32,251 nucleotides of DNA, taken from IMG/VR virus record IMGVR_UViG_3300045988_093155, one strand, 5' to 3'. Below are positions 1 to 32,251 of this stretch, piece after piece (position 1 is the stretch's first letter; every line of letters begins with the position of its first letter). Both the position numbers and the translations under genes were made by a program. The stretch comes from a virus. Below the pieces are notes generated by a model. That model did no database searches. It had not been told where the DNA came from and worked only from the letters and a program-made list of their open reading frames with translations.

Positions 1-73
1 ACCTCGTACACGGACAAGGCACACTTCAATATAACGCCTATGTTGCAAGCGGAGAAAGAAAAATAAAAAAAAT
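1..73. repeat. Terminal direct repeat copy 1 (assembly overlap or terminal redundancy)
   Basis: Base-for-base identical to 32179..32251 (checked by hand). Confidence 0.95.
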
Positions 74-152
74 AAATGTTGATTCGGGGTTAGTGGAGTG
101 GGGAGAATTTTCCGTTACATTTACCCCTATGGAAGCGCAGGTGGCACCGTAA
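1..152 (+). CDS. 3' part of the wrap-around tail gene (putative distal tail protein, Dit-like); same gene as 31920..32251
   Basis: The frame opened by GTG 31920 continues through the 73-nt overlap (first full codon here starts at 3) to TAA 150-152. The joined gene is 411 nt, 136 aa. It sits directly after the tape measure gene. Confidence 0.6.
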   Translation, partial: LVHGQGTLQYNAYVASGERKIKKINVDSGLVEWGEFSVTFTPMEAQVAP

Positions 153-1865
153 ATGAATGAGGGCGTTAAAGTAAAATATGGCGATATAGCACCCGAAGCA
201 AAAGAAAATTTTACATATACGGCAACAAATTCAGAACCTTTTGTTAATATGGCGCAATTTCAGCAATATAATCTTGATTTTCCGAACTATGGAAATCCGT
301 GCGATTATGGCTCAGTACTGCTTAATAATCAGTCAGTGCCTTTTCCCAAATATCCCGAATCTTCAAATATGGGATACTGGAGCAACATAATAAGCGATGA
401 AAACGGAGATTTTGCAAACGATATTGTTTTCACATTTACATCAAGCGGTCAATATTCTTCACAGGGGTTTACAATTACGTTTGACACGTACAATAACATA
501 TATTGCACGGATTTATCTATAACATGGTATAGAAATAATCAGCAGATAGCAACAGAATCGTTTCAGCCTGATTCCGCGTTTTACTTTTGTCAAAAGAATG
601 TTGAGAATTACGACAAAATTGTAATGACGTTTAAAAAAATAAATATGCCGTATAATAGGTTAAAAATTCGCACTATTGATTTTGGTTATGGTGCTTATTT
701 TTACGGTGATGAGCTTAAAAACGTAAGCTGTATACACGAAATTAATCCTATTTCTGCGGAATTGCCTATTAATACAATTGATTTTACATTAAGAAGCAAA
801 GGCAGTTTTGATTATTCTTTTCAAAACAAACAACCGTTAGAAATATATTTTAATGGCAAGCTTCAAGATGTTAGTTTTGTAAACAAATCTCAAAGAACAT
901 CAAAAACAACGTGGAAAATTCAAAGTGAAGATTATATAGGGCAATTGTCTAAGCTTGCATTTGTGGGTGGAATGTATGAAAATCAAAACGCTAAAGAATT
1001 GTTAATAAAAATATTTACGCAGGCAAAAATCCCGTATGAAATATCCGATTCCCTTGCAACTGAAAAAATAACAGGGCTAATTCCAATGAGTACTTGCAGG
1101 GAAGCTATACGGCAGATATGTTTCGCAATTGGTGCAATATGCACAACGGCGTATAGCGACAAAGTGAAAATAATAAAATTGAACAATGAAGTAACGCAAA
1201 AAGTAACGCTTGACAGGATAAGGCAAGGGCAATCGTTTGATGAATCCGACAGAATAACAGCGGTTAATTTAACCGCGCATAGTTATATAAAAAGCACTGA
1301 AACAGTAGAGTTATACAAAGCTGCTGACAGTGGCATAGGTGATGAAATTCTTGTCCAGTTTTCCGAGCCTATATATGATTTAAACATATCAAACGGAGAA
1401 ATATTAAAAAATGCGGATAACACGCCGAAATCATCCGCTACTTATGCGATTATAAAGGCTAATGCGAATTGCGTACTTACTGGCAAAAAATATACTGACA
1501 CAACAACGATATACACAAAACGCAATCCCATAGTTTCGGCATTGGATTTGGAAAACGTTTCAGAAATAACGGACGCAACACTTGTAAATAATACCAATGC
1601 GCAAACGATATTGAACAGAGCATATGACTTTCTGACAAAGCGTACCACAACAAAATTGAAAATATATGAAAGTTTTCATTATGCAACATGGGGTCAAACG
1701 TGGGGAACTTTTAAATGGGGCGGCAAGGAATATGATAAGGCGGTAAAGGTTGGCGACATTATAACCACTGAAACAGAATACAAAGGCGACATAACGGGAC
1801 GGGTTCTTTCTGAACGGTATAATCTTAATGGCAACATTATTGTAAAGGAGTGTGAAATGGTGTGA
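153..1865 (+). CDS. Tail-associated / baseplate hub (Tal-like) structural protein
   Basis: 570-aa ORF. Its ATG abuts the upstream stop. Position (tape measure, small Dit-like gene, then this gene) is the canonical siphovirus Tal slot. No catalytic motif recognised by eye. Confidence 0.6.
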   Translation: MNEGVKVKYGDIAPEAKENFTYTATNSEPFVNMAQFQQYNLDFPNYGNPCDYGSVLLNNQSVPFPKYPESSNMGYWSNIISDENGDFANDIVFTFTSSGQYSSQGFTITFDTYNNIYCTDLSITWYRNNQQIATESFQPDSAFYFCQKNVENYDKIVMTFKKINMPYNRLKIRTIDFGYGAYFYGDELKNVSCIHEINPISAELPINTIDFTLRSKGSFDYSFQNKQPLEIYFNGKLQDVSFVNKSQRTSKTTWKIQSEDYIGQLSKLAFVGGMYENQNAKELLIKIFTQAKIPYEISDSLATEKITGLIPMSTCREAIRQICFAIGAICTTAYSDKVKIIKLNNEVTQKVTLDRIRQGQSFDESDRITAVNLTAHSYIKSTETVELYKAADSGIGDEILVQFSEPIYDLNISNGEILKNADNTPKSSATYAIIKANANCVLTGKKYTDTTTIYTKRNPIVSALDLENVSEITDATLVNNTNAQTILNRAYDFLTKRTTTKLKIYESFHYATWGQTWGTFKWGGKEYDKAVKVGDIITTETEYKGDITGRVLSERYNLNGNIIVKECEMV

Positions 1866-2320
1866 ACCTTTCAATGATAACCGACAGAACAGGAACAGAT
1901 GCAACAACGGCAGAAACATTAAGAGCCCAAATACAGTCGGAGCAAAGTTTGACTGATTCAGAAAAAAAGGCTTTTGAGCGCGGAGCGTGCACTATTGTCA
2001 TGCTCAACCGTGTAGAAAATGCACAAAAATCTCTTGCAGACTTGTTAAACAAATACAAGTATACTGTAAATATATCAAATAAAACAAATTGGACAAACGG
2101 CGAAAAATTTGATAATGCAAATTATGCGCGATTATTGCAAAATCTTAGAGCGTTAAGAAATGCCTTTTACACATATAATACAACGCCAAAAACACCCACA
2201 TATATTTACGGATATTCGGAAGCAAACGACATTGAAAAAATACTTGTTGATATTAATTCCATAATTGAAAGTATGGAAAGCAATTTTAGAGAATGCGACA
2301 CATTTTATTGTGGGGAGTGA
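1862..2320 (+). CDS. Tail-fibre-associated protein (hypothetical)
   Basis: 152-aa ORF. Start is GTG 1862 in a GTGA overlap with the upstream stop, or in-frame ATG 1874. It lies in the fibre block. The TDRT..LNRVE-type motifs are recalled from fibre-linked proteins of Firmicutes phages (memory only). Confidence 0.5.
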   Translation: MNLSMITDRTGTDATTAETLRAQIQSEQSLTDSEKKAFERGACTIVMLNRVENAQKSLADLLNKYKYTVNISNKTNWTNGEKFDNANYARLLQNLRALRNAFYTYNTTPKTPTYIYGYSEANDIEKILVDINSIIESMESNFRECDTFYCGE

Positions 2321-2324
2321 TAAA

Positions 2325-2585
2325 ATGGTAGAATTTATTGATAAAACAGCAACGGTCACAGGTACAAAAATAAACCGCGCGGCACTTATGGGAGTGCAGG
2401 GATTTGTTGCTAATACCGTAACATTTAATCCAGACGGAAGTATAACTGAAACAAACAGCGAAGGGCATACATTAAAAACGGAATTTTCAAACACGGGTAT
2501 AAAACAAACATTTACAGGCACAAAAACAATTGTGAAAAACACTGTATTTAATTCAGACGGCAGTATAACTGAAACAATACAATAG
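2325..2585 (+). CDS. Small repeat-containing tail-fibre-associated protein (hypothetical)
   Basis: ATG 2325 is preceded by a GGGGAG SD. The track start at 2265 lies inside the upstream gene. The protein has two FN(P/S)DGSITET units, encoded by a 31-nt DNA repeat (2424-2454 and 2547-2577, 2 mismatches). Confidence 0.55.
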   Translation: MVEFIDKTATVTGTKINRAALMGVQGFVANTVTFNPDGSITETNSEGHTLKTEFSNTGIKQTFTGTKTIVKNTVFNSDGSITETIQ

Positions 2586-2595
2586 GAGGTGCAAA

Positions 2596-3843
2596 ATGGC
2601 AGAAAGTAAATATTTCCCCGATTTGACTAACGGGGTTGATATGGCAGACGTGCAACAGATAGAAACAGCTTTTACCGCCGTTGAATCTGATGTAAACGCT
2701 TTAAATAGCGGCAAAGTTGATAAAGAAACAGGGAAAGGTCTTTCAAGCAATGATTACACAACGGCAGAAAAAAATTTAGTTGCGACAATTCCCCAAAAGG
2801 CTGACAAAAGCGAGCTCCCAACAAAGGTGAGCAAGCTTGAGAACGACAGCGGCTATCTTACTGAGCATCAAAGCCTTGAGGCGTACATAAAAAAGGCGGA
2901 AGCTTTTGACAAGCTTTGCCCGAGGGGGAGCGCGGAAAGCACAGCGGCTGCGCTCACGCTTACGGACGGCTGCGGCGGCACAAATGTCCGCAATTATGTA
3001 ATTCACGGAGCCGAGGGCGGTGTCGGGGATTTAAACTCAGGCACGGGGAAATATGAAATCCCCGTAACGGTTCGCGGAAAGAATCTTATCAGCGTTGAGA
3101 GAGACATGCGGTCGGAATACGGAACGGGAACATTGATTGAAAAGGGCGCGGATTATGTTATCGCTCAGATGGCGGCTTCGTCAGAGGATGTAGCGCCGGG
3201 CAGTACGAACTACAGCTCCGGTCGGATCGGGTTAAGCCCGAAAACCGCGGGAACAACGGCGTTCAACAATTGCCTTTTCAAGGACATAAAGCCGAACACA
3301 ACATACACGCTGAGTTATGATTTTGAGTATTTTTATTTTCCGGAGAATGTTTCGAAGGTATATCAGCAGTGTCAGATTGTAATAAACGGAAGTTCATATC
3401 CGCAAAGCTCTTCCACCGCGTCACAAATAAACAAACGACTGCACAATAAGCTGACATTTACAACGCCCGAAACAATTTCAAAACTGGAGCTTCTCTTCTC
3501 ACTCAATTCGAGCAAGGTGAAGCTTTCGAACATAATGCTTGAGGAAGGCGGAAGCGAAACGGACTACGAACGGTACGCGGAGCCGCAGACGGCGGTGATA
3601 GAGCTTACCGCGCCGCTCGGGAAAACGGAGCATGTTGTGAACGCTTCGGGAACAACGTTTAAACATAGCCTGCTTTCAAAGGCGAGCACAGCGGAAATAC
3701 CGCTTGTCACATCGGGAACGAATATAATTGAGGTCGGGACAACGGTTGCACCGGGGAAAATCGAGGTTGAGTATTACAAGGACATAAACAAGATATTGGC
3801 AAATCTGAATAATGCAATATTATCACAGGGAGGTAATGTATAA
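2596..3843 (+). CDS. Tail fibre / receptor-binding protein
   Basis: 415 aa with an AGGAGG SD. N-terminal motifs GKGLSSNDYTTAEK and SKLENDSGY are typical of phage fibre shafts. The C-terminal two thirds are encoded by markedly GC-rich DNA. Confidence 0.7.
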   Translation: MAESKYFPDLTNGVDMADVQQIETAFTAVESDVNALNSGKVDKETGKGLSSNDYTTAEKNLVATIPQKADKSELPTKVSKLENDSGYLTEHQSLEAYIKKAEAFDKLCPRGSAESTAAALTLTDGCGGTNVRNYVIHGAEGGVGDLNSGTGKYEIPVTVRGKNLISVERDMRSEYGTGTLIEKGADYVIAQMAASSEDVAPGSTNYSSGRIGLSPKTAGTTAFNNCLFKDIKPNTTYTLSYDFEYFYFPENVSKVYQQCQIVINGSSYPQSSSTASQINKRLHNKLTFTTPETISKLELLFSLNSSKVKLSNIMLEEGGSETDYERYAEPQTAVIELTAPLGKTEHVVNASGTTFKHSLLSKASTAEIPLVTSGTNIIEVGTTVAPGKIEVEYYKDINKILANLNNAILSQGGNV

Positions 3844-4040
3844 TGTTTAACTACAGAAATTTTTTGATGACGGGATTCAGGAGCGCAGTGGGTCACATGG
3901 CGGATTATCAGGTGATACTAAACGCCAACGGCTACTATGAAAAGGGTGTTCTGACGGAAGATGACCTTTCCGAGCTTCAGGCAATGATTGAGGAGAAGAA
4001 CGCGGCAACTATCGAGGAATCTTTGGAGGTTGTAGAATGA
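3843..4040 (+). CDS. XkdX-like small protein (possible fibre assembly factor)
   Basis: 65 aa with a TAATG overlap with the fibre gene. YYEKGVLTEDDL resembles the XkdX-family small proteins that follow fibre genes (memory). Confidence 0.45.
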   Translation: MFNYRNFLMTGFRSAVGHMADYQVILNANGYYEKGVLTEDDLSELQAMIEEKNAATIEESLEVVE

Positions 4041-4522
4041 GTATATGGGCAGAAATTAAGCACGCGTTAAACAGCACTTTGGGAACATCTAACTTTAAGC
4101 CCTTAAATGAAATTGTAATGCAGACGAAAGACCTCGCGGCAAGCGATTACTTGTATAAAGTTATTAATAATAACGAAGTTTCAAGAGACCGTATCCCTAC
4201 ACACAGTTGGGTAACAATAGCAAGTTTAACAATGCACAGAAACGGGAGTGCTCGCATAAAATTTGATATGCAGTCAAACATGGACTCCGGGGGCGTGCGT
4301 ATAAGCGCGCCCAACGGCTCGGCGTACATTAACGCAAGCAGCGACACTACCGCTGGGTGGGTGACACAATCTGCAAATATTTCATTTTCAAAGGGTGACA
4401 CGATACAAATTTCAATCGGAAACGACACAGGTAAGACCCCAACTATTAAAGTGAAAAATATGGGTTTGTACGCTGTGGAGCTTGATATAACGGGGGTTTC
4501 TGTGCAAATTCCTACTGCATAA
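4037..4522 (+). CDS. Hypothetical beta-rich protein between the fibre and lysis genes
   Basis: 161-aa ORF with an ATGA overlap with the upstream gene. No motif recognised. Confidence 0.5.
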   Translation: MSIWAEIKHALNSTLGTSNFKPLNEIVMQTKDLAASDYLYKVINNNEVSRDRIPTHSWVTIASLTMHRNGSARIKFDMQSNMDSGGVRISAPNGSAYINASSDTTAGWVTQSANISFSKGDTIQISIGNDTGKTPTIKVKNMGLYAVELDITGVSVQIPTA

Positions 4523-4541
4523 ATACGAAGGGAGCGGCAAT

Positions 4542-5903
4542 ATGGATAAATTCACGCTTCCGAAGGAGCGGCTTCCGCGCCCGTTTTCGCAGAATATCTA
4601 CAAGGGCGGCAAGTTATATTCCTCTGTCGGTTCGTGCGTTGCGTGCACGTTTACGCGCATTTTGGAGGTTATCAATTACCTTAAAACCGATACATATGTT
4701 AATCTGTCAGTCGGGTATATGTACGGGCGGCACAACCGAAAGGACAAGCAGGGCGGCGGCATGAATGAAAGGCTTGTCCTCGATGAGCTTGTGCAGTCGG
4801 GCACCGTTCCCGAAAGCATGTGCGCGGATTACTGCGAGTTTCCCGAAATAAAGAATATACTTGAAAGCCGCGCAGACCTTGCAGAGCTTGACGAAGCGTC
4901 AAGGGAATATAAAATAAACGGGTGGACGGACATCAGCGGCAGCGGCTTCAAGGCGCGGTTTGAGTGTATTAAAAAATATCTGACTGTGTACGGCTTGCCG
5001 CTTGCAGGCAGAACACGCAAATGCGGCGAGAATCACGAATGCCTGATAGTAGGCTTTGACGGAAATTATATTCTGTGGCTCGACCATGACGGAACGGATA
5101 AGATACACAGCTCGAAATACGACAAATTTACGGCGGCATTTTTTATTGACGGAGGCACGGGAGAAATGGATAATTTCAGAATATTTACATCGGCGGAGCT
5201 TAAGGCATGGCTGTCATCGCAGAGCGTGAGCAGGAAGATAACGACGGTGCAGCTGCATCACACCTACAGTCCGTCATACAAGGATTTTAACGGAAGCAAT
5301 CACGCGGCGCTTCAAAGCGGCATGAAAAGTTATCACGTAAAATCGCGCGGATTTTCGGACATAGCGCAGCACTTTACAATCTTCCCCGACGGCAAGGTCA
5401 TGACGGGGCGCAGTCTTGACCGCGCGGCGGCAGGGATAATCGGGTGCAATGCGGGCGGCATATGCATTGAGTGCCTCGGAAATTTTGACAAAGGCGGCGA
5501 TACAATGACCGCGGCGCAAAAGGCGGCAATCGCGGAAACGGTGAAAATTCTGCTTGACAGGTTTCATCTTACCGCCGATAATGTGACATACCATGCATGG
5601 TGGACGGCAAAAGGGCGGCAGCTCGGCGATTATGTCAAAGGTAAGTCCGCAAAAACGTGCCCCGGCACAAACTTTTTCGGCGGCAACACACGGGCGGCAT
5701 ATGAAAAAAATCTCCGCCCGATGATAGAATCAAAGGGGGAGACAGTTTTGAAAAAGGTTGAAAGCATTAACGATATCGTTTGGGAGCTGACAAACGCGGG
5801 AATCATCACGGACGGCAAGCTGTGGATGAAGAAATGTGAAGAAGATAAAAACGTTTATTGGCTGTGTTACAAGATGGCAAATAAATTGAGGGGGACTTTA
5901 TAA
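4542..5903 (+). CDS. Endolysin: N-terminal papain-like cysteine peptidase plus N-acetylmuramoyl-L-alanine amidase (Amidase_2/PGRP type) plus short C-terminal tail
   Basis: A GSCVAC motif with upstream Q and downstream ENHECLIVGFDG suggests a Cys/His peptidase. VQLHHT...HFTIFPDGKV...ECLGNFD...TYHAWW...KTCPG matches the Amidase_2 zinc-amidase pattern. A GGGAGCGG SD is present. The gene is followed by small membrane proteins. Confidence 0.85.
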   Translation: MDKFTLPKERLPRPFSQNIYKGGKLYSSVGSCVACTFTRILEVINYLKTDTYVNLSVGYMYGRHNRKDKQGGGMNERLVLDELVQSGTVPESMCADYCEFPEIKNILESRADLAELDEASREYKINGWTDISGSGFKARFECIKKYLTVYGLPLAGRTRKCGENHECLIVGFDGNYILWLDHDGTDKIHSSKYDKFTAAFFIDGGTGEMDNFRIFTSAELKAWLSSQSVSRKITTVQLHHTYSPSYKDFNGSNHAALQSGMKSYHVKSRGFSDIAQHFTIFPDGKVMTGRSLDRAAAGIIGCNAGGICIECLGNFDKGGDTMTAAQKAAIAETVKILLDRFHLTADNVTYHAWWTAKGRQLGDYVKGKSAKTCPGTNFFGGNTRAAYEKNLRPMIESKGETVLKKVESINDIVWELTNAGIITDGKLWMKKCEEDKNVYWLCYKMANKLRGTL

Positions 5904-6064
5904 TGAAAGATAGATTTTCAAAATTACTGACTGTCAAAAGCATTATAACAATCTTATTGACGGTAGTCGCTTCATATTTAGCAATTATAGGGAAATTCGA
6001 TATAAAAGAAATTTATTTAATAATAATCGGATTTTATTTCGGAACTCAAAAAATAAAGGAGTAA
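5903..6064 (+). CDS. Holin-like small membrane protein (53 aa, 2 predicted TM segments)
   Basis: Not in the ORF track (below 60 aa). ATG 5903 is in a TAATG overlap with the endolysin stop. Sequence MKDRFSKLLTVKSIITILLTVVASYLAIIGKFDIKEIYLIIIGFYFGTQKIKE has two hydrophobic stretches and a charged C-terminus. Confidence 0.55.
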   Translation: MKDRFSKLLTVKSIITILLTVVASYLAIIGKFDIKEIYLIIIGFYFGTQKIKE

Positions 6065-6068
6065 TTTA

Positions 6069-6287
6069 ATGAATAACATAACGCCCGAAGCCATGGAAGA
6101 ATTAAAGTTAGTTTTTGTGACACGCAAAGAATGCGTTGAAACAAATGACGAAATAACGCGAAAGCTCAACCGAGATTATGCCGATTTAAGTGTAATAAAA
6201 TTTCAACTTAAGCTTATATTAGGGATTTTATCCGCTGTCGGGGTGGCGGTTCTTAGCCTTGTTATTAATCAAATATGGAGGGGATAA
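6069..6287 (+). CDS. XhlA-like lysis-associated membrane protein
   Basis: 72 aa with an AAGGAG SD. An N-terminal helical/charged region and a single C-terminal TM (ILGILSAVGVAVLSLVI) match the architecture of PBSX XhlA. Confidence 0.5.
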   Translation: MNNITPEAMEELKLVFVTRKECVETNDEITRKLNRDYADLSVIKFQLKLILGILSAVGVAVLSLVINQIWRG

Positions 6288-6288
6288 T

Positions 6289-6555
6289 ATGAATTGCAAT
6301 GAGTGCAAATCAAATAAATCTGATGAGAGTTTTGCGATGGAATTACTGACAGCATATTCAAAACAGGCACATAAATGGTTTATTGCTTTTCTTGTGGTGT
6401 CTTGTTTTTGGTTTGCTACTATTGGCGGTTTTGTGTGGTTCTTAAATCAATATAATTTTGAAAGTTGTGAATGTGTACAAGACGGTCAAGGGATAAACAA
6501 TATAAATAATCATATTGGAGGTACTGTGTATAATGGGGCAGAAGCTCAAGAGTAG
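6289..6555 (+). CDS. Small single-TM membrane protein of the lysis cassette
   Basis: ATG 6289 follows a GGAGGGG SD (the track ORF starts earlier at 6259). The pattern is KWFIAFLVVSCFWFATIGGFVWFL followed by a Q/G/N-rich tail. Similar small proteins sit in lysis cassettes of other Firmicutes phages (memory). Confidence 0.5.
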   Translation: MNCNECKSNKSDESFAMELLTAYSKQAHKWFIAFLVVSCFWFATIGGFVWFLNQYNFESCECVQDGQGINNINNHIGGTVYNGAEAQE

Positions 6556-6621
6556 AACAATGACAAAAAAGAACGGCAAAGCTAAAGGGACATTGATACG
6601 CAAAACAAAAAAGAAAAAGGG

Positions 6622-6840
6622 GTGATTCCCTTGTATAGATTTGATTTTATGCGTTCGGAATATGAATACATATTAAATGAATGTTGCTTCACGGACGAAG
6701 AAGAAAAAATTTTAAATTTGCGCCGAAAAGGCAAAAGCAACATTGAAATTTCTTTTATTTTATGTATATCTGAACGCACAGTGCAAAGAAGAATCAAAGA
6801 CATAGCAAAGAAAATCCAAAAACTTTTAATTAAATATTGA
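6622..6840 (+). CDS. GerE/LuxR-type or sigma-70 region-4-like HTH transcription regulator (about 70 aa)
   Basis: FTDEEEKILNLRRKGKSNIEISFILCISERTVQRRIKDIAKKI fits the LuxR/GerE / sigma r4 HTH pattern. The start is ambiguous: GTG 6622, TTG 6631 or ATG 6649. Confidence 0.6.
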   Translation: MIPLYRFDFMRSEYEYILNECCFTDEEEKILNLRRKGKSNIEISFILCISERTVQRRIKDIAKKIQKLLIKY

Positions 6841-6860
6841 TATTACCTAATTTTTGATAA

Positions 6861-6900
6861 ACCGCTGCGGCTTTTCCTCCTTTCTCCGCGGCGGTTTTTT
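6861..6900 (+). terminator. Rho-independent terminator ending the late/lysis transcription unit
   Basis: ACCGCTGCGG (6861-6870) pairs with CCGCGGCGGT (6887-6896) over 10 bp including one G-U. A TTTTTT run follows. Confidence 0.8.
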
Positions 6901-6918
6901 GTCGTATATTTGGCAGTT

Positions 6919-6948
6919 ATGCAAATTAATTTGGTGCTATTATATAAT
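6919..6948 (+). promoter_or_regulatory. Possible weak promoter of the accessory module
   Basis: TATAAT at 6943-6948. The only -35 candidate is poor (aTGCAA / TGCAAA near 6919-6925). Confidence 0.3.
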
Positions 6949-6962
6949 TAAGAGGTGGGGAC

Positions 6963-7121
6963 ATGAAGCTTTTAAAAACGTTAATGTGCGCTATTTACGA
7001 CATGACCGATGAAGATTGGAAATTATTCCTACAAAGAGAAAACAATCTTGATGAATGGTACGAAATATTAAGATTAAAACTTGATAAAGAACAAAAAACA
7101 AGGGGGATAAAAAATGTATAA
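6963..7121 (+). CDS. Hypothetical 52-aa protein
   Basis: Not in the track. ATG 6963 follows an AAGAGGTGGGG SD. Sequence MKLLKTLMCAIYDMTDEDWKLFLQRENNLDEWYEILRLKLDKEQKTRGIKNV. Its stop overlaps the next ATG (ATGTATAA). Confidence 0.45.
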   Translation: MKLLKTLMCAIYDMTDEDWKLFLQRENNLDEWYEILRLKLDKEQKTRGIKNV

Positions 7122-7518
7122 TCCATATTTAAATAATTATGCTCAAAACAACTATACCCCGTATAACTCGCAAAATGCCATGTATAGCGCGCCTATGAAT
7201 CAAGGGCAACAACTTATTAGGGTAAACGGCTTAGAGGGCGCAAAAGCGTATCAAATGGGCGCAAATAGCACTGTAGCGTTATTCGATAGCAATAACGATA
7301 TAATGTACGTAAAAAATACGGACGGTGCAGGATTCGGAAGTATAAGAGCATTTAAATTCGTTGAAATGGATTTGAACAACTCCGTGCCAGTATCGGAATA
7401 TGCAACAAAAAACGAGCTTGAACAATTGCGACAGGAGGTTAAAAATTATGCCGAGCAGTTTATTTCAAAATCAAAATCCGCAAAGACAAAATCCGTTACA
7501 GATGATAGCGGAGTTTAA
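7114..7518 (+). CDS. Hypothetical protein: Q/N/Y-rich N-terminus plus a compact beta domain
   Basis: 134-aa ORF with a GGGGGA SD. The motif RVNGLEGAKAYQMGANSTVALFDSNNDIMYVKNTDGAGFGSIRAFKF is not assignable by eye. Confidence 0.6.
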   Translation: MYNPYLNNYAQNNYTPYNSQNAMYSAPMNQGQQLIRVNGLEGAKAYQMGANSTVALFDSNNDIMYVKNTDGAGFGSIRAFKFVEMDLNNSVPVSEYATKNELEQLRQEVKNYAEQFISKSKSAKTKSVTDDSGV

Positions 7519-7654
7519 AAAGTTTGCAAAAAATATGTCTCCGCAAAAAGCGGAAGAGCTTGTAAAACAAAAACTTCAAAGCGGAGAAATGTCACAGGCT
7601 CAATTTGAGCAGTTAAAACAACAGGCGCAAAGTTTTCTATCGTTCTTAAAATAA
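7448..7654 (+). CDS. Hypothetical 68-aa helical protein, start overlapping the upstream gene by 71 nt
   Basis: ATG 7448 lies 8 nt after a GGAGG at 7435-7439, in the frame of track ORF 7400..7654. Sequence begins MPSSLFQNQNPQRQNPLQMIAEFKKFAKNMSPQKAEELVKQKLQSGEMSQAQFEQLKQQAQ. Confidence 0.5.
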   Translation: MPSSLFQNQNPQRQNPLQMIAEFKKFAKNMSPQKAEELVKQKLQSGEMSQAQFEQLKQQAQSFLSFLK

Positions 7655-7707
7655 TCGGTGCACAGATTATTTTCAGATAAATATTTATTTAATGGAGGTA
7701 AACAATC

Positions 7708-8319
7708 ATGGATAATTATTCATTATCTGACATTAAAGCCGTAACTGACGGTATGAATGACGGCTTTGGCGGTTCGTGGATTTGGGTCGTTATTATTTTT
7801 CTGTTCGCATTCATGAACGGCGGTTTTGGAATTAACCGCAACGGCGAATTGGGAAATTATGCAACCGCCGCAACACAGCAAGAAATTCTGTTCGGGCAGC
7901 ATTTCGGACAAGTCAATGAAAGATTGACGAATCTTGGTAACGGCATTTGTAGTCTGGGGTACGATATGCAAGGCAATATTGGACAACTTGGAAAAGAAAT
8001 GGCACTTGCACAGAACAACACGAATATGACTGTAATGCAGACAGGTAATAACATTCAAGCACAGATTGCCGAATGTTGCTGCACTACTCAAAGAGGGTTA
8101 GACGCGGTAAACGCGAACATAGATGCGAAGTTTGCAGCACTTGAAAAATCACAGCTTGAACAGCGCATAGCGGAACAGTCGGCAAGAATCGCAAGCCTTG
8201 AAATGGATAACCGCATGGCGTATGTAGTAAAATATCCTAACGGATTTACTTATAACGCAGGTGCTTCGCCTTTCTGCGGTTGCAACACATGCGGCTGCAC
8301 AACGTTTACAAACGTTTAA
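7708..8319 (+). CDS. Membrane-anchored coiled-coil protein with Cys clusters (unknown function)
   Basis: 203 aa with a GGAGG SD. Features are an N-terminal TM (WIWVVIIFLFAFM) flanked by Gly-rich segments, a Q/N-rich helical region, an AECCCTTQRG motif and a C-terminal CGCNTCGC. Confidence 0.7.
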   Translation: MDNYSLSDIKAVTDGMNDGFGGSWIWVVIIFLFAFMNGGFGINRNGELGNYATAATQQEILFGQHFGQVNERLTNLGNGICSLGYDMQGNIGQLGKEMALAQNNTNMTVMQTGNNIQAQIAECCCTTQRGLDAVNANIDAKFAALEKSQLEQRIAEQSARIASLEMDNRMAYVVKYPNGFTYNAGASPFCGCNTCGCTTFTNV

Positions 8320-8362
8320 ACATCATTAAAAAATAATTACGGCACTTTGCCGAGGTAAACAA

Positions 8363-8397
8363 AAGGCGGCAGGGGTGCGTTGCATTCTTGCCGCCTT
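8363..8397 (+). terminator. Hairpin / probable partial terminator
   Basis: AAGGCGGCA (8363-8371) pairs with TGCCGCCTT (8389-8397). The downstream T-run is weak (ATTATT). Confidence 0.5.
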
Positions 8398-8423
8398 ATT
8401 ATTAAAAATTGGAGGATTTAAAA

Positions 8424-8852
8424 ATGGCAAAATCATTAGGTTATTATACATACACGGGAGTACAAGAAGTTGCGGCAGGCAATATTATGCCGCTTACAAA
8501 CACAATCAGGCAATTTGGTAATTGCATAAGATTGCGCAACAATGCGGTTGTAATTCGTAACGCTTGCAGCTGCAACGGAACAGACAGAGCAGCCGGTTAT
8601 TACACTGTTTCGGTAAATGTGACAGAAACAGCGAGCGCAGAGGGCGTTGCAACTATTTCACTTTATCAAGACGGGCAACTTGTTCCCGGGGCGGTTCAGT
8701 CAGTAACCGCAGCTGCGGACGGAGTGATTCATTTTTCCTTTAGTGCTCCCATTAGAGTATTTTGCGGACAATCTGAAAGCGTTTTGACAATATATTCAAA
8801 CGGTCAAAATGTAAATACGATGAACGTGGCAATTGAAGTTGTAAAAGAATGA
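8424..8852 (+). CDS. BclA C-terminal-domain-like (C1q/TNF-like jelly-roll) protein
   Basis: ATG 8424 lies 8 nt after GGAGG (8411-8415). The 142-aa sequence follows the pattern of BclA-CTD-like proteins of Bacilli/Clostridia: ..AAGNIMPL..G..I......V.I...GYYTVSVNVT......G.ATISLYQDGQLVPGA......AADG...FSFSA.I.V.......LTIYSNG..V....N.AIEVVK. Assignment is from memory. Confidence 0.6.
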   Translation: MAKSLGYYTYTGVQEVAAGNIMPLTNTIRQFGNCIRLRNNAVVIRNACSCNGTDRAAGYYTVSVNVTETASAEGVATISLYQDGQLVPGAVQSVTAAADGVIHFSFSAPIRVFCGQSESVLTIYSNGQNVNTMNVAIEVVKE

Positions 8853-9058
8853 ACGAGAAAAAACAATTGGATTTTTTAAATGTTCTTTCGTTAATTTCTT
8901 TTGCATTGCAAATTAAAACGGTAGAAAATACTTTCACAATTGAAGATATTCAAAAAGATAATGATAGAATAATGCAAGAATTGCACAAGCACATGGAAGA
9001 ACAAGATAAAAAAATCAATGAAATTTGGGAGGTGCTACATAATGGAAAAATTCGATAA
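8849..9058 (+). CDS. Hypothetical 69-aa protein
   Basis: ORF with an ATGA overlap with the upstream gene. It has a hydrophobic N-terminal stretch and then a charged helix. Confidence 0.55.
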   Translation: MNEKKQLDFLNVLSLISFALQIKTVENTFTIEDIQKDNDRIMQELHKHMEEQDKKINEIWEVLHNGKIR

Positions 9059-9341
9059 AAAAATCGCACATGTCATTGATGAACTTTGCGATTCTGTGGA
9101 ATATGCGGAACAATATGTCGGTGAAAAGATGAAAGGCAATACAAACAAAGCGGCAAAGTTTAAAGAAATGGCATTAAATGAGCATAATCACGCGCAAAAT
9201 TGGTACACATGGACGGAAGAATATGCGGCGGAACTTGAGAAAATAATGCCGCTTACCTCTGACGATGTTGACGAATGGGAAAAATGCAAAAAACTTTTTG
9301 CCGAAAAAACCGCAATTATAAAATATATGCTTGATAGGTGA
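9042..9341 (+). CDS. Hypothetical helical protein (99 aa)
   Basis: ATG 9042 follows a GGGAGGTG SD, in frame with track ORF 9018. Confidence 0.6.
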   Translation: MEKFDKKIAHVIDELCDSVEYAEQYVGEKMKGNTNKAAKFKEMALNEHNHAQNWYTWTEEYAAELEKIMPLTSDDVDEWEKCKKLFAEKTAIIKYMLDR

Positions 9342-9345
9342 CAGC

Positions 9346-9726
9346 ATGACAAACGCGGAGAAATTGCAAGACATACAAAGCGAAATTGATAAAATAATTA
9401 AAAGTGACAAGCTTAATCTTGACATGTGCCAAAAGCTCACATATCTAAAAAACGCAGAAACCGTGTTTAAACAGGTTTTGAACCGAAGTAATGAAATTAT
9501 ATTAAATGAAAATGAAAACGCGTTTAAAACGATTTCAACCGCTTCTATGACAGAATTAAACGATATTGAACCGTCATTAATGCATTTTATCAAATTTCAT
9601 ACGCTTGAAAACCTACAAAAACTATGTTTAGAAATTCAAGAATTTTGTCAATCGGTCTATGCATTAACAAAAAATGAAGAAGAACGAAGCATATATTTTG
9701 ATATGGCAAGGAAAATAAATCGGTAA
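9346..9726 (+). CDS. Hypothetical helical protein (126 aa)
   Basis: ATG 9346 follows an AGGTGA SD, in frame with track ORF 9331. Confidence 0.6.
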   Translation: MTNAEKLQDIQSEIDKIIKSDKLNLDMCQKLTYLKNAETVFKQVLNRSNEIILNENENAFKTISTASMTELNDIEPSLMHFIKFHTLENLQKLCLEIQEFCQSVYALTKNEEERSIYFDMARKINR

Positions 9727-9731
9727 AGAAA

Positions 9732-9758
9732 AGCACCTCATTTTTTGGGGTGCTTTTT
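9732..9758 (+). terminator. Rho-independent terminator closing the accessory module
   Basis: AGCACCTC pairs with GGGGTGCT (one G-U). A TTTTT run follows. Confidence 0.75.
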
Positions 9759-9807
9759 GTGTTTAAATAATGTTATAAAAAAATTTGAATTTTTTTTAAA
9801 AAAAGTC

Positions 9808-9836
9808 TTGACATTGTTTAAATGACGTGTTACAAT
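9808..9836 (+). promoter_or_regulatory. Sigma-A consensus early promoter
   Basis: TTGACA 9808-9813, 17-nt spacer, TGt-TACAAT 9828-9836. An A/T-tract (UP-like) lies upstream. Confidence 0.8.
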
Positions 9837-9862
9837 ATAATCAATGAAAGGGAGGTGAATAT

Positions 9863-10012
9863 ATGGTAAGACCATTAAAAAGCAACGGGAAGTGTGGCAG
9901 TAAACTTGTCACTTTCCCGAAAGAAATTATCAGTATTGCAGGACTTGAAAACGCGGAATCGGTAAAGGTGGAAGTAAAAAAAGGCAAAATCATTTTAGAA
10001 AAAAACAAATAA
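9863..10012 (+). CDS. AbrB/SpoVT-type (looped-hinge helix) small DNA-binding protein
   Basis: Not in the track (49 aa). GGGAGGTG SD. MVRPLKSNGKCGSKLVTFPKEIISIAGLENAESVKVEVKKGKIILEKNK fits the SpoVT-AbrB domain pattern. It is the first gene after the early promoter. Confidence 0.6.
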   Translation: MVRPLKSNGKCGSKLVTFPKEIISIAGLENAESVKVEVKKGKIILEKNK

Positions 10013-10027
10013 AAAGGAGGGCAAAAC

Positions 10028-10204
10028 ATGAACATGGCAAAGAGAGTGTATTTAACAATAAACCTTGCGGCGATATGGATTGCGGCGCTGATTGTGTGCG
10101 ACGCTGTGGGAATCGGGAAACTGTCGTTTTGTTACGGCGCGGCGGTGATGTTCGCGCTTGTAATGTCAACAGTGACAGCGTATGAACTGATTAAAAGAAA
10201 TTAA
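10028..10204 (+). CDS. Small membrane protein (58 aa, 2 TM)
   Basis: Not in the track. AAGGAGGG SD. Sequence MNMAKRVYLTINLAAIWIAALIVCDAVGIGKLSFCYGAAVMFALVMSTVTAYELIKRN. Confidence 0.55.
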   Translation: MNMAKRVYLTINLAAIWIAALIVCDAVGIGKLSFCYGAAVMFALVMSTVTAYELIKRN

Positions 10205-10219
10205 AGGAGGGCAAAAACA

Positions 10220-10328
10220 ATGTTGAGTTTAAACGGTTGCTGAATTTATAAAAATTACAAAAGATTCTTACGGCGGAGAGGTTATAAGGCAGCTTGAGGA
10301 AAGCTATGAGGAGGAAAAAATAAAATGA
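10220..10328 (+). pseudogene. Possible frameshifted small ORF
   Basis: ATG 10220 follows a duplicated AAAGGAGGGCAAAA SD but stops after 7 codons. A neighbouring frame stays open (TVAEFIKITKDSYGGEVIRQLEESYEEEKIK) without a start codon and ends in an ATGA overlap with the next gene. Confidence 0.25.
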
Positions 10329-10525
10329 TATACAAAAATATTTATGATTTTCAAGTTATGGAAACAATAAAAAGAGGCGAAAAAGTTTATTGTACGGACA
10401 AGCGCAATAAAAAGATTTTTGAATTGAACGAGCGCACAGTAAATTCGGTTTTTGAATTGCTTGGAATGGCAGAAAAGGAATCGGGCAGCAATAGGATGGA
10501 ATTTTTTACGGAGGTTAACTCATAA
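10325..10525 (+). CDS. Hypothetical 66-aa protein
   Basis: ORF with a GAGGAGG SD. Confidence 0.6.
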   Translation: MIYKNIYDFQVMETIKRGEKVYCTDKRNKKIFELNERTVNSVFELLGMAEKESGSNRMEFFTEVNS

Positions 10526-10824
10526 TGTTTATGTGTGAAAATTGTGGACATGTTACCGAAAATCCAAAGGAAACACAGGAAACAATAGGAGAATTTCACG
10601 GACAAGCAGTAACGGAAGCGCGAAAAATATGTTCATTGTGCGGCGGTGAAATGATACCTGCCAAACAATGCAAACGGTGTCGAGGATGGACATTGGAAGA
10701 TGACGATTTTTGCGAGGGTTGCAAGGAATATGTAAAATTGAAGTTTGAAAACACAATGGCGGCAAACTTTACGGATTTAGACAGGGAATTACTTAATATT
10801 TTATATGAGGGGGAACGGATATAA
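10525..10824 (+). CDS. Zinc-ribbon protein (hypothetical)
   Basis: 99 aa with a TAATG overlap. Cys pairs are CENCG, CSLCGG, CKRC and CEGC. Confidence 0.6.
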   Translation: MFMCENCGHVTENPKETQETIGEFHGQAVTEARKICSLCGGEMIPAKQCKRCRGWTLEDDDFCEGCKEYVKLKFENTMAANFTDLDRELLNILYEGERI

Positions 10825-11036
10825 TGTTTGAAAATGGTGTCAAAGGGTATGTAAAAACGGTAGCGGTTGTCAAAGTAAATTTTCCGATTGATTATAACGA
10901 CAACGAAGATATAAAATGCGCTCATTGCCCTTATTTAGGCAAGAATGACAGAATATGTCTTTTAAACAATGAAGTTATAGCATATCCTTATAAATACGTA
11001 GGGCAAAAATGTCCGCTCAGGAGGGTTGACGAATGA
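10824..11036 (+). CDS. Cys-containing hypothetical protein
   Basis: 70 aa with a TAATG overlap. Cys motifs are CAHCP and C..N...CP. Confidence 0.55.
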   Translation: MFENGVKGYVKTVAVVKVNFPIDYNDNEDIKCAHCPYLGKNDRICLLNNEVIAYPYKYVGQKCPLRRVDE

Positions 11037-11581
11037 AGTTTAGAGATTTAACCGATGAAGATATAGAAGTGCGCGTCCAAAGCGTAAAACTAAATCCGGA
11101 CAAATCTCCGAAAGGTGTAATCTTGCTGCTATACAAAAATGCTCGCGTTGATATGAATATCCTTGATGAAACTGTGGGGGCTGAAAACTGGCAACGAGAA
11201 CATTACGAATGCAAAGGAAATTTGTTTTGCCGTGTAGGAATTAATGTCAATTATAAAGATAATGACCTCACAGAAAAATGGGTTTACAAATCCGATTGCG
11301 GAAGTGAAAGCAATACTGACGCGCAAAAGGGAGAAGCGAGCGACAGCTTTAAACGTGCATGTTTTAATTGGGGGGTAGGTCGAGAACTCTATACAAGCCC
11401 TTTTATATGGGTAAACGCTGATAAATGTAATATTATAAACGAAAAATGCTATGACCGTTTTTCAATTAAAAAAATTGTAATCGAAAATAAAAAAATTGTC
11501 GCATTGTCGATTATTAACAATTCGATAAAATCAGACAGTATCAATGACAAAAGGTGTTTCGTATGGAAATCACAAAATTAA
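11033..11581 (+). CDS. Rad52/22-family (Sak-like) single-strand annealing protein
   Basis: GEASDSFKRACFNWGVGRELY matches the conserved Rad52/Sak motif (..SDa.KRa...fGiGreLY). The gene sits in a block with SSB and nuclease genes. Confidence 0.8.
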   Translation: MKFRDLTDEDIEVRVQSVKLNPDKSPKGVILLLYKNARVDMNILDETVGAENWQREHYECKGNLFCRVGINVNYKDNDLTEKWVYKSDCGSESNTDAQKGEASDSFKRACFNWGVGRELYTSPFIWVNADKCNIINEKCYDRFSIKKIVIENKKIVALSIINNSIKSDSINDKRCFVWKSQN

Positions 11582-12036
11582 ACGCTTTTGCCGTGTTAGG
11601 TCAAGCCGTTTCTCAGTTGGAGGACGGCAAGACTTACACGGTAGAGATTAAAGAGAAAAAACAAAAACGAAGCCGTGAAGCTAACGCATACGCATGGGCG
11701 TTACTTGATAAACTTGCGGCAAAACTGCATACTCCCAAAGAAGATATTTATCGAGATGTAATAAAAAACATCGGCGGAAATAATGAAACGGTTTGCGTTC
11801 AAAATAAGGCGGTAGAACGACTTTGCGAGGGGTGGAAGCGTAACGGCATAGGGTGGGTATTCGATACGTTTGAGAGCAAAATAGAGGGGTGCACGAATGT
11901 CATTTTATATTATGGCTCATCGACATATGACAGCGCGCAAATGCACCGCTTAATAGATTTAATTGTTCAAGAATGCAAACAACAAAACATTGAAACGCTT
12001 ACACCCGAAGAATTAGCGAGGCTGAAATATGAATAG
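11563..12036 (+). CDS. NinB-like / HNHc_6 N-terminal-like recombination-associated protein
   Basis: ATG 11563 follows an AAAGGTG SD. KRSREANAYAWALLDKLA resembles the RSxxQNxxxW motif of lambda NinB and related phage proteins (memory). Confidence 0.55.
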   Translation: MEITKLNAFAVLGQAVSQLEDGKTYTVEIKEKKQKRSREANAYAWALLDKLAAKLHTPKEDIYRDVIKNIGGNNETVCVQNKAVERLCEGWKRNGIGWVFDTFESKIEGCTNVILYYGSSTYDSAQMHRLIDLIVQECKQQNIETLTPEELARLKYE

Positions 12037-12316
12037 CATTATAAAAGGCAACGAAAACGGCAGATGTTTCATTTGCGGCAAATATTGTCAAACTGAATGT
12101 CACCACATTTTTGGCGGAGCTAATCGCAAAAAGTCTGAAAAATTAGGACTAAAGATAGATTTGTGCCATAAATGCCATAATGAACCGCCTCACGGCGTGC
12201 ATTTTAATAAAATAATAAATATTTATATTAAGGCATTAGGGCAACAACAAGCAATGCAGTTTTATAATTGGACTATTGAAAAATTCATACAAGAAATAGG
12301 GAGGAATTATATTTGA
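12029..12316 (+). CDS. HNH-type nuclease, Ref-like small protein
   Basis: CFICGKYCQTECHHIFGGANRKKSEKLGLKIDLCHKCHNEPPHGVH shows a CxxC..HH..N..CxxCH arrangement, as in the small HNH/Ref-like proteins of Firmicutes phages. Confidence 0.65.
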   Translation: MNSIIKGNENGRCFICGKYCQTECHHIFGGANRKKSEKLGLKIDLCHKCHNEPPHGVHFNKIINIYIKALGQQQAMQFYNWTIEKFIQEIGRNYI

Positions 12317-12534
12317 CACAATGCGAAAAAATAATTGATTATATTCATGTTAATGGTTCTATAACTCCGCTTGACGCGCTCCGCGAATTTGGTTGTATGA
12401 GATTGGCAAGTAGAATAACGGACTTAAAACAACAAGGATATGAAATTAGAAAAACAATGGAAAACAATAAAAACAGATATGGCGATGTCGTAAGATATGC
12501 GCGATATACATTGAAAGGGGTAAACAATGAATAA
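12313..12534 (+). CDS. Winged-helix/HTH DNA-binding protein
   Basis: TTG start 8 nt after GGGAGG. GSITPLDALREFGCMRLASRITDLKQQGYEI...YARYTL fits the small phage HTH family with the RLaaRI.dLk..Gy.I pattern. Confidence 0.6.
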   Translation: MTQCEKIIDYIHVNGSITPLDALREFGCMRLASRITDLKQQGYEIRKTMENNKNRYGDVVRYARYTLKGVNNE

Positions 12535-12916
12535 TATTTGTATTATCGGGAATTTATGCTCACAGCCCGAATTAAAATCAACACAAAGCGGCGTTATGGT
12601 GTGCGCTGTCAGCGTAGCTGTTCCGCGTGATTATAAGGTAAATGGCGAAAAAGTAACCGACTTTATGCCGTGCGTGTTTTGGAGACAAAAAGCTGATTTT
12701 GTTTCTCGATATTTTAACAAAGGCGATAAGATAGCAGTAGAGGGCAGTCTTGAAAGCCGAAAATATACCGACAAAGAGGGAAAAAATCGTATAACGTGGG
12801 AAATAATCGCAAACAAAGTTGGTTTTTGTGGAAAAAGAGAAAGGCAAGAATCCGCCGAACCAAATGTGCAATCCCCAAATGAATCGCCATTTGGAGATGA
12901 TGAATTGCCGTTTTAA
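12527..12916 (+). CDS. ssb: Single-stranded DNA-binding protein
   Basis: An OB-fold pattern (NNICIIGNL...PELK.T.SG......SVAV.R......TDF...V.W...A......KG....VEG.L..R.Y.......R...E) plus an acidic C-terminal tip DDELPF. Confidence 0.9.
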   Translation: MNNICIIGNLCSQPELKSTQSGVMVCAVSVAVPRDYKVNGEKVTDFMPCVFWRQKADFVSRYFNKGDKIAVEGSLESRKYTDKEGKNRITWEIIANKVGFCGKRERQESAEPNVQSPNESPFGDDELPF

Positions 12917-12923
12917 AAAAGTA

Positions 12924-12952
12924 TTGACATAGTAGCAAATTTATGTTATAAT
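12924..12952 (+). promoter_or_regulatory. Sigma-A consensus promoter
   Basis: TTGACA 12924-12929, 17-nt spacer, TGt-TATAAT (TATAAT 12947-12952). Confidence 0.8.
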
Positions 12953-12964
12953 AATTATATCAAA

Positions 12965-13015
12965 GGTTGTTATTTAAGTAGCAGTTAAATAACAATGCTA
13001 AACTGAATAACAACC
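12965..13015 (+). promoter_or_regulatory. Leader element with mutually exclusive helices
   Basis: There is a perfect 11-bp hairpin (12967-12977 with 12985-12995). Alternatively, 12965-12974 pairs perfectly with 13006-13015. Confidence 0.5.
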
Positions 13016-13022
13016 GCATTTC

Positions 13023-13070
13023 CCGTGTGTTTTGAATACTGCTACTATTCAAGGCACACGGATTTTGTTT
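13023..13070 (+). terminator. Strong intrinsic terminator between promoter 12924 and the replication gene
   Basis: 16-bp stem (13023-13038 with 13046-13061, two G-U pairs), 7-nt loop, then ATTTTGTTT. Confidence 0.75.
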
Positions 13071-13088
13071 ATAAAAAGGGGTGAAATA

Positions 13089-13856
13089 ATGGAATCGGAT
13101 AAATTGAAAGGAATCAAGCTTAACAAAGACGGGTACGGTTTTATTCCAAAGATGGTAATGCAAGACGAAAATATAAGCATTGCCGCAAAGGCAATATATT
13201 CTTATTTTTGCAGTTTTACGGGCGCGGGAGATTGTTGTTTTCCTACTCGAAAACGAATCTGTTTTGATATGGGAATCTCAAATGATAGTTTGGGAAAATA
13301 CATAAAGCAGCTTGCCGATAACGGTTATTTAATAGTCGAACAAGTAAAAGAAAATGGCAGATTTTCGCACAACATATATGCTTTACCCGATACGAAATTA
13401 CCGTGTCCGAAAATTTCCGATACGGAAAAAACCGAATACGAAAATTTGGACACTAAAAATAACAATAATAAAATTAACAATATTAATAAAAATAACAGTA
13501 TTATTAAGAAAGAAGGTAAGAGCGGATATGCCGAAATTCTTTCATCAGTCAATGATGACAGTTTAAGAGATTTGTATTATGAGTTTATAAAAATGCGAAA
13601 GCTTATAAAATCGCCGATGACAGACAGAGCGTTAATAATGCTTATAAAAAAAGTTAACGAATTGGAAACATCGATTGACGGTCAAAAGGCATTACTTGAA
13701 ACAGCAATTATAAATAATTGGAAAAGTGTATACCCATTGAAACAGGGAAACGAAAAGCCGCAAAAGGATAATTCCAAATATGCGCTTGATGATATGGCAG
13801 CTATTGAACGGAAAAAGAGGCTTGAAAAAATAAGAAGGGGGCAGGGCAATGAATGA
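13089..13856 (+). CDS. Replication initiator / replisome organiser (N-terminal winged helix, DnaD-like C-terminal domain)
   Basis: ATG 13089 follows AAGGGGTG (the track ORF 13032 start lies in the leader hairpin). The N-terminus (AKAIYSYFCSF...CFPTRKRICFDMGISNDSLGKYIKQLADNGYLIVEQ) looks like a wHTH. The C-terminus (LYYEFIKMRKLIKSPMTDRALIMLIKKVNEL...AIINNWKSVYP) fits the phage replisome-organiser C-terminal domain. An Asn-rich linker separates them. Confidence 0.7.
   Translation: MESDKLKGIKLNKDGYGFIPKMVMQDENISIAAKAIYSYFCSFTGAGDCCFPTRKRICFDMGISNDSLGKYIKQLADNGYLIVEQVKENGRFSHNIYALPDTKLPCPKISDTEKTEYENLDTKNNNNKINNINKNNSIIKKEGKSGYAEILSSVNDDSLRDLYYEFIKMRKLIKSPMTDRALIMLIKKVNELETSIDGQKALLETAIINNWKSVYPLKQGNEKPQKDNSKYALDDMAAIERKKRLEKIRRGQGNE
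13455..13510 (+). repeat. AT-rich iteron-like tract inside the initiator gene (candidate origin)
   Basis: AAATAACAAT at 13457-13466, AAATTAACAAT at 13471-13481 and AAATAACAGT at 13490-13499 lie in a nearly pure A/T stretch. It encodes the NNNNKINNINKNN linker. Confidence 0.4.
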
Positions 13857-14004
13857 TAAAGACAAAAAACAAGATGAGAACCAGCCCGTCAATCCGTGCT
13901 TGTACTGCGGCGAGGAAGTACCGGAGGGCTCGCACGTTTGCCCGAACTGTGAAAAGGATTTGGCGAAGGGAGCGGAAAAAGATGAGAGTGTTAATTGCAT
14001 GTGA
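13849..14004 (+). CDS. Zinc-ribbon small protein (51 aa)
   Basis: Not in the track. ATG 13849 lies 7 nt after GAAGGGGG. Sequence is MNDKDKKQDENQPVNPCLYCGEEVPEGSHVCPNCEKDLAKGAEKDESVNCM, with a CxxC..CxxC arrangement. This reads more plausibly than the basic junk N-terminus of track ORF 13853. Confidence 0.5.
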   Translation: MNDKDKKQDENQPVNPCLYCGEEVPEGSHVCPNCEKDLAKGAEKDESVNCM

Positions 14005-14638
14005 AGAAAGTCAAAGAGTATGTACAGCGTTCAGAGAGCGAGGGCATGAAGCCTACAGTTGTGACATAATAGACCAAAGCGGAGGACACCCCGAATGGCA
14101 CATAATGCAAGATGTCTTACCATTGCTTGATGGCAACTGTGAATTTGAAACAACTGACGGTGTAAAACACGAGATTGACGGTAAATGGGATTTGATTATA
14201 GCACATCCGCCGTGTACATATTTGAGCAATGCAGGAGCACGACATTTATGGAAAGGACACAAACTAAATAAAGAACGATACGCAAAAGGTTTAGAAGCAA
14301 AGGGATTTTTCTTAAACTTTATCAATGCCAATTGTGACCGAATTTGTGTTGAAAATCCTATCCCGTCAAAAATTTATGGTTTACCGCCGTATTCTCAAAT
14401 TATTCAGCCGTACGAATATGGGCACCCCTATACGAAAAAGACGTGCCTGTGGATTAAGGGTTTAGAAAAATTAATACCTACAAATATAGTTGAAGTTATT
14501 GGCACATTTTGTCCAAGTGGTTCGTACAGCAATAAACACGGGGAGAAACACAAAGGCTTATTTACTAAAAACAGAGCAAAACAACGCAGTAAAACATTTC
14601 CCGGGATAGCAGAAGCAATGGCTGAACAATGGGGTTAA
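13982..14638 (+). CDS. C5-cytosine DNA methyltransferase-like protein with an atypical motif I
   Basis: ATG 13982 (MRVLIACEESQ). AHPPCTYLS resembles the PC catalytic motif IV. CVENPIPS resembles ENV motif VI. The C-terminus has RSKTFPGIAEAMAEQW. The usual FxGxG SAM loop is replaced by IACEES. Confidence 0.55.
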   Translation: MRVLIACEESQRVCTAFRERGHEAYSCDIIDQSGGHPEWHIMQDVLPLLDGNCEFETTDGVKHEIDGKWDLIIAHPPCTYLSNAGARHLWKGHKLNKERYAKGLEAKGFFLNFINANCDRICVENPIPSKIYGLPPYSQIIQPYEYGHPYTKKTCLWIKGLEKLIPTNIVEVIGTFCPSGSYSNKHGEKHKGLFTKNRAKQRSKTFPGIAEAMAEQWG

Positions 14639-14653
14639 AGGGGGAAACAAAAG

Positions 14654-14806
14654 ATGATTGAATTTATAAAAACAAACGCGTTTCCGTGCGTGATAATCGC
14701 GCTCTACATATGCGCGGCGATACATGACGGAGCGCGGCTCGAATTAGTAAGGGCGTTATACTGGCTTGCCGCGGCAGTTGTAAATGCGGCGGTATTGATG
14801 ATGTGA
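14654..14806 (+). CDS. Small membrane protein (50 aa, 2 TM)
   Basis: Not in the track. AAGGGGG SD. Sequence MIEFIKTNAFPCVIIALYICAAIHDGARLELVRALYWLAAAVVNAAVLMM. Confidence 0.5.
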   Translation: MIEFIKTNAFPCVIIALYICAAIHDGARLELVRALYWLAAAVVNAAVLMM

Positions 14807-14821
14807 AAGGGGTAACAGACG

Positions 14822-15187
14822 ATGAATAAAGCAACGATATATGATTTTGCAAGAATGTGCAATAATTTCAGTTTTAACTGTAGTGAATGCCCGTTGCACT
14901 TAAGTGGTCGCGGAATGTGTTTAGGTTGCGGTGAATTTATTATCGATTTAACTGATAAAGCAAACGAAATTATTTTAAACTGGTGCAAAGAACACCCTGT
15001 TGAAACACGACAGGACAGGTTTTTGAAGATGTTTCCGAATGCGTGGTTAGATGATAATAAAATGGTAGATTTGTGTCCGAAACGTGTTGATAAAAATTAT
15101 ACACACAAAAATCAACAATGTATAGATACAGATTGTGATGATTGCAAAAAAGAATATTGGCTTGCGGAGGTAGAAGAAAGTGAGTGA
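14822..15187 (+). CDS. Cys-rich hypothetical protein
   Basis: 121-aa ORF with several CxxC-type pairs (CSECP, CLGCG, CDDC). Confidence 0.6.
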   Translation: MNKATIYDFARMCNNFSFNCSECPLHLSGRGMCLGCGEFIIDLTDKANEIILNWCKEHPVETRQDRFLKMFPNAWLDDNKMVDLCPKRVDKNYTHKNQQCIDTDCDDCKKEYWLAEVEESE

Positions 15188-15476
15188 GCATGAAAGATTG
15201 GTTGAGTTGTTGCAAGATTGGGGTAATAAAGAAAATGACGGTGTAAGGGCAGAAAGCATCGCTGATTACCTGCTTGAAAATGACGAACGCCCAGCGAATA
15301 AAGCACTTGAAAAACAGATACCGAAAAAGGGAATTATGATAGGTGATAATTATTCAAGCGTGCTGTCCTGCCCCAAATGTCGCAATCCGATAGTAAATGT
15401 TTGGGACATTGCTAAATATGAACCGAACTATTGTCATTATTGCGGACAGGCTTTAGATTGGAGTGATAGCGAATGA
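15180..15476 (+). CDS. Zinc-ribbon hypothetical protein
   Basis: GTG start 8 nt after GGAGG. CPKC...CHYCG. Confidence 0.6.
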   Translation: MSEHERLVELLQDWGNKENDGVRAESIADYLLENDERPANKALEKQIPKKGIMIGDNYSSVLSCPKCRNPIVNVWDIAKYEPNYCHYCGQALDWSDSE

Positions 15477-15649
15477 AAGAACGAGAAAATTATATGCTCT
15501 GTTGTGGTTGTGGCTATGCAGTAAAAGAGAAAAATATATTCAAAAAGGCTTATCAAAATACTGCTATTTGTTTGTGCAGAAAATGCGCCAATGGGCTTGT
15601 TAAAGATATTGAAAATTGGAGTGAAACAAAATGTCAAAAAGCAACATAA
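15473..15649 (+). CDS. Cys-rich small protein (58 aa)
   Basis: Not in the track. ATGA overlap with the upstream stop. Sequence MKERENYMLCCGCGYAVKEKNIFKKAYQNTAICLCRKCANGLVKDIENWSETKCQKAT. Confidence 0.45.
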   Translation: MKERENYMLCCGCGYAVKEKNIFKKAYQNTAICLCRKCANGLVKDIENWSETKCQKAT

Positions 15650-15846
15650 TAATACATAAAGCTGACTGTATAAGCGATTATAACGCATTAGCATATATTC
15701 AAGAAGTTATTCGTGGCGGAAGAATAAGTAATAACGGTAGCTATTGTAGCGTTACAACATTTAAAGACGGAGTAATAGTCTACGCTGACAAAAAGAAATC
15801 GGATATATTTACAGTTACAAGGAGGGTGATGCAGAATGACAGATAA
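15631..15846 (+). CDS. Hypothetical 71-aa protein
   Basis: ORF with a GGAG SD upstream. Confidence 0.55.
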   Translation: MSKSNIIIHKADCISDYNALAYIQEVIRGGRISNNGSYCSVTTFKDGVIVYADKKKSDIFTVTRRVMQNDR

Positions 15847-16210
15847 ACAGATTATAAAAAATGCAGAATATCATAAGCTTGGAAATTGTTCGAGGTGTGA
15901 TTACAAAAATCATGGTAGCAACTGCTTGCACGAACTTCTCAACGATAGTATTAAAATGGCTAAGCGATTACGTGAGGATGTCGCAGACCTTGAAGAGGTT
16001 TATAATGATGGCATTGTATGTATCAGCCTTATAACGGCTGAAAATAAGTGGTTGTTGCAAAAATTGCAACATGCAAAATCCGAAGCAATAAGAGAGTTTG
16101 CGGAGAGGTTGAAATCAAAACTACAATGGGATACAGAGTTTGAGAATATGCTTGTATTTGAAACCGATATAAACAACCTTGTAAAAGAAATGACGGAGGC
16201 AGAAAAATGA
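15836..16210 (+). CDS. Hypothetical protein (Cys pair plus coiled coil)
   Basis: 124-aa ORF with a GGAGGGTG SD. Confidence 0.6.
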   Translation: MTDKQIIKNAEYHKLGNCSRCDYKNHGSNCLHELLNDSIKMAKRLREDVADLEEVYNDGIVCISLITAENKWLLQKLQHAKSEAIREFAERLKSKLQWDTEFENMLVFETDINNLVKEMTEAEK

Positions 16211-16596
16211 TAGATATTTACATTGATGATGTAAGAGTAAAGACGATAGGCTTATCCGAAAAACATAATCTTATTTTGGAAGCAAAGAGTGATAAGGAAA
16301 ATAAAGTTCAAATCTTGCTTGATGATGAGGAATTAAAAACCTTATACATATTGTCAAAGAACAGATGTGAAGTACAGGGTTTGATTCCGGTATATGACAC
16401 AATTTCCAGTACTGCTGATGTGGTAGAAATTAGGCAAGGTAAATGGAAAATCGAAGAATATAAAAATCATCTCAATGTTGTTTGTTCAAATTGCAACAAA
16501 GAGTTTTATGTTTATAAACAAGGGCAATATAGGATTGACCGTAGCAATTATTGCCCTAACTGTGGTGCGAAAATGGGCAAAGGACAGGAGTGTTGA
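16207..16596 (+). CDS. Hypothetical protein with a C-terminal zinc ribbon
   Basis: 129 aa with an ATGA overlap. CSNC...CPNCG. Confidence 0.6.
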   Translation: MIDIYIDDVRVKTIGLSEKHNLILEAKSDKENKVQILLDDEELKTLYILSKNRCEVQGLIPVYDTISSTADVVEIRQGKWKIEEYKNHLNVVCSNCNKEFYVYKQGQYRIDRSNYCPNCGAKMGKGQEC

Positions 16597-16598
16597 CA

Positions 16599-17021
16599 AT
16601 GAAACACAGGAATTGCCGCGGTGAAATGATTCCGCACGGTACGTTTCGGTTAAAGAACGGAGCATTGAGATATTTATTTAAATGCGATAAATGCGGCAGG
16701 ATTTACGCATACAGACATGAATCACGGGGCGATAAGAGAGTATACATAAACGAAAGCGAAAGAATGCTGAAAATATGCGAAGAGTGCGGCACTGAATTTT
16801 GGGGACACCCCGAAGCTCACACTTGTTGCATAGGCTGCGCGACAAAGCGGCGCATAAGGCTTACAGAGCAGCGAAAGGCAGCTGAGAAAGAAGAAATTAA
16901 GGAACGGAAGAAAAAGCCACCAAAAGCGTCATTGCGAGATTATTCAGAGGCAGTAAAACAGTATCGGGAACAAATGGGAAGATATTTATCGTACCGTGAT
17001 TTTCAGAGCGGTAATTATTAA
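16599..17021 (+). CDS. Zinc-ribbon protein with a basic C-terminal region
   Basis: ATG 16599 lies 8 nt after AGGAG (the track start is GTG 16590). CDKCG, CEECG and CIGC. Confidence 0.6.
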   Translation: MKHRNCRGEMIPHGTFRLKNGALRYLFKCDKCGRIYAYRHESRGDKRVYINESERMLKICEECGTEFWGHPEAHTCCIGCATKRRIRLTEQRKAAEKEEIKERKKKPPKASLRDYSEAVKQYREQMGRYLSYRDFQSGNY

Positions 17022-17025
17022 AGCC

Positions 17026-17054
17026 TTGACAAAACGCCCGAAATAGTATATAAT
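17026..17054 (+). promoter_or_regulatory. Sigma-A consensus promoter
   Basis: TTGACA 17026-17031, 17-nt spacer, TATAAT 17049-17054. Confidence 0.8.
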
Positions 17055-17076
17055 AATATAAAATGAGGTGAATATT

Positions 17077-17433
17077 ATGCAGTTTAAGATTGATTATCCA
17101 AAACCTAAAACATTATGGACAAAAAGATTCAGCTTAAACTGCTACTATTCGGGTGTTCATTGGGCGGTAAGGAAAAAAGACGCTGATTATTGGCATTTAC
17201 TCACTTTATCAGCAATAAAAAGTTTAAAGCCTACAAATAAACCTGTTATATTAACTTTTTATTTCAATGACGGATTAGATATATCCAATCACGCCGCTAT
17301 TGCCAAAATGATAGAGGACGGATTAAAAGGCAGAATAATACAAGACGATAATAGAAAATTTGTAAAAGGTCACGAATATTATTTTCACGATAAGGATTAT
17401 ATCCTTGTAGAGATTAGAGAGGTAGAGCAATGA
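17077..17433 (+). CDS. RusA-like Holliday junction resolvase
   Basis: ATG 17077 lies 7 nt after GAGGTG. The size is about 118 aa. GLDISNHAAIAKMIEDGLKGRIIQDDNRKFV resembles the RusA acidic motifs (D.sN..K...D.l....i.DD). Confidence 0.55.
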   Translation: MQFKIDYPKPKTLWTKRFSLNCYYSGVHWAVRKKDADYWHLLTLSAIKSLKPTNKPVILTFYFNDGLDISNHAAIAKMIEDGLKGRIIQDDNRKFVKGHEYYFHDKDYILVEIREVEQ

Positions 17434-18581
17434 CGATTGTCAATAAACCTACGGCAGAATTAAAACCGTATGATAAAAATGCAAAAAAGCACGATAAAAA
17501 ACAGATTGCAAATGTTGCGGAAAGTATTAAACAATTCGGTTTTGTGCAACCGATAGTCTTAGACAAAGACAACAATGTTATTATCGGACATTGCAGACTT
17601 GAAGCAGCGAAGAAACTACACCTTGCGAAAGTGCCGTGCGTTATGGCGGATGATTTAACCGATGAGCAGGTTAAGAAACTACGCCTTTTAGACAACAAAT
17701 TGAATGAAAGCGACTGGGAGATAGACCTCATAGCAGAGGAAATAGCCGACCTCGATTTTGACGGTTTTGATGTGGGCTGGGAGTTGCCCGAAGATGAAGA
17801 AGCGGAAATAATCGAGGACGAAGCCCCCGAAGTTGACGAAGAAACCGAGCCTATAACAAAACTCGGCGATATTTGGCAATTAGGCGGACACCGTTTAATG
17901 TGCGGCGATAGCACCGACAAGGAAACTGTTGAATTGCTTATGAATGAAAATAAAGCGGATATGGTATTTAATGACCCGCCTTACGGAATCGATATTGTTT
18001 CAAACAACAAAGTCGGTGGCGGTGGCGCAACTCATTTTGAAAAAGTAGGGGGGGATATTGTTCAAGCCTCCGCTTATATGGCTATCAAAGGCGATAATAC
18101 GACTGATACTGCAAGACTTAATTATGAGATTATAAAAGACCTCTCCAAAAATCAAATTATATTTGGCGGCAATTATTTTACAGACTTTTTACCTCCAAAA
18201 GCTTGTTGGTGTATTTGGGATAAAGAAAACACAGGTAATTTTGCTGATGTTGAAATGGCTTGGACTTCTTTTGATAAGGGAGCAAAACTTTATAGGTGGC
18301 TATGGAATGGGCTTTGTAGAAAAGGCGAAAGAAGTATTGAGGGTAAATCGAGAGTGCCCCCCACGCAAAAGCCTGTGGGTTTGATTGCTGAAATATTAAA
18401 AGACTTTACAAACGAAAACGATATTATTCTTGATTGTTTTGGCGGTAGTGGCTCAACATTGATAGCTTGCGAACAGATAGACCGGCAATGCTATATGATT
18501 GAATATGAAGCATACTATTGCGATGTAATAATCAAGAGATGGGAAGCATTGACAGGAGAAAAAGCCGTTAAATTAAATTAA
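17430..18581 (+). CDS. ParB-like N-terminal domain fused to an N6-adenine/N4-cytosine DNA methyltransferase
   Basis: The N-terminus has LKPYDKNAKKHDKKQI...GFVQPIVLD..NNVIIGHCRLEAAKKL (ParB/Sulfiredoxin fold). An acidic linker follows. Then come GGHRLMCGDS, DPPY (motif IV) and ILDCFGGSGST (motif I). Confidence 0.9.
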   Translation: MTIVNKPTAELKPYDKNAKKHDKKQIANVAESIKQFGFVQPIVLDKDNNVIIGHCRLEAAKKLHLAKVPCVMADDLTDEQVKKLRLLDNKLNESDWEIDLIAEEIADLDFDGFDVGWELPEDEEAEIIEDEAPEVDEETEPITKLGDIWQLGGHRLMCGDSTDKETVELLMNENKADMVFNDPPYGIDIVSNNKVGGGGATHFEKVGGDIVQASAYMAIKGDNTTDTARLNYEIIKDLSKNQIIFGGNYFTDFLPPKACWCIWDKENTGNFADVEMAWTSFDKGAKLYRWLWNGLCRKGERSIEGKSRVPPTQKPVGLIAEILKDFTNENDIILDCFGGSGSTLIACEQIDRQCYMIEYEAYYCDVIIKRWEALTGEKAVKLN

Positions 18582-18595
18582 GTGAAGTGAGATGA

Positions 18596-18997
18596 ATGGC
18601 GAATGGCAAACTGAAAAACGAAAATCGACCGCATAAGTTAACTGCGGAAGAAGCGCGAAAAGGCGGAAAAAATTCCGTAAAGTCTCGGAAACAAAAGAAA
18701 ACGATACAAAATATCCTTACTGCCTTATGCGATAGCAAATGTTCAGATATACCGCAGTTTAATAAAATAGCCGCTAAATTAGGATTAGACGGCGATAAAA
18801 GCGTCAAAGAGTTATTTACCCTCGTATCTACATTAAACGCTTTGAAAACGGCTAAAATGGACGATTTGGGGAAAATGGCAGAGTTGTTAGGCGAACAGAG
18901 AGAGAAAGACGAAAATCTTGAAAGCGTACAGAAAACGCTTATAAAGATAAAGGAGACGGCTATTGAATACAATCGAAATAAGTCCGAAACAGAGTGA
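18596..18997 (+). CDS. Probable terminase small subunit
   Basis: 133 aa, directly upstream of and overlapping TerL. It has a basic N-terminus (LTAEEARKGGKNSVKSRKQKK). The assignment rests on position. Confidence 0.5.
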   Translation: MANGKLKNENRPHKLTAEEARKGGKNSVKSRKQKKTIQNILTALCDSKCSDIPQFNKIAAKLGLDGDKSVKELFTLVSTLNALKTAKMDDLGKMAELLGEQREKDENLESVQKTLIKIKETAIEYNRNKSETE

Positions 18998-20186
18998 ATA
19001 CATCTTAAACGCAAATAGCCGTTGGAATATCAAAATGGGAGCAACGCAGAGTGGGAAAACCTATCTTGATACACGGTATTTAATTCCCCAAAGACTGCTT
19101 GAAAGAAAAGGCAAAGAGGGGTTGAACTTCATTGTGGGCGTTACAAAGGAAACAATAGAACGAAATGTTCTGTCGAAAATGCGCGCTTTGTGGGGGACTG
19201 ATAGAGTATCGGAGATAAACTCTAAAAACCGTGCAAAGATATTCGGTGAAATGGTATATTGTATCGGGGCAAAGGATAAAGGACAGGCGGCGGCATTTCG
19301 TGGAGCAACGGCAAAATATTTGTATATAGATGAGTTCCCCGATATTTCCGAAGATGTATTCAGTATATTTTCTTCCCGTCTGTCAATGCCGTATTCTTGT
19401 GCTGATATGACGGGAAATCCTAAAGACCCTGCACACTGGTCGGAGAATTTTATAGCAAGCGACAGGGATATATATTTTCAGCGATATACTCTGTATGACA
19501 ATCCTTTTCTTTCGCCTGAAACAGTACACAATATTGAACGAGACTATAAAGGCACGGTATATTTTGACCGTTATGTTTTAGGATTGCCGAAAAGGGCAGA
19601 GGGAATTGTATTTCAGAATTTTGCCGACAATACAGAAAATTATCTTGTAGACAATATCGAAACAGGTTTCCGGTGGTGTGGCGTAGGTTATGACTTAGGC
19701 GGCAACAAATCAAATTATGCCTTGGTTGCTTCCGCTTTAGGCTATGACGGCATTCTGTATGTGTTGAAAGCCGTTGAAATAGAACCACAGTATTTAAAAA
19801 TAGAAGATGTAGAAAAAGCCGCGCAGGACTTTATAGAGAGCGTAGAAAGCGAATATAATACCCGTGCCGGGATTTGCTATGTGGACGATAACTATTATAC
19901 CACAGTAAACGGCTTGAACGATTGGCGATATATCTTTGATATCGCGGCAAAAATAAAGGGGAACATGCCGCTTGAAGATAGACCGCGAATGTTATCAAAA
20001 CTTATGGCACAGGGAAGGTTTAAATTGGTAAAAGGCAAGTGCGAACCGCTTATATTTCAATTGCAAAATGCCGTGTTCGATGATAAGAGCGGGAAAACGA
20101 TTATACTTGATGACGGCAGCATGCACATTGATGAAATAGACGCGTTATTCTATTCTGTTGCTGATAATTATGCATATTTAACATAG
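18963..20186 (+). CDS. terL: Terminase large subunit
   Basis: TTG start 7 nt after AGGAG. Walker A GATQSGKT and Walker B YLYIDE are present. The C-terminal half is nuclease-like (GYDLGGNKSNYALV). Confidence 0.9.
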   Translation: MNTIEISPKQSEYILNANSRWNIKMGATQSGKTYLDTRYLIPQRLLERKGKEGLNFIVGVTKETIERNVLSKMRALWGTDRVSEINSKNRAKIFGEMVYCIGAKDKGQAAAFRGATAKYLYIDEFPDISEDVFSIFSSRLSMPYSCADMTGNPKDPAHWSENFIASDRDIYFQRYTLYDNPFLSPETVHNIERDYKGTVYFDRYVLGLPKRAEGIVFQNFADNTENYLVDNIETGFRWCGVGYDLGGNKSNYALVASALGYDGILYVLKAVEIEPQYLKIEDVEKAAQDFIESVESEYNTRAGICYVDDNYYTTVNGLNDWRYIFDIAAKIKGNMPLEDRPRMLSKLMAQGRFKLVKGKCEPLIFQLQNAVFDDKSGKTIILDDGSMHIDEIDALFYSVADNYAYLT

Positions 20187-20196
20187 GAGGTTTAAA

Positions 20197-20538
20197 ATGC
20201 GCGAGGTAGACATTTTAGGAGTAAAATATACCATAAAAGCAGATAATTCAAACAATCCCAAACTTATAGATTCAAATGCTTATTGTGAAGTATATTCAAA
20301 AGAAATAGTATATGATGAGAATTTAAAACATAATTATTATGATTGCAGAAGCGTTAATAACTTTGAAGAATTTGCGAAGAAAGTATTAAGACATGAAGCA
20401 ATGCATGCTATATTTCATGAAAGCGGCTGCACAGAATGGGAAACAGACGAAATCTTGGTCGACTTTATAGCTGTGCAATACCCTAAAATTAAAAAGATAT
20501 TTGAAGAAATAGAAAAAAGTTTTAACGAGGTGGAATGA
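20197..20538 (+). CDS. HExxH-motif protein (putative zinc metallopeptidase)
   Basis: 113 aa with a GGAGG SD. LRHEAMHAIFHESG contains HEAMH, with a further H/E shortly downstream. Confidence 0.55.
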   Translation: MREVDILGVKYTIKADNSNNPKLIDSNAYCEVYSKEIVYDENLKHNYYDCRSVNNFEEFAKKVLRHEAMHAIFHESGCTEWETDEILVDFIAVQYPKIKKIFEEIEKSFNEVE

Positions 20539-21908
20539 TGAAAAACGCGTTACATAATTTTTGGATTGCACTATTAACAAAGCTCAATAACAAAATCAAT
20601 CAAGCGTTAAATATTGCAGACCCTAACAATACATCGCTTATTAACGCCGGCGATGGGGATAAAATAAACTTTTTTGCTATGGTAATAAAAAAAGTATTAA
20701 ACCGTGCATTAATGGGCGCGGAATTTGACGTTATATCAGATAGCGCTCCCGTTGAGCCGTTAAAAGAACTATGCCAAAATTTAAATGAAAATGCGTACCG
20801 TATAACCGCGAATATGATAGGAGGGAATCCTCACTCGGAGTGTTGGGTTGTTCCTGCCTTTGTGTCCAAAAACGGAAACCAAAAATTAACGCATAGCATT
20901 ATAAGCGGAGATAGAATATGTATAACCGAAATGCGAGATAATGACACTATATCAGAATGTTTCGTGGTGCTTAACGTAATTGAACGCCGCGACAAAAAAT
21001 ATTTTTTGTGCAGGAAACACAACCTTGACGACAACGGAAATTTAACAATATCATATTTTGTGGCTGACAATGAAGCAAACGAAATTGAAGCAAATATACC
21101 TGAATGGGACAGCTTTATAAATCAAGAAATAACATATCAAGGTGCAAATCATATTGGTTTTGGAAGGTATAAATCTCCTGTAATTCCCTTGAATAATGAA
21201 ACTATATACGGCGTACCGTTAAATTACAGCTGTCAATTCATAGAGCAAAAACTGCAAGAAGCAGCGAATCTTATATCGCACGAAATGAAAGCAAGTAAAA
21301 AAATGCTCTTCCCAGATTATTCTATCGCAAAAGAAGATGGTCGCGGCAATGCAATAGGGTTACAATATGCAATAGACGGTTATATTTACCCGATTAAGAA
21401 AAAAGCGGGGGTAGATGGTAGCCTCATTGATGAGTACTGCCCTAACGTACGATATAGCGAATATGCTTCATATCTTGAAAATTTGCTTTGCCAATATCAG
21501 GCGCAAATGGGAGTGCGTGACCTTATAACTCACACAGAGAACACAAACGGGGCAACGGCTACAGAAATTAAGAGCAAAAATGCTGATAATCTTGCGCTTG
21601 AAACAAGTATAAGAAAAGCATTGCGTAAAGGCAATATAATGACACTTGAAGCCGATTCGATATATTTAGGGATTCCGCGCGATTTGTGGGAATATGACGA
21701 AGACTTCAAAGATATTTACGAGGACGAACAGCAAACACTTAACAATCTGATGTCATTATATAATACCGGAGCTATTGAGCTTGAAGATATTATAAAATAT
21801 TGGTTCCCGACTTATAGCGATGAGCAAGTAGCGGAAAAGATAGCAAGGATAAACGAAGCAAAGGCAAACGATGTTAATAAAAGCATAGAAGATATGCTAA
21901 ACATGTAA
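20535..21908 (+). CDS. Portal protein
   Basis: 457 aa. It is the first large gene after TerL and is followed by an SPP1 gp7-type minor capsid gene. Assignment rests on size and position. Confidence 0.75.
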   Translation: MMKNALHNFWIALLTKLNNKINQALNIADPNNTSLINAGDGDKINFFAMVIKKVLNRALMGAEFDVISDSAPVEPLKELCQNLNENAYRITANMIGGNPHSECWVVPAFVSKNGNQKLTHSIISGDRICITEMRDNDTISECFVVLNVIERRDKKYFLCRKHNLDDNGNLTISYFVADNEANEIEANIPEWDSFINQEITYQGANHIGFGRYKSPVIPLNNETIYGVPLNYSCQFIEQKLQEAANLISHEMKASKKMLFPDYSIAKEDGRGNAIGLQYAIDGYIYPIKKKAGVDGSLIDEYCPNVRYSEYASYLENLLCQYQAQMGVRDLITHTENTNGATATEIKSKNADNLALETSIRKALRKGNIMTLEADSIYLGIPRDLWEYDEDFKDIYEDEQQTLNNLMSLYNTGAIELEDIIKYWFPTYSDEQVAEKIARINEAKANDVNKSIEDMLNM

Positions 21909-21976
21909 AATCAATGGTCGTTGCTGCAATATCTGCAATAACCACTTATTTTTTTAAAAAACTCTGAAAAAAGGTA

Positions 21977-22005
21977 CTGACATTTGTATGCTATTGTGAT
22001 AGAAT
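21977..22005 (+). promoter_or_regulatory. Probable promoter inside the head module
   Basis: cTGACA 21977-21982, 17-nt spacer, TGa-TAGAAT (22000-22005). Confidence 0.5.
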
Positions 22006-22033
22006 GTATTACAGAAAAAGGGGGGAATGAAAG

Positions 22034-22216
22034 ATGACAAATTACGAATGTATAAAAGAAGCAAATATAAATGAAATGACTGCCGTAATCGTGGCGGTGA
22101 TGCGGTCAAGTATTTGCGAGTTCTGTATTCACGGAGAATGCGCAACAACAGGCAAATGCACAAAAAAAGACACATGGCAAATTGTGAAAGAATGGTTAAA
22201 TACGGAGGTGAAATAA
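22034..22216 (+). CDS. Cys-containing hypothetical protein (60 aa)
   Basis: GGGGGGA SD. CEFCIHGEC..GKC. Confidence 0.55.
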   Translation: MTNYECIKEANINEMTAVIVAVMRSSICEFCIHGECATTGKCTKKDTWQIVKEWLNTEVK

Positions 22217-22374
22217 CGAATACAAATAAAAACAAACACGGGGTATATATCCCTGCTGACCTATGGGAACAGTTACAAGACTTTTGCGAAAAGCATTACA
22301 ATGTTTCCTGTTCTGCGGTTATATGCAGAGCGATAAAAGAATTGATTGAAAAGGAGGGTGGGCAGATTATATGA
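22192..22374 (+). CDS. Ribbon-helix-helix (CopG/Arc-like) DNA-binding protein
   Basis: ATG 22192 is in the frame of track ORF 22114. HGVYIPADLWEQLQDFCEKHYNVSCSAVICRAIKELIEKE fits a beta-strand plus two-helix RHH pattern. The start overlaps the upstream gene by 25 nt. Confidence 0.5.
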   Translation: MVKYGGEITNTNKNKHGVYIPADLWEQLQDFCEKHYNVSCSAVICRAIKELIEKEGGQII

Positions 22375-22571
22375 TTTTATTTGCGCGGAAAATAATAGAG
22401 TTATTGTACTTCAAGGGCGTTATTGATAAAAAAGAATATAACCACATTATCGATACAATACAAGAACGCTTCCCGATTGAGACAACAATCGAAGCAATTG
22501 ATGATGTAATTAAGGAAAGCAAAGGTGAAAAAAATGCAAAATTTAAAGAAAGCTGTTCTTGCAGCTATTAA
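22371..22571 (+). CDS. Hypothetical 66-aa protein
   Basis: ATGA overlap with the RHH gene. GGAGGGTGGG SD. Confidence 0.5.
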   Translation: MILFARKIIELLYFKGVIDKKEYNHIIDTIQERFPIETTIEAIDDVIKESKGEKNAKFKESCSCSY

Positions 22572-22591
22572 TAAGTTGGCAAGGTGATTGA

Positions 22592-23797
22592 ATGAACGTT
22601 GAAGAACTGGAAAAAGCCGCTGAAAAAATATTTAATCGCGGTAATTATTTTAATGATTATGTGCTTGAAAAAATAGCAAAACGAATCAATAAATTTGGGC
22701 GATTGAATACGGCAGACCAACAGGCAATAAAAAACATGGGAAACATTAAAGTAGATATAAAAGATATTACAAAAAAGCTTGCAGAATTGACACAAAAAAA
22801 CATCGATGAAGTAGAAAAGATTTATACTAATGTCGTTTCGGACGGTGTAAACTCATACAAACCGCTTTATGACTTTAAAAATATGAATTTTGTGCCATTT
22901 ACTGAAAATGATTTTGCACAGGCTATTGTCGCGCACTGGTATAAACAAACAGCGGCGCAAATGATTAATTTAAGCCGAACGAAAGCAATAGGATTTATTG
23001 ATTCATCGGGCGAATTTACAAGCTTACAAGGAAAGTATCAGAAAATAATAGATGAAGCCGTTACAGCTTTAACGACAGGAACAACCGATTTTAATACTGC
23101 AATGCGGCAAACTATAATTGAAATAGGCGGTAGCGGAATCGTTGTTGATTATGGAGAGGGCGTAACGCGGTCGCTTGATAGCGTTATCCGTGCCAATGTA
23201 TTATACGGAGCGAAACAAGCGGCACAGGCTTATGACGAACATATAACAAAAGAACTTGATTTAAACGGGTGGGAAATAGACGCACATCCGGGGTGCAGAC
23301 CGTCTCACATGATAATGCAGGGCGGTATATATGCGGCAAGCGATGAGCCTATAACCGTTGACGGCAAGGAATACAAAGGAATCTATGAAGATATAGGGGC
23401 GGAAGCTCTAGACGGTTCGGGAAGTGTTCAAGGACTTTTAAACGATTATGGCTGTTTGCATTTTAAAACAGGGTTTGAAATAGGTGTTTCAGAGCCGCGA
23501 TATAGCAAAGACCAGCTTAAGAAAATCAAAGATGAATCAACAAAATTAATTAAATATGACGACAAGGAAAAAACTTTGTATGAGTGGAAACAAGTGCAAA
23601 GAGCCTTTGAACGTAATGTAAGAACAAACAAGATAAAATCAGAGATGTTTAAGATTACAGGAGATAACGCAAAGGCTAAAGAATATAAAGACACCGCCAA
23701 AGAATGGAAAAATAAATATAATAATATGGTTGACAGCATTGAGGGGTTATATGCAAGACCCGAACGCATGAGAGTATATTTTAAGAGCGGCAAATAA
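22592..23797 (+). CDS. Minor capsid protein (SPP1 gp7 / phage minor capsid protein 2 type)
   Basis: 401 aa, near the portal gene. The motif WEIDAHPGCRPSHMIMQG is as in this family (memory). Confidence 0.7.
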   Translation: MNVEELEKAAEKIFNRGNYFNDYVLEKIAKRINKFGRLNTADQQAIKNMGNIKVDIKDITKKLAELTQKNIDEVEKIYTNVVSDGVNSYKPLYDFKNMNFVPFTENDFAQAIVAHWYKQTAAQMINLSRTKAIGFIDSSGEFTSLQGKYQKIIDEAVTALTTGTTDFNTAMRQTIIEIGGSGIVVDYGEGVTRSLDSVIRANVLYGAKQAAQAYDEHITKELDLNGWEIDAHPGCRPSHMIMQGGIYAASDEPITVDGKEYKGIYEDIGAEALDGSGSVQGLLNDYGCLHFKTGFEIGVSEPRYSKDQLKKIKDESTKLIKYDDKEKTLYEWKQVQRAFERNVRTNKIKSEMFKITGDNAKAKEYKDTAKEWKNKYNNMVDSIEGLYARPERMRVYFKSGK

Positions 23798-23818
23798 TTA
23801 TTTGAGAGAGGTAACAAG

Positions 23819-24013
23819 ATGAGAATAATTAAACACGGTAATTATACCCCCCAAATGTATAGATTAGAGTGTAAGAAGTGCGGAACTATATGGGTAGAAG
23901 ATGAACGGAAATTATATGTATTGATTCGCGGCAGCGTAGATAATGGAAAAAGATATGTGTTGGATTGCTGCCCTGTGTGCGGAACTATGGGAGAAACAGA
24001 AATAAAATCTTGA
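23819..24013 (+). CDS. Zinc-ribbon small protein
   Basis: 64 aa. CKKCG...CPVCG. Confidence 0.6.
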   Translation: MRIIKHGNYTPQMYRLECKKCGTIWVEDERKLYVLIRGSVDNGKRYVLDCCPVCGTMGETEIKS

Positions 24014-24038
24014 CAAAACAGGACACAATTGATATAAT
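24010..24038 (+). promoter_or_regulatory. Sigma-A consensus promoter (P-a)
   Basis: TTGACA 24010-24015, 17-nt spacer, TGa-TATAAT (24033-24038). Confidence 0.8.
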
Positions 24039-24044
24039 ATAAAC

Positions 24045-24114
24045 GATGAGTTTTTTTATTTTAATTTCCTCTTGTAAAACGCTATGAGTTGTTAGCCATA
24101 GCGTTTTATTTTTA
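24045..24114 (+). ncRNA. Candidate small RNA 1 (about 70 nt), or a leaderless 13-codon mini-ORF
   Basis: It runs from the predicted start site just after P-a to terminator 24076-24114. It is U-rich with UUUCCUCUU at 24065-24073. ATG 24046 would open MSFFILISSCKTL. Confidence 0.4.
24076..24114 (+). terminator. Rho-independent terminator
   Basis: AAAACGCTATG (24076-24086) pairs with CATAGCGTTTT (24097-24107) over 11 bp. ATTTTTA follows. Confidence 0.7.
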
Positions 24115-24119
24115 TATGC

Positions 24120-24148
24120 TTGACAAACGTGGAAAGATTTGATATAAT
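24120..24148 (+). promoter_or_regulatory. Sigma-A consensus promoter (P-b)
   Basis: TTGACA 24120-24125, 17-nt spacer, TGa-TATAAT (24143-24148). It is nearly the same design as P-a. Confidence 0.8.
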
Positions 24149-24154
24149 AAAATA

Positions 24155-24257
24155 GACAGGAAGCATTGCAAGGCTTGGGATAGGAATAACCTACCTATCC
24201 CCTTGCCTGTCACAATAACGGGTATGAGGTTATAACAGAAATCTTATAGCCTTTTTT
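24155..24257 (+). ncRNA. Candidate small RNA 2 (about 100 nt), or a structured 5' leader of the tRNA/capsid transcript
   Basis: The predicted start site coincides with the foot of a three-segment hairpin: 24155-24159 with 24207-24211, 24168-24173 with 24201-24206, and 24178-24184 with 24194-24200, with a 9-nt loop. A second hairpin and T6 follow at 24228-24257. Confidence 0.45.
24228..24257 (+). terminator. Weak or partial terminator
   Basis: GGTTATAA pairs with TTATAGCC (one G-U) with an 8-nt loop. TTTTTT follows. Confidence 0.5.
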
Positions 24258-24268
24258 ATTTGCTATAA

Positions 24269-24342
24269 TGCGGCATAGTGTAAAGGTAGCACGCAAAACT
24301 TTGACTTTTGACGTAGAGGTTCAATCCCTTTTGCCGCAACCA
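24269..24342 (+). tRNA. tRNA-Gln (anticodon UUG), CCA encoded
   Basis: Folded by hand. Acceptor TGCGGCA/TGCCGCA (7 bp). D stem GTGT/GCAC with D loop AAAGGTA. Anticodon stem CAAAA/TTTTG with loop CTTTGAC. Variable loop ACGT. T stem AGAGG/CCTTT with loop TTCAATC. Discriminator A, then CCA. Confidence 0.9.
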
Positions 24343-24421
24343 TTGACTTTGTGGAAAGTATAAAACCACCAATCCGAACCGCAGAAAAAGCGGTATATAA
24401 AATATTTTAGGAGGGTATCGA

Positions 24422-25012
24422 ATGGTAAACATTCACGAAATTTTAAAAGGCATAGGCGTTGAGATTCCCGCTGAAAAAAAGGCGGAATTTGATAAGGCTA
24501 TGACCGAAAACTACAAAACGATTGCAGAAGTGCAGAAAATCAATGCGAAGCTTGAAGTCGCAAATACAGATTTGCAAGCGACAAAAGAAACATTACAAAA
24601 CATGGCAACAGAGTTTAAAACATTCAAACAAAACAATTCATCGGCTGAGGACTTTAAGAAAAAATACGAAGATTTGCTCGCCGATAACAAGCGTAAAGAA
24701 AAAGCACAACAGGCAGCATATGAGGAAACACAGGAACGCGCAGTATTTGACAAATACTTTGCTGACAATCAAAAAGAATGGTATTCTCCAATGATTGCAG
24801 ACGGATATTTTACAAAATTCAAAGAAGCGCGAAAAGCCGAAGAAAACAAAAGCAAAATGACGGCTGATATTCTGCATGAGTTGACAAAGGACGATGTGAC
24901 GGCATTCAAGGGAGTTAAGCCCGATGTAAAACTTAAAGGCGCGTCACAGCTTGGCGGCACAGAAAGCCGCATGAAAGAACTTTATAAAAACAATCCTTTT
25001 TTTAAAGGGTAA
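24422..25012 (+). CDS. Scaffolding protein (GP20-like)
   Basis: 196 aa with an AGGAGGG SD. It is highly charged and coiled-coil, and lies immediately upstream of the major capsid gene. Confidence 0.7.
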   Translation: MVNIHEILKGIGVEIPAEKKAEFDKAMTENYKTIAEVQKINAKLEVANTDLQATKETLQNMATEFKTFKQNNSSAEDFKKKYEDLLADNKRKEKAQQAAYEETQERAVFDKYFADNQKEWYSPMIADGYFTKFKEARKAEENKSKMTADILHELTKDDVTAFKGVKPDVKLKGASQLGGTESRMKELYKNNPFFKG

Positions 25013-25030
25013 TCATTGGAGGTTAATTAT

Positions 25031-25921
25031 ATGGCAATTAAATATGGCAATCTTAACGTAGATGAAAAATACTCGGGTATTCTTGAGCCGAATCTGTTTT
25101 TTGATAGCATAATGGTTCCCGGGGTCACTTATACTGACAAATACCAAACTGGGCCGGCAGGCGGTATATATGTTCACAAACTCGACACGACAGCGGTCAC
25201 CGTTGGCACGCCCGGAAGAGATTTTACAGACGAAGCTTCATCGGATACGCTGATTCCGATTCTTTTGAATAACAACTATATGAAGTCAAAAAAGATTTAC
25301 GGAGTACAGGCGGCGGCGGTTGATTTTGACCTTGCAAACGAGCAGTTGTCTATCGCAACGCAAGAAATCAAAGAAAGCAGACAACAGTCCGCTCTTGGTT
25401 GTCTTGTTCAAGAGGGTACAAAGTCTAACGGTGCGGCTATTACTGCTAATGCTGTTGATGCTGTGCTTGACGAAGCGGCTAAGATTAAAAAGGGCAAGGC
25501 AAACGTTGTACTTTGTTCTCCCGACTTCTATGCGCTTGTACTTAAAGAAAACGGCAAGGACTTCACCCCGACAAAGAACGATGAGGTCGCTGCTACCGGT
25601 GCAATCGGCGATTTGTACGGTTTCACATGGATTAGAGCTGCTGGGCTTGGAGAAAACGAAGCAAAGTATTATGATAGCACGGGCGCATTGAAAACTGTTG
25701 TCCTCCACAAAGCGGCAACAACCGCCGCAGATGGTTCTGCTGTTGACTTCATTCTTTACAATAGCGAAACTCTTTCAATCGTTGATAATCTCGAAAGTTA
25801 TCGTATTGTAGACAGCGAGAACTTCACGGGTTCTAAGGCGCAGGCAGAACTTAACACGGGCATGAAAGTTACTACTCCGGCACTTGCAGTAGTGAGAACG
25901 CATACAATCGCAAAAGGTTGA
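25031..25921 (+). CDS. Major capsid protein
   Basis: ATG 25031 follows a GGAGG SD (the track start is TTG 25016). It is 296 aa, follows the scaffold gene, and has the small-residue-rich composition typical of capsid proteins. Confidence 0.8.
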   Translation: MAIKYGNLNVDEKYSGILEPNLFFDSIMVPGVTYTDKYQTGPAGGIYVHKLDTTAVTVGTPGRDFTDEASSDTLIPILLNNNYMKSKKIYGVQAAAVDFDLANEQLSIATQEIKESRQQSALGCLVQEGTKSNGAAITANAVDAVLDEAAKIKKGKANVVLCSPDFYALVLKENGKDFTPTKNDEVAATGAIGDLYGFTWIRAAGLGENEAKYYDSTGALKTVVLHKAATTAADGSAVDFILYNSETLSIVDNLESYRIVDSENFTGSKAQAELNTGMKVTTPALAVVRTHTIAKG

Positions 25922-25938
25922 TAGGAGGGTAAAGCGGA

Positions 25939-26316
25939 ATGTATCTTGATTATCAAACATATAAACTTATGGGCGGTAGCCTTGACACTTCCGCTTTTAA
26001 TACTTTTAACCGAAAGGCGGAGTATATCATAAATTCTCAAGCAGGCGGCAAGACGGGTGAGCGCATAGGCAAACTAACGGAGCTACCGCAAGCAGTAATT
26101 GACTGCATATATGACCTTATACATCACTTGTCTTGCCATGCTTTTGACGGTTCAAACGTGCAGAGCGAAAGTCAATCTTTGGGCGGTCAAAGCGAGAGCT
26201 ACACATATTCAACTATGAACAAGAGCGAATCAGATAATACAATTGATGATATAATATATATGTATCTTTATCCGATAAAAACAAACGGTGTATCGGTATT
26301 GTATAGGGGTGTTTAA
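25939..26316 (+). CDS. Head-tail connector / adaptor protein
   Basis: 125 aa with an AGGAGGG SD. It is the first gene after the capsid gene. Confidence 0.55.
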   Translation: MYLDYQTYKLMGGSLDTSAFNTFNRKAEYIINSQAGGKTGERIGKLTELPQAVIDCIYDLIHHLSCHAFDGSNVQSESQSLGGQSESYTYSTMNKSESDNTIDDIIYMYLYPIKTNGVSVLYRGV

Positions 26317-26868
26317 ATGAAAGTCGGGTTTAATGTCAAATGGGGTTACAATGAAATTGAAATCCCTATTAATCAAGGCAAGCCTGTTTATGACGAACGG
26401 TCAAAAGGACTTTCGAAATTAAAAGACAAAACTTTCACGATAATAAACCGCATACCAACATCTGCAAGCAATGCGCAAATTGTTTTATATAAAAAGTACA
26501 CGCTTAAAAACTGCGACTTTCAAAACGGAATATATGACCGCACGACAAACACAATGGTATACAAAGCGAATGCATGGACAGCGTGGATTGACGATTGGCA
26601 AAATTACAAGCCTCCTACATGGCTTGACGGTGGGTATTATGCCTTAGCAGATGATGAAAAGGGCAATCGTTTTACCGCAAATGTAGGGGATTTGCTTGTA
26701 TTTGGGGATATTCCAGATATTGCGCCAACAACAGCGCAAGAATTTCAAAAGCTTGTTGAAAAATACAAGAATCAAGGCGGAACAATAACGTCCTCCGAAG
26801 CATATGTTAATTACAAGTCAAACGGCACTCCATGGAGAACGAATCACATTGAATTAATAAAGGGTTGA
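26317..26868 (+). CDS. Neck / head-closure structural protein (hypothetical)
   Basis: 183-aa ORF abutting the upstream stop. Assignment is positional. Confidence 0.5.
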   Translation: MKVGFNVKWGYNEIEIPINQGKPVYDERSKGLSKLKDKTFTIINRIPTSASNAQIVLYKKYTLKNCDFQNGIYDRTTNTMVYKANAWTAWIDDWQNYKPPTWLDGGYYALADDEKGNRFTANVGDLLVFGDIPDIAPTTAQEFQKLVEKYKNQGGTITSSEAYVNYKSNGTPWRTNHIELIKG

Positions 26869-26872
26869 TAAC

Positions 26873-27358
26873 ATGAGCAAAATATCATCACTCACTGAAT
26901 GGCTTATGCAATGTCCGCAATTGTCGGCATTATGGAATATATCAGCGGAACTGTCAGACGGCGCAAATATTTTGATTCCGAGCGGAACAAGTGAAATGCG
27001 GTACGTAAATGATAATTTAGACGTTATAAATTATTACGAAGCAAATATAGTCCCTTTGCCGTCTGTGTATGAAGAATTTCAAGTTAATTGTTATAAGTCG
27101 TTCGTAAACAATGATAATAGCTATAATGTAATGAATTATGACGATGTAGAAAAAGTCATTGAATGGGTGCGCGAACAGGACGAAAAAGAAAATTTCCCTG
27201 TTTTAGAAGGCAAAAAAGTTGTTTCTATTGATGTTTTGCCGTTTCAACCGCAAATAAGAGGGATTGACCCCGATACATATTTAGTATGCTATTATTTCAC
27301 AATACGCATACGATATGTAAATACGTCTAAAGGGCGGTCGGTAGAATGGCAGATGTAG
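26873..27358 (+). CDS. Neck / tail-completion structural protein (hypothetical)
   Basis: 161-aa ORF. Assignment is positional. Confidence 0.5.
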   Translation: MSKISSLTEWLMQCPQLSALWNISAELSDGANILIPSGTSEMRYVNDNLDVINYYEANIVPLPSVYEEFQVNCYKSFVNNDNSYNVMNYDDVEKVIEWVREQDEKENFPVLEGKKVVSIDVLPFQPQIRGIDPDTYLVCYYFTIRIRYVNTSKGRSVEWQM

Positions 27359-27681
27359 AGGTTGACGTTCAAGGAATAACGGAAAAAGCGTATTCGAAAG
27401 TTGAAAATCCACCTTTTGGAATGTTTCTCGCTCATGAATGGAAACGGCTAATAAATCCGTACACACCACACAGAGAGGGCAACCTTGAAAATAACGTTAC
27501 GTATGAACCGTTCTTGATACATTATAATTCCCCTTATGCGCATTATCAATATAACGGGGTAAACTTTAACTTTTTTAAAGAAATCAATCCGCTTGCTACT
27601 CATCACTGGGACAAAGCGGCGGAAGAAGCAGGGCAAAAAGAAAAACTAATCACCGCGGCAAATAGATATTTACGGAGGTGA
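27346..27681 (+). CDS. Head-tail joining protein (HK97 gp10-like / tail terminator-like)
   Basis: 111 aa. PYTPHREGNL...Y..PYAHYQYNG resembles the PyvP.dTG.L...YA.y motif of this family (memory). Confidence 0.5.
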   Translation: MADVEVDVQGITEKAYSKVENPPFGMFLAHEWKRLINPYTPHREGNLENNVTYEPFLIHYNSPYAHYQYNGVNFNFFKEINPLATHHWDKAAEEAGQKEKLITAANRYLRR

Positions 27682-27685
27682 AAAA

Positions 27686-28291
27686 GTGGGGAAAAAAGAT
27701 AGTGCAAATGATGAATCAATAGCTTTATTTGCAAATAATACAACAGGAGGTATGGAAAAAATGGCAATTACAGATTTTAACAGCAATGCGAATCCCACAG
27801 TTGATACAAAATGTTGGAAAATTTACGCCGATGTAAAAGATACGGGAACTACTCCGACATGGGAGCTTCAAGGGCGCGGCATTGAAAGTTGGACGGAGGC
27901 CCTTAACGTAGATACCGACAGCACGGAGGACGTGCTCGGATTTGTTGATTTTTCTTTCGGGAATCCTAAGCCTACACAAGATGTTGACATTAAAGTCAGA
28001 AAAAATAGCAAACTTGGCGGAATGCTTTTTGATGCGTATTTTAACGGCAAAGGCAGAATTGAGAATATAGATATTCTGCAAAAGTATGAAATGGTTGACG
28101 CAGGTTCGGCAGACGCAGAAAATTGTAAGGCGCGTATTCAAAAAGGCTGTGCAATTGTAATCAATGAATTTCAAGGCGAAGCTGGCGGAAAGCTCACATT
28201 CTCCACAACTTGGAATTATACCGGGCAAATAACAACAGGCAAAATGCCTAAAACAGACGGTACATCAATAACTTTTACCGCTGACGAATAA
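27686..28291 (+). CDS. Major tail protein
   Basis: GTG 27686 lies 7 nt after GGAGG. An alternative in-frame start is ATG 27761, 10 nt after a second GGAGG. The gene lies before the chaperone and tape measure genes and is followed by a hairpin. Confidence 0.7.
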   Translation: MGKKDSANDESIALFANNTTGGMEKMAITDFNSNANPTVDTKCWKIYADVKDTGTTPTWELQGRGIESWTEALNVDTDSTEDVLGFVDFSFGNPKPTQDVDIKVRKNSKLGGMLFDAYFNGKGRIENIDILQKYEMVDAGSADAENCKARIQKGCAIVINEFQGEAGGKLTFSTTWNYTGQITTGKMPKTDGTSITFTADE

Positions 28292-28293
28292 TA

Positions 28294-28318
28294 AAAGGCG
28301 GTTTATATTACCGCCTTT
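28294..28318 (+). terminator. Hairpin / attenuator after the major tail gene
   Basis: AAAGGCGGT pairs with ACCGCCTTT (9 bp) with a 7-nt loop. The T-run is poor (AAATTTAT). Confidence 0.5.
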
Positions 28319-28347
28319 AAATTTATATTGAAAAGGAGATTTTTAAC

Positions 28348-28800
28348 ATGGCAGGAATTACACTAAATAAAGGCTTGCAGCCTTTTGACATTTATTTTGA
28401 GGATATTGACGAACACGACACAATATACTTCAATCCGTCCGACAGCGATTTGCCAAAAAGATTAATGCAGTGCAAGGATATTATTGCCGAAAAACAGAAA
28501 GGCATAAAACCGTATGAAGTTGACGAAAACGGAATCCCGAACACTGAAAGCGCAATCGCATACATGGAAGAAAACAGCAAGGTAATTTGTGATACTTTAG
28601 ATTATGCTTTTGGCAATAAAGTGAGCGATGTTATTTTTAAACATTGCGGCGCGTTTTCAATAGTAAACGGAGAATATTATATTATGCTTTTTCTTAATGC
28701 TATCACTCCCGAACTTGAAAAGCTTATAAAAACAAACACAAAAACAGCGGAATCAAAAGCTAATAAATACTTGAAAAAGTATCAGCAATATAACAGATAA
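28348..28800 (+). CDS. Tail assembly chaperone
   Basis: 150 aa with an AAGGAG SD. It lies between the major tail and tape measure genes. Confidence 0.6.
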   Translation: MAGITLNKGLQPFDIYFEDIDEHDTIYFNPSDSDLPKRLMQCKDIIAEKQKGIKPYEVDENGIPNTESAIAYMEENSKVICDTLDYAFGNKVSDVIFKHCGAFSIVNGEYYIMLFLNAITPELEKLIKTNTKTAESKANKYLKKYQQYNR

Positions 28801-29372
28801 TGAATAACCGTTTTTTGCCGACTGAAATAGTTATTAATGATAATGTATACCCCATTAATCAAAAAGGCGATTACGGCGTAATTTTGGACGTTTTAGAAGT
28901 ATTAGACGATAAAGAATTAACGGAGCAAGAAAAAGCATATGTTTCATTGCTGATATTCTACAACTTTAATATTCCTAAAGAGCAAGAAGAAATACAAATC
29001 GCGGTAAATGAAATGCTAAAATTTATTAATGGCGGAGAAGAGCCCGAACAACAGGAAAAACCAAATAAACGCCCTTTGATGAACTGGGTAAAAGATTTTC
29101 CAATGTTAATAGCTCCGATAAATAGGGTTTTAGGGTATGACATAAGGGAAAAAGAATGCGTCCATTGGTGGACTATTGTTTCCGCTTATATGGAAATCGG
29201 GGAGTGTATGTTTCAAACGGTTGTAAATATCCGAATGAAAAAGCAAAAAGGGAAAAAGCTTGATGACTGGGAAAAAGAATTTTATCAAAATAATCGTCAA
29301 AAGGTAGACGCGGTAAACGGTTACACTGATGAAGAACAAGAACTACGAGAACGCTTTCTTGATGATTGGTAA
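28800..29372 (+). CDS. Gp15-like tail assembly protein
   Basis: 190 aa with a TAATG overlap. ECVHWWTIVSAYMEIGECMFQTVVNIRMKK resembles the Bacteriophage Gp15 family that sits upstream of tape measure genes (memory). Confidence 0.6.
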   Translation: MNNRFLPTEIVINDNVYPINQKGDYGVILDVLEVLDDKELTEQEKAYVSLLIFYNFNIPKEQEEIQIAVNEMLKFINGGEEPEQQEKPNKRPLMNWVKDFPMLIAPINRVLGYDIREKECVHWWTIVSAYMEIGECMFQTVVNIRMKKQKGKKLDDWEKEFYQNNRQKVDAVNGYTDEEQELRERFLDDW

Positions 29373-29387
29373 AAAGGCGGTGACACT

Positions 29388-31907
29388 ATGGCAGTACAGG
29401 GCGGCATAACTTTGCCCGTTGGATTAGATTTAAAAAACGTTGATAATGATGTTAAAAAGCTTGCTAATAGGTTCAAAGAAACAACACAGCAGATTGCTAT
29501 ACAATCGCAAAAGGTTGATGAATTAAAGGCGAAACTTGCAGGGCTGCAAAGCGGAAGTATTACGGCAACAAGCGCAGAAGTTAAGAAAATGCAAACGGAG
29601 TTTGACAAAACAACTTCAAGCATTGAAAAGACAAAAGCTGAAATATCATCATTATACCAGCAATTGGACGCGCTTCAAGCAAATGCTTTTGTAGCTCCCG
29701 ACACTGGCGAAATCGTTTTAACAGGAAAAGAACAAGCGCAGTTTGATTCTATAAATGCAAAATTAGACCAACTTGAACCGAAGCTTGAAGCAAATAAACA
29801 AAAATCCGCTGAACTTGGCGAATCGTTAAGAGAAGCAACAGGTGCGGCAACTCAAGCCGAAATTAACAAAACGTCTCAAGAGCTTCAAAAGGCAGAAACA
29901 AAGCTTGACGGGTTAAAAATTAAAGCCGATGAAACTGGCGAAAAAATGAAAACGCACATGGAAAAAACGAAGCAAGGCGCAGAGAACGCAAGTAATAGTT
30001 TCGATAAAATGGGAATGAAATTGCTTGGAATGGCAAGGCGCGTGTTTGTTTTTTCAGTGATTACAAAGGCTTTGAGGTCGGTTCGGTCTGAAATTGGCTC
30101 TGTATTTATGGCAAACGAACAATACCGTCAAAGCGTTTATAATCTGCAAGCTGCATTGTATTTAGTTGCTGTTCCAATAATTGAGACTGTTGTTCCAGCG
30201 ATACAAAGCATGATTAGCTGGTTGACAAAGGCGGTTCTTTATATCGCAGCCTTTGTCAATGGATTAAGAGGAAGAAGCTTAAAAGATACAATAGCGGCAG
30301 CAAAGAGGATTAGGGAGCAATCAGCTGCATACAAAAAACTCTCAAAATCGGCAGGGGGCGCAACTCAAAAAACGAAAAAACAAACAAAAGCAACAAAAGA
30401 TTTGGCAAAAGCAACAAAAGAAACGAATAAACAACTTGCCGAATTTGATACCTTGCTGATTTTGCAGCAAAAGTCAATTGATAATGTTAATACTCCAACA
30501 GGCGGAGCTATTAGCGGCGGTGGAGTAGCTACTGGAATTGATAGCGGACTTGACGGCTTGTCTGAATTTTTAGATAGCGAAGAATTTAAAAATTTGCAAA
30601 AGTTTGAACAGTGGGTAATAGATAACAAAGACAAAATTAACACCGCTTTAGAAGTCGGGAAATGGTTGCTGTTTGGTATCGTAATAGGTACAGCGATAAA
30701 AAAAATCGGAGAGCTTTTAAACTGGTTCAAAAAGAAAGACAAAGGGTTGACTGACCAAACGCAAAAAACTCAAGAAGAAACGGACACGGTAGAAGAAATG
30801 TCAAAAGCCTTTTCAACCGTTCCAGCCCTCGCATGGGGAATTGTTCCAGCATTGAACGGATTAACTCAGGCAGGGGAAAATTTGGGGTTATCAATGGACG
30901 GAGTAAAAGAAAAAGCATACGCGTTAAATCCAGCTTTTGCAACAGCGACACAATCGGCATATGAAACAAGTCCAGCCCTTTTTGATGTTACTGCTAAAAG
31001 CACCGCGCTACAGCCCGCATTTGACGGCGTTGCAAATTCGGCGGTTGCCCTCTCTCCAGCTATAAACGGTGCAAAAACAAGCGTTGACCTTTTTACACCC
31101 TCGTTACAACTCGCGAATAACGCGTTGGTAGCCGTAGATACGACAGCAAAAATCACGGCTCCGAGTTTCCAAAAAGTTGTTCAAACTTCAACCGAGAATG
31201 CAACGAAAAACGTTGAGACCTTTTCAACAGGAACAAAAACATCTATGGATGATTGGCATACAAGTGTCAGCACAAACGCGATACTCACAGGAGAAGCAAT
31301 TGGGTTAAATGTATATAACGCATTGGATTCGGCTGGACAAAATACAAATAATTTTGTAAACTCTACATCAGAAAGCATTCGGAGCTGGAGCGATAGCGTT
31401 TCTAAAAATGTCGCAAGGGCAGCGTTGGCGTTTGCTAATAATTGGGGCAATGCATTGTATTCTGCATGGAAGAACTATAGAGATTTTAAAAAAGCAACAG
31501 GCGAAGCAATTCACGAAACTTGGGAAAAACACGGCGCAAAAATTGTCGGGGTAACACTTGCCGCGGCAGCAGTAGCAGGGGCGATAGCTTTATCACCTTA
31601 TACTGGCGGTGCTTCATTGGCGGCAATCCCTCCATTGGCGCAAGGTGCAGTTATTCCCCCAAATAAAAAGTTTATGGCAATTTTAGGAGACCAAAAAAGC
31701 GGAACAAACGTAGAAGCACCATTAACAACAATAGAACAAGCAGTTGAAAACGTTATTGAACGAATGAACATATCAAACGGAGCAAATCAAACAATTATTC
31801 TTGAGCTTGACGGTAGGGAGGTAGGGCGCACGTTCGGTAATGTCATTCAACAGGAAAGTAACAGGGTCGGAAACAACTTTGTAAAAACAAAATTGGTATT
31901 TGGTTAA
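29388..31907 (+). CDS. Tape measure protein
   Basis: 839 aa. It has an N-terminal coiled coil, central hydrophobic segments and repetitive A/S/T-rich helical stretches. It is the largest gene in the tail module. Confidence 0.9.
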   Translation: MAVQGGITLPVGLDLKNVDNDVKKLANRFKETTQQIAIQSQKVDELKAKLAGLQSGSITATSAEVKKMQTEFDKTTSSIEKTKAEISSLYQQLDALQANAFVAPDTGEIVLTGKEQAQFDSINAKLDQLEPKLEANKQKSAELGESLREATGAATQAEINKTSQELQKAETKLDGLKIKADETGEKMKTHMEKTKQGAENASNSFDKMGMKLLGMARRVFVFSVITKALRSVRSEIGSVFMANEQYRQSVYNLQAALYLVAVPIIETVVPAIQSMISWLTKAVLYIAAFVNGLRGRSLKDTIAAAKRIREQSAAYKKLSKSAGGATQKTKKQTKATKDLAKATKETNKQLAEFDTLLILQQKSIDNVNTPTGGAISGGGVATGIDSGLDGLSEFLDSEEFKNLQKFEQWVIDNKDKINTALEVGKWLLFGIVIGTAIKKIGELLNWFKKKDKGLTDQTQKTQEETDTVEEMSKAFSTVPALAWGIVPALNGLTQAGENLGLSMDGVKEKAYALNPAFATATQSAYETSPALFDVTAKSTALQPAFDGVANSAVALSPAINGAKTSVDLFTPSLQLANNALVAVDTTAKITAPSFQKVVQTSTENATKNVETFSTGTKTSMDDWHTSVSTNAILTGEAIGLNVYNALDSAGQNTNNFVNSTSESIRSWSDSVSKNVARAALAFANNWGNALYSAWKNYRDFKKATGEAIHETWEKHGAKIVGVTLAAAAVAGAIALSPYTGGASLAAIPPLAQGAVIPPNKKFMAILGDQKSGTNVEAPLTTIEQAVENVIERMNISNGANQTIILELDGREVGRTFGNVIQQESNRVGNNFVKTKLVFG

Positions 31908-31919
31908 TGAGGTGATACA

Positions 31920-32251
31920 GTGGCGAAAACAATCGGGGATTACGTTAAAATCGGTGGGCGAACATGGAATGTAAAAGTAAAAGAAATTTCAGAAAACTTT
32001 AATATCTTAGATACTGAAAATGCGGGGCGTGTTATAAACAAAGGCGCAATGACACTTGACCGAATCGGAACATTTTTTGGGCATAAAGTAACTTTTTTCA
32101 GAGATAAAGCAAGCATTAGCGAATATGACGAATTATTCATGTATTTAGCAACACCACGGAACACCGGAATCGCTGTTGACCTCGTACACGGACAAGGCAC
32201 ACTTCAATATAACGCCTATGTTGCAAGCGGAGAAAGAAAAATAAAAAAAAT
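31920..32251 (+). CDS. 5' part of the wrap-around tail gene (putative distal tail protein); continues at 74..152 once the 73-nt overlap is collapsed
   Basis: GTG 31920 lies 5 nt after GAGGTG. The frame is open to the end of the window and is in phase with the stop at 150-152. Confidence 0.6.
   Translation, partial: MAKTIGDYVKIGGRTWNVKVKEISENFNILDTENAGRVINKGAMTLDRIGTFFGHKVTFFRDKASISEYDELFMYLATPRNTGIAVDLVHGQGTLQYNAYVASGERKIKK
32179..32251. repeat. Terminal direct repeat copy 2
   Basis: Identical to 1..73. Confidence 0.95.

What the first reader, a model, noticed from the sequence alone, without database searches (positions are those of the whole stretch)
12924..13088. Riboregulator-like leader with mutually exclusive helices and complementary loops gating the replication module
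Consensus promoter 12924-12952 is followed by about 110 nt of dense self-complementarity before the replication gene SD, not by a gene. Four things are seen directly. (i) A perfect 11-bp hairpin TTGTTATTTAA (12967-12977) / TTAAATAACAA (12985-12995) with loop GTAGCAG. (ii) GGTTGTTATT (12965-12974) is also perfectly complementary to AATAACAACC (13006-13015), a mutually exclusive pairing. (iii) A 16-bp hairpin (13023-13038 with 13046-13061, loop CTGCTAC) followed by ATTTTGTTT, which is an intrinsic terminator. (iv) The apical segments AGTAGCAGT (12977-12985) and ACTGCTACT (13038-13046) are perfectly complementary over 9 nt. The two hairpins could therefore kiss or refold into an antiterminator. 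Transcripts from the early operon reading through ssb must also cross this terminator. The element probably controls entry into the replication and middle genes. It could instead be a stand-alone RNA of about 110 nt. I recognise no known riboswitch or antitermination class here.
Basis: seen in the sequence. Interest (0 to 1): 0.7.

Follow-up and report, generated by a model that had tools for sequence, protein, structure and literature searches.

The report
Phage replication-gene leader RNA with kissing loops
Between the ssb gene and the replication-initiator gene, this gut phage encodes a roughly 110-nt RNA with its own strong promoter and terminator; its first hairpin loop and its terminator loop stay perfectly complementary across about a dozen relatives although the loop sequences change, and no described RNA family matches it.

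Summary
The window RNA folds far better than shuffles (z = -5.9). The element is conserved: I found homologues in about 20 loci, roughly 12 lineages, from gut and other metagenomes. In nearly every one a sigma-70-type promoter lies just upstream and the RBS of a replication-module gene follows. Stems differ completely between lineages but keep pairing. G-U pairs make sense only on the + strand, so this is an RNA. The two 7-nt apical loops, L1 on the 5' hairpin and L2 on the terminator, are perfectly complementary in every member, in 12 different sequence versions and without a single G-U. The mutually exclusive A:A' and A:A'' helices are also conserved, in 10 of 13 members tested. No 5'-domain arm is complementary to the terminator arms, so "refolds into an antiterminator" is not supported. 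Rfam 15, GenBank phages and the literature searches gave no match. Best reading: a promoter-proximal attenuator or small RNA that gates the replication module. Its only link between the 5' domain and the terminator is a loop-loop kiss, within one molecule or between a finished RNA and a nascent one. The mechanism is inferred, not shown.

The parts
12527..12916 (+). ssb gene, the last gene of the upstream operon. The element starts 8 nt after its stop codon.
   Evidence: Pfam SSB, E = 9.5e-30. The same ssb-then-element order is seen in L211, L088, L008, L016, L394, L402 and L496.
12924..12952 (+). Sigma-70/SigA-type promoter: TTGACA, 17-nt spacer, TGnTATAAT (extended -10). The start site is inferred at about 12959-12961.
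   Evidence: 12/12 match with TG. A promoter-like site lies at the same place in nearly all relatives.
12965..12977 (+). Arm A, GGTTGTTATTTAA, the shared 5' strand of the two alternative helices.
   Evidence: A pairs with the downstream A'' region better than shuffles in 10 of 13 members.
12978..12984 (+). L1, GUAGCAG, the 7-nt apical loop of the first hairpin. It is the kissing partner of L2.
   Evidence: L1:L2 is 100% paired in 13 sequences, with compensatory changes at 5 of 7 positions.
12985..12995 (+). Arm A', TTAAATAACAA. It pairs with A to form hairpin H1, which displays L1.
   Evidence: I5. H1 is the MFE of the growing transcript until position 13009.
12996..13003 (+). Spacer. UGCUA 12996-13000 pairs with UAGCA 12979-12983 of L1 in the window's MFE.
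   Evidence: This pairing is not significant across the family.
13004..13015 (+). Arm A'', TGAATAACAACC. It pairs with A (12 bp) and displaces A', giving the thermodynamically preferred 'closed' form.
   Evidence: (I6).
13023..13038 (+). 5' arm of the terminator hairpin.
   Evidence: L211 has a U-A to U-G change in this stem, tolerated only as + strand RNA.
13039..13045 (+). L2, CUGCUAC, the 7-nt loop of the terminator hairpin and the exact complement of L1.
13046..13072 (+). 3' arm of the terminator (13046-13061) and U-rich tail AUUUUGUUUAU (13062-13072).
13076..13856 (+). SD AAGGGGTG (13076-13083) and the replication-initiator gene (ATG 13089, stop 13856). This is the first gene that every transcript must cross the terminator to reach.
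   Evidence: Pfam HTH_36, E = 3.3e-10, plus weak DnaD_N. It has 557 homologues at E <= 1e-5.

Best explanation
The element is a conserved, promoter-proximal RNA of about 110 nt. It serves both as the leader of the phage replication module and, when terminated, as a small RNA.

Shown:
- It is an RNA read on the + strand, with its own consensus promoter and an intrinsic terminator placed 10-25 nt before the RBS of the next gene.
- Its 5' domain is bistable. Hairpin H1 (A:A') displays loop L1 and forms first during synthesis. The more stable helix A:A'' replaces it once A'' has been made.
- The 7-nt loop L1 and the 7-nt terminator loop L2 are held perfectly complementary by selection.
- Nothing else connects the 5' domain to the terminator.

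Inferred:
- The terminator stops most transcripts, both from this promoter and from the upstream ssb operon. It therefore limits expression of the replication initiator.
- The L1-L2 kiss is the regulatory contact that sets or senses this decision.
- L1 sits in a proper 7-nt loop only for a short time on nascent RNA, whereas L2 is displayed permanently on finished RNA. The most economical model is therefore that L2 meets the L1 of a nascent chain. That L2 may be the chain's own or, as copy number rises, that of accumulated terminated RNAs.
- This would be a same-strand equivalent of the countertranscript control of plasmid rep genes.
- The direction of the effect, more or less read-through, is not known.
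For: - Structure and strand: the window RNA has z = -5.9. All 14 members tested fold better on the + strand, 13 of them by 7-24 kcal/mol, with 4-10 G-U pairs each.
- Conservation with compensation: L088, L213, L214, L211, L051/L008/L009/L218/L496, L016, L076, L497, L498, L239 and L001 were all found through rep-gene neighbourhood or covariance models. Neither route requires loop complementarity.
- All of these have 6-8 nt of perfect L1:L2 complementarity.
- Twelve loop versions occur: GTAGCAG, GTTGCAG, GTACCAG, GTTGCGG, TTAGCGG, TTAGCGC, GTCGCAG, AGCGCGAA, CCGTTGC, AAGACGG, GTGCAG and GTGCAAG.
- Pair counts: L1:L2 is 100% paired, 5 of 7 pairs change on both sides, there are no one-sided changes, and 0 of 500 shuffles do as well; slid controls give 24-46% paired.
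- L394 and L402 have nearly identical backbones but swap A-U for U-A in the loops.
- Bistability: A against the A'' region gives p <= 0.004 in 10 of 13 members. The order of folding is shown.
- Position: the element sits in front of at least three unrelated initiator types, or of an HNH or small gene followed by rep.
- Six of the 7 close rep relatives looked up carry it.
- My scan for this architecture gave 49 real against 6 decoy hits in 3.2 Mb.
Against: - No experiment shows termination, read-through or kissing.
- There is no antiterminator pairing, so how a kiss would change termination is unclear. A loop-loop kiss is geometrically compatible with a closed terminator hairpin.
- The pairing of L1 with the spacer in the 'closed' form is not significant across the family. 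L1 may therefore remain accessible in mature RNA.
- In L214, L076 and L182 the MFE already displays L1.
- L221 is followed by about 330 nt of non-coding sequence rather than a gene, and L182 precedes a TnpB-like ORF. The link to rep is therefore strong but not absolute.
- The loop difference between L394 and L402 fits neutral drift as well as selection for new specificities.
Confidence: 0.45

Rival explanations
1. It is a stand-alone stable small RNA. The L1-L2 kiss is an intramolecular tertiary contact that compacts and stabilises the RNA, or builds a binding surface for a protein. The RNA then acts on other targets, and its place between ssb and rep only reflects a module boundary where a promoter and a terminator are useful.
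For: - It has its own consensus promoter and a strong terminator, a 5'-terminal helix and a 3' hairpin, as in typical stable sRNAs.
- The terminator has no competitor.
- L394 keeps the same leader arms while the rep module is swapped.
- L182 and L221 are not followed by rep.
- The linker of 12-27 nt can span an intramolecular kiss (my estimate).
Against: - A conserved competitor helix (A:A'') that destroys the L1 hairpin is hard to reconcile with a purely static fold.
- No second conserved target was found. The 13-nt L2-like copy at 17138-17150 is absent from relative L394, which has the same loops.
- The RBS of the next gene always follows within 10-25 nt.
Confidence: 0.25
2. It is the RNA part of a protein-dependent antitermination unit, like lambda PR'-6S RNA-tR' with Q, or N with nut. 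A phage protein loads at the promoter or on the hairpins and makes RNA polymerase read through the terminator into the replication and later genes. The loops are protein recognition elements.
For: - The architecture of consensus promoter, short terminated RNA and gene block is the same as lambda PR'-tR' (established knowledge).
- The terminator is not opposed by any RNA structure, so read-through needs something else.
- Small wHTH (HTH_39) and AbrB-like genes lie upstream.
- In the window and in L211 an L1-like copy, AGTAGCA(A/G), sits in the promoter spacer.
Against: - Protein recognition does not explain why L1 and L2 must be exact complements in 12 different versions with no G-U.
- The promoter-spacer copy is absent from L394, L402, L088 and L213.
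- No Q, N or LoaP-like gene was identified, though I did not search for one exhaustively.
Confidence: 0.15
3. It is a DNA-level element: operator or iteron sites for the initiator, part of the origin, or a recombination hotspot made of inverted repeats.
For: - The loops are exact inverted repeats with no G-U, as protein half-sites would be.
- AATAACAA-like arms recur in iteron-like repeats inside the window's rep gene at 13454-13503.
Against: - The stems carry 4-10 G-U pairs that would be A-C mismatches on the other strand, and every member folds better on the + strand.
- A promoter upstream and a U-tract downstream are conserved.
- Arm sequences do not recur in the downstream rep genes of the other members. 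L394 and L402 share the window's arms but have a different initiator and no such repeats.
Confidence: 0.04

Closest known systems
Countertranscript-driven attenuation of plasmid rep genes (pT181 repC, pIP501 repR)
   Same: A leader with an intrinsic terminator lies directly upstream of a replication-initiator gene. A 5' hairpin loop is the recognition site for a complementary RNA loop. The decision is made on the nascent transcript. The loops define specificity. (pT181 attenuator as described in PMC3753616, PMC4878617 and PMC5703833.)
   Different: No opposite-strand promoter was found here; the complementary loop lies on the same strand, in the leader's own terminator. There is no preemptor or antiterminator pairing. 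The host elements are phages, not plasmids.
Same-strand antisense RNAs of P4 (CI RNA) and P1/P7 (c4 RNA); Rfam C4, RF01695
   Same: From established knowledge: regulator and target are made from the same promoter in the same direction. Short complementary segments covary between related phages. P4 CI acts by premature termination ahead of the replication (alpha) operon.
   Different: There is no covariance-model match. The fold is different. Here the complementary segments are two 7-nt hairpin loops, one of them the terminator loop. No processing signals are known, and the hosts are Firmicutes/Clostridia.
ColE1 RNA I / RNA II kissing complex
   Same: Fully complementary 7-nt loops are suited to a stable loop-loop helix. 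The 5' RNA domain has alternative folds, and the system controls replication (established knowledge).
   Different: Those two RNAs are antisense transcripts of one region, and the outcome is primer formation. Here both loops are in one sense RNA, and an initiator gene lies downstream.
phi29-family packaging RNA (pRNA)
   Same: It is a phage RNA of similar size in which two loops of the same molecule are complementary, covary between relatives and pair between molecules (established knowledge).
   Different: There is no Rfam match. The position is at the replication module, not at a phi29-type genome end, and the second loop here belongs to a terminator hairpin.
Lambda PR' - 6S RNA - tR' unit
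   Same: A constitutive consensus promoter is followed by a short terminated RNA in front of a gene block.
   Different: That unit depends on the Q protein and a DNA site. It has no conserved loop-loop complementarity or bistable 5' hairpin.

Membership tests
Any Rfam 15 family (riboswitches, T-box, C4, pRNA, sRNAs) | A covariance-model match at or near the gathering score. | tested here: not met
   The best hits over the element score 12-18 bits against gathering scores of 60-72, with E > 1. Nothing was found in 14 member loci or in the whole window except tRNA-Gln.
Intrinsic (Rho-independent) terminator | A G+C-containing hairpin immediately followed by a U-tract on the transcribed strand. 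| tested here: met
   16-bp stem with 6 G-C pairs, 7-nt loop, tail ATTTTGTTTA. The same holds in all relatives, at -17 to -32 kcal/mol. Function was not tested.
pT181/pIP501-type antisense attenuator | A countertranscript made from a promoter on the opposite strand of the leader. | tested here: not met
   No promoter-like site with 9 or more of 12 matches lies on the - strand near 12900-13300. This was only a simple consensus scan.
pT181/pIP501-type antisense attenuator | A preemptor (antiterminator) pairing that competes with the terminator. | tested here: not met
   A, A' and the A'' region show no complementarity beyond shuffles to either terminator arm in 13 members. Fisher p ranges from 0.40 to 0.95.
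pT181/pIP501-type antisense attenuator | A leader terminator directly upstream of a replication-initiator gene. | tested here: met
P4 CI / P1 c4 same-strand antisense RNA | Regulator and target segments on one transcript, complementary and covarying between relatives. | tested here: met
   L1 and L2 lie on one transcript, with 12 covarying versions. This is a resemblance in logic only.
P4 CI / P1 c4 same-strand antisense RNA | The C4 fold (Rfam RF01695) and release of the RNA by processing. | tested here: not met
   No C4 match. Processing is not testable with these tools.
Riboswitch or T-box leader | A conserved ligand-binding or tRNA-binding aptamer, plus an expression platform with terminator and antiterminator alternatives. 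| tested here: not met
   No Rfam match. Apart from the loops, sequences are not conserved between lineages. There is no antiterminator.
phi29-type pRNA | Loops that pair between molecules to build a ring on the packaging motor. | not testable with these tools
   Only the complementarity of two loops of one RNA is seen. There is no Rfam pRNA match.
Lambda Q-type antitermination unit | A Q-like protein and its DNA binding element at the promoter. | not tested
   An L1-like copy lies in the promoter spacer of the window and L211 only. I made no search for Q-like proteins.

The most novel reading that the evidence does not exclude
The terminated leader is a self-targeting, same-strand 'countertranscript'. 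Its terminator loop L2 kisses the transient L1 hairpin of nascent copies of the same leader. Initiator expression therefore falls or rises as phage genome copies accumulate. The 12 loop versions would be specificity classes, a phage counterpart of plasmid incompatibility groups, that let related phages regulate replication independently in one cell.
Probability: 0.25. Interest if true: 0.85.

Novelty: new variant of a known kind. Interest (0 to 1): 0.7.

Why it matters
- RNA kissing-loop control of replication initiators is textbook for plasmids, but it is barely known for tailed phages of Firmicutes.
- In this element both partners of the kiss are written on one strand of one short transcript, and one of them is the loop of the terminator itself.
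- If it works in trans, it would be a minimal copy-number sensor and a natural set of orthogonal RNA regulators: 12 loop pairs on interchangeable scaffolds.
- If it works in cis, it would be a new way in which a tertiary contact tunes an intrinsic terminator.
- Either way it gives a defined, testable regulatory node for the replication module of uncultivated gut Clostridia phages.
- It is also a clean candidate for a new RNA family.

Tried and rejected
- **Known RNA families:** Rfam on the element, the whole window and 14 member loci gave nothing. ARAGORN found no tRNA-like gene at the element.
- **GenBank phages:** blastn found no match. tblastn with the initiator found only distant relatives, below 60% identity. 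The rep regions of four cultured phages (C. perfringens, C. difficile, Listeria, S. agalactiae) lack the architecture.
- **ssb relatives:** 80 ssb-related IMG/VR loci at 38-54% identity contain none, so the family is narrow.
- **Exact-hairpin pattern:** the scan found only a chance palindrome in a giant-virus contig.
- **Loop-pattern scans of IMG/VR:** these returned mostly chance hits. The real ones are L182, L394, L402 and L339.
- **Arms as initiator iterons or operators:** rejected.
- **A second target at 17138-17150** (13-nt copy of the L2 region): not conserved in L394.
- **L1-like copy in the promoter spacer:** seen only in the window and L211.
- **An 'anti-L1' spacer as a conserved feature:** not significant.
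- **An antiterminator:** no complementarity.
- **A leader peptide:** the ATG in A' follows from stem conservation, has no SD, and the ORF lengths are inconsistent between relatives (reading).
- **Literature:** searches found no description of this element. A catalogue of 8495 unnamed phage RNA candidates (PMC10690425) could not be checked, because its tables are not held.

Full report
**1. The observation.**
The window is a roughly 32-kb human-gut Caudoviricetes contig; the same genes occur on ENA ERZ917298 k127_4901. Every ORF I examined lies on the + strand, and no integrase turned up among the ten ORFs I scanned.

The finding lies between ssb (12527-12916, Pfam SSB) and a replication-initiator gene (ATG 13089 to 13856; HTH_36 plus weak DnaD_N).
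- The promoter is a 12/12 sigma-70-type match with an extended -10, at 12924-12952.
- An 11-bp hairpin, 12967-77 with 12985-95, carries the loop GTAGCAG.
- The alternative pairing is 12965-74 with 13006-15. It extends to 12 bp in the MFE.
- A 16-bp terminator hairpin, 13023-61, carries the loop CTGCTAC and the tail ATTTTGTTTA.
- The loops with their closing pair are complementary over 9 nt.

The + strand RNA folds at -41.1 kcal/mol, z = -5.9, and no shuffle does as well. The - strand is 8 kcal/mol weaker. No + strand terminator-like site lies between the early promoter at 9808 and 13023. Transcripts of the ssb operon therefore also meet this terminator.

**2. The element is conserved, and it is an RNA.**
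Relatives came from five independent routes.
- Rep-gene neighbourhoods in IMG/VR, GTDB genomes and JGI metagenomes.
- Exact-protein look-ups of close initiator homologues.
- Covariance models R1 and R2, built on the two-hairpin fold.
- A scanner of my own for 'hairpin loop complementary to terminator loop'.
- Two loop-pattern scans of IMG/VR.

The members are listed here.

| Locus | Coordinates | Notes |
|---|---|---|
| L211 | 1137-1245 | |
| L394 | 10410-10518 | |
| L402 | 312-420 | |
| L088 | 2371-2474 | contig binned with a Roseburia MAG |
| L213 | 1010-1116 | |
| L214 | 1025-1133 | |
| L051/L052 | 1505-1614 | |
| L008/L009 | 2010-2120 | |
| L218 | 1533-1643 | |
| L496 | 1010-1119 | |
| L016 | 2363-2470 | |
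| L498 | about 880-1000 | |
| L497 | about 1385-1490 | |
| L076 | 2347-2457 | |
| L239 | 168-270 | |
| L001/L033 | 2023-2134 | |
| L010 | about 1890-2010 | |
| L221 | about 340-460 | |
| L339 | - strand | |
| L182 | 357-469 | |

In nearly all of them a sigma-70-type promoter ends 5-12 nt before the first helix. A U-tract follows the second hairpin, and the RBS of the next gene follows within 10-25 nt.

Between lineages the stems share almost no sequence, yet they still pair. In the excerpt alignment A6, 92% of cells are paired and 20 of 22 pairs change on both sides. No shuffle of 500 does as well, and slid controls give 24-46% paired.

All 14 members tested fold better on the + strand, 13 of them by 7-24 kcal/mol, with 4-10 G-U pairs each. 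The close relative L211 differs from the window by a U-A to U-G change in the terminator stem. This excludes a purely double-stranded-DNA reading.

**3. The loop-loop complementarity is the key conserved feature.**
L1, the apical loop of the first hairpin, and L2, the terminator loop, are exact Watson-Crick complements in every member. Twelve versions occur.

| L1 / L2 | Members |
|---|---|
| GTAGCAG / CTGCTAC | window, L211, L394, L182 |
| GTTGCAG / CTGCAAC | L088, L213, L402 |
| GTACCAG / CTGGTAC | L214, L339 |
| GTTGCGG / CCGCAAC | L051, L008, L009, L218, L496 |
| TTAGCGG / CCGCTAA | L016 |
| TTAGCGC / GCGCTAA | L498 |
| GTCGCAG / CTGCGAC | L076 |
| AGCGCGAA / TTCGCGCT | L497 |
| CCGTTGC / GCAACGG | L221 |
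| AAGACGG / CCGTCTT | L010 |
| GTGCAG / CTGCAC | L239 |
| GTGCAAG / CTTGCAC | L001 |

Eleven lineages were found by methods that do not reward complementarity, namely gene neighbourhood or covariance model. All eleven show it.

L394 and L402 were caught by a pattern that left the two central loop positions free. They have almost the same backbone but carry A-U versus U-A at the same loop pair.

On alignment A6 the seven L1:L2 pairs are 100% paired. Five of the seven change on both sides, and none shows a one-sided (G-U) change. Stems tolerate many G-U pairs and the loops tolerate none, as expected if a 7-bp contact must be as strong as possible. The calculated duplex energy is -9 kcal/mol for 7 bp and -12.4 for 9 bp.

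My architecture scan gave 49 real against 6 decoy hits in 3.2 Mb. It gave 1 real against 3 decoy in 80 unrelated ssb loci.

**4. The bistable 5' domain.**
Arm A can pair with A' to form hairpin H1, which presents L1 in a 7-nt loop. It can also pair with A''. Complementarity of A to the region downstream of H1 exceeds shuffles in 10 of 13 members, at p <= 0.004 each.

In the window, H1 is the MFE of the growing chain until position 13009. A:A'' takes over from 13012. In most members the A:A'' form is 3-10 kcal/mol more stable than any fold that leaves L1 unpaired.

I first thought a covarying 'anti-L1' spacer sequesters L1. That is true in the MFE of the window and of some relatives, but it is not significant across the family, so I do not claim it.

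**5. What is not there.**
- No arm of the 5' domain is complementary to either terminator arm beyond chance. The terminators are very stable. A classical terminator/antiterminator switch is therefore not supported.
- No - strand promoter for a countertranscript was found.
- The arms are not initiator iterons. L394 and L402 share the window's arms but have an unrelated initiator and a DnaC-like loader. Arm words do not recur in the rep genes of other members.
- The 13-nt copy of the L2 region at 17138-17150 is not conserved in L394.

**6. Context.**
The upstream gene is ssb in the window, L211, L088, L008, L016, L394, L402 and L496. Downstream there are several arrangements.
- An initiator, of at least three kinds: the HTH_36/DnaD_N type, the L394 type and the L016/L076 type.
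- An HNH gene followed by the initiator (L213, L214, L008, L496).
- A 150-170-aa gene followed by the initiator (L010, L051).
- Two exceptions: L221 is followed by about 330 nt of non-coding sequence, and L182 by a TnpB-like ORF.

Six of the seven close initiator relatives looked up carry the element. More distant rep or ssb relatives and cultured phages do not. The family is real but narrow, in phages assigned to gut Clostridia where any host is named.

**7. How it most likely works.**
Shown: a conserved + strand RNA unit made of promoter, bistable 5' hairpin, terminator and complementary loops, in front of the replication module.

Inferred: most transcripts stop at the terminator, which yields an abundant RNA of about 110 nt and keeps initiator expression low. 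The L1-L2 kiss is the only designed contact between the two domains, so it is the regulatory step.

L1 sits in a kissing-competent loop mainly on nascent RNA, while L2 is always displayed. I therefore favour a kinetic model in which L2 meets nascent L1. That L2 could be the chain's own as it emerges, or that of finished RNAs as they accumulate.

The trans version would be a same-strand analogue of pT181/pIP501 countertranscript attenuation (PMC3753616, PMC4878617, PMC5703833). It would also resemble P4 CI and P1 c4 (established knowledge). Regulatory use of terminator loops has precedent (PMC11979758).

The sign of the effect is unknown. I put this at 0.45. The rivals are a stand-alone sRNA with an intramolecular tertiary kiss (0.25), a protein-dependent Q/N-like antitermination unit (0.15) and a DNA-level element (0.04).

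**8. Novelty.**
There is no Rfam 15 match and no annotated GenBank phage counterpart. Three literature searches found no description. A large catalogue of unnamed phage RNA candidates exists (PMC10690425) and could contain it, but its tables were not available.

I rate the element a new variant of a known kind, kissing-loop RNA control of replication initiators. The distinctive twist is that both loops lie on the same sense transcript and one of them is the terminator loop.

Noticed in passing
window 24010-24118: A second perfect 12/12 promoter with TG (24010-24038) is followed by a short RNA ending in a strong terminator hairpin at about 24074-24109 (z = -5.2). The terminator loop region contains GUUGUUA, which is complementary to UAACAAC in arm A'' of the leader. 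This is a 7-mer match, and I estimate the chance probability at about 0.03.
   Followed up: partly
window 24120-24342: A third perfect promoter with TG (24120-24148) drives a structured stretch of about 110 nt (-36 kcal/mol, z = -3.9). It is followed directly by tRNA-Gln (24269-24342). There is no Rfam match for the structured part.
   Followed up: partly
window 17026-17150: A fourth 12/12 promoter (17026-17054) precedes ORF 17068-17433. Inside that ORF, 17138-17150 repeats 13 nt of the terminator-loop region (ACTGCTACTATTC). The repeat is absent from the homologous ORF of relative L394, so it is probably chance.
   Followed up: yes
window 12930-12938; L211 1104-1113: The promoter spacer holds an L1-like copy: TAGTAGCAA in the window and AAGTAGCAGA in L211. 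It is not present in L394, L402, L088 or L213.
   Followed up: partly
window 13385-13505: Iteron-like direct repeats lie inside the initiator gene: CCGATACGAAA three to four times, and TAAAAATAACAATAATA three times at 15-18 nt spacing. They fall in the Asn-rich linker region and are a candidate origin of replication.
   Followed up: partly
L182 357-469, ORF 469-1707: An element with the same loops as the window (GTAGCAG/CTGCTAC), a short first hairpin and an extra hairpin sits directly upstream of a TnpB-like ORF in a 53-kb viral contig. Model R2 also hits it, at E = 0.037.
   Followed up: partly
L221 470-830: In this member the leader is followed by about 330 nt without an ORF, ending in another terminator near 790-830. 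This may be a longer non-coding RNA. There is no Rfam match.
   Followed up: partly
L394 8097-12092 versus window 11033-13856: L394 is a relative of the window phage, with similar Rad52-like, NinB-like, HTH_39 and SSB genes and the same leader arms. Downstream of the leader it has a different initiator plus a DnaC/IstB-like loader. The leader therefore sits at a module exchange point.
   Followed up: partly
L213 1131-1496, L214 1147-1497, L008 2135-2497, L496 1135-1497: In several lineages an HNH_3 endonuclease gene is inserted between the leader and the initiator gene.
   Followed up: no
window 35-51 and 32213-32229: The same 17-nt hairpin and flank occur at both ends of the window. The window is 56 nt longer than the ENA contig (32251 against 32195). 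This suggests a terminal overlap of a circular or circularly permuted assembly.
   Followed up: no

Follow-up and report, generated by a model that had tools for sequence, protein, structure and literature searches.

A conserved promoter-RNA-terminator unit ahead of the scaffold and capsid genes of a gut phage, a candidate cis-acting leader

Organization of the Locus

The window analysed here is the whole 32,251-nt IMG/VR record IMGVR_UViG_3300045988_093155, a complete and circular phage genome. Between its zinc-ribbon ORF and its scaffold gene lies a 408-nt gap (24013-24422) that holds short ORFs only, namely overlapping predicted frames of at most 58 aa on the minus strand and 31 aa on the plus strand. 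The two promoters, the two hairpins followed by T-runs and the tRNA that the original prediction had described there were all found in the window, all on the plus strand. They make up two units, A and B, that are followed by the tRNA and that, judging from sequence comparison, are not equivalent: B is conserved among relatives and A is strain-specific. A small hairpin read from the sequence (ACCGCAGAAAAAGCGGU, 24377-24393, plus strand) stands just 5' of the scaffold Shine-Dalgarno (SD), and a similar one precedes the scaffold ribosome-binding site in the relatives L038 and L063.

According to the ORF list, the scaffold gene (24422-25012, plus strand) is the first gene of the operon downstream of unit B. 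It is followed on the same strand by the major capsid gene (25016/25031-25921), whose product matches a major head protein PHROG family, and the phage also encodes a conventional large terminase and portal, as well as a tail protein that bears a dockerin. An equivalent place is occupied in relatives by a PF06810 scaffold gene. The scaffold gene itself is swapped in the window, the DNA upstream of unit B is mosaic, and the slot between the minor-head gene and promoter P-b of unit B is hypervariable across relatives.

Unit B occurs once per genome in every examined relative with a capsid protein at least 83% identical, and lies in each case between the minor-head region and the scaffold-capsid genes, in the orientation of the latter (13 distinct sequences, about 16 contigs). 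Two covariance models, R1 and R2, detected no copy in about 60 loci where capsid-protein identity is 40-76%, and never a second one in the same genome. The phage clade is common in human-gut metagenomes, where more than 120 capsid-protein clusters were found at 83-98% identity, many of them on complete contigs of 32-34 kb; the host would be of a Gram-positive, Clostridia type. Searches of cultured phages by blastn and tblastn gave no useful relative, a search of IMG/VR with the minor-head protein gave no relatives, and three exact-pattern scans of IMG/VR returned the same three contigs only.

Promoters and the Structural Operon

The predicted promoter P-b (24120-24148, plus strand) matches TTGACA-17-TATAAT at 12 of 12 positions, with a TG at -15/-14. 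P-a (24010-24038, plus strand), which overlaps the stop of the zinc-ribbon ORF, is likewise a 12/12 match with a 17-nt spacer and a TG-extended TATAAT. By sequence match, both thus carry all the elements of a sigma-70/sigma-A promoter (TTGACA, 17-bp spacer, TATAAT and TG). To call them twins was fair wording, as they share 26 of 34 positions, including 11 of the 17 spacer bases. The pattern TTGACA-N14-TGNTATAAT, with up to two mismatches, was found six times in the window (0.45 expected from shuffles), each time on the plus strand and five times between genes. P-a is present in no relative. The relatives whose flanking DNA was read have an equivalent of P-b (TTGACA-17-TATAAT or TAAAAT) equally far from the RNA. 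The spacer and the DNA upstream of it are not the same in the window, the L001 type and the L090 type.

From the scaffold gene to a terminator at 6862-6900 (about 14.6 kb), no promoter matching at 11 of 12 positions or better was found upstream of late genes besides P-b; the only other plus-strand match of this quality in the stretch, at 5554, lies inside the endolysin gene near the distal end of the operon. Similarly, no further promoter of this quality was found 3' of unit B in the scanned stretches of three relatives. As the sole strong promoter ahead of the structural operon, P-b would be the promoter of both the leader RNA and the scaffold-capsid-tail-lysis genes, much as the original prediction had offered, for P-a and P-b together, as its more ordinary alternative. 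Since no other strong promoter precedes these 14.6 kb, transcription of the structural genes would have to pass terminator B. A third TGNTATAAT element (TGCTATAAT, 24261-24269, plus strand), read from the sequence, overlaps the first base of the tRNA, has no usable -35 and is absent from the promoter scan output; the same TGCTATAAT forms the -10 region of P-b in relatives, and the element is probably a vestige.

A Covarying Three-Way Junction at the Predicted Start of Transcription

Unit B (24120-24257, plus strand) consists of P-b, a 57-nt structured RNA and a terminator, and its promoter, RNA structure, terminator, conservation and position can all be read from the aligned sequences. The RNA (24155-24211, plus strand) begins at the predicted +1 and folds into a three-way junction on which RNAalifold and single-sequence folds agree; the fold of the unit reaches -35.5 kcal/mol (z = -4.45). 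The outer stem P1 pairs 24155-24160 with 24206-24211. P2 (24161-24164 with 24173-24176) carries loop L2 (24165-24172, A-UUGCAA-G), P3 (24177-24184 with 24194-24201) carries loop L3 (24185-24193, AAUAACCUA), and the segment J3/1 (24202-24205) leads back to P1. This region had been described as an 18-bp three-segment hairpin; the structured 57-nt segment, its start at the predicted +1 and the outer and apical segments stand, and the middle helix of the linear hairpin is given up for the junction, as it shows no covariation and is broken in diverged relatives.

Structural covariation in relatives, the check that the original prediction had itself proposed, is clear for unit B, with compensatory changes in 14 of 29 pairs. 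Overall, 99.7% of alignment cells are paired, against 37-55% in slid controls; in P1 to P3 all cells are paired, and 11 of the 18 pairs show changes on both sides. The loop sequences UUGCAA (L2) and AACC (L3) are invariant while every stem changes, and UUGCAA is a perfect 6-nt palindrome in every sequence. The G.U replacements in the stems are consistent with a plus-strand RNA only. In both diverged types, the predicted +1 is the first base of P1; the initial transcribed region is itself a covarying stem. Selection appears to act on the structure of the RNA and also on sequence beyond structure.

No family matched unit B in Rfam 15, where nothing but the tRNA exceeded threshold at gathering or permissive settings; in the permissive scan of 23950-24450, non-tRNA matches reached 11-19 bits against thresholds of 40-90. 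The comparisons support the earlier description of a dedicated promoter-RNA-terminator unit. A reading of the RNA as a T-box or tRNA mimic was rejected, as ARAGORN calls no tRNA there, the arms have the wrong geometry and a UGGN bulge is missing.

Terminator B and a Near-Invariant 13-Mer

Terminator B (24226-24261, plus strand) begins about 8 nt 3' of the junction RNA and consists of a hairpin (24226-24251/3), six Ts (24252-24257) and a following AUUU; the RNA ending there would measure about 105 nt. By sequence, terminators A and B both qualify as intrinsic (Rho-independent) terminators, bearing out what had been said of the hairpin and T-run after each promoter; the automated terminator scan missed both owing to loop size and GC content. 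Terminator B is canonical in relatives (11 bp, -16 to -19 kcal/mol, U6AU3-4), compared with -11.5 kcal/mol in the window, the weakest of all variants, and its stem is maintained by compensatory changes in three to four versions.

The 5' arm of this stem stays constant while the 3' arm varies. It bears, together with the end of the linker, a near-invariant 13-mer (GGGUAUGAGGUUA, 24220-24232, plus strand), which is exact in all 26 carrier loci matching the search, with one variant (L087) showing a single A-to-G change. The GGUUA of the 13-mer is complementary to the UAACC of L3, a candidate pairing of 4-7 bp whose core is invariant and thus of a kind that covariation cannot test. No classical mutually exclusive antiterminator helix was found between P1 and terminator B, and the 13-mer showed no target complementarity beyond chance within the phage genome. 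A small ORF in the 13-mer (AUG-AGG-UUA) was discarded, its length not being conserved (three codons in the window) and no SD preceding it. Unit B combines the marks of a riboswitch or attenuator sensor, i.e., covarying stems, conserved unpaired bases, a leader position and a terminator. In most relatives, the interval from the minor-head gene to P-b lacks a terminator. The portal boundary of the same genomes shows a terminator followed by a promoter, whereas unit B runs from promoter through RNA to terminator.

Unit A

The predicted transcript of unit A (24045-24117, plus strand; about 65-72 nt) is U-rich and folds at -17 kcal/mol (z = -4.05). It contains a 13-codon ATG ORF read from the sequence (24046-24087, plus strand), with the ATG at about +1, and a UUUCCUCUU tract (24065-24073, plus strand), also read from the sequence, and ends in terminator A (hairpin 24075-24108, then a T-run; dG -14.8 kcal/mol). 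No homolog was found in 81 loci. The promoters of both units are alike, and their transcribed parts show no significant similarity; a decayed copy of unit B was rejected as the origin of unit A, since 43 of 1000 shuffles scored as high in local alignment and nothing but a T-run matches.

In the light of these data, unit A would be a strain-specific by-product of promoter duplication in a hypervariable slot. The original prediction had seen in it an RNA able to pair with SD sequences and a leaderless hydrophobic mini-ORF, and it is improbable that unit A is a functional small RNA gene of either kind, whether anti-SD regulator or leaderless 13-aa peptide. Such a gene would agree with the perfect promoter, the good terminator, the ATG near +1 and the identical sequence in four other metagenome samples, as well as with the different promoter-terminator cassette that L002-type relatives have in the equivalent slot. 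However, P-a looks copied from P-b, the slot is hypervariable, and both proposals remain without comparative support because no relative outside the strain carries the unit. Type I toxin-like small hydrophobic ORFs usually reach at least 20 aa and come with an antisense or overlapping regulator; conservation of a small hydrophobic ORF, which defines that class, is not seen for the 13 codons of unit A. Anti-SD pairing with the 13-mer or with the scaffold SD was also dismissed, as it amounts by eye to 4 bp only.

The tRNA Gene

The tRNA 3' of the second terminator was identified by ARAGORN and Rfam (62.2 bits against a threshold of 29) as tRNA-Gln(UUG) with an encoded CCA (24269-24342, plus strand). 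It follows terminator B and, lacking a productive promoter, would be expressed by read-through of that terminator. In relatives, a different tRNA-Gln(UUG) is located about 3.2 kb deeper in the late operon, or there is none, which suggests a movable passenger co-transcribed with the operon. The ORFs of the phage use 170 CAA codons versus 78 CAG.

A Candidate Cis-Acting Leader and Its Alternatives

We consider it about evenly balanced whether unit B is a cis-acting attenuation or antitermination leader following the logic of lambda PR'-tR' or HK022 put. The host sigma-A/sigma-70 RNA polymerase would initiate at P-b and the nascent RNA would fold from +1 into the three-way junction; some 8 nt further on, the invariant 13-mer and the intrinsic terminator would be transcribed. 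By default, we infer, polymerase would stop at terminator B and release the RNA of about 105 nt, so that expression of the tRNA, scaffold, capsid, tail and lysis genes would need read-through, presumably governed by the junction RNA. The most concrete route would be a capture by the UAACC of L3 of the GGUUA at the base of the 5' arm of the terminator, whose hairpin could then not nucleate. Such a capture might be autonomous, might proceed via a contact with RNA polymerase (put-like) or might involve a phage or host factor (nut-like).

Several traits support such a leader at the level of sequence: the single copy of unit B keeps its position and orientation despite mosaic upstream DNA and a swapped scaffold gene, the complete circular genome offers no promoter that bypasses terminator B, the terminator itself appears to be under selection (canonical form, compensatory changes), the order of elements is the reverse of that at the portal boundary, and a tRNA with no productive promoter lies beyond the terminator of the window, the weakest variant. 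The covarying junction and the (nearly) invariant loops and 13-mer, the start of P1 at the predicted +1, comparable to that of HK022 putL at +3, and a second unit of similar make-up before the replication genes also speak for a leader. Against it, scans with Pfam, PHROGs and NCBIfam brought up no antiterminator protein, the L3:GGUUA pairing is short (4-7 bp) and, being invariant, has no support from covariation, no classical mutually exclusive helix exists between P1 and the terminator, and late mRNA would also arise, without any regulation, if a strong constitutive promoter were combined with a partial terminator. Furthermore, as P-b is not preceded by a terminator in most relatives, terminator B may have the additional task of ending the upstream minor-head operon.

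This last point is also at the heart of a reading that we find rather unlikely, in which unit B is an ordinary late promoter with a 5' stabilising structure and a leaky terminator, free of specific regulation. In detail, the junction would shield the mRNA from 5'-end-dependent decay by RNase J/RppH and the terminator would mainly end the minor-head operon, halting upstream transcripts; we judge this version to be equally doubtful. Structures starting at +1 are typical of 5' stabilisers in Firmicutes, and the RNA of unit B begins exactly there; the weak terminator of the window also fits. However, a 5' stem would suffice for this purpose, making the invariant loops, the invariant 13-mer and the three-way junction superfluous, a terminator of the upstream operon should precede the promoter, as it does at the portal boundary, and the output of the strongest possible promoter would be wasted on a terminator of -17 kcal/mol behind it. 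Of the ordinary alternative in the original prediction, P-b as capsid-operon promoter holds, whereas a plain stabiliser with an accidentally leaky terminator is insufficient, because the invariant loops, the invariant 13-mer and the compensated terminator stem are left unexplained. It is more plausible, yet still clearly less so than a cis-acting leader, that unit B is a gene for an abundant stand-alone RNA of about 105 nt acting in trans, capsid read-through being leakage. This RNA might target phage or host mRNAs or proteins, or serve as a decoy or in anti-defence, possibly with self-association via UUGCAA. The unit is indeed complete, its promoter being maximal and its terminator strong and covarying; the invariant single-stranded loops, including the palindrome of L2, resemble recognition or seed elements, and helices close both ends, P1 the 5' end and the terminator hairpin the 3' end, like in stable sRNAs. 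On the other hand, strict linkage and co-orientation with promoterless scaffold-capsid genes is the signature of a cis-regulatory leader, no target for the 13-mer turned up in the phage genome, and the sRNA, decoy and anti-defence roles found no support in the tests run here.

A particular form of RNA product, self-associating via UUGCAA and perhaps AACC/GGUU, with a role in head assembly or packaging (a pRNA-type quaternary structure) or as an anti-defence decoy, strikes us as highly improbable; were the RNA a functional product, the terminator would serve to keep it far more abundant than capsid mRNA. Least credible of all is that the conserved inverted repeats act as DNA, be it as an operator bound by a protein or as a site for packaging or replication. 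The repeats are palindromic in DNA (TTGCAA, GGGATAGG/CCTATCCC), but stem sequences vary freely provided that pairing is kept, several replacements are G.U, i.e., C.A mismatches on the opposite strand, and the location at +1, before a terminator, suits a transcript.

If the junction RNA does control read-through, unit B would represent a compact RNA switch over the entire structural operon of a phage of Gram-positive, Clostridia-type hosts. Well-described RNA-based counterparts are, to our knowledge, limited to HK022 put in E. coli and the large antiterminator RNAs found in conjugative elements. Its size of 57 nt suits direct structural and biochemical study and could make it a portable regulatory part. 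Even if trans-acting, unit B would constitute a well-supported new RNA family with clear covariation.

Comparison with Known Systems

The lambda PR'/6S RNA/tR'/Q system resembles unit B in placing a strong constitutive promoter and a short terminated leader RNA before a long late operon; that operon is expressed only via read-through of the terminator, as proposed here for the operon of unit B. Lambda Q loads via a promoter DNA site together with a sigma-dependent pause. Unlike in lambda, the spacer of P-b is not conserved, no conserved DNA element adjoins the promoter, the initial transcribed region is the covarying P1 stem where a Q unit would have a -10-like pause element, no Q gene or Q-like protein was found among the scanned ORFs, and the conserved part is the RNA.

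HK022 put is a folded multi-helix RNA of about 60-70 nt that lies 1-3 nt from a sigma-70 start and upstream of terminators, acts in cis and needs no dedicated phage protein (PMC9378689); putL starts at +3 (PMC9378689). Its antitermination is factor-independent and proceeds via the zinc-binding domain of the RNA polymerase beta-prime subunit. Unit B is comparable in size and position, with 57 nt from +1 and a terminator 8 nt downstream. However, put consists of two side-by-side stem-loops in two copies per genome, whereas unit B forms a closed three-way junction, not two open stem-loops, in a single copy; no sequence similarity links them, and the host of unit B would be a Gram-positive of Clostridia type.

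Among elements of Firmicutes, conAn2 of pLS20, canT of Tn916 and EAR of Bacillus are cis RNAs at the head of a long operon that enable polymerase to pass intrinsic terminators; conAn is described as a "large RNA element" plus a protein (PMC8191782), and the activity of canT needs more than 290 nt (PMC11658703). In contrast to unit B, conAn2, canT and EAR are large; they are unrelated to it in sequence, and a 57-nt three-way junction at +1 has been described for none of them. Riboswitches of the terminator type and protein-binding attenuator leaders share its layout of an aptamer-like junction, covarying stems, invariant unpaired bases and a terminator platform, but unit B shows no mutually exclusive antiterminator helix, no Rfam match and no known ligand or binding protein. 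Finally, phi29 pRNA is, like unit B, a small three-way-junction RNA of a phage head module with self- or mutually complementary loops, and AACC/GGUU is the interlocking pair in phi29 pRNA. Unit B is half its size, however, has no Rfam pRNA match and belongs to a phage with conventional large terminase and portal, so the resemblance may serve as a lead only.

Search for Factors and a Second Leader Unit

Scans of the ORFs with Pfam, PHROGs and NCBIfam identified no member of the Q, antiterminator, RinA or ArpU families, of which remote homologs could escape. The search for a Q- or N-like factor yielded only a GerE/LuxR helix-turn-helix protein (HTH, 6622-6840) and a weak RHH match (22114-22374).

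Ahead of the replication genes, the window harbours another consensus promoter followed by a structured leader and a terminator (12924-13090), in which loop-loop complementarity is retained by a compensatory change in one relative. As this arrangement resembles that of unit B, promoter-proximal attenuators look like a general habit of the phage.

Two promoter-terminator units and a tRNA before the scaffold gene

Promoters P-a (24010-24038) and P-b (24120-24148), both on the + strand, match the sigma-70 consensus at 12 of 12 positions with a TG-extended -10 element, and are the top two sites in the 8 kb scanned. They are identical at 26 of 34 positions (11 of 17 in the spacer), and the pattern TTGACA-N14-TGNTATAAT, allowing at most two mismatches, occurs six times in the window, each time on the + strand, for 0.45 occurrences expected. 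A hairpin and T-run lies 3' of each promoter (terminator A, -14.8 kcal/mol; terminator B, -10.3 kcal/mol; own scan), and the predicted transcripts of the resulting units A and B have folding z-scores of -4.05 and -4.45. The 408-nt gap otherwise holds short overlapping predicted reading frames only (at most 58 aa, on the - strand) and a tRNA-Gln(UUG) at 24269-24342 (+), on which ARAGORN and Rfam agree. The twin promoters, two terminators and tRNA of the original prediction were thus all found, as was every other feature it listed, whereas its interpretation is only partly supported.

The stretch 24261-24269 (+) is a third extended -10 element, TGCTATAAT, again perfect; it lacks a -35 element and overlaps the first base of the tRNA. 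In relatives this nonamer forms the P-b -10 region, so that in the window it may be left over from the rearrangement by which the tRNA came in.

Unit B encodes a conserved three-way junction RNA

The 57-nt RNA of unit B (24155-24211) folds into a three-way junction, a result obtained both with RNAalifold and by folding diverged copies independently, one sequence at a time. Helix P1 (6 bp) begins at +1, P2 (4 bp) is closed by the loop N-UUGCAA-N, and P3 (8 bp) carries a 9-nt loop with AACC inside, followed by a 4-nt junction strand, J3/1. A linear hairpin had been proposed here, the middle helix of which shows no covariation and is broken in the diverged group. The structural covariation in relatives that had been suggested as a check is present: among 13 distinct sequences, pairing holds in 99.7% of cells and both-sided changes affect 14 of 29 pairs, compared with 37-55% paired and double changes in 1-4 pairs when partners are slid by 1-3 columns. 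The alignment was fitted to the model, and the raw sequences display the same swaps, e.g., GACAGG/CCUGUC to CGACGG/CCGUCG, AAGC/GCUU to GGGU/ACCC, and GGGAUAGG/CCUAUCCC to GGGGCGGG/CCCGCCCC. G.U replacements are compatible with a + strand transcript only. The RNA matches no Rfam family, and comparative evidence identifies it as a well-supported structured RNA family, new as judged against Rfam; large surveys of phages and human microbiomes have reported thousands of structured RNA candidates, none of them named (PMC10690425, PMC8040213).

Every stem of unit B changes, yet four elements stay constant or nearly so: the perfectly palindromic L2 hexamer UUGCAA; AACC within L3; two junction U residues; and the 13-mer GGGUAUGAGGUUA at the foot of terminator B, with a single A-to-G change in L087 (L numbers denote loci of relatives from metagenome contigs). 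In terminator B the 3' arm varies by UA or UG alternation and the 5' arm GGUUA is fixed. The UAACC of L3 is complementary to this GGUUA over 4-7 bp, and the window and L087 show one change each, both extending the complementarity. Since this core is invariant, covariation cannot assess the candidate pairing.

Unit B is retained while its surroundings vary

Unit B was kept in every relative examined with a capsid protein at least 83% identical, in exactly one copy per locus and always immediately 5' of the scaffold and capsid genes. The DNA 5' of it differs in almost every genome, and the window departs from its relatives even in the scaffold gene and the 3' leader. Its RNA is absent from relatives with a capsid protein 40-76% identical, where a terminator is followed by other leader sequences. 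The pre-scaffold gaps of two loci without the junction RNA (L044, about 873-890; L081, about 3310-3327) have the motif TTTGGGGGGTTAGAAAT in common. It lies just 5' of a weak promoter-like -10 and may mark another kind of late promoter or a site for an activator. Directly 5' of the scaffold Shine-Dalgarno (SD) sequence, a small hairpin with the sequence CCGCAGAAAAAGCGG or one like it (window 24377-24393) also occurs in L038 (about 3380-3400) and L063 (about 3372-3388), both distant and without the junction RNA.

No homolog of unit A was found in any relative searched. Its arrangement in the window is real, since it recurs base-for-base in four other samples, and unit A is, judging from its distribution, a strain-specific cassette. 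In the same slot, L002 (2985-3205), L008 and L013 harbor a different promoter-terminator cassette (in L002, TTGACG-17-TATAAT with TG, a predicted transcript of about 150 nt with a UCUCCUCU tract, and a strong terminator), and other relatives have small ORFs of 39-70 aa. The space between the minor head gene and P-b thus appears as a hypervariable insertion slot. That unit A is a functional sRNA or peptide gene is quite improbable; nothing in it is conserved.

The tRNA is apparently a movable passenger. Close relatives either have no tRNA or have, about 3.2 kb deeper in the late operon and 3' of the tail-tube gene, a promoterless tRNA-Gln(UUG) of quite different sequence (L009 5278-5351; L010 and L014 7207-7281; L004, L024, L029, L032 and L034 about 3292-3363), and in a more distant group a tRNA-Arg(CCU) occupies the pre-scaffold slot, which suggests repeated and independent acquisition. 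ORFs of the window use 170 CAA and 78 CAG codons.

A possible leader of the structural operon

In relatives, terminator B reaches -16 to -19 kcal/mol with three or four compensated stem versions, and it is canonical and selected; that of the window is the weakest variant of all. It sits between a predicted maximal-strength consensus promoter and the most essential genes of the phage. Elsewhere in these genomes, at the portal boundary, a terminator comes first and a promoter second, as is usual, whereas unit B runs promoter, RNA, terminator. Between terminator B and the late genes no comparable promoter was detected, so that all structural-gene transcription would have to cross this terminator. 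Indeed, no further promoter of at least 11/12 precedes late genes across the approximately 14.6 kb from the scaffold gene to the terminator at 6862-6900, the sole other + strand match at that threshold lying at 5554, inside the endolysin gene near the distal end.

Ahead of the replication-initiator gene stands another unit built to this plan (12924-13090, + strand): its consensus promoter occupies 12924-12952, its leader is structured (about 105 nt, z = -7), and its strong terminator spans 13023-13066 at -21.9 kcal/mol, with an SD sequence and an ATG (13090) coming next. Over 9 nt, the leader-hairpin loop AGUAGCAGU is the exact complement of the terminator loop ACUGCUACU; L008 has A-to-U in the former, compensated by U-to-A in the latter.

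Given the order of elements, the selected terminator, the lack of a bypass promoter and this second unit, we take unit B for a leader that acts in cis, by attenuation or antitermination, on the structural operon of a widespread gut phage clade, and give this reading an even chance. From the parts, structure, conservation and position observed, we infer that terminator B would stop transcription by default and that its read-through would be regulated, the junction RNA being the probable deciding element, either through capture of GGUUA by L3 or through contact of the RNA with RNAP or a factor. The tRNA of the window would also depend on this read-through.

A stand-alone trans-acting RNA would agree with the complete transcription unit and conserved loops, but would leave unexplained the strict linkage to genes without their own promoter; no target was found in the phage genome, and we consider it rather unlikely. 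Distinctly less likely is a leader that does no more than stabilise the 5' end, its terminator being leaky; the start of P1 at +1 would suit this, whereas the invariant loops, the 13-mer and the selected terminator would have no explanation. A DNA-level site, which could account for repeats, is contradicted by the compensatory and G.U changes and is hardly credible.

Among known systems, the leader proposed here resembles lambda PR'-6S-tR' in logic, although a Q gene was not recognised in its phage and the promoter shows no conserved DNA site. The nearest RNA element is HK022 putL, of about 70 nt, which begins at +3 after PL and is factor-free (PMC9378689), but the fold differs. Larger RNA antiterminators exist in elements of Firmicutes, namely conAn (PMC8191782) and canT (PMC11658703). 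With no recognised Q gene or promoter site, a fold unlike that of put and no Rfam match, unit B is assigned here to none of the lambda-Q, put or conAn/canT families.

Layout of the genome and its relatives

The window opens with 73 nt (1-73) that recur at its end (32179-32251), which makes it a complete circular genome of about 32.18 kb. Every gene lies on the + strand, and none was recognised as an integrase. Putative distal structural ORFs and the endolysin (153-5903) are followed by recombination and replication genes (about 10-17 kb), then by RusA, ParB-methyltransferase, large terminase, portal and minor head protein (17-24 kb), with scaffold, capsid, connector and tail genes from 24422. 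Consensus promoters lie at 9808, 12924, 17026, 24010 and 24120, and a weaker one at 21977.

No cultured phage relative was found, the relatives being contigs from gut metagenomes, along with prophage-like regions of Oscillospiraceae and Ruminococcaceae-type MAGs. A small tail-region ORF with Dockerin_1 (PF00404) in L087, L090, L091 18552-18812 and L095 15478-15711 is a hint of a Ruminococcus-like host that bears a cellulosome or amylosome. The final ORF ahead of the late-operon-ending terminator (6862-6900) encodes a 72-aa GerE/LuxR-type HTH protein (6622-6840; Pfam PF00196, E = 1.5e-7), a candidate transcription regulator. Between the portal and minor head genes, an 86-aa ORF (22114-22374) has a weak ORF56/CopG-like ribbon-helix-helix match (NCBIfam, E = 1.8e-4, below cut-off). 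In the L004 group, the capsid frame adjoins the scaffold stop (L004 3983-4000), and the conserved N-terminus is not preceded by ATG, GTG or TTG.
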